From Octopus vulgaris (taxonomy: Eukaryota), in the NCBI GenBank assembly GCA_951406725.2, contig OX597839.1, positions 24,614,001 to 24,678,000 on the forward strand: a stretch of DNA of 64,000 nt. Direction: 5' to 3'. The notes beneath the pieces are model-generated. The model was not told where the DNA came from. It saw nothing but the letters and a program-made list of their open reading frames with translations, and searched no databases. Below, piece after piece: positions 1 to 64,000 of this stretch (positions are counted from its first letter, which is position 1; each line of letters opens with the position of its first letter). The position numbers and the translations under genes were made by a program.

Positions 1-433
1 GTGTGTGTATATATATATATATACAGACACACATACACACATATATATATATACATTGTACTGAAACATTTATTTTATTCAATTATTTTCAGTTATTTTA
101 AATTTGCTCTCAATTCCATTTGTTCAAATATTTGTCCTCCCAAATGTCTGTGTAATTTACATAATAATTCAAATATTTAAATAAATGCATTATGTGTTTG
201 TGCATGTATGTATATATACATGCATACATATATATATATATAAATATATACATCCATACATACAGATGCAGCACGGAATTTTGTCAGTGAACAAGTCGGT
301 CTCAAATCTAACAGTTTTTGTGTGTTTCTTAAATGGCTTATAAACACCTTCCCCGCTGCAATTGTTTTCGTTCCAGCACACAATCTCAGATCAGGTCACT
401 TGCTATGCAAGTACATCTCCATAATATATACAT

Positions 434-474
<41 letters not shown>

Positions 475-779
475 TATACACACACAAACACATACACACA
501 AATACATACATATATATATATACATATATATATTTGCATATTTGTATAACTTTTATCTTTTACTTGGTGCACTGCCTTGAAGAATTCTTAATTGAAGAAA
601 CCAACCCGAATGCATATTTTTTTAAGCCTGTAAACTGCCATATTAATCTGAACCACCCTGTATATATAGACACACACACACACACACATCAAAAAATGGG
701 ATGGCCAAATCTGGAATGCCTTTGATCACAATTCTGTTCATCAAAAGCTGTTCTAGGACCATTTTTCTTGGTGCCAATA

Positions 780-1060
780 AAACAATTTTCTTCGATTTTT
801 CATGGCTCAAAAGTCACTTTCCATTTTCAGTGGTGACAGTACCAACAGTTTTACCCTCTTTCAATTTTCTTAGAGAAAGAATTTATAGAAAGAAATTCCA
901 AATACTGCAGGAACTGAAAAATAATATTTATCCAGAAATTAGTACATTGGAACCAGATATATTACAAGATGTTATGGAACACTGCCTAGAAAGGGTTTGG
1001 CTCTGTGAAAGCAAAAAAAGGAAGGCATTTCTAAAATGTTACATATTCAATAATTGGTTC
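780..1060 (+). mobile_element. Degenerate Tc1/mariner transposase C-terminal remnant
   Basis: ORF 701-1078 contains FLRERIYRKKFQILQELKNNIYPEISTLEPDILQDVMEHCLERVWLC, matching the Tc1/mariner C-terminal pattern LKxxVYxxxPxTLxELKxxIxxEI...VMxxxxxRxxxC. Confidence 0.55.
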
Positions 1061-1444
1061 AATGAAAGTCCAAAATAAATATAGAGAAATTCTTTACCAC
1101 TTTTGCAAAAAATTAAAGAGTTATTCAAGTTTCAAAACCATTCTTTAGCACAACCAGTTTTACAAACACACACACGCACAAGCACTCACACACGGCTTAG
1201 TGTGTGTGTGTACGTACAAAGATTGTGATTTCGATTCCTGGTACCACATCGTGTCATTGAGCAAATCCACACCTGTTGTTACGCATATATGTAAGTACAT
1301 CACCATACATGTATATATGTGTGTATGTATGTATATATGTGTGTATGTATGACACTTTATTGCCCCAGTCCACACAGCTGGCAAAAAAGATATGTACCAG
1401 TAATTCCAGAGGGGCCACTCTGGACACATTCAGTGTCACGCTGA

Positions 1445-1659
1445 ACCGCTTGCCCTACTGGCAGCAACCGCTATACCTTGCTTATACATCTCTAACAGGC
1501 CATGGATCTCCTCCTAATTTTCTCAGAGGTCACCAGGCAACAGAGTAAAGGACTCTGTCAAAAGCTTTCTCCAGGTCAATAAAAGCCAGGTACAATGGTT
1601 TACTTTTAACCAGATACATCTGCTGCAGCTGTCTCGCTGGGAAGATGGCATCTGTGGTA

Positions 1660-1662
<3 letters not shown>
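1445..1662 (-). mobile_element. Non-LTR reverse transcriptase fragment (RTE-like), decayed
   Basis: Manual minus-strand translation STTDAIFPARQLQQMYLVKSKPLYLAFIDLEKAFDRV (RT motifs), followed by stops. Confidence 0.75.
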
Positions 1663-1727
<65 letters not shown>

Positions 1728-1729
<2 letters not shown>

Positions 1730-2125
1730 TTTACTCTTTTACTTGTTTCAGTCATTTGACTGTGGCCATGCTGGAGCACTGCCTTTAATCAAGCAAATCG
1801 ACCCCAGGACTTATTCTTTTGTAAGCCCAGTACTTATTCTATCAGTCTCTTTTGCCGAACTGCTAAGTTACGGGGATGTAAACACACCAGCATCGGTTGT
1901 CAAGCGATGTTGGGGGGACAAGCACAGACACTCAAACACACACACACACATATACATATGTACGACGGGCTTCTTTCAGTTTCCGTCTACAAAATCCACT
2001 CACAAGGTTTTGGTCGGCCCGAGGCTATAGTAGAAGACATTTGCCCAAGGTGCCACGCAGTGGGACTGAACCTGGAACCATGTGGTTCGTAAGCAAGCTA
2101 TTTACCACCCCGTCACTCCTACGCC
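1728..2125 (-). mobile_element. tRNA-headed SINE family A with internal (TA/TG) microsatellite
   Basis: Near-identical to many copies in the window; family head has A-box TGGCTGTGTGG and B-box GGTTCAGTCCC; tail (GTAAAAGA)n. Confidence 0.85.
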
Positions 2126-2150
2126 TATATATATATATTTTTTTTTCAAC

Positions 2151-2355
2151 ATGTGACCGTGTGTGTATCATTGGCGATTTTCTTTCTCCGTCTTCCCTTC
2201 CTTGGACTTTTTTTTCTATATTTCTGACGAAGAGCTCCGCTCGAAATGTGAAATCCTCCTTCTTTCTTTCCTTTCTTGAGCATCCAATAACACTATACTT
2301 ATTCCATGTCCTCGCGTTGTTGTGTTTTCTCTTTGTTCATGTTTGGATTAACTGT
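2151..2355 (+). mobile_element. Penelope-like pseudo-LTR fragment with decayed hammerhead motif
   Basis: Paralog of 4285-4494, between (TA)n tracts; ATTT-CTGACGA-AGAGC-TCC-GCTC-GAAATGTG-AAAT. Confidence 0.55.
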
Positions 2356-2377
2356 ATATATATATATATATATATGG

Positions 2378-2756
2378 ATGGAAGCACTCCGTCGGTTACG
2401 ACGATGAGGGTTCCGGTTGATCCGAATCAACGGAACAGCCTGCTCGTGAAATTAACGTGTAAGTGGCTGAGCACTCCACAGACATGTGCACCCTTAACGT
2501 AGTTCTCAGGGATATTCAGCGTGACACAGAGAGTGACAAGGCCAGCCCTTTGAAATACAGGTACAACAGAAACAGGAAGTAAGAGAAAGTTGTGGTGAAA
2601 GAATACAGCAGGGATCACCACCATCCCCTGCCGGAGCCTCGTGGAACTTTTAGGTGTTTTCGCTCAATAAACACTCACAACGCCTGGGCTGGGAATCGAA
2701 ACCTCGATCCTATGACCGCGAGTCCGCTGCCCTAACCACTGGGCCATTGCGCCTCC
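2378..2756 (-). mobile_element. tRNA-headed SINE family B
   Basis: Head GGAGGCGCAATGGCCCAGTGGTTAGGGC...TTCGATTCCC; near-identical to 30965-31347, 48675-49056, 60887-61267. Confidence 0.85.
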
Positions 2757-3506
2757 ACATATATATATATACACATACACACACACATTATATGTATAAA
2801 TATATGTATATTTATTTATATATGTGTGTATGTGTGTATATACATTTATATGTTACTGAGGGTGCCAAAGCACCTATATTGCTAGAAATAAGAGCTAAAA
2901 GAGCACAATATATATACACAGACAGAGAAGGTAAGAGCCTCATGACAGCCTCCAGAATTCCCTGACAAGGCTTAGTTTTGCCTGTCTGGTAGGCATCATC
3001 AGTAGTGACTACTCAAACAGTTGATGGTTTGGCTAATTTTGTCTGCCAGTATATATACTTTTACCATAAAAATTTATGGCTGATTTAGCGAAATGCTAAT
3101 GTGCATATTAAAAATTAATATAAACAGCTAAGCACAATATAATACCATAAAGGGAAAATTTAATCCTCACTAAATGTGACTGAGGATGCTAAGACAGTCA
3201 GGGGGGGTTCCTTCCCATGTCAGTGCATATATATTGCACTTTTCATACAGCATTAAGAGTTCTTAATCCTTATCTCCTATCTCTAGATGCTTTGGCACTC
3301 GCAGCCACATTTAGTGACACTTAAAATTTTCCTTTACGTATTGTATTGTGCAAAGCTGTTTACATTAATTTTCATATACATTTCTCCAACTGGTAACTTA
3401 TTCAAATTTCCAATGGCCAATGATAAGCGTCATCTTATGCTTTGGAACTTTAAGTACCACAGAATTTGAATCAGACGGTTGAGTGCCCTTCTTTCGTTTG
3501 TCACAC

Positions 3507-3558
<52 letters not shown>

Positions 3559-3617
3559 CTATATACATATATATATATATATATATACATATATATATAC
3601 ATATACATATATATATA

Positions 3618-4226
3618 CTTCTTTTCTTTCTTTATCCCCATCTGTCTTGATAGACAATGGGTTGCGCCAAGGGTGGGGCCTACTTTGATGATGTGCAGCG
3701 TCTGCTGTGACTGAACAGTCCAATTCTAGAGTGGCAGTCCTTGGTACAGTTGCTGCACACGAACATCGATGGGTACATGTGGGGTGTTGCTGCAGTTGTC
3801 CTCCTCCTGTCCCGCCTGTCCAACCACAGCTGTGCTCTCCTCTCCTCAGCCATGGAAATGCCTTTCCTCACCGTCCGACGCCAGGCAGAGCGGTCAGCAG
3901 CTGTTTCCTCCCACATGTCCACACAGATGTTGGCAGTCCTCAGGTCGCGCTTGCACAGGTCCCTGTATCGTAGCTGTGGACGTCCCTTGGGTCGGGATCC
4001 CGTGGTGAGTTCGCTGTACAGGATGTCTTTAGGCATGCGACCGTCCTGCATGCGGCAGATGTGTCCGAGCCAGCGCAGTCGTCCCCGCACGGGGAGGGCA
4101 TACATGCTTGGCATATTAGTCTGTTCCAGGATGACTCCGTTTGGTACTCGGTCCTTCCAGGAGATGCCAAGGATCCGTCGAAGACACCGCAGGTGTAAGC
4201 CGCTGAGGCGGCATTCCTGCCGGGTG
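3618..4226 (-). mobile_element. RTE-clade LINE 3' fragment (ORF C-terminus with zinc knuckle plus 3' UTR)
   Basis: HLRCLRRILGISWKDRVPN...RLRWLGHICRMQDGRMPKDILYSEL...GRPQLRYRD...CSNCTKDCHSRIGLFSHSRRC; GC-rich insert between (TA)n tracts. Confidence 0.9.
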
Positions 4227-4235
4227 TATATATAC

Positions 4236-4284
<49 letters not shown>

Positions 4285-4288
<4 letters not shown>

Positions 4289-4494
4289 ACCATGTGTGTA
4301 CCATTGTCAATTTTTTTCCTCCATCTTCCCTTCTCTGGATCTTTCATATTCCTATGTTTCTGACGAAGAGCTCTGCTCGAAACGTTAAACCCTCCTTCTT
4401 CCCTTCCCTCATGAGCGTCCAATCATACTATATTTGTTCCATGTCCTCGCATTGTTGCGTTTTCTCTTTGTGTTTTTATGTTTGGATTAATTTT
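4285..4494 (+). mobile_element. Penelope-like pseudo-LTR fragment in (TA)n
   Basis: About 200-bp non-coding unit flanked by (TA)n, paralog at 2151-2355, contains a hammerhead core. Confidence 0.6.
4356..4390 (+). ncRNA. Minimal type-I hammerhead ribozyme motif
   Basis: GTTT-CTGACGA-A-GAGC-TCT-GCTC-GAAAC-GTT-AAAC: stem I GTTT/AAAC (ATTT/AAAT in the paralog), stem II GAGC/GCTC, palindromic ACGT stem III. Confidence 0.7.
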
Positions 4495-4790
4495 ATATAT
4501 ATATATATATATATACACACATCATCATCATCATCGTTTAACGTCTGCTTTCCATGCTGGCATGAGTTGGACAGTTTGACTGGGGACTGGTGAGCCAGAT
4601 GGCTGCACCAGGCTCCTATCTATACATTTATATATATAAAGAACTTTTATAAGTTTATTGCACTTTAATAAGGAAAAAATCCACAACCTTCCATCTCAAT
4701 AAACCACTATTGTCCTTGAAAATTGGTTTTTTTCTATATTCATTACAGATTTTTTTGAAGCTAACTTTCTTCCTACACTTCAATTCTCAG

Positions 4791-4844
<54 letters not shown>

Positions 4845-4850
4845 ATATAT

Positions 4851-5033
4851 AAAGGGAGAGTTTACGAAAATAAACAAAAGACAAAGACAGGTGGTGTACA
4901 AAACAAACAAATGTATTAGTATAGCACTCAGGAATAGAAAAAGTCTTTTACATTTCGAGCATACGCTCTTCTACAGAAAGATACACAGAAAAAAACAAGG
5001 AGAGACAAAAATGTGTGTAGTACCTAACGATCT
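4851..5033 (-). mobile_element. Penelope-like pseudo-LTR fragment with variant hammerhead-like core
   Basis: Paralog at 34986-35170; minus strand TCTTT-CTGTAGA-AGAGC-GTAT-GCTC-GAAATGTA-AAAGA (non-canonical core); microsatellite flanks. Confidence 0.5.
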
Positions 5034-5040
5034 ACATATC

Positions 5041-5074
<34 letters not shown>

Positions 5075-5716
5075 TACACACACATGCATGTGCACACACA
5101 CACACACACACACACAAACGCACACATACACACACTCACTAAAATGCTGTAATGTTCATACAACTGCCTTGTCACAGTGACAGGGACAAATGTACAATTT
5201 ATGAGTAAGGTGACAAATGGGGAGAGCATGGAGAGAAGAAGGAGAGCAAAAAAAAAAAAAAAGAAAACTGTACTTCCTCCATTATAGTATCACCAACAAT
5301 AATGTAATATTTCTTTTTCTTCCTGACAACAACAACAAAAAAAACAAAACAAAACAAAACCCTTTTTCCTTCCATTCTGCATTTTGTATTTGTTTTCTTT
5401 TGTTTTTTTGCTCTGTTTTTATTTCACATCTTTCACAACCTCTACCCAACACTGTCATCCCCTCCGACCATCAGTGGATTGTCTCCCCTTGATATCCCCC
5501 CCCCGCCGTTGACACCGCCACCGCTCCCACTGTCACCACCTCCATCCTCTATGTGACTCCTCGTGCCCGCTAATGCAGTGTGATCCCTCCTAGATTTGCC
5601 CTTTTATTTTTACAGCCATCCCTAATGTGGCCCTCCCCTATCATCCCAATCACGACAATAACCATAACAACAACAACAATAATAATAAATGTATGTATGC
5701 ATACAAACACACACAC

Positions 5717-5776
<60 letters not shown>

Positions 5777-6051
5777 CACATATATATATACACACACACA
5801 AAGGAATTGTCGTATAAATCAAGGTGTCTTCTTTGCTAAATATAATTAATGCTGTCTTCCCCAGCATGCACATTCCTTGTGCATGCATGCACACGTGCAC
5901 ACATATATACATACATATACAAACATACACTCCTTTCTTTCAAACACGCTCACACAGACACTTATATACACACATTCCTTGCATAAACATGCACACATAT
6001 ATATCCAACATACACTACACACACACACACACACACATAAACACACACATT

Positions 6052-6106
<55 letters not shown>

Positions 6107-6179
6107 TCATAATCAACATCATCATTGTTTAACGTCCGTTTTCCATGCTAGCATGGGTTGGACGGGTATATATATATCG

Positions 6180-6365
6180 CGGGCATGGCTGTGTGGTTAG
6201 GGAGCTTGCTTCCTAGCTATATGGTTTCGGGTTCAGTCCCACTGCGTGGCACTTTGGGTAGGTGTCTTTCACTATAGCCCCGAGCTGACCGGAGCTTTGT
6301 GATTGAATTCGGTAGGTGGAAGTTACTGCCGTGTGTGTATATGTGCGTGTAGGTGCTTGTGCCTC
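6180..6365 (+). mobile_element. Diverged SINE family A 5' half
   Basis: TGGCTGTGTGG...GGTTCAGTCCCACTGCGTGGCAC. Confidence 0.7.
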
Positions 6366-6624
6366 TCCGAAAGAGAGAGAGGGATATCCTTTTCTATTTT
6401 GCTACTCTAGGCACAAGGCTCAAAACTTTGGGGAGGAAGCCAGTCAATTAGATCGACCCCAGAACGCAACTGGTACTTAATTTATCGACCCCAACAGGAT
6501 GAAAGGCAAAGTCGACCTCGGCAGAATTTGAACTCATATATATGTGTGTGTGTGTGTGTGTATACATATATATACATATATGCGTGCATACATACATACA
6601 TATATACATACATACATACATATA

Positions 6625-6658
<34 letters not shown>

Positions 6659-6684
6659 CATACATACATACGTATATACATACA

Positions 6685-6720
<36 letters not shown>

Positions 6721-6811
6721 TAATTAAAAAGTAATGTGAAAATACATTACAGAAGATATATTATAAACAATTAATAATTAATTATGAATATATCAATGAC
6801 ATAAATAATTA

Positions 6812-6905
6812 TTAATCTGAAAGAAGCGGCCCAGGATAGAACTGACTGGAGGACACTGATCCAATGAGTAACGGAGAGTTGACTTCGACTGAGCGGATAG
6901 ATAGA
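6812..6905 (+). mobile_element. BovB-like RTE 3' terminal fragment
   Basis: Matches 20880-20968 (NLKEAAQDRTDWRTLIQ), ending in (GATA)n. Confidence 0.7.
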
Positions 6906-7069
6906 TATCAAGTGGCCAAACATGTTATCATAAAATACATAGAAATAGAATGTTTATAATTATGAACAAGTCACAATTGTAACTAAGACGGTTTCGAAAA
7001 CCCTTATATGTTTAGAAATAGCAGCGAAAACCACTATAAAGCCATACACAAATCTATAAATATATATAT

Positions 7070-7336
7070 ATGTGAATCTGAGAGGAGGGGAATCTGTTGA
7101 ATACAATCATAATTAACTGATCCTCATCCTGTATTTTCTTTTACACAAAGCCCAGAGACTTTTGAGTAACCCCCTATATCTATCTATCTGTCTGTCTATC
7201 GATCCATCTATGTACCTATCTAATCTATCTATCTATCTATCTATCTTATCTGTCTATCCATCTATCTATCTGTCTGTCTGTCTATCTGTCTCTCTATCTT
7301 TCTATGTGCCTATCCATCTATCTATCTATCTATCTA

Positions 7337-7375
<39 letters not shown>

Positions 7376-7376
7376 G

Positions 7377-7414
<38 letters not shown>

Positions 7415-7875
7415 AATGTATCCATCCATCCATCTGTCTGGCTGTCTGTCTATCTATCTATCTGTCTGTCTGTCTGTCTATCTGTCGTCTGTCTGTCTAC
7501 CTATCTATCTATCTATCTATCTATCTACCAATCTACCTATCTACCTACCTACCTACCTATCTATCTATCTACCTACCTACCTACCTACCTACCTACCTAT
7601 CTATCTATCTATCTGTGTGTCTGTCTGTTTTTGTTTACCCAAAGCTGGGAACTTTTGAGCACCCCTTCGTGTGTGTGCATAAACACGAGAAGATGCTAAA
7701 AAGTCCCTGGCTTTAAGGGTATTGTGAAAGGTCCAGTTAGAGGCCCAACCTTCTGAGTTCTTTTTACAGGGCTTAGAAAAACTGAAGGGCCCCTGCAATA
7801 AGTGTGAGAATCTGAGAGGAGGGGAATATTTTGAATAAAATCATAATTAACTGATCCTCATCCTGTATTTTTACA
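7070..7875 (+). mobile_element. Two fragments of a non-autonomous mariner element around a (CTAT)n/(CTGT)n tract
   Basis: About 65-bp direct repeat at 7072-7137 and 7806-7871; EFFLQGLEKLKGPCNKCENLRGGEYFE* resembles the mariner C-terminus. Confidence 0.5.
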
Positions 7876-8169
7876 AAAATATCAACCTCAGATGAAACTT
7901 ATCCTTCAGCAGCGGTGAGAATGCTACATGTTCTTTTCTGCTTCATTGGGTTTATCTGTAGCATGTAGCTTCTGTCAGCCACATGTTATGCATGTCAGCC
8001 ACATGCACCGGATGCTGCAATACGCAGCTGCCTACTTTAATCTCACACACACACGAGTATGTATCGTTTCTTGACGAGATGAACTTGTACCTGGGGTTCA
8101 CGACGGAAGGGGACTGGTTTGTATTTGAATAGGGTGGACAAAGTGATTGAGAAAGGATCAACCTGGTCT

Positions 8170-8712
8170 ACACTACTACCACCACCACCACCACCACCAC
8201 CACTACTAATACTACTGCCACCACCACCACCACTGCTGCCACCACCACTACTACTACCACCACCACCACTGCTGCCACCACCACTACTACTACCACCACC
8301 ACTACTGCTGCCACCACCACCACCACTGCTGCCACCACCACTACTACTACCAACACCACAAGTACTGCTGCTGCTGTTGCTACTGCTAATACTACTACTG
8401 TTACTACTGCTGCTACTACTACTACTACCACCACAACCACCACAATCACCACTACCACTAGCCCCACCAACACCACTACTACTACTCTAACACCACTACC
8501 GCCACCACCACTGCTGCTGCTACAACTATTACTGCCACCACTACCACTACTACTACTAACACCACCACCTGTACTGCTGCTGCTACTACTACTACAACTA
8601 CTACGGCTGCTATTACTACCACCACCACCACCACCACTACCACCACCACCACCACCATCACCACCACTACAACCACTACCACAATCACCACCACCACCAC
8701 CACCACCACCAC
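8170..8712. repeat. (ACC/ACT/GCT)n compound trinucleotide microsatellite
   Basis: Direct reading. Confidence 0.95.
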
Positions 8713-10090
8713 AATTGGTGACACTATGAGGTTCCAGACCTCCATAGTGCTCTTCGAGTGGCTAAAGTGAATTGAAGAATTGTCAGTTCTATCAACTGCC
8801 AGTAGTAATCCATTTATTGGATTGGTTGACCCAGACTGACCGTTGGCCGGAGAGCCCCTTCGGCCCGTAATGTGTTGTGTAGTTTCACCGAAGATTAAAT
8901 ATGCCAAACTCCACAGTCGTCTCCCAGATTCCGCCTACCGAATCCATTCACAATGCCTCGGATATACTGAGGCTATAGCAAGAAGGTGCTTAATCCAAGG
9001 AGCTGCACAGTGGGACTGAACCCAGAACCATGCGGCTGGTAAGTTAACTTCTTACAACACTACCACACAGGGGTGCCTGGGGTGGCACAGCTTGCTGTAC
9101 CCAAAGCATAATATTTATATATAAGTGTGTGTGTATGTATATATATGTATGTATATGTATCTACACATACACACACACACACATATATATATACACAAAC
9201 ACACGTATCTACATATGTATGTAATATATATACATCCATACACATGCACACACACACATATATGTATATATATATGTGTGTGTGTGTGTACACATACATA
9301 TTGACACACATTCCATCATTATTCTAACTACATTCTTCCCCCCACTTCTCAATTACTGAGCCACGCATATACACAAACACTTACACACATATATACACAT
9401 ACACACACACACACACATACACACGTAAACACAAACACACACACATATATATACACATATACACACACGCAAACACAAACACACACGCAAACACAAACAC
9501 AAACACAAACACACACATGCAAACACAAACACACACACACACGTAAACACAAACACACACATACATATATACACATATACACACACGCAAACACACACAA
9601 ACACATACACACACACACACGCAAACACACACACACACACGCACAAACACACACGCACACATACACACACACAACACACACACACGCAAACATATACACA
9701 CACAAACACAAATATATACACATACACACACACACACATGCAAACACACACACAAACACACACACGCAAACACAAACACACACACACACATACACATACA
9801 CACGTACATATACAGCCTACCTCAAAGCCACACTAATTCGTTTTGCAAATTAGCATTCCAGTCTTCACAGCACCAGATTAACAACAGCAGTGCCACCAGA
9901 AACCAATTTCCATTCTTCACTCTCTGTTAATACCACAGAACCATTCTCTCCTTCCTCCACCTCACAACACACAGACAGAACCAAGCAGACGAAACCAAAC
10001 CCAACCACTGCAGACAAAAGAAGCAAAGATACAAGAAATAATGATGATGATGACGACCACGACGATGATGATGAGGAAGAGGAGGGGGAG

Positions 10091-10270
10091 GAGTATATGG
10101 AACAAATAGGGGCTGCAATAAGGGTGGAGCAGTTGCAGAAAACAGCACTGCTTGGAACCACTCGAATATCCTGGATGGTGCTCGAAAAATAAGGGGTGTT
10201 ACCTTAGTTCACTGGTAGTCAACAGCTGGCACCGTGGTACATCTCCAGCATTAGAAGCTGTGAAAAGACA
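10091..10270 (+). mobile_element. Dong/R4-type non-LTR retrotransposon 3' end
   Basis: EYMEQIGAAIRVEQLQKTALLGTTRISWMVLEK* matches the R4/Dong terminal QKxxLLGTxxILxxVL motif; followed by (TAA)n. Confidence 0.7.
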
Positions 10271-10305
10271 ATAAATAAATAAATAAATAAATTAATTAAT
10301 TAATT

Positions 10306-10344
<39 letters not shown>

Positions 10345-10366
10345 AAATAATAATAATAATAATGAA

Positions 10367-10401
<35 letters not shown>

Positions 10402-10403
<2 letters not shown>

Positions 10404-10940
10404 TGCCCTGATGCAGTACCAGGCAGTGGCTCTCATGGCTTCTGATCTTAACTGATTGGAAGTGTCATCATGTACATTGTTTTGTCTTGGTATAAAAGAT
10501 GGGCTACAGCAAATATTCTGCTCAATACCACAGATTTGCTTGTCAGTTGTTTGACCTTAACCAGTTGAGCATGTCCCTTAGTGGCTGACGATATGTGCAT
10601 CTCTGACCACGAGCAGAAGTAGTGGGGGAGCATCATAGCCATGTGTTGAGAGGAATTCTTTGGAAACATGGGTGGTTCGTTCAACATCCTTAAACAATCC
10701 TTATTCAGGGACGTTTTGAGTGGGATGGGTTACTCGACCAGAAGAAAATTCTAACTGGGCCCCACCTGCAAGGTCATGTGCTGTTTATCTTGATATGAGA
10801 TCACCATGTCACACACATATGGTTGTGATGCACAAGCCTGGTGTACCCTTATCAGACGGGTAGTCATGATGGGTATACTGGGCTTTGTATATTTTACCCC
10901 AGTGTCACTTTGACGGCATTCACTGCTCTTTCACTCAATA
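10402..10940. mobile_element. Non-coding element embedded in (TAA)n (possible Dong/R4 UTR or dependent SINE)
   Basis: About 540 bp of complex sequence bounded on both sides by (TAA)n. Confidence 0.4.
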
Positions 10941-10952
10941 GTAGTGATGATG

Positions 10953-11008
<56 letters not shown>

Positions 11009-11009
11009 C

Positions 11010-11232
11010 GTTTCTACTCTAGGCACAAGGCCTGAAATTTTTGGTGGGGGCAGCCAGACAATTAGATCGACCCCAGTACGCAACTGGTACCTAATTTATC
11101 GACCCTGAAAGGATGAAAGGCAAAGTTGACCTCAGTAGAATTTGAACTCAAAATGTAGCGATGGGTGAAATGTCGCTAAGCATTTTGTCCAGTACATAGC
11201 GATTCTGCCAGCTCACCAGCTTACTACTACTA

Positions 11233-11275
<43 letters not shown>

Positions 11276-11285
11276 CACCACTACC

Positions 11286-11328
<43 letters not shown>

Positions 11329-11566
11329 ACACTACTACCACCACTAATAATAATAATAATAATAATAATCCTATCTAATGTATGTACAATGCCTGAAAGT
11401 TTTGGGGGAGGGGACTAGTTGAGTATATCAACCCCAGTGTTTCACTGGTACTTGATTTATCAACTCCAAAAGGATGATAGGCAAATTTGAACTCAGAACG
11501 TAGCGACAGTCGGAATACCACTAAGCATTTCACCCGGCATGCTAACATTTCTGCCAGCTCACTGCC

Positions 11567-11567
<1 letters not shown>
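11010..11567 (-). mobile_element. Two copies of SINE family C separated by (ACT)n/(ACC)n
   Basis: Core GATCGACCCCAGT...GAAAGGATGAAAGGCAAAGT..ACCTC..AATTTGAACTCA shared with 45513-46287, 46878-47065, 49110-49313. Confidence 0.75.
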
Positions 11568-11625
<58 letters not shown>

Positions 11626-11632
11626 TAATAGC

Positions 11633-11689
<57 letters not shown>

Positions 11690-11691
<2 letters not shown>

Positions 11692-12256
11692 TGACCACAT
11701 CTCACTCCTCTGGAACTTCACCATTCAAACTGACAGAAAGATAGATGCAAATAGGCCAGACATCATATTGAAAGACTTCAGACAAAGAACATGCCTCCTC
11801 GTTGATATGACTGTCCCAATCGATATAAACGTATCTGTCAAGACCTACCAAAAACTGAGCAAATATAAAGATCTTGAAATAGAAATCAGCAAAATGTGGA
11901 ACCTGAAGACTAAAACAATACCTGTTGTCATAGGTACCCTGGGAATGATAGCAAAAGGGGCTGATTGCTACCTAACTCAGATACCAGGAAACCCCAAAAT
12001 GGCAGAAATTCAAAAGATAGTGCTCATGGGAACTGCTCATATCCTACACAAAATACTTTCTATGTAATCTCAAGTTTTAAAACAAACATAATTTTTGTAT
12101 GGTTTTTTAGGCATTCACTAGTACAACACTAAATACAAAACCAAATATATGGCACCCTAGGCATAACACCAACATGAACTTCCAACTTGTTGTCTCTTGA
12201 GGTCTCTGGGTGAGACTTCGAGCCAACTTGTACAAATGTAAAGCAAAAGTCAAACA
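11690..12256 (+). mobile_element. Dong/R4-type retrotransposon fragment with restriction-like endonuclease domain and 3' UTR
   Basis: WNFTIQTDRKIDANRPDIILKD...LVDMTVP...QKLSKYKDL...IPVVIGTLG...QKIVLMGTAHILHKIL*; starts in (TAA)n, which resumes at 12651. Confidence 0.85.
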
Positions 12257-12650
12257 TCTTTATATATAAAACTGTAGTTGTGTGAGTGTCTGTCCCCTTC
12301 GATTTAGATTCCTAACTACTCCCACATTTTGCGGTGCAGTTTAACCAAAACCGGGTATCTTATAGTCGTGATTCATATCGAGCCCTTCTGGGTATTAGCG
12401 CTTGTCTACGATGAGTCTACGATTTTAAAAATAATTTACCATCATTTTTTTCCATTTTCATGCATATTTTTTTAAAGGGATGTAACTCTCTAAAAATGTC
12501 TACGATGAGTCAACGGTTTAAAAAAAAATTTACCATCATATTTTTTCCATTTTTAATGCATTTTTTTGCTATTTTTTGGCTATAACTCTCTAAAAATGCT
12601 GTATAGTTATTTCCCTTACAAACCCGAGCAACGCCGGGCGATACTGCTAG
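12257..12650 (+). mobile_element. Non-autonomous Helitron
   Basis: 5' TC, 3' hairpin CCCG-AGCAACGC-CGGG then CTAG, inserted between A and T without TSD; second copy at 40881-41275. Confidence 0.85.
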
Positions 12651-26467: not shown

Positions 26468-26830
26468 CATCATCGTTTAGCGTCCGCTTTCCATGCTGGC
26501 ATGGGTTGGACGGTTCAACTGGGGTCTGGGAGGCCAGAAGGCTGCACCAGGCCCAGTCTGATCCGGCAATGTTTCTACGGCTGGATGCCCTTCCTAACGC
26601 CAACCACTCCGTGAGTGTAGTAGGTACTTTTTATGTGCCAGACGAGGCTGGCAAATGGCCACGATTGGATGGTGCTTTTTACATGCCACCGGCACAGAGG
26701 CCTGGCGAGGCTGGCAACGGCCACAATCGGATGGTGCTTTTTGCCTTGCCACCGGCACGAGGCCAGTCGGGGCGGCGCTGGCAATGGCCACATTCGGATG
26801 GTTCTCTTATGTGTCACCGGCACTGGTATC
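26468..26830 (-). mobile_element. Family D RTE-tail element with internal ~60-bp tandem units
   Basis: Tail CATCATCGTTTAGCGTCCG; repeated GGATGGTGCTTTT...TGCCACCGGCAC. Confidence 0.75.
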
Positions 26831-26929
26831 ACAGCTGGAGAGAAAGCCCTGTATTATGTGATCCAGTTCTGTGGATCTGAGTTCTAATCCTGCTGTAGGA
26901 CGTTAGGCATTTTATACAAGGTGGGCATT

Positions 26930-27620
26930 GATAAAACTGAAAATTTGTCTTCTTGCACTGATATTTGCAGTGCCAAACAACATTGTCCAATGACTCAACA
27001 AGTGCAACAGCGCATCCAAGGACTTCAGACTTGCAGCTGATGACACCTTGAATCTCATTGCTGAGATAAGTGTAGCAGTCAACAACAGAGGCCCAGGATT
27101 TTACATCACTGGTTTCTCCCTGTCCTGCTCTATAGTTGTGAAACTTGGACACTGTCCAGGATCTTTAGGTTCCACCCGAAATCCTTTGGTATCATGAAAT
27201 TTCACAAGATTATGGATTACCATTGGTTGGATTTCGTATCCAACAAACAACTCAACTCAAAGACTGGGATGCATCCGGTGAGTCATATGATTCAGGAACC
27301 CCAGCTCAGGTTGTTTGGCCATGTTGCTCAATTTTGAGAGTCAGACCCTGCCCTTCACTAAGGATCCAGTTGGGTTGATGGCTCATTTTGGTCAACCACA
27401 TGCCACATGGTCGCAGTAGATGAAGTGGTATCGTGTACAGATAGGGACTGACTGGGACTGTATTTGATGGGTCGTTATATCTTTGTGAAGAAGACAAAGG
27501 TTTGGGTCTTTAAGTCTCTGATCCTTCCTAGGACATTGTCTGGGCGCTTTTGGGAGCCATCTTGAACCCCTTTTGTACCAGGACGTTTTGTAGGATTATG
27601 GGTTACCATTGGTCAGAATT
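26930..27620. mobile_element. Scrambled, decayed RTE LINE fragments
   Basis: PVLLYSCETWTLS near 27115-27160, QLRLFGHVA near 27300-27330, CRIMGYHWS near 27590-27615. Confidence 0.5.
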
Positions 27621-27790
27621 TATAGCTTGGTGTCAAACAGTTCTTCAGAGACCTAACCCTGAATGGCTCTAAAGCTAAACAATGGCGTTTAAAGAATGTC
27701 AGGTATTTCTAATACCCTAGTCACATTCAGTGACAATTATATATATATATATATATATAAGCGAGAATGAAGCAACAAGAATGGATAGGT

Positions 27791-27881
27791 TTTTAGTACA
27801 ATCGTTTCATACAAGGACAGGTTTTATTAAAAGTTGCAAAAATTACAGCATATAAACGTGTCCCGTACTCATCAGCTAAAA
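27791..27881 (-). ncRNA. Type-I hammerhead ribozyme motif (inverted copy)
   Basis: Reverse complement of 28221-28311. Confidence 0.75.
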
Positions 27882-28220
27882 TACATCTATTTGTGCATCT
27901 ATACAAAGGATTAATTCACCCTCTCTGTAATGCTAATAAGCAGGAATTGAAACCCACCTCGTTGTAATTAACAATGGATAAATTTGCTTTCTGTGAGTAT
28001 GTAATCCCTCATCATATCTCTGGAAATTCATATGTGCACTATGGATTGGGTCACCTTCTCTGTGATGCTATTAAGACTTTTTTAAAATTCTGTGATAAGA
28101 CTGTACATCATCTTTAAAGAACTTTAATGAACTTTTGAAATCTGTTTATGTTACTTAATTATCTACATTACTTCATGAGTATAGCCTCAACCACTAGGAT
28201 GTCTAGAGAACTCACATGTA

Positions 28221-28311
28221 TTTTAGCTGATGAGTACGGGACACGTTTATATGCTGTAATTTTTGCAACTTTTAATAAAACCTGTCCTTGTATGAAACGA
28301 TTGTACTAAAA
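28221..28311 (+). ncRNA. Type-I hammerhead ribozyme motif
   Basis: TTTTAG-CTGATGA-GTACGGGACA...TGTCCTTGTAT-GAAAC-GATT-GTA-CTAAAA; 6-bp stem I; predicted cleavage after GUA at 28305. Confidence 0.8.
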
Positions 28312-28454
28312 ACCTATCCATTCTTGTTGCTTCATTCTCGCTTATAATCACCCCACATTACTGTATTGTTAAATCAGTATAGTTTTTTTTGGTGCATCTA
28401 AGTTAGGTACCATATTCAAGTAAATTCATTTAAATTAACTTGAATCTTTATTGC

Positions 28455-28489
<35 letters not shown>

Positions 28490-28912
28490 AACCAAATCAA
28501 AATAGATGAACATCAATGGAATTTGTATCTTTGTGGTACCAGTGCCGGTGGCACATAAGAGAACCATCCGAACGTGGCTGTAGCCAGTACCACATCGACT
28601 GGCCTCCGTGCTGTGGGCACGTAACAAACACCATCCGATCGTGGCCGTTCGCCAGCCTTGTCTGGCACCTGTGTCTGTGGCACATAAAATACACCATCCG
28701 AGCGTGGCCGTCTGCCAGCCTCGTCTGGCACCTGTGTCGGTGTCACATAAAATCCCCCACTACACTCTCGGAGTGGTTGGCGTTAGGAAAGGCACCCAGC
28801 TGTAGAAACACTGCCAGATCTGACTGGCCTGGTGCAGCCTTCGGGCTCCCCAGACCCCAGTTGAACTGTCCAACCCATGCTAGCATGGAAAGCGGACGTT
28901 AAACGATGATGA

Positions 28913-28915
<3 letters not shown>
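28490..28915 (+). mobile_element. Family D RTE-tail element
   Basis: Internal tandem units and tail GGACGTTAAACGATGATGATG. Confidence 0.8.
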
Positions 28916-28955
<40 letters not shown>

Positions 28956-28959
<4 letters not shown>

Positions 28960-29269
28960 CGTGATCACCATGACCAACCAGGCTATCAGATGTTGTTACA
29001 CATCGCTGATCATAATGCGCTTCGCATTGTTTTTTTAGCCTTCAAATGATGCCACCCCGCTGGCTAAGCGAGCAGGCCAACAGAAGAAAGAGTGAGAGAA
29101 AGTTGTGGGGAAAGAGTACAGCGGGAATCCCCACCACCCCCCTGCCGGAGCCGCGTGCACCTTTTAGGTGTTTTCGCTCAATAAACACTCACAACACCCG
29201 GTCTGAGAATCGAAACTGCGATCCTACAACCGCGAGTCCGCTGCCCTAACTACTGGGCCATTGCGCCTC
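28956..29269 (-). mobile_element. SINE with family B head and a different 3' half
   Basis: 29085-29269 matches family B; 28956-29084 does not. Confidence 0.7.
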
Positions 29270-29336
<67 letters not shown>

Positions 29337-29502
29337 CAGGAGTGGCTGTGTGGTAAGAAGCTTGCTTCTTTAAACAATTGGTTCTGGGTTCAGTCCCACA
29401 GCATGGCACCTTGGGAAAGTGTCTTCTACCATAGCCTCGGGCTGACCAAAGTGTTGTCAGTGAGTAGATTTGGTAGACAGAAACTGAAAGAAGCCCGTCA
29501 CA

Positions 29503-29545
<43 letters not shown>

Positions 29546-29550
<5 letters not shown>

Positions 29551-29968
29551 TATAAACAAGGGGAAAAGAAAAAAGATTTCTATGCCAATATGCTGAGAAT
29601 AGACTTTAAATCGTCAATCATCACATTACAATATACATTCACCATAATTACACGTTGTGCTGAAATCGAAGAAAGCAAGCTAACAGATTTTTAAAAAAAA
29701 TTCATTATCTCTATATTGAATCAATTTCAGGATTAATTCTGTTAGCTTGCCTTCCTCGATTTCAGCACGACGTGTATTTATGGTGAATGTATATTGTAAT
29801 GTGGTGATTGACGATTTAAAGTCTATTCTCAGCATATTGGCATAGAAATCTTTTATTCTTTTGCCCTTTGTTTATAATTGTTTATAATTTTCACCTTTAA
29901 AGGTATTTTAATATGCTGCCACTTCGATGGAATTTTTTGGGGAAAAAAATTTTATCCTATATTAGAAG

Positions 29969-29972
<4 letters not shown>
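29546..29972. repeat. Fold-back cassette in (TA)n (~140-bp imperfect inverted repeat plus tail)
   Basis: 29546-29687 is the imperfect reverse complement of 29738-29881. Confidence 0.85.
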
Positions 29973-29999
<27 letters not shown>

Positions 30000-30000
30000 T

Positions 30001-30466
30001 TCGAAATCGAAATCGGAATCGAAATTGAACCAATCCTATGACTGGCACCTGGCAGATGCCAAGACCCCTGGACTGGTGGTAGGTAAAAAGCACTATCCGA
30101 ATCGTGGCCGATGCCAGCGCCGCCTCGACTGGCTTTCGTGCCGGTGGCACGTAAAAAGCACCATCCGAATCGTGGCCGAAGCCAGTGCCGCCTCGACTGG
30201 CTTCTGTGCCGGTGGCACGTAAAATGTACCAATCCGACCGTGGCCGATGCCAGCCTCACCTGACACCAGTGCAGGTGGCACGTAAAAAGCACCCACTACA
30301 CTCACGGAGTGGTTGGCGTTAGGAAGGGCATCCAGCTGTAGAAACATTGCCAGATAAGACTGGAGCCTGGTGCAGCCTCCTGGCTTCCCAGATCCCCGGT
30401 CGAACCATCCAACCCATGCTAGCATGGAGAACGGACGTTAAACGATGATGATGATGATGATGATGA
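30001..30466 (+). mobile_element. Family D RTE-tail element
   Basis: Tandem GGCACGTAAAAAGCACCATCCGAATCGTGGCCG units and (GAT)n tail. Confidence 0.8.
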
Positions 30467-30471
30467 TATTC

Positions 30472-30891
30472 AGGTGCAGGAGTGGCTGTGTGGTAAGCAG
30501 CCTACTTTTCAACCACTACATGGCACCTTGAGCAAGTGTCCCCCGCTACAGCCCCAGGCTGACCAAAGCCCTGTGAGTGGATCTAGTAGACAGAAACCAA
30601 AGGAAGTCTGTCACATGTATTTATGTGTGTGTATATATATACACACACACACACACGTGTATGTATGTATATATCTATGCGCCTGTGTTCATCCTCCCCC
30701 CACCAAATACTGCCTAACAACCGACGCCGGTGTGCCCACATCTCCACAACTTACCAGTTCGGCAAAAGGGACCAACAGAATAAGAACTAGGCCCACAAAA
30801 ACAATTCTTGGGGGTCAATTTGTTCAACCAAAGGCGGTGCTCCAGCATGGCCGCAATCAAACGATTGAAACAAGTAAAAGAATAAAAGAAT
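30472..30891 (+). mobile_element. SINE family A copy with T>C hypermutation
   Basis: Collinear with 47138-47527 but with clustered T>C changes. Confidence 0.85.
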
Positions 30892-30964
30892 ATGGATAGA
30901 TAGAGAGATTACACACACACACACACACACACAAACACAAACACACACAACACACACAAATGGA

Positions 30965-31347
30965 ATGGAAGCACTCTGTCGGTTACGATGATGAGGGTTC
31001 CGGTTGATCCGAATCAACGGAATAGCCTGCTCATGAAATTAACGTGTAAGTGGCTGAGCACTCCACAGACACATGTACCCTTAACGTAGTTCTCGGGGAT
31101 ATTCAGTGTGACACAGAGAGTGACAAGGCCAGCCCTTTGAAATACAGGTACAACAGAAACAGGAAGAAAGAGTGAGAGAAAGTTGTGGTGAAAGAGTACA
31201 GCAGGGATCACCACCATCCCTGCCGGAGCGTCGTGGAGCTTTAGGTGTTTTCGCTCAATAAACATTCACAATGCACGGTCTGGGAATCGAAACCGCGATC
31301 CTACGACCGCGAGTCCGCTGCCCTAACCACTGGGCCATTGCGCCTCC
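30965..31347 (-). mobile_element. SINE family B
   Basis: Identity to the other family B copies. Confidence 0.9.
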
Positions 31348-32011
31348 ACTACACACAAACACACACACACGCACACACAAACACGCACACACAAACACAC
31401 ACACACACACACACAAACACAGACACACACAGAAACACACACACACACACGCACACACACACACACACACACACACGCCCATGCATCACGCATACCAAAT
31501 ACCAGCCATGCAATATTTCTGCAACAAACGTAACAAAGAGATAAATTACTCTTTTACTCTCTTTTACTCTTTTACTTGTTTCAGTCATTTGACTGCGGCC
31601 ATGCTGGAGCACCGCCTTTTGCTTATAAATAAATGCTTATTTCTTCGTTAATAAATTTCAAGACAAGATGTTGTTTTGTATTTTTCTCCAAAAACTCTTG
31701 AAAGCAAACAACAAAAAAACAACAACAACACCCACTGCCATATTGTATATGCAATGGATTTCAAAGATTGCATCCCACATCGGCTGCTCGTCCAGGCTTT
31801 TTCAATTTTAGATGTTTATTCTTTTATTTATTTATATGATGGCAATATTTATGGTTTTAGAAATTTCCTATCAACTTTCGTGTTGTGAATAATGACAAAA
31901 TGTGAGAAATGATCGAAGAAAGAATGTGGCTTTGATTGTTCTTTGTTGGAAAGAAGTTCGTAAGCCTTCATAAAAAATGTGTGAATTTAGAGTCCAGATT
32001 TGTTGGTTTAA

Positions 32012-32232
32012 CCCTTTAGCATTCAGATTACTCTGTTAAATGTAATACTTTTTCACTCAAATTGTTTTGAATTAATCATGTACTATCTTATATCTTTGAG
32101 GTTTCAATGATGTGATTGTTTATTTTTAGAATGGCACTGTAGGTTAGGTGTGAGAGGCTGGATATGGCCAGTTTGAATATAAAACATGTAGAATATATTG
32201 GGCCGGATATGGCCGGTTTAAACACTAAAGGG
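32012..32232. mobile_element. piggyBac-type MITE
   Basis: TTAA|CCCTTTAG...CTAAAGGG|TTAA: TTAA TSD and CCC/GGG termini. Confidence 0.75.
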
Positions 32233-32342
32233 TTAATAATGGAGTTTTTCGTATCTTTAGGTATTGTCCATTTGTGACAGAGTGTGTGCATCTATGTGTA
32301 CAGTCACAGACAAAAGTTTGGAACATAGGTCTGAAAATTAGA

Positions 32343-32970
32343 ATCATCATCATCATCATAATCATTTAACGTCCGTTCTCCATGCTAGCATGGGTTGGAC
32401 GGTTCGACAAGGCTGCACCAGGCTCCAGTCTGATCTGGCAGTGTTTCTACAGCTGGATGCCTTTCCTAATGCCAACCACTCCGTGAGTGTAGTGGGTGCT
32501 TTTCATGTGCCACCGGCACAGCTACCAGACAGGGCTGGCAAACGGCCATGGTCGGATGGTGCATTTTACGTTCCACCGGCACAGGGGCCAGGCGAGGCTG
32601 GCAATGGCCACGATCAGATGGTGCTTTTTACGTGCCTCCGGCACGGAATCCAGTCTAGGCGGCACTGGCATCGGCCACGTTCGGATGGTGCTTTTTATGT
32701 ACCACCGGCACAGGGATATCTTTATATTAAATGGCCAAAATTATATTTAATTTGCAATATATTATTACTTGGCCAAAATTTGGAACATACATCTGAAAAT
32801 TAGAATTTTTATATTTTATATTATATATTAATATACTTTGTATTTATTTGAATCAAATTGTACTTGAGCACAAGAATTTTAATTTTGAAAAAAATGTTCC
32901 AAAATTTTGGGCACAAATGTGTGTGTGTGTGTGTGTGTGTGAATGTCTAAAACTTTTAGTCAAAAGGAGT
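32343..32970 (-). repeat. Family D element plus AT-rich flank, duplicated in inverted orientation at 42922-43562
   Basis: Shared junction CCACCGGCACAGGGATATCTTTATATT and shared flank. Confidence 0.85.
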
Positions 32971-33224
32971 CCCCAAGAAGCTAGCCTCAACGAAAGACTT
33001 GATCCAAATGCTTTTGAGAATGTGGACCCTGTGAAGCGAAGCCAAGAACCATGTGATGATGTAAAATTAGGTGACATATTCATGTATAACCATAGTGGGT
33101 CTGAATACAGAACTCAAGGAATTGAGACAAATTACCACAAGGCATTCAGTCTGATGTTCTCAGCATTCTGTTGATCCATCATCACAGACTGGTACTTTTT
33201 TAGCCAACCCTCAAACGATGTGTT

Positions 33225-33822
33225 GGCGCCATGTAAAATGCATGGGTGCTGGTGTCACATGGAAAGCGCTCATGCTGGTTCCATATACAAAAAGGCACCC
33301 ATGCTGGATCCATGTAAAAAAGCACTGATGCTGGTGGAGCCGCATATAAAGCACTGGTGGTGGAGCCGCATATAAAGCACTGGTGGTGGAGCCGCATATA
33401 AAGCACTGGTGGTGGAGCCGCATATAAAGCACTGGTGCTGGTGCCACATATAAAGCACTCATGCTGGTGCCATGAAAAAAAACATTGTTGCTGGTGCCAC
33501 ATAAAAAGCACTGGTGCCAGTGCCCTGTCAAAACACTGGTGCCAGTGCCCTGTCAAAACACTGGTGCCAGTGCCCTGTCAAAACACTGGTGCCAGTGCCC
33601 TGTAAAAGCACTGGTGCTGGTTCCACAAAAAGCATTGGTGTTGGTGTCACGTAAAAAGCACCGGTGTCAATGCCTTGTAAAAGCACTGTGGAGTGGCATT
33701 AGGAAAGGCATCCAGTCATAGAAACCATGCCAAAGCAATGGAACTTGGGGCATCTCCTGGCCTTGCCAGCTCCTGTCAAACTATCCAACCTCATACCAGC
33801 ATGGAAAACAGACGTTAAATGA
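33225..33822 (+). mobile_element. Family D element with 26-bp and 25-bp internal minisatellites
   Basis: (GCACTGGTGGTGGAGCCGCATATAAA)n and (AAAACACTGGTGCCAGTGCCCTGTC)n, then the D tail. Confidence 0.75.
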
Positions 33823-33860
33823 TTTTATCTATCTATCTATCTATCCATATATATGTATGA

Positions 33861-33910
<50 letters not shown>

Positions 33911-33957
33911 AGATAGATAGATAGATATAGATATGTGTACATATACATATCTATCTA

Positions 33958-34278
33958 GTAAAATTTATTTGCCAACAGAATGTGGCAGTCCGATAAAGAA
34001 CGATGCTACTGTTATTTAGCTCCAGGTAAACATCTTTTCCAGTTGGCTATCGACACACAGTCTGTGTCTCACACTGAGGATGGGTAACCACTCAGAAACC
34101 ATGGTCTATGAGTATCAGGTAACGCTGGAGACGGGAGCGATGACCACCCTTGCAAACACTATATGGACACAGGCTGGGTGTTGAGGAGCCACCTGGGAAA
34201 GATGTTTTCCAGGGGATTAAACAACAGTAACATCATCCTATACAGGACTGCCACATTCTGTTGGCAAATAAACTTTAC
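33958..34278. mobile_element. MITE with ~110-bp imperfect TIRs and TA flanks
   Basis: TA|GTAAAATTTATTTGCCAACAGAATGTGGCAGTCC ... GGACTGCCACATTCTGTTGGCAAATAAACTTTAC|TA; related decayed copy near 52740-52930. Confidence 0.75.
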
Positions 34279-34357
34279 TATTTGGTACTGTTACTGTATA
34301 TCGCTCACTGAGAGATTTAAAACAAGTCGTTTCTCTCTCTCTCCCTCCGCCGCTCTC

Positions 34358-34394
<37 letters not shown>

Positions 34395-34396
<2 letters not shown>

Positions 34397-34603
34397 TTTA
34401 CTCTTTTACTTGTTTCAGTCATTTGACTGCGGCCATGCTGGAGCACTGCCTTTTAGTCGAGCAACTCGACCCCGGGACTTATTCTTTGTAAGCCCAGTAC
34501 TCATTCTATCGGTCTCTTTTTGCCGAACCGCTAAGTGACAGGGACATAAACACACCAGCATCGGTTGTCAAGCAATGCTAGGGGGACAAACACAGACACA
34601 CAA

Positions 34604-34660
<57 letters not shown>

Positions 34661-34820
34661 TACGACGGGCTTCTTTCAGTTTCCGTCTACCAAATCCGCT
34701 CACAAGGCTTTGGTCGGCCCGAAGCTATAGTAGAAGACACTTGCCCAAGGTGCCACGCAGTGGGACTGAACCCGAAACCATGTGGTTGGTTAGCAAGCTA
34801 CTTACCACACAGCCACTCTT
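34395..34820 (-). mobile_element. SINE family A
   Basis: Identity to family A. Confidence 0.9.
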
Positions 34821-34985
34821 GTATATGTGTAAAAAATATATATAAAAAAATACAAAATGGGACAAGAACGCAAAACACTCAAATAGACGACACAAAAAAA
34901 CGGACGAGTCATTCGAAGCCTCTAATCTTCAGTCAAGAACTGGATCATCCTCACAATTTCGGCTGATATATATATATATATATAT

Positions 34986-35170
34986 AACGGGAAGGTTTAC
35001 GAAAATAAACAAAAGACGAAGGCAGGTGGAGTACAAACAAACAAATGTATTAGTATAGCGCTTAGGAATAGAAAAAGTCTGTTACATTTCGAGCGTACGC
35101 TCTTCGAGAGAAAGATACACAGAAAAAAACAAGGAGAGAAAAAAAATGCGTGTAGGAGCTAACGATCTAT
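34986..35170 (-). mobile_element. Penelope-like pseudo-LTR fragment (paralog of 4851-5033)
   Basis: Sequence similarity, (TA)n flank, decayed hammerhead-like core. Confidence 0.5.
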
Positions 35171-35927
35171 CATGGCGTTCTGACTTCAGGCAGAGGTCAG
35201 AGTTCAGAGGTCAGAGTTCAGAGGTCAGACGTTAGAAGCTAGAGGGACAGTAGGGGAGATAACAGGGTCAAGTGGCTTCGTTAAATATATATACCTGTCT
35301 CTCTCTATCTCTTATCTATCAATCACTCTAGAGAGACAGACAGCCAGAACGAAAGAGAGAGAGACACAGAATGAGAGTGAGAGAGAGAGATTATCCATTT
35401 GAAAGCTCAAGACATAATCCAAGTGGAGCATACTTCAGCTGATGGCTAGACAGTGTGGCAAATCGATAGATACATGATGCATTGTGTTAGTAAAGGACGT
35501 GTCACTGAACGGAAGTTCACTGGTGGTGTTTGGTAACACATACCGCATGGGCTTCTTTCAGTTTCCGTCTACCATATCCAATCACAAGCATTTGATTAGC
35601 CAGAGGCTGTAGTATAATACACTTGCGCTCATGGTGCCACACAGCAGGACTGAACCTGGGACCATGTGGTTGGGAAGCAGACTTTTTACCCCACAGTCTC
35701 GCCTGTGCTTGTGTATATATATATATACTCTTTTACTTGCTTCAGTCATTTGACTGCGGCCATGCTGGAGCACCGCCTTTAATCAAGCAACTCGATCCCG
35801 GGATTATTCTTTGTAAGGCCAGTACTTATTCTATCGGTCTGTTTTGCCGAACCGCTAAGTGACGGGGACGTAAACACACCAGCATCGGTTGTCAAGCAAT
35901 GCTAGGGGGACAAACACAGACACACAA

Positions 35928-35987
<60 letters not shown>

Positions 35988-36065
35988 ATATATATATATA
36001 AAATTAACAGAATGAGATAAAAAATCCAAGGCAGTGACAGATTTCAGAAGATTTATAAAGGGCAG

Positions 36066-36113
36066 GTCTTACAGCTGTTTGCGGGATATTTTATATATCC
36101 CTTCATCAGAGAC
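36066..36113 (-). ncRNA. Hammerhead ribozyme motif with one core lesion, in a (TA)n-flanked insert at 36000-36142
   Basis: GTCT-CTGATGA-AGGGATAT-ATAAA-ATATCCC-GCAAAC-AGCT-GTA-AGAC; palindromic ACAGCTGT stem III; GAAA reads GCAAA. Confidence 0.65.
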
Positions 36114-36279
36114 GGTGCGAGAGAATGGTTAAACAATAGTTTATATATGTGTGTGTGTGTGTGTGTGTGAGCGTGTGTATACATACACATACATATATTG
36201 TTGTGTCTGGGAAGTGTTATTCTGTTTTAATGCCTTGTTAATTAACACACGCACTGGTTCAATTTCCACTCATTCTCTC

Positions 36280-36677
36280 TCTTTTACTCTTTTACTTGTT
36301 TCAGTCATTTGACTGCGGCCATGCTGGAGCACCGCCTTTAATCGAGCAACTCAACCCCGGGACTCATTCTTTGTAAGCCTAGTACTAATTCTATCGGTCT
36401 CTTTTGCCGAACCGCTAAGTAACGGGGACATAAACACACCAGCTTCGGTTGTCAAGCAATGCTAGGGAGACAAACACAAACATACACGCACACACACATA
36501 TATATATACATATATACGACGGGCTTCTTTCAGTTTCCATCTACCAAATCCACTCACAAGGCTTTGGTCGGCCCGAGGCTATAGTAGAAGACACTTGCCC
36601 AAGGTGCCACGCAGTGGGACTGAACCCGGAACCATGTGGTTGGTAAACAAGCTACTTACCACACAGCCACTGCGCCT
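36280..36677 (-). mobile_element. SINE family A
   Basis: Identity to family A. Confidence 0.9.
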
Positions 36678-37463
36678 ATTCATTCAATTTTTTTTTACAA
36701 ACTTTTTGTTGCTTCTTGCAATCTCTTCAAAAGTTGTTGACTATATACTTCGTGTGTGTGTGTGTGTGTGTGATAACTCCAGGTCAAGACTGACCGAAGA
36801 AACTTATGGTGAAAGACTTTCCAGCCGTGGCCATGTACTGTCTCTAGGACTACAATCATCTAAAGTTGATCCTTTCTGCAAAGGCTGCTGGCTGTTTATG
36901 CAAGGGAGATTTAGCTGCTATTTCTAGCAGATACAGCGAGCCACGCGAGAGAGGCTCTTCTCTGCTCTCTCGATATAACGATGTGATTGTATTTAAGTGT
37001 GTATGTATGTGTTTGGTCGTGTGTGTGTCTGTGTATGAGTGTGTGGGTGCATAGCTATCATATCTCGTTTCCATGTCGTGTATAATGACACCTACATGTA
37101 TACACCTACACTTATACATTCATACATACACACGCGCCGTCACGTACAGATCCTCCTTCCTACGTTGGCTTAAAGACTCAGATCGTTCACTCGTACAGAG
37201 ATACTGTTACACTCACACACACACAAACATACACATAGGTACTGCCATATATACATTCTGAGTTTCTCATTTAGATACACACAAATATATTGTTAAGTAT
37301 ACATACACACATGTATACACAGGCTCGCAAACACATACTATATAGACAGATAGATAGATAGATAGGTAGGTAGATAGGTAGATAAGTAGGTAGGTAGGTA
37401 GGTAGATAGATAGATAGGTAGGTAGGTAGATAGATAGATAGATAGGTAGATAGATAGTTAGGT

Positions 37464-37504
<41 letters not shown>

Positions 37505-37548
37505 TAGATAGATAGACAGAGAGATAGATAGGTAGATAGGTAGGTAGG

Positions 37549-37602
<54 letters not shown>

Positions 37603-37603
37603 C

Positions 37604-37671
<68 letters not shown>

Positions 37672-39424
37672 GTAAGTAGATAGAAAGATAGGTAAGTAGG
37701 TAGATAGATACACACACACACATACACAAATATAATTCACGCGTACGCACAAACACACACAAATACACATTGTTGCACACATACACACAGAGAAATATAC
37801 TATTAGATATCTATCACAAATACACACACACACAGATACACGTACTTACAAACGTCCCCACACAAACCTATATAATTACATAGACATACAAACATTATTA
37901 GGCACATTGTTACACACACATACGCAGAGAAACACACAAATCTTCCTCATACACACACTCCTACACGCGAACACACACACACACAAACACAGACTATTAC
38001 ACACACTCAGACACACGCACACTTACACATGCACAGAGGAATATACTGTTACACACAGACAAATTTCCATACACACACACACATACACACAAACACTATT
38101 ACAATCACACACACACAGCAATACACTCTTACAGATACACAAATCTCCTTCGCGCACACACATACACACACACACACATACACACACAAGTCAACACAAA
38201 CATGCGTACACACACACACACACAAGTCAACACAAACATGCGTACACACACACACACACAAGTCAACACAAACATGCGTACACACACATACACATATACA
38301 CAAGCATACTATTACATATACATACATCTTCACGCACACACATGTACACACACACACAAGTCAACACAAACATACACAAGCATACTATTACATATACATA
38401 CATCGACACGCACACACAAGTTAACACAAACACATGTACACACAAACATATTATTACATAGACATACACACACACACAAACATTATTACAGTCATACACA
38501 CACACACAAACAGCAATATACAGTTACATACACAAAGCTCCTTCACACACACACATGTATATACACAGGCTCGCAAACACATACTATATTATATGGACAC
38601 TCTATACACACACATACACAAATATACTTCACGCGCACGCACAAACACACACACATTCACACTGTTGCACACATACACACAGAGAAATATACTATTAGAT
38701 ATCTATCACACACACACACACACAGCAATATACAGTTACATACACAAAGCTCCTTCACACACACACACATCCTCTCACCCCCACCCCACTGCTGTGTCTG
38801 TGTGTGGTATAAGATATCCACACACACACACTCTCTCTCTCTCCGTCTCTATGGCTTCCTCCAGCCATCCCCCTCTGCCATTAAAACCTGCTGACAAAAC
38901 ACCTCTTTGTTCCGTTACACATGTTTAGTCTTCTTCTTCTTCTTCTTCTTCTAAACCAAACACTAACACTCCTCTTTCATCAGCCACTCATTCACTCCTT
39001 CACCGCCCTCCTTCCCTCGCTCTCTCCTTCTCATACCTTTCTTTCCTTAGTCTTTCTCCCCTTTTTTTACACTCATTCACATCGCTGCTCTCTCTACCTT
39101 ATATTCTTCACACACTCACTCTATCTCTCTCTCTCTATCTATCTATCTCTCTTTCAAGCATTCATTCAAATCATTCCCCCTCCTTTATAACTTTTACTCT
39201 TTCACCCTGCTTTCATCGTTTTTCTTTCACACATTCATCCGAATTGTTTCACTCTTTCATCTCTCTCTCTTTCTCACTCATTCATTCAAATCGTTTTCCC
39301 ATTACTTTTTACACTTTTACCCTGCTTTTATAATAAATCTCTCTCCACCTCTCCATCTCTCTCTCTCTCTCTCTCTGCCTCTTTCACACAAGTCCCGTCT
39401 TCAAAACTCTCCCTCTCTCTATAC

Positions 39425-39851
39425 ACTCTTTCACTCTTTTACTCTTTTACTTGTTTCAGTCATTTGACTGCGGCCATGCTGGAGCACCGCCTTTAGTCGA
39501 GCAACTCGACCCCGGGACTTATTCTTTGTAAGCCCAGTACTTATTCTATCGGTCTCTTTTGCCGAACCGCTAGGTAACGGGGACGTAAACACACCAGCAT
39601 CGGTTGTCAAGCAATGCTAGGGAGACAAACACACACACACACACACGCATACATATATATATATATACATACATACATACATATATACGACAGGCTTCTT
39701 TTCAGTTTCCGTCTACCAAATCCACTCACAAGGCATTGGTCGGCCCGGGGCTATAGCAGAAGACACTTGCCCAAGGTGTCACGCAGTGGGACTGAACCCG
39801 GAACCATGTGGTTGGTTAGCAAGCTACTTACCACACAGCCACTCCTGCGCC
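39425..39851 (-). mobile_element. SINE family A
   Basis: Identity to family A. Confidence 0.9.
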
Positions 39852-40245
39852 TATATAATACTTTATCACTTTCTCTCTCACTGTCTCTCTCACACACTCA
39901 TTAATATTTACTCACACACTCACTAACTTTCTTACTTTCCTTCCACTTTCCCTCTCTCTTCCTTTCATTCTTTTCTCTTCTCCGACTCCTTCTCATGCTT
40001 TCGTTTCTTTTTCTTTTTTTGCTCTCGTTCTCTCTTTCACTTTTTCATTCTCTCTCACACTCTTTTCTCTCTCTTGTTTCTCCTTCACATTATCTTCTCA
40101 TTTCTCTCTTCTCACTCTCTCCCTCTCCTTCTAACTTCTCTTTCAGTCAATAGCCTGCTTTTTCATTCCTTTTTTTTTACCTTTCTACCTGATTTTCAAT
40201 ATCTATCTATCTAATCAATGAATCTATCTGTCTGTCTATATCTAC

Positions 40246-40276
<31 letters not shown>

Positions 40277-40324
40277 CCTACCTATCAGTCTATCTATCTA
40301 TCTACCTATCTGTCTATCTATCTA

Positions 40325-40360
<36 letters not shown>

Positions 40361-40392
40361 CCTACCTATCAGTCTATCTATCTACCTATCTG

Positions 40393-40520
<128 letters not shown>

Positions 40521-40880
40521 TCTATCTATTTAATCAATCAATCAATCAATCTATTTGTCTATCTATATCTACTTGTCTGTCTGTCTATCCATCTATTTAT
40601 CTATCTACCTATCTCTATCTCCCTATATATATATATATTTGAGTAAACATTATCTGGGAGAATTTTTCTGAAAGTAGTGGAAATGGCTAAAAAACTTTTT
40701 GGCTGCTATTTCTAGAAAGTTCAGTATGTGGCAAAGTAATTTATTTTACTAAGCCCTAATTATATAATGTAATATTTTGAATACGCCTTAAATGGTCCTT
40801 TTACATACTGAACACTACTTGGTGAAATTGATTAACAACTAATTAATTTTACCCTCAATTATTGATATATATATATATAA

Positions 40881-41275
40881 TCTTTATATATAAAAGTGAG
40901 GTTGTGTGTCTGTCTCCTACGATTTACATTCCTAACTACTCCCACATTTTGCGGTGCAGTTTAACCAAAAGCGGGTATCTTATAGTCGTGATTCATATCG
41001 AGCCCTTCTGGGTATTAGCGCGCGTCTACGATGAGTCTACGATTAAAAAAAAAATTACCATCAATTTTCCCCATTTTTAATGCATTTTTGGCATATATAA
41101 GGGAAGTTACTCTCTAAAAGTTTATTATTAAATCTCAGAACGTAAAAAGCTACAGTAACACCCCTCCCCCTTTGTGGTTAGCCATATTGAGATGGCTATT
41201 ATACTTTACATCTCTAAAAATGCTTATATAGTTATTTCCCTTACAAACCCGAGCAACGCCGGGCGATACTGCTAG
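40881..41275 (+). mobile_element. Non-autonomous Helitron
   Basis: A|TC...CCCGAGCAACGCCGGG...CTAG|T; paralog of 12257-12650. Confidence 0.85.
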
Positions 41276-41822
41276 TATATATATATATATATAGTATATA
41301 TATATATATATATATATATAATCAATCAATACTGTCTGTCTCTCTTTCTCTCGCTCTCTCTCACACTCACACTTCTCTCCCCCTTCTTCTTATACTCTAA
41401 CTTCTACCTTCCTCTTCCCACTCAAATCCCCTTCCGTCACATTCCCTTATTTTCCTCTCTTTCTTCCATATCACCCTCCTCCTTCCACATCACTCACTCT
41501 CCTTTTCTATCTCTCTCTCTCTCGTCCGTTTCTGTCTCCATTTCCTCTGATCCACATCTCTCTCTTTCTCTCACTTCCCCATCACTCTCTCCTTGTTCAT
41601 ATCTCCCTTTCTCCCTCCCTCCCTCCTTCCTCCTCTCTCTCTCTCACTTCCCTTTTTTTCTTCTCCCTTCCCTCTCACTCTCTCCCTCTTCTACATCACT
41701 CTATCCTTCCCTTCACTTCTATCTCTCTTATTTTCCGTTTCCTATTTAGTGATGTTCATCCCCCACCATCTCTCACTCTTTCTCTCTCTATCCATCTATC
41801 TCTCTATATATTTATCACATTG

Positions 41823-41856
<34 letters not shown>

Positions 41857-42040
41857 AATCTATCTATCTATTGATAATCTCTCTCTCTCTTTTACTTGTG
41901 TCAATCACTATTAGTGGTCATTCCTCTAATTTTGTATGTATAAAATGTTTAATCTTCGGATTTTTTAAAATATGCTAGGCCACTGGTTTTAATTGATCAA
42001 TATCAATTTCTACCCTTATTTAATTTTATATGTATATATA

Positions 42041-42591
42041 TGGTGGCTGCCCCCTTGTTATCGAGTATGGCCATTGCACGAAGCTTAATCAATGTTGTAA
42101 TCATGCAATGCCTGTGCAAGAAGATTTTTTTTTAAGTGAGGAAAGGCTGTGCACTGAGTCAATCCCACTCATTAAGCAACAGCAGCCATAATCCGAAAAG
42201 AAGAACAAGTCAACATCATCGGTAACCACTGAGCCGCAGGTTTTATGTCGGAGTTATTCCAGTTACCTGAGTTACCTTCTCCTAGAAGGATGCCCTAACA
42301 AAGGTTAGGAGTCCTTCACTCCCAATGGTTAAACCATGCGATCGGGTATTCAGTCCAATTATTTCTATGTCCCCGCACATGATACAGCCTAAAGACATTT
42401 ATTGGGTGGCCATTGACTCTCAAGAGTTCCTCCGCCCTTTGACGGGTTTTGTTTTTCATCCTGCAGGGTATCCAATAAACACCCTCCTCACCAAGCAAGC
42501 TTGGTGGGGTTGCCAGTTTAGTCGCCGACGACCTGACCATGCAACAGGTTGTACAGGGTTACATGTTACCAGTAGCACTCGAAAGTGACCT
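42041..42591 (-). mobile_element. Non-coding RTE-derived retroposon (5' UTR-like head plus short tail)
   Basis: GC-richer insert between microsatellites; head resembles recalled RTE 5' UTRs; no credible ORF. Confidence 0.5.
42513..42591 (-). ncRNA. Candidate HDV-like ribozyme (degenerate)
   Basis: Elements occur in HDV order: P1 GGTCAC, P2 CCTGT, P3 ACA, L3 ACCTGT, P3' TGC, P1' ATGGTC, GG, P4 TCG-TCGG-CGA, J4/2 CTAA, P2' ACTGG; one mismatch each in P1, P2 and P3. Confidence 0.5.
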
Positions 42592-42655
42592 GACATAATA
42601 CACACACACACACACATATACACATATATATATATATATATATTAAGGGCATTAA

Positions 42656-42878
42656 TATACATAAATGCCTCACACTATGAGGGACTGTTAGAGTCAAAAC
42701 TATGATAATAAACACATTGTACTGAACGCGAGGGAATGCACTAATTATGAAATCATATGATCTGCGGCTGAATCTGTTTTTAAGGAGCTTTGCTTTGAGA
42801 GTTGCATTCGTTACAATGTGTTTATTATGGTAAGTTTTGACTTTAAGGGTCCCTCATGACATGAGGCATTTATGTATA
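42656..42878. repeat. Fold-back with ~75-bp imperfect inverted arms
   Basis: 42656-42728 versus 42804-42878. Confidence 0.8.
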
Positions 42879-42921
42879 GTAAATATATTTAAAGGGAAAC
42901 ATTTAAAAAATTTTCCCTTAT

Positions 42922-43562
42922 GACTCTTGACTAAAAGTTTTAGACATTCACACACACACACACACACATTTGTGGCCAAAATTTTGGAACATTTTTTTCA
43001 AAATTAAAATTCTTGTGCTCAAGTACAATTTGATTCAAATAAATACAATGTATATTAATATATAATATAAAAATTCTAATTTTCAGATTTATGTTCCAAA
43101 TTTTGGCCAAGTAATATAAAGATATCCCTGTGCCGGTGGCATGTAAAATCCCTGTGCTGGTGGTATGTAAAATCCCTGTGCTGGTGGTATGTAAAATCCC
43201 TGTGCTGGTGGTATGTAAAATCCCTGTGCCGGTGGCATGTAAAATCCCTGTGCTGGTGGTATGTAAAAAGCACCATCTGAACGTGGCCGATGCCAGCGCT
43301 GCCTTGACTGGCTTCCGTGCTGGTGGCACATAAAAAGCACCAATCCGATTGTGGCCGCTGCCAGCCTCGTCTGGCACCTGTGCAGGTGGCACGTAAAAAG
43401 CACCCACTACACTCACGGAGTGGTTGGCGTTAGGAAGGGCATGCAGCTGTTGAAACTCTGTCAGATCAGACTGGGCCTGGCGCAGCCTTCTGGATTTCCA
43501 GACCCCAGTTGAACTGTCCAACCCATGCTAGCATGGAGAACGGACGTTAAATGATGATGATG
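42922..43562 (+). repeat. Inverted duplicate of 32343-32970 with a 24-bp minisatellite expansion
   Basis: Same flank and junction; (AAATCCCTGTGCTGGTGGTATGTA)n at 43125-43265. Confidence 0.85.
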
Positions 43563-43621
43563 AGGCTTTTCACGTTGACTCCTTGATAAATTCTTTTAAA
43601 GATTTTATCCTAATTTTAAAT

Positions 43622-43654
<33 letters not shown>

Positions 43655-43695
43655 ACATACGTTTATGTGTATATGTGACACCGCTACGGAAAATG

Positions 43696-44568
43696 GGATT
43701 TTTTTCTAGCAGTGTCAAATGAAAATGTCACCCATAATTATGGCCCTAGTATCGATCTATTGCATTTCAATCTATTTTAGATCTAGGGTTAGAGTTAGGG
43801 TTGGTTAGGGTTAGGGGTGGGGGAAGGGTATCTTTTTTTTTTCACAAATGTAAATAAACCCAATCTGTTTCTTAAAGGAGGGACATATTCATTATGCACA
43901 GAATGTTATTTACCTAAATGGAGGCCAGCGATTGATTAAAATTGCCGAAATGCTTGAAATTAAAGTGGAAATATGTTACAACATATAAAATTTTTTCTCA
44001 ATAAAGCCAAGAGAAAATGATGTTTTATAAACACATTCTACCAGTATACGAAGTTTAAAATTTTTTAGTTACCTAGAAATTATGTTACAAACTGCCGTTC
44101 AAAAGGAAAAGATCCAAAAACCGTGCCGTTGAAGAGATCGGCGCAAGTGGTCCTTATCCAGCTTCACTTTGAGTACATCTTTTATGCAGTTGATGGCTTT
44201 CCACCCATGACATCTCCTTCTCCATGTCTCGGCGCATATTCACCTCTTGACCGTTTCCTTTCCAACATCTCTATACATATGTAATGTATAAGAGGTGTGC
44301 GCGTGTGTAAGAGCGGATTGCTATTTAACATATACAGAGGATCTTCGTTTGTTTATCAATATCGATAACGCAGCAAATGATTTCAGCTCAAATGCTGGCA
44401 ATTCATTGGTTAAAATTCGAAGAATTAAACTACGTTAAACTTACAAATTACAATTTTCTCAAAAAAGCCAAGTGAAAATAATGTTTTCTTTTGACACATT
44501 CTACCAGTATACGAAGTTTCAAATTGTTTAGTTAACTAGAAATTCCGTCCATCAAAAGGAAAAGATCC
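43696..44568. mobile_element. Two related MITE-like elements (43696-44115 and 44339-44568); the first has TTAGGG-like units
   Basis: Both end CAAAAGGAAAAGATCC and share ACACATTCTACCAGTATACGAAGTTT. Confidence 0.55.
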
Positions 44569-44797
44569 CATATACATTTAATAGTAAGCATGTGAGTGTG
44601 TGTGTGTGTGTGTGTGTGAGTCTATGTGTGTATGTATGTATATATATAATGTGGAAAGCCGGTTTATGGGATAATCTTAGGTTTCTCGTCCGTATAAGGT
44701 TTAGCTTCATGGCAGGTCGTCAGATCCCCAAAACACACAGAGAAAGAGATAGTGAAAGACACACAAACACAGAAACACACATATAGTCACGCATGCG

Positions 44798-44830
<33 letters not shown>

Positions 44831-45443
44831 CACATATACATACATACATTATCTGTGTATCAATCTATCTACAAACGTCTGTGGATGTATCTATGTGTAG
44901 AGAGACAGGAGGGGGAGTGAAACAGACAGAGAGAGAGGGGTAGTTGTAACAGACAGAGAGAGGGGGAGTTGTAACAGACAGAGAGAGGGGGAGTTGTAAC
45001 TTAACCCAATACATACATAAGTACAACACACACACACACAAACACGCGTGCGCGTTAATTACCACTTGTGAGTGTAAAGAACTATGGCAAGGTAGGAGGT
45101 GAAGGTGGAGAAGGAGGAAAAGGAGAAGAGGGAGGAGGACGTGGTCGTGGTGGTGGTGGTGGTGGTGATAACTGGTTAGAGATTTCCACATGACTTCTCG
45201 CCTTTTAGCAGACATCGTCAGATAACGGAGGTCTTTTAAGGGCGAATGTGTTTCCATTAAAAGCCTCTTTCCTCCCTGTCAATGACCCCTTCACCCTTTC
45301 CCCTGTCGCTATCACTGACACAGTTGCCCCCCCCTCTCTTGTACCCCCGAATAATAATAATCTATCGTTGTCACTGGAAAAAGTCAACGCGGCGATGAAC
45401 AGATAACGAAATAACATTGGAGAGAGGATGGCCCACCCTGACG

Positions 45444-45474
<31 letters not shown>

Positions 45475-45512
45475 TACATGCTAACCTAAACGAACGTGCA
45501 CACACACATAGG

Positions 45513-46287
45513 TACTTTTCTACTCCAGGCACAAGGCCCGAAATTTTGGGGAGGGGGGGGACCAGTCGATTAGTTCGACCCCCGTACGCAACTGGTACTT
45601 GATTTATCGACCCCCCCGGAAAGATGAAAGGCAAAGTCGACCTCGTCGGAATTTGAACTCAGAATGTAAAGACAGACGAAATACCTATTTCTTTACTACC
45701 CACAAGGGGCTAAACACCGAGAGGACAAACAAGGACAGACAAACGGATTAAGCCGATTATATCGACCCCAGTGCGTAATTGGTACTTATTTAATTGACCC
45801 CGAAAGGATGAAAGGCAAAGTCGACCTCGTCGGAATTTGAACTCAGAATGTAAGGACAGACGAAATACCTATTTCTTTACTACCCACAAGGGGCTACACA
45901 CATAGAGGGGACAAAGAAGGACAGACAAATGGATTAAGTCGATTACATCGACCCCAGTGCGTAACTGGTACTTAATTTATCGACCCCGAAAGGATGAAAG
46001 GCAAAGTCGACCTCGACGGAATTTGAACTCACAACGTAACGGCAGACGAAATACCTATTTCTTTATTACCCACAAGGGGCTAAACACAGAGGGGACAAAC
46101 AAGAACACACAAACGGATTAAGCCGATTATATCGACCCCAGTGTGTAACTGGTACTTATTTAATCTACCCCGAAAGGATGAAAGGCAAAGTCGGCCTCGG
46201 CGGAATTTGAACTCAGAACGTAACGGCAGACGAAATACCGCTAAGCATTTCGCCCGGCGTGCTAACGACTCTGCCAGCTTGTCGCCT
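45513..46287 (-). mobile_element. SINE family C with internal ~185-bp unit tandemly repeated
   Basis: GAAATACCTATTTCTTTA recurs near 45678, 45863 and 46048; single head at 46235-46287. Confidence 0.85.
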
Positions 46288-46365
46288 CGAAACGAAGAAG
46301 AACCCTGGAATATTGACTTAATGATACAAAGGGCTAAAACTAAAAAGAAAAAAGAAAAAAAAACC

Positions 46366-46763
46366 GGCTGTGTGGTAAGTAGCTTGCTAACCATCCATAT
46401 TGTTCCGGGTTCAGTCCCACTGCATGGCATCTTGGGCAAGTGTCTTCTGCTATAGCCCCGGGCTAACCAAAACCTTGTGAGTGGATTTGGTAGACGGAAA
46501 CTGAAAGAAGCCTGTCGTATATATGTATATATATGTGTGTGTGTTTGTGTGTCTGTGTTTGTTCCCCTAGCATTGCTTGACAACCGATGCTGGTGTGTTT
46601 ACGTCCCCGTCACTTAGCAGTTTGGCAAAAAGAGACCGATAGAATAAGTACTGGGCTTACAAAAAGAATAAGTCCCGGGTTCGAGTTGCTCGACTAAAGG
46701 CGGTGCTCCAGCATGGCCGCAGTCAAATGACCGAAACAATTAAAAGAGTAAAAGAGTAAAGAG
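46366..46763 (+). mobile_element. SINE family A
   Basis: Identity to family A. Confidence 0.9.
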
Positions 46764-46877
46764 AATCTTGCGTATGCCTTAAATATATTTAGTTATAATT
46801 ATTTCTACCATAAACCAAAATAAAATGAACAAATTTAATAAATTTTGTAAAAAAAACAGATTAAAAACAATCATTAA

Positions 46878-47065
46878 GTGGTGAGTTGGAAGAAACGTTA
46901 GCATGCCGGGCGAAATGCTTAGCGGTATTTCATCTGTCTTTATGTTCTGAGTTCAAATTCTGTCGAGGTCAACTTTGCCTTTCATCCTTTTGGGGTCGAT
47001 AAATTAAGTACCAGCTGCATACTGTGGTTGATCTAATCGAATGGTCACCCCCAGAGTAGAAAAGA
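46878..47065 (+). mobile_element. SINE family C
   Basis: GTTAGCATGCCGGGCGAAATGCTTAGC...GAGTTCAAATTC...GCCTTTCATCCTT. Confidence 0.75.
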
Positions 47066-47137
47066 ATATTTCAGGACCCTTGTATCCCACTAGGTACCCC
47101 CACAAAAAAGAAAAATCTCAGAAAATATACATGATAG

Positions 47138-47527
47138 GCGTAGGAGTGGCTGTGTGGTAAGTAGCTTGCTTACGAACCACATGGTTCCGGGTTCAGTCCC
47201 ACTGTGTGGCACCTTGGGCAAGTGTCTTCTACTATAGCCTTGCGCCAACCAAAGCCTTGTGAGTGGATTTGGTAGACGGAAACTGAAAGAAGCCCGTCGT
47301 ATATATGTATATATATATGTGTGGATGTTTGTGTGTTGTGTTTATCCCCCCCAACATCGCTTCACAACCGATGCTGGTGTGTTTATGTCCCCGTAACTTA
47401 GCAGTTCGGCAAAAGAGACCGATAGAATAAGTACTAGGCTTACAAAGAAAAAGTCCTGGGGTCGATTTGCTCGACTAAAGGTGGTGCTCCAGTATGGCCA
47501 CAGTCAAATGACTGAGACAAGTAAAAG
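47138..47527 (+). mobile_element. SINE family A
   Basis: Full head with A and B boxes; identity to family A. Confidence 0.9.
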
Positions 47528-47989
47528 TTTAAATGAGTATGATGCTTCAGGTCAGTTTTATCCCTTGAGGTGTAGACATACAATCAAAAGACACTCCAGG
47601 CGTGACCATCCCATTATCTGCCATATCTACAATATGTCCTTCTTTTTACTTCATGACCAGATCCAGACAGATTTAAGACAAAGTCTACAAATTTTCCCTT
47701 TATTTGAGTAAATTAGCCAGATTTGCTCTAAAGGAAACTATGTAATGACCATTATTTATAACTTGTGTTATATCTCATTCTGTGCCAAAATCAGTTTGAG
47801 TGGAACCCCTCCATGGATTTACAATATAGAATTGTGACGAACCACAACTTTGGACCCTTTCATAAGAATCCCTGGAGTTCTTCACTAATCTAAACAATAT
47901 TGTTAACCTGGTGTGTTCCCAGCAGAGCTTATGAAGAATTTGGCCAGGATTGATGGAACCTTCAGTATTAGCTTTTTTTTTTCTTCTTT

Positions 47990-48284
47990 TTTTACTTGTT
48001 TCAGTCATTTTGACTGCGGCCATGCTGGAGCACCGCCTTTAATCGAGCAACTCGACCCCGGGACTTATTCTTTGTAAGCCCAGTACTTATTCTATCGGTC
48101 TCTTTTTGCCGAACCGCTAAGTGATGGGGACATAAACACACCAGCATCGGTTGTCAAGCAATGCTAGGGGGACAAACACACAAACACACACGCATATATA
48201 TATATATATACATATATACGACAGGCTTCTTTCAGTTTCCGTCTACCAAATCCACTCACAAGGCTTTGGTCGGCCCGAGGCTAT
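47990..48284 (-). mobile_element. SINE family A, head missing
   Basis: Identity to family A; abuts an A-rich repeat (48290-48640) related to 34845-34965. Confidence 0.85.
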
Positions 48285-48674
48285 GTATGTATAATACAAA
48301 AATGGGACAAGAACACAAAGCATCCAGTCAATTAGGTGATACAAAAAAGGGACGATACAAAGAAAACAAAGATGGGTCAGTCGGAGTTTTCTTTCCTCAG
48401 TCGAGTTCCAGATTATCTTTGCAATTTTGGCTGGTTATTCTTGAGATTGCTCCAATCTGGCCAGCCCCAAGGAAAAATCTAAGCTAAGAGCATCAGATTC
48501 CTTAGAAGAAAGCAGCGAATGTATATGAAAACAAAGACAGAAAAAAAAACAAAAAACGGAGAAATGGTACACAATACAAATAACAGGACATTAACAACAG
48601 GCGTCTTTCGACTAAGGATGAATTAAATTCAGCTGGTGTGTGTGTGTGGAAATAAAAATAAACTACAACAACAT

Positions 48675-49056
48675 GGAAGCACTCCGTCGGTTACAACGAC
48701 GAGGGTTCCGGTTGATCCGAATCAACGGAACAGCCTGCTCGTGAAATTAACGTATAAGTGGCTGAGCACTCCACAGACACGTGTACCCTTAACGTAGTTC
48801 TCGGGGATATTCAGCGTGACACAGAGAGTGACAAGGCCGGCCCTTTGAAATACAGGTACAACAGAAACAGGAAGTAAGAGTGAGAGAAAGTTGTGGTGAA
48901 AGAGTACAGCAGGGACCACCACCATCCCCTGCCGGAGCCGCGTGGAGCTTTAGGTGTTTTCGCTCAATAAACACACACAACGCCCAGTCTGGGAATCGAA
49001 ACTGCGATCCTACAACCGCGAGTCCGCTGCCCTAACCACTGGGCCATTGCGCCTCC
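48675..49056 (-). mobile_element. SINE family B with TSD
   Basis: TSD TACAACAACAT at 48664-48674 and 49057-49067. Confidence 0.92.
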
Positions 49057-49593
49057 TACAACAACATAGGCTGAGGTTCACCACAGTTGTTTCAGAAGCG
49101 TTCTTTATTCTTTTCTATGAGGCCCAAAATTTTTGGGGGAGAGGGCCAGTCGATTAGATCAACCCCAGTATGCAACAGGTACTTAATTTATCAAACCTGA
49201 AAGGATGAAAGCAAAGTCGACCTCGGTGGAATTTGAACTCAGAACGTAAAGACAGACGAAATACCGCTAAGCACTTCGCCGGGTGTGCTAACAATTCTGC
49301 CAGTTCACTGCCTTAAGAAGCGTTCTTTATTGATGAAGAAAAGGGTTACATCATACCAAAAAAATGTTAAAGAGAGAGAGAGAGAGAGAGACTATTGGAT
49401 AAACAGTAAGGGACTCTCTATACAAACATCAAGATAATGACAGACAGACAGACAGATAGATAGATAGACATGTAGGTAGATGGATAGACAGACAGATAGA
49501 TAGATAGACAGAGAGACAGACAGACAGATAGATAGATAGACAGAGAGACAGAGAGAAATATAGATAGATAGACAGATAGACAGACAGACAGAC

Positions 49594-49642
<49 letters not shown>

Positions 49643-49739
49643 TAGATAGATAGACAGAGAGACAGACAGATAGAAATATAGATAGATAGACAGATAGATA
49701 GATAGATAGATAGACAGAGAGACAGACAGATGGACAGAT

Positions 49740-62948: not shown

Positions 62949-64000
62949 TATATATATGAGCAGAGGTGGAGTGTGGGGTGGAGGAGGAAGAGCAGACTGG
63001 ACGAGGTAGCAAAAGAAGGCACAGACACCAATTGTGAAGGCAGAAGGAAAAGAAATCCACCAGATGTGAGCAAATGTTGAGAAAATAAATTGTTTCAATA
63101 ATGTCAGATAATTAGTTGAATATAAGGAGTGAAATATGGTAAGGAAATGGTCAAAGGAATATTCCATTATTGGCTGCGTCGATGGTGCTTGAAATGGATT
63201 ACTGTTCTATACAGATCCATCGATTCCACTTGACTTCATTCTGTGATTCTCCAAAATGTCTTCATCTAAGAATGCAAACGATGTTGATGAATGACAATGA
63301 ATTATCGAACGATTACAATAACCGACGATTACAATAACCAACGATTACAACAACCAACACTGTGTCAACGTAGAGGAACAGAATCGCATGAATGAGATGG
63401 TGTGGTCACATATAGTGACATCTCTCGGAGTGGCAGAGACTTGGAGATAATAATTCTTATCACAAAAGGCAGAGACAAGACAATGGATCCAAACCAATTC
63501 AGAAAATGTAGTTATCAGAAATATAATTATCAGAAATAGCTTTATCCTGATCGGGTTCAAATGAGAGTTAGTTTAACAGAATGGTTCTATATAATTGACT
63601 GATGCCAGGGAGATCTTTTATCACAATTAATAGCAGTTTTGTACGATCTAACAGCCGTTTAGATTTGAAGAAATAATATGAAACAGAGAGGACGGGATTT
63701 GTGACGTAGAATTTCGTATTCTGTCGCTCGAAGGTAAGAAGAACATAGAATGGAGTGAGTTCAGAAGACTACATGTGATATGCAAAGAATGGCAACGCTA
63801 TTGCTCGAGGCATTTGGTAAACGCCTGTCTTGGAAGCGAACAATGAAAGCCAAACCATTTAAATGTGTAACGTTGACAATGAAAGTTATGCCAGTTACTT
63901 AATTGGTCTTGTTGTTTGTGACTGTTTACGCTGTGAGCCATTCCAAGAATATATAGTGACGCTAAATTTCTGATTTCCTATCAGTACATCGGTGATTCAA

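Follow-up and report, generated by a model that had tools for sequence, protein, structure and literature searches.

Introduction

Insertions of EN+ Penelope-like elements (PLEs) show a characteristic layout. As depicted in Fig. 2 of PMC8557442 and for Pen2a of Adineta (PMC3846280), a typical copy is joined head to head to an inverted 5'-truncated copy, with palindromes at the junction and a tail of 30–40 bp, often at one end. Full-length copies have a partial-tandem 5' pseudo-LTR (pLTR), and the open reading frame (ORF) of the Adineta elements contains Asn-rich insertions (PMC3846280). How the inverted ends are formed has been called an open question (PMC8557442, PMC11167929). Self-priming was argued from the junction palindromes of Adineta Penelope elements (PMC3846280), and the tail has been ascribed to endonuclease resolution (PMC8557442). 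Biochemical data come from PAc, the Poseidon element of Anolis carolinensis (Frangieh et al. 2024, PMC11167929). In vitro, both target strands were cleaved and extended, the reverse transcriptase (RT) used two internal start points, one at either end of the tail, and ribozyme cleavage was unnecessary. That study reported no difference between strands in the start site and no homology between primer and template.

Elements of the Hydra clade (Craig et al. 2021, PMC8557442) have a single ORF that joins an RT to a C-terminal GIY-YIG domain. They carry the motifs RWK and DKT, a CxCX5C linker, and CxxC and CxH motifs around E and N, and they have neither a CX2-5CxxC pattern nor CCHH cysteines between GIY and YIG. 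Their targets are (TA)n repeats, a type I hammerhead ribozyme lies near the 3' end, and Penelope-13_HM has an inverted 5'-truncated copy. The Hydra consensus sequences listed there are 1.1–3.0 kb long, and Hydra-1_Obim of Octopus bimaculoides has 2,507 bp. Loop 2 of the hammerhead spans 3–10 nt in the Hydra elements listed in the supplement to that paper, and 8 nt in Hydra-1_Obim.

The hammerheads of PLEs (Cervera and de la Pena 2014, PMC4209133) are of type I, with a short palindromic stem III and an enlarged stem II of 6–8 bp, and activity is expected from the dimer. A short palindrome in stem III identifies PLE hammerheads of the dimer type, whose activity is low, and in Schistosoma, pairs of hammerheads on opposite strands lie 100–700 bp apart (PMC4209133). 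Dimeric PLE hammerheads were also described by Lunse et al. (cited in the review PMC6765202). The non-LTR retrozymes of metazoans (Cervera and de la Pena 2020, PMC7229834) are non-coding and low in GC, contain a type I hammerhead, and consist of short head-to-tail repeats of a fixed unit. Here, we describe an inverted repeat with two hammerhead motifs from Octopus vulgaris, the element from which it derives, and a rule that pairs the two ends of its insertions.

Layout of the cassette

The window, i.e., the whole stretch of 64,000 nucleotides analysed here, contains a cassette for which the open reading frame listing gives no ORF. Its two inverted arms (27756–27886 and 28216–28346) are 131 nt each, are 100% complementary, and are separated by 329 nt. 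On the left, the sequence shows a (TA)n target microsatellite (27737–27760), the last TATA of which overlaps the end of the arm. Arm A (27756–27886, minus strand) is an inverted 5'-truncated copy of the 3' end of the element, ending at what we call site A. It is followed by a 4-nt filler, CTAT, at the head-to-head junction (27887–27890), possibly a short templated insertion, as identical letters follow CAT a few bases inside arm B. Arm B (27891–28455, plus strand) is a direct 5'-truncated copy made up of 3' UTR, ribozyme, and tail, the final 565 bp of a 4.7-kb element.

Two fixed 3' ends are represented in the cassette. Site A, the upstream one, lies at 28340–28346 (plus strand) and adjoins TTATAAT of the element. 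The one-sided tail (28347–28455, plus strand) extends 109 bp past the arm, and site B, the downstream end, lies at 28452–28461 (plus strand) and adjoins AATATATT of the element, so that the two sites are about 115 nt apart. In full-length copies, the tail sequence continues into the 5' UTR and ORF. A short T run and a second stretch of the (TA)n target microsatellite, again read from the letters, form the right flank (28456–28488). An earlier note on this DNA had described perfect inverted arms of about 131 bp, a tail, and (TA)n flanks, all of which are present. What it took for a spacer of about 330 bp belongs to the 3' UTR of the element and does not form a part of its own; 27891–28455 is one continuous piece.

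Other repeats surround the cassette. Copies of a SINE-like repeat with internal tandem units of 62–68 bp lie on both sides of it, at 26467–26833, 28532–28916, and 30075–30455. A decayed fragment with a partial direct repeat is found directly to its left (about 27065–27700), and the translation of this fragment (PVLLYSCETW...LRLFGHV) appears similar to the last part of an RTE-type LINE reverse transcriptase. Another head-to-head repeat lies within (TA)n at 29548–29965, with arms at 29551–29690 and 29735–29874 (89%) and a one-sided tail of about 90 nt. It represents a different abundant family, with 90–96% identity in the best 40 of 1,432 candidates. A pattern scan found no canonical hammerhead in this repeat, which is likely a stub of another Penelope-like family.

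The parent element and its protein

The cassette is almost certainly a single insertion, truncated at its 5' end and accompanied by an inverted copy and a tail on one side, of a Penelope-like retrotransposon that is young, high in copy number, and equipped with Hydra-clade motifs. It is collinear with a coding element, and its inverted copy and tail have the published layout. Positions 27891–28455 differ from a copy with an intact ORF (L038) by 3 mismatches in 565 bp (99.5% identity), and the best 40 of 1,693 candidate copies found in a search of the 2.8-Gb genome are 99–100% identical over the same interval. Other copies extend upstream through a 3' UTR of 1.55 kb into a frame of 981 residues. 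Measured from one ribozyme to the next, the unit has 4,713 bp, and a partial second unit sits in front in full-length copies (the partial-tandem pLTR). A stop-to-stop frame of 981 residues is present in L038 and L043, and seven matches at ≥97% identity have open frames of 970–984 aa. A 30-mer from the ribozyme occurs exactly 791 times genome-wide, and a control 30-mer does not occur at all. The earlier note had proposed a Penelope-like origin, an inverted pseudo-LTR, and a young age, and had called for a search for copies and an autonomous partner; all three readings hold, and copies with an intact frame (L038 and L043) are present in the genome. Among what is new here is the parent family, 4.7 kb long with Hydra motifs and a tail of 115 nt; the insertion layout had already been published.

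The product of the 981-residue frame (P0001) is a telomerase-related RT in a single ORF. Its AlphaFold model has a pLDDT of 78 and a pTM of 0.77, telomerase RTs account for nine of the ten top matches in a Foldseek comparison with the PDB, and the frame contains YRDD. A GIY-YIG pattern (VIY...YYLG, R, H, E, N) lies at residues 860–955, with Y863, Y876, G878, R886, and H890 invariant among 97 homologues. The nearest atlas clusters of the C-terminal part are labelled GIY-YIG, with a Pfam share of 11% that makes this a lead only. RWK is found at residue 64 and DKT, replacing DKG, at 151, and these occur in 87 and 108 of 120 listed homologues, respectively. The CxCX5C linker is at 842, CxxC at 939, and CxH at 969, and neither P0001 nor any of the 120 listed homologues has the Neptune-type CX2-5CxxC or the CCHH pattern. 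Pfam assigned no family to P0001, and PDB sequence searches gave no match naming it. Two Asn-rich stretches of low model confidence (residues 517–596 and 697–836) keep the frame.

The parent is almost certainly an EN+ PLE and, judged by motifs, appears to belong to the Hydra clade, every tested motif of which it carries. It shares with that clade the single ORF with RT and C-terminal GIY-YIG domain, the motif set described above, the type I hammerhead near the 3' end, and the inverted 5'-truncated copy seen in Penelope-13_HM (PMC8557442), and the 3' ends run into (TA)n at the C1 and C2 loci examined. Naiad and Neptune identities were rejected on domain order and motifs. However, the unit of 4,713 bp exceeds the length of less than 3 kb by which the clade is described, and the 3' UTR of about 1.55 kb, the tail of about 115 nt, and the two Asn-rich stretches in the ORF also set this element apart.

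Several more Hydra-type families are present in the genome (L104–L123, L019, L030, L035, L038, and L102), with 42–78% identity over the N-terminal 150 aa. Some have frames of 842–1,091 aa, and most of those examined have hammerheads with a long stem II. L122 and L123 have a hammerhead with a CCGAAGA core variant, and a pattern scan of the fetched loci found no hammerhead pattern in L119–L121 (the 47–49% family). L043 (G000:C2:37617000-37628000) is a head-to-head pair of about 11 kb whose two copies are nearly complete; each has an upstream ribozyme to itself, and the pair ends at A on one side and at B on the other.

The hammerhead motif

As the earlier note had it, each arm holds a complete hammerhead motif with a 6-bp stem I, a stem II region of about 60 nt, and a GUA triplet. 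The motif in arm B lies at 28221–28311 (plus strand), with a predicted cut after 28305; its mirror in arm A, placed by pattern scan and mirror arithmetic, lies at 27791–27881 (minus strand), with a predicted cut at 27797. In the right arm, stem I pairs 28221–28226 with 28306–28311 and is followed by the core CUGAUGA (28227–28233), the stem II region of 60 nt with its apical hairpin (28234–28293), GAAA (28294–28297), and stem III, ACGAUUGU (28297–28304), which is self-complementary and precedes the cut predicted at the GUA triplet. A CUGANGA / GAAA / NUH core closed by three stems is the arrangement of a type I hammerhead. Stem II consists of about 10 bp plus a 40-nt extension that bears the apical hairpin. 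The first pair of this stem, G-U in the young family, is G-C in some of the older families, and the region measures 49–61 nt across diverged subfamilies and other families in a pattern scan of the fetched loci. Elsewhere in the window, further hammerhead-like patterns with a 5-bp stem I occur at 62727 and 44730, both on the minus strand; the one at 62727 has a stem II region of 44 nt and a palindromic stem III.

We call the motif a hammerhead because of comparative pairing evidence, and not from single-sequence folding or Rfam. Among 16 distinct sequences from the nearer families, 87.5% of the 416 cells are paired, a value reached by 0 of 500 shuffles (slid controls gave 34–46%), and two-sided changes are seen at 9 of 26 pairs, in all four helices (12 of 500 shuffles); the set consists of related sequences, and these shuffle counts are not probabilities. 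By this comparison, the hammerhead fold is conserved in the family. Stem III was surveyed with its six central bases left free and at least 4 pairs required in stem I, which gave 13 sequence clusters that are related to one another and hence not independent. In 12 of the 13 clusters, its majority form is self-complementary throughout, and in 11 it is a perfect palindrome, of four kinds. The short palindromic stem III ACGAUUGU is what would be expected of the dimer-type hammerhead that the earlier note had suggested.

Other approaches did not recover the motif. Rfam returned no hammerhead among its 7 matches at E ≤ 10 for 27700–28460, and for the whole window, there were only simple-repeat-driven matches among the 150 listed of 231. 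In single-sequence folding, the motif was no better than shuffles (z −0.78) and the hammerhead was not obtained, and in local context, stem I of the active fold has a probability of about 0.01. RNAalifold, when unaided, missed the hammerhead fold and preferred a hairpin that masks GAAA and the cut site.

The long stem II appears to be a hammerhead variant within the Hydra clade, one missed here by stock Rfam models. Its region of 60 nt contrasts with the loop 2 of 3–10 nt listed for Hydra elements, and its roughly 10 bp and 40-nt extension contrast with the 6–8 bp of other PLE hammerheads (PMC4209133). The nearest listed long-loop case is PLE-X1 of Selaginella, with a loop 2 of about 30–35 nt that is flagged as non-canonical (PMC8557442 supplement). 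Because the ribozyme differs, the description of Hydra-1_Obim suggests that the element is a different family. In the literature searched, chiefly open-access and without Repbase, we did not find such a stem II, and the supplements to PMC8557442 and PMC4209133 may contain cases. Otherwise, the motif shares with the PLE hammerheads of Cervera and de la Pena (PMC4209133) the type I form, the short palindromic stem III, the enlarged stem II, the expected activity as a dimer, and an occurrence in pairs on opposite strands like that reported from Schistosoma.

Two fixed 3' ends

The sample comprised all 36 loci on contig C1 with an exact match to the ribozyme 30-mer and four loci from C2 that were picked as pairs. 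The 3' ends fall at site A (28340–28346) or at site B (28444–28463, mostly 28455–56) and then run into (TA)n. Two arms are present at 23 of the 36 C1 loci, and in all 23, one ends at A and the other, in opposite orientation, at B (0.5^23, about 1e-7). Among the remaining 13 loci, six are A-only and seven B-only; these were followed for about 4.5–5 kb upstream, and more distant arms could be missed. All four C2 pairs also combine A with B. Once noted, the rule was applied to the far ends of eight long copies in which an inverted arm was already known: seven were as predicted, the exception lying 20 nt short of A, in (TA)n. Three further long insertions all pair A with B, and at loci chosen for a B end, the second arm is A in 22 of 22 (one repeats a C1 locus). 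Contigs from other studies also contain (TA)n ends, at site A in two studies and at site B in four, one run of which may be the assembly source. PMC8557442 and PMC3846280 state only that a tail is often at one end, whereas the pairing of A with B is counted here. We did not find the rule stated in the literature searched, again chiefly open-access and without Repbase.

The arms themselves were compared in 28 pairs (23 from C1, four from C2, and the window). The A arm is longer in 8 and the B arm in 12, and the 5' ends lie within 15 nt of each other in 8, against a permutation mean of 1.0 and a maximum of 6 in 20,000. Arm lengths range from about 100 bp to more than 2 kb between insertions, and at several insertions a short B arm accompanies an A-ended arm that is nearly full length, at more than 4 kb. 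Excluding gaps and a pyrimidine tract in the 3' UTR, the two arms of an insertion show 31 differences in 12,506 sites (0.25%), as against 1.44% between insertions, and 27 of the 28 pairs differ at three sites or fewer. A single insertion, L157, contributes 12 of the 31 differences; several of these match alleles present at other loci, a hint of two templates.

The 5' ends and junctions show some regularities of their own. Coincident 5' ends are often on small palindromes (L143, L157, L124). Three of 20 long arms, as well as L133, have a 5' end at reference position 4562–4564, which may point to a start site near 28050 of the window, a spot that is also a near-palindrome. At 19 of 29 site-A junctions (C1 loci L124–L159), a G is present that through-running copies lack; it may be a first nucleotide added without a template or come from the target. 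All 3' ends lie beyond the predicted cut site, and none of the 20 ORF-bearing arms begins at the cut; therefore, the template was uncleaved or religated. The upstream ribozyme is run through by 11 of these 20 arms, by 104–1,250 nt. A circular template, as proposed in PMC4209133, is possible.

Discussion

The octopus element shares with typical EN+ PLE insertions (PMC8557442, PMC3846280) the head-to-head inverted 5'-truncated copy, the one-end tail, the junction palindromes, the partial-tandem 5' pLTR of full-length copies, and the Asn-rich ORF insertions known from Adineta, with a tail that is about three times longer. To account for the paired ends, we think it probable that both nicked target strands are primed, at two internal sites of the RNA. 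The GIY-YIG domain would nick both strands of the (TA)n repeat; priming would take place at site A, about 36 nt beyond the ribozyme cut site, from one nicked strand and at site B, about 150 nt beyond the cut, from the other, in both cases next to a short TA-like patch in the RNA. After passing the ribozyme in the 5' direction, both cDNAs would end prematurely, and microhomology or filler would link the free ends into a head-to-head repeat with a tail on one side. We see the chances as evenly balanced that both primers read one RNA molecule. The ribozyme would have its role in the parent transcript, probably as a dimer via the palindromic stem III and possibly in making circles, and would be a passenger in the stub. 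A fuller version, which we put forward a little more tentatively, is that in PLEs a protein dimer primes each nicked (TA)n strand at its own fixed site on one uncleaved, perhaps circular, RNA, leaving every two-armed insertion with exactly one short and one tailed end, and that the long-armed hammerhead of this lineage (stem II of 49–61 nt with apical hairpin, conserved across diverged families) may be a protein-binding or switching element.

Double priming would extend, by analogy, the in vitro results for PAc to this family. The two have in common two internal RT starts that bound the tail, the cutting and extension of both strands, AT-rich targets, and an uncleaved RNA template (PMC11167929). 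PAc belongs to a different clade, however, and its ribozyme and both start sites are inside the ORF, whereas here they are upstream of it. In the octopus insertions, each of the two sites is used once, and both border TA-like patches, whereas for PAc neither a start-site difference between the strands nor primer–template homology was observed. Some points weigh against double priming. Its steps are read solely from finished insertions, with no intermediate seen. The shared alleles are also compatible with two RNAs of one source locus, with DNA copying between arms, or with gene conversion, and the palindromes at coincident 5' ends may mark points of fold-back or annealing and not run-off from one RNA end. 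The extra G at 19 of 29 site-A junctions is not explained by the model.

Two other routes to the same layout have to be weighed against double priming. If a cDNA primed at site B snapped back and copied itself as DNA, with an endonuclease nick or a stop setting site A, this would explain why A is paired with B and why the arms share alleles, including private ones. Such self-priming, akin to the model put forward for the Adineta elements, also fits the palindromes and hairpin-like fillers at several centres, and it fits L038, where the A arm starts no more than 4 nt from the 5' end of the long arm. However, on this route the A arm should in no case exceed the B arm in length, which fails in 8 of 28 pairs, and it is at odds with the several A-ended arms of more than 4 kb beside short B arms and with A-only copies (six) being as common as B-only ones (seven). 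Fold-back would therefore need later one-sided deletions. The PAc RT, moreover, started at both ends of the tail in vitro (PMC11167929), and we regard fold-back as unlikely. We give somewhat less weight again to an origin from two RNA molecules, held together by the stem III palindromes of their hammerheads and a protein dimer and contributing one arm each. The self-complementary stem III in the majority form of 12 of 13 clusters, with four perfect palindromes, speaks for it, as do the dimer predicted for PAc (PMC11167929) and the different subfamily alleles carried by the arms of L157. Equivalent RNAs, however, give no reason for a strict A-with-B pairing or for coincident 5' ends, and L157 stands against 27 of 28 pairs with at most three differences.

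The earlier note had taken the cassette for a non-autonomous, retrozyme-like family in which antisense fold-back could compete with self-cleavage. Like metazoan retrozymes (PMC7229834), the cassette is non-coding, low in GC, and equipped with a type I hammerhead, and retrozymes have been proposed to derive from PLE pLTRs (bioRxiv 10.64898/2026.07.22.740005). The burial of the ribozyme in a read-through RNA, which the note foresaw, is upheld computationally: the arm duplex is predicted at −225 kcal/mol against about −10.5 for the hammerhead fold, the ribozyme stems have a pair probability of 0 in the whole cassette, and such a duplex would silence the ribozyme. This burial follows from any inverted insertion, and fold-back as a regulatory design is unsupported because arm lengths vary between insertions. 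The family reading itself was rejected, and we hold it to be very improbable. The cassette is collinear at 99.5% with an autonomous element, of which it is the 3' end, and the features tested for a retrozyme were not found. There is no fixed non-autonomous unit, the 5' break-offs are scattered, and no second copy with the same arm length or junction appears among the best 40 of 1,693. No short head-to-tail units were seen at the 36 C1 loci or other loci examined, where same-strand ribozymes are 4.7 kb apart; in place of the short repeats of a fixed unit known from retrozymes (PMC7229834), there is a head-to-head stub of a coding element. An assembly artefact, to which the 100% identity of the arms and the lack of a contig of another run, among those listed, spanning the central junction might point, is more improbable still. 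The same architecture recurs with private junctions at dozens of loci, a 4-nt filler lies at the junction, and (TA)n ends at both sites are present in contigs of other studies.

In itself, the cassette is an ordinary retrotransposon footprint; what makes it useful is the access it gives to a very young family of the Hydra type. The strict pairing of ends, the symmetry by which either arm may be the longer, and the shared alleles are countable predictions on which double priming and fold-back can be compared. With about 800 near-identical ends and several intact frames, the family is a natural data set for the double-priming model.

Follow-up and report, generated by a model that had tools for sequence, protein, structure and literature searches.

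A full-length SINE copy in Octopus vulgaris with one-strand T>C hyper-mutation, very probably of ADAR type, and sister copies across the genome that carry the mirror A>G change on the sense strand

The window analysed here is a stretch of 64,000 nucleotides of Octopus vulgaris DNA (contig OX597839.1), and the SINE copy at 30472..30891 (plus strand) in it is full-length and belongs to an abundant family that carries a central microsatellite. This focal copy is hyper-mutated from T to C, which equals A>G on the minus strand. Its 5' arm (30472..30612, plus) has eight conserved T>C sites (30502, 30541, 30542, 30544, 30549, 30571, 30583 and 30598) and its 3' arm (30691..30880, plus) has fourteen, located from 30693 to 30862. 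The central microsatellite (30613..30690, plus) was left out of the statistics. An earlier reading of this DNA, made from the sequence only, had noticed that part of the internal (TA)n reads (CA)n, and a (CA)n patch is indeed found at 30641-30656; a central run of (CA)5 or more was observed in 3 of 155 copies and is hence rare. The copy is old, with twelve of its 16 CpG decayed. A deletion of 22 bp, located near 30512 and flanked by two 4-bp repeats, takes out the putative B box of the 5' arm, the family presumably having both an A and a B box. ARAGORN detected no tRNA and Rfam gave sub-threshold hairpin matches only. Three TTG-to-CTA double changes lie within 30472-30891. The focal copy is probably an inert fossil without evident function.

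A (GAT)n-tailed, younger repeat (30001..30468, plus; none of 51 T changed) abuts the 5' end, and a younger SINE of another family (30961..31350, minus; none of 65 T changed) lies within the downstream (CA)n tract. Both abutting repeats are only 2-3% diverged and are therefore younger than the focal copy, so they are uninformative on the original ends of its insertion; both ends adjoin microsatellites and younger insertions. Further upstream are the 5' half of a same-family copy in the same orientation (29334..29519, plus; 2 of 44 T changed) and a multi-copy inverted-repeat, MITE-like element (29548..29975, strand unassigned; 1 of 117 T changed in its 400-bp bin), and both are unedited. If the two intervening repeats were inserted later, the half copy would once have been nearly adjacent to the focal copy. 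At distances of 3.5-9 kb there are four sisters in inverted orientation: the nearest full-length one (34403..34818, minus) is a possible duplex partner and is unedited, and the others are located near 35.6, 36.3 and 39.4 kb. The T>C tract ends at the element borders, no other bin of the window is skewed, and no second edited arm was found in the window, either in the 24-38 kb interval or outside it. A multi-copy element forms the left flank, and the right unique flank gave no paralog that could mark a source locus among the best 40 of 2605 candidates. No host-gene exon was detected among the 107 ORFs scanned of 346 candidates, where only a mariner helix-turn-helix and a LINE reverse transcriptase scored above the cut-offs. 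The latter is a 641-residue open frame at 49751-51673 (minus; Pfam RVT_1, E 5.5e-32) belonging to a LINE fragment, and the former is a fragment of a mariner-type transposase at 21418-21837 (minus; Pfam HTH_48, E 1.8e-13).

Column consensuses were built from arms in the window and in 200 kb of flanking DNA, 83 for the 5' side and 78 for the 3' side, and columns were scored when they were at least 85% conserved, non-CpG and outside the central microsatellite. The alignment to a consensus that the sequence-only reading had proposed as a check gave the expected excess, with T>C at 21 of 63 positions and A>G at 2 of 72 (binomial p 9e-6, Fisher p 1.5e-6), where the background rates in sister copies are 2.3% and 2.1%. 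The chance of 21 or more T>C changes out of 63 is 1e-17 at a rate of 2.7%, 2e-12 at 5% and 4e-7 at 10%. One extra edge column brings the conserved T>C sites to 22 and the subfamily-variable columns bring them to 26, in agreement with the "roughly 25" that had been counted by eye; the coordinates and the changed runs quoted at that time were also correct. The remaining changes in the scored columns were G>A at 7 of 61, C>T at 7 of 46 and transversions at 3 of 242. It had also been claimed that A>G is rare and G>A fewer than T>C. The former holds, whereas once CpG is counted G>A is only a little rarer than T>C, as ten of the 16 CpG read CA in addition to the seven non-CpG changes. No other arm among the 161 has more than five T>C changes; the highest count among 123 whole copies was nine, and the 19 whole copies with CpG decay as high as that of the focal copy have between zero and nine.

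Only two of the 16 CpG read TG. Old copies have 435 CA against 464 TG, so that the focal skew has a post hoc p of 0.02, and CpG decay was observed to be equally skewed in 2 of 33 comparable copies. This CA-over-TG skew, which RNA editing does not explain, may be due to chance or to extra deamination of the minus strand. New CpG created by T>C changes are intact in three of five cases and original CpG in four of 16, although these numbers are very small. APOBEC DNA editing, in which sense-strand G>A would dominate, is not supported, non-CpG G>A being no more frequent than C>T (p=0.6).

It is very improbable that the focal copy reflects misassembly, amplification of a subfamily or an old copy in the chance tail, and this account is largely refuted. 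In its favour, the copy was chosen post hoc from what are probably several hundred thousand (864 kb contain 237 5' arms), and the public-run evidence consists of contigs whose kind of DNA is guessed, with no single piece across the whole element and with one run possibly being the source of the assembly itself. Against it, contigs without a single difference were found in two runs that belong to two studies with different organism labels. Run X1 covers 30555-30613 (depth 40) and 30683-30759 (depth 49), which hold 11 of the 22 sites, and run X2 covers 30545-30579 and 30562-30613, which hold four; at these sites the run contigs carry the changed letters. A contig of run X6 matches 30763-30861 with three differences, and exact 38-base (X7) and 35-base (X3) matches were excluded from the count because such lengths are compatible with chance. 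An amplified subfamily was rejected by searching the genome (2.8 Gb, 227 contigs), where the nearest other match is only 80-88% identical (best 40 of 2920 candidates) and no arm among 702 shares more than three of the 22 changes. A private stretch of 28 bases has no second genomic match within two mismatches. The 22-bp deletion is likewise no subfamily mark: one other copy (L176) has it together with only 2 of the 14 T>C sites of the 3' arm, and its presence in 2 of 316 spanning arms indicates that it is recurrent. A chance tail is opposed by the probability given above for a 5% rate. The spectrum is significantly skewed and the variants define no subfamily, and on both of these points the sequence-only reading stands.

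The 5' neighbours of the changed adenosines, read on the minus strand, were U at 8 of 14 sites, A at 8 of 14, C at 5 of 25 and G at 1 of 11. Grouped together, U or A precede the change at 16 of 28 sites and C or G at 6 of 36 (p=0.0012), while the background is flat at 1-3%. The neighbour bias that had been suggested as a check is therefore supported as the order U=A>C>G, whereas the depletion of 5' G taken alone is not significant (1 of 11 against 21 of 53, p=0.08). A 3' G neighbour has no clear effect (9 of 19 against 13 of 45, p=0.25). Upstream G depletion is general for ADARs and the downstream preference is weak in invertebrates (PMC5625713). The same source describes a hyper-editing rate in octopus that is exceptionally high, fragments of SINEs commonly occur in transcripts of octopus (PMC9115989), and in squid repeats are targets of ubiquitous editing and ADARs are broadly transcribed (PMC9068888).

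Sister copies with the opposite polarity were found by genome-wide motif searches in which each motif had three or four of the favoured sites set to the changed state (the forced sites). The three motifs for sense A>G yielded 22, 13 and 7 matches (42 in total), and with the forced sites removed 15 of the 42 have a further A>G excess at p<0.01, nine of them at p<0.001. Pooled in the same way, A>G was found at 176 of 2729 positions and T>C at 23 of 2566. The 5' neighbour rates in the 15 sense-edited sisters are 0.23 for U, 0.19 for A, 0.11 for C and 0.05 for G (U/A against C/G, p=1e-7). The minus-strand neighbours of the focal copy follow the same rank, which supports the ADAR reading. The cleanest sense-strand editing fossil found is L080 (G000:C6, locus 1185-1528, minus), a young copy in which 26 of 67 A read G (23 of 64 unforced) with one other change. 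Its central (TA)n reads (TG)n, and its 3' end and flanks, including a flanking (TA)n, are unedited. The intensity of T>C in the focal copy equals that of A>G in this sister. CpG decay is low in most sense-edited sisters, and an inverted arm within the 3-kb locus was observed for 3 of the 15. The simplest inference for the sense A>G copies is that SINE RNA was edited and then retroposed, likely repeatedly.

Several members of this class have features of their own. L074 (G000:C29, locus 1471-3025, minus) consists of at least seven tandem 5' halves followed by a full copy with 20 A>G changes in the 3' arm only. L094 and L095, about 304 kb apart on G000:C29, are both 5'-truncated and have eight A>G changes in common; they may go back to one event, through duplication or re-amplification of an edited copy. 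In L072 (G000:C24, locus ~1575-1620) telomere-like repeats are located directly 3' of the sense-edited copy. L084 (G000:C17) is an old sense-edited copy with 14 of 72 A>G and 15 of 16 CpG decayed, and the process is therefore not only recent.

The sequence-only reading had also proposed a scan of other SINE copies for T>C clusters. In unselected DNA (864 kb, 428 arms) no arm is hyper-mutated in either polarity, and the genome-wide T>C motifs recovered no second hyper-mutated copy. Nine T>C motifs gave 2, 0, 1, 0, 2, 1, 1, 0 and 0 matches, which are the focal copy, recovered by the one motif modelled on it, and six matches without a further tract. Of these six, L051 was rejected as a short deletion, L075 and L173 because just one change adds to the three that were forced, L175 and L176 because no change adds to the forced ones and L174 because it does not align to the family at the match. 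L173 (G000:C7, locus ~1510-1520) has four T>C changes in nine bases of an otherwise ordinary half copy, a local cluster or chance. Hyper-mutated copies thus number 15 from three A>G motifs against none from the eight T>C motifs independent of the focal copy. This ratio is soft, since the match between the two sets of motifs is rough and those for T>C have little power for old copies. Among young copies the usual form is clearly sense A>G, and the focal T>C copy is its rare mirror image. When 800 kb were scanned without regard to family (2425 windows with 220,663 informative positions), five of the six top loci were inspected and all five were rejected as microsatellite swaps. TA>TG and TA>CA were counted 15 against 7 times among 1487 in young copies and 49 against 53 times among 1058 in old copies, which is too weak to claim as a sign of bulk editing.

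Taken together, the confinement of A>G to one strand, the neighbour order, the presence of the changes in contigs of other runs and the failure of the subfamily account support the ADAR-type reading, and over the three ADAR routes considered jointly the focal copy is very probably of this type. The most likely route, to which we give an even chance, is that ADAR hyper-edited an antisense-SINE RNA during its pairing with a sense copy and that this RNA was subsequently reverse-transcribed into germ-line DNA. Such a route would account for the one-strand A>G cluster with ADAR neighbour order that extends over the whole element, and it would parallel the sister copies that have the same signature on the sense strand genome-wide. 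The RNA would have paired with an inverted copy located on one transcript with it or with free sense SINE RNA, a LINE reverse transcriptase would copy the edited RNA as a passenger with inosine read as G, and later CpG decay and the younger insertions on both sides would mask the insertion ends. A precedent is found among L1-made pseudogene insertions, of which 3 of 235 show T>C clusters that are limited to inverted Alus (PMC11702581). Between the two routes that had been offered at the outset, edited antisense RNA fits best, since the focal intensity is that of the RNA-edited class and L1 provides this precedent, and cDNA deamination in the hybrid is possible and less likely. Minus-strand transcription of the focal copy is predicted by this route, with no host-gene exon among the ORFs scanned. 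Against it, no edited partner arm, carried-over flank, source locus or host-gene exon was found within the scope of the searches given above.

That ADAR instead rewrote germ-line DNA directly or in place, through the cDNA strand of a retroposition hybrid or through an edited host transcript over a resident SINE, is a lesser possibility that we regard as doubtful. Its first form, in which ordinary sense SINE RNA undergoes target-primed reverse transcription and ADAR deaminates the first-strand cDNA while it is in the RNA:DNA hybrid, is unlikely. It predicts the T>C polarity, because only edits of the DNA strand would survive, together with confinement to the element and normal ends; it requires no source copy, and none was found within two mismatches; and the CpG skew also places extra deamination on the minus strand. 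However, a substrate present at every retroposition would not predict the lopsided polarity, in which T>C copies are by far the rarer class. In a matched 90-bp hybrid in vitro, editing reached only three sites, whereas 57% of the favoured sites are changed in the focal copy, and the loss of 2'-OH contacts slows the reaction about 15-fold (PMC5389660); a review of 2021 regards editing of the DNA strand in retroviral hybrids as unknown (PMC12925331). The second form, in which a resident SINE was rewritten by repair or gene conversion from the cDNA of a hyper-edited minus-strand transcript, or by R-loop DNA editing, is unlikely. It is consistent with the age of the focal copy, where most sense-edited sisters have little CpG decay, with the four inverted sisters nearby, with the failure to find a source locus through the right flank or the private stretch and with the more often intact state of the CpG made by T>C, on the very small numbers given above. 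It shows no positive marker, and it is opposed by the failure to find a host gene in the ORFs scanned and by the unedited state of the inverted sisters and of the adjacent half copy.

An origin without ADAR, through prolonged single-strand exposure of the minus strand in which both A and C are deaminated or through error-prone reverse transcription, is quite improbable. The CpG decay toward CA fits this account and both G>A and C>T are high given only three transversions, but non-CpG G>A equals C>T and the neighbour order agrees with that of the sense-edited class. Spontaneous deamination, moreover, favours C over A.

With the mirror class as an internal control, the result indicates that marks of RNA editing likely turn into heritable mutations in an animal whose ADAR activity is very high. 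If the sense A>G copies are SINE RNAs edited before retroposition, ADAR must reach germ-line retroelement RNA. The rare T>C copies would be a record of antisense carriers, of cDNA editing or of in-place write-back. Were the direct or in-place account true, the focal copy would preserve, as a natural fossil, adenosine editing on chromosomal DNA or back into it, unlike the commoner retroposed edited RNAs. As the two polarities separate the routes, a census by polarity makes direct genome alteration by ADAR testable from assemblies alone.

Several known systems resemble the focal copy in part. In the L1-made pseudogene insertions clustered T>C is likewise confined to a SINE within the reverse-transcribed RNA and is attributed to ADAR; those insertions are new, were made in cultured human cells and have a recognisable mRNA, whereas the focal copy is old, belongs to an assembled animal genome, was recovered under two organism labels and has no partner arm or carrier found (PMC11702581). 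In the avian retroviruses RAV and ALV, A>G changes at up to about half of the adenosines are fixed by reverse transcription, as is proposed here for the SINE, but they concern the viral strand of a virus in culture and not the antisense strand of a non-autonomous SINE (PMC12925331). APOBEC DNA editing of LTR retrotransposons also leaves deaminase clusters in genomic retroelement copies relative to a consensus, although through cytidine deamination of cDNA, giving G>A in LTR elements, and not through adenosine deamination in a SINE (PMC4866542, PMC2873906); the main text of the former paper, as far as it goes, leaves ADAR unmentioned. ADAR acting on DNA in RNA:DNA hybrids would yield the focal polarity, but it is known from hybrids in vitro, where it is efficient at dA-C mismatches and edits few sites when matched (PMC5389660). 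The open papers searched, with subscription journals outside that search, contained no report of germ-line ADAR-edited SINE copies. According to these sources, fixation of ADAR-hyper-edited RNA by reverse transcription is already known from avian retroviruses and from L1 insertions in culture. The present searches add the genome-wide set of sister SINE copies hyper-mutated from A to G on the sense strand.
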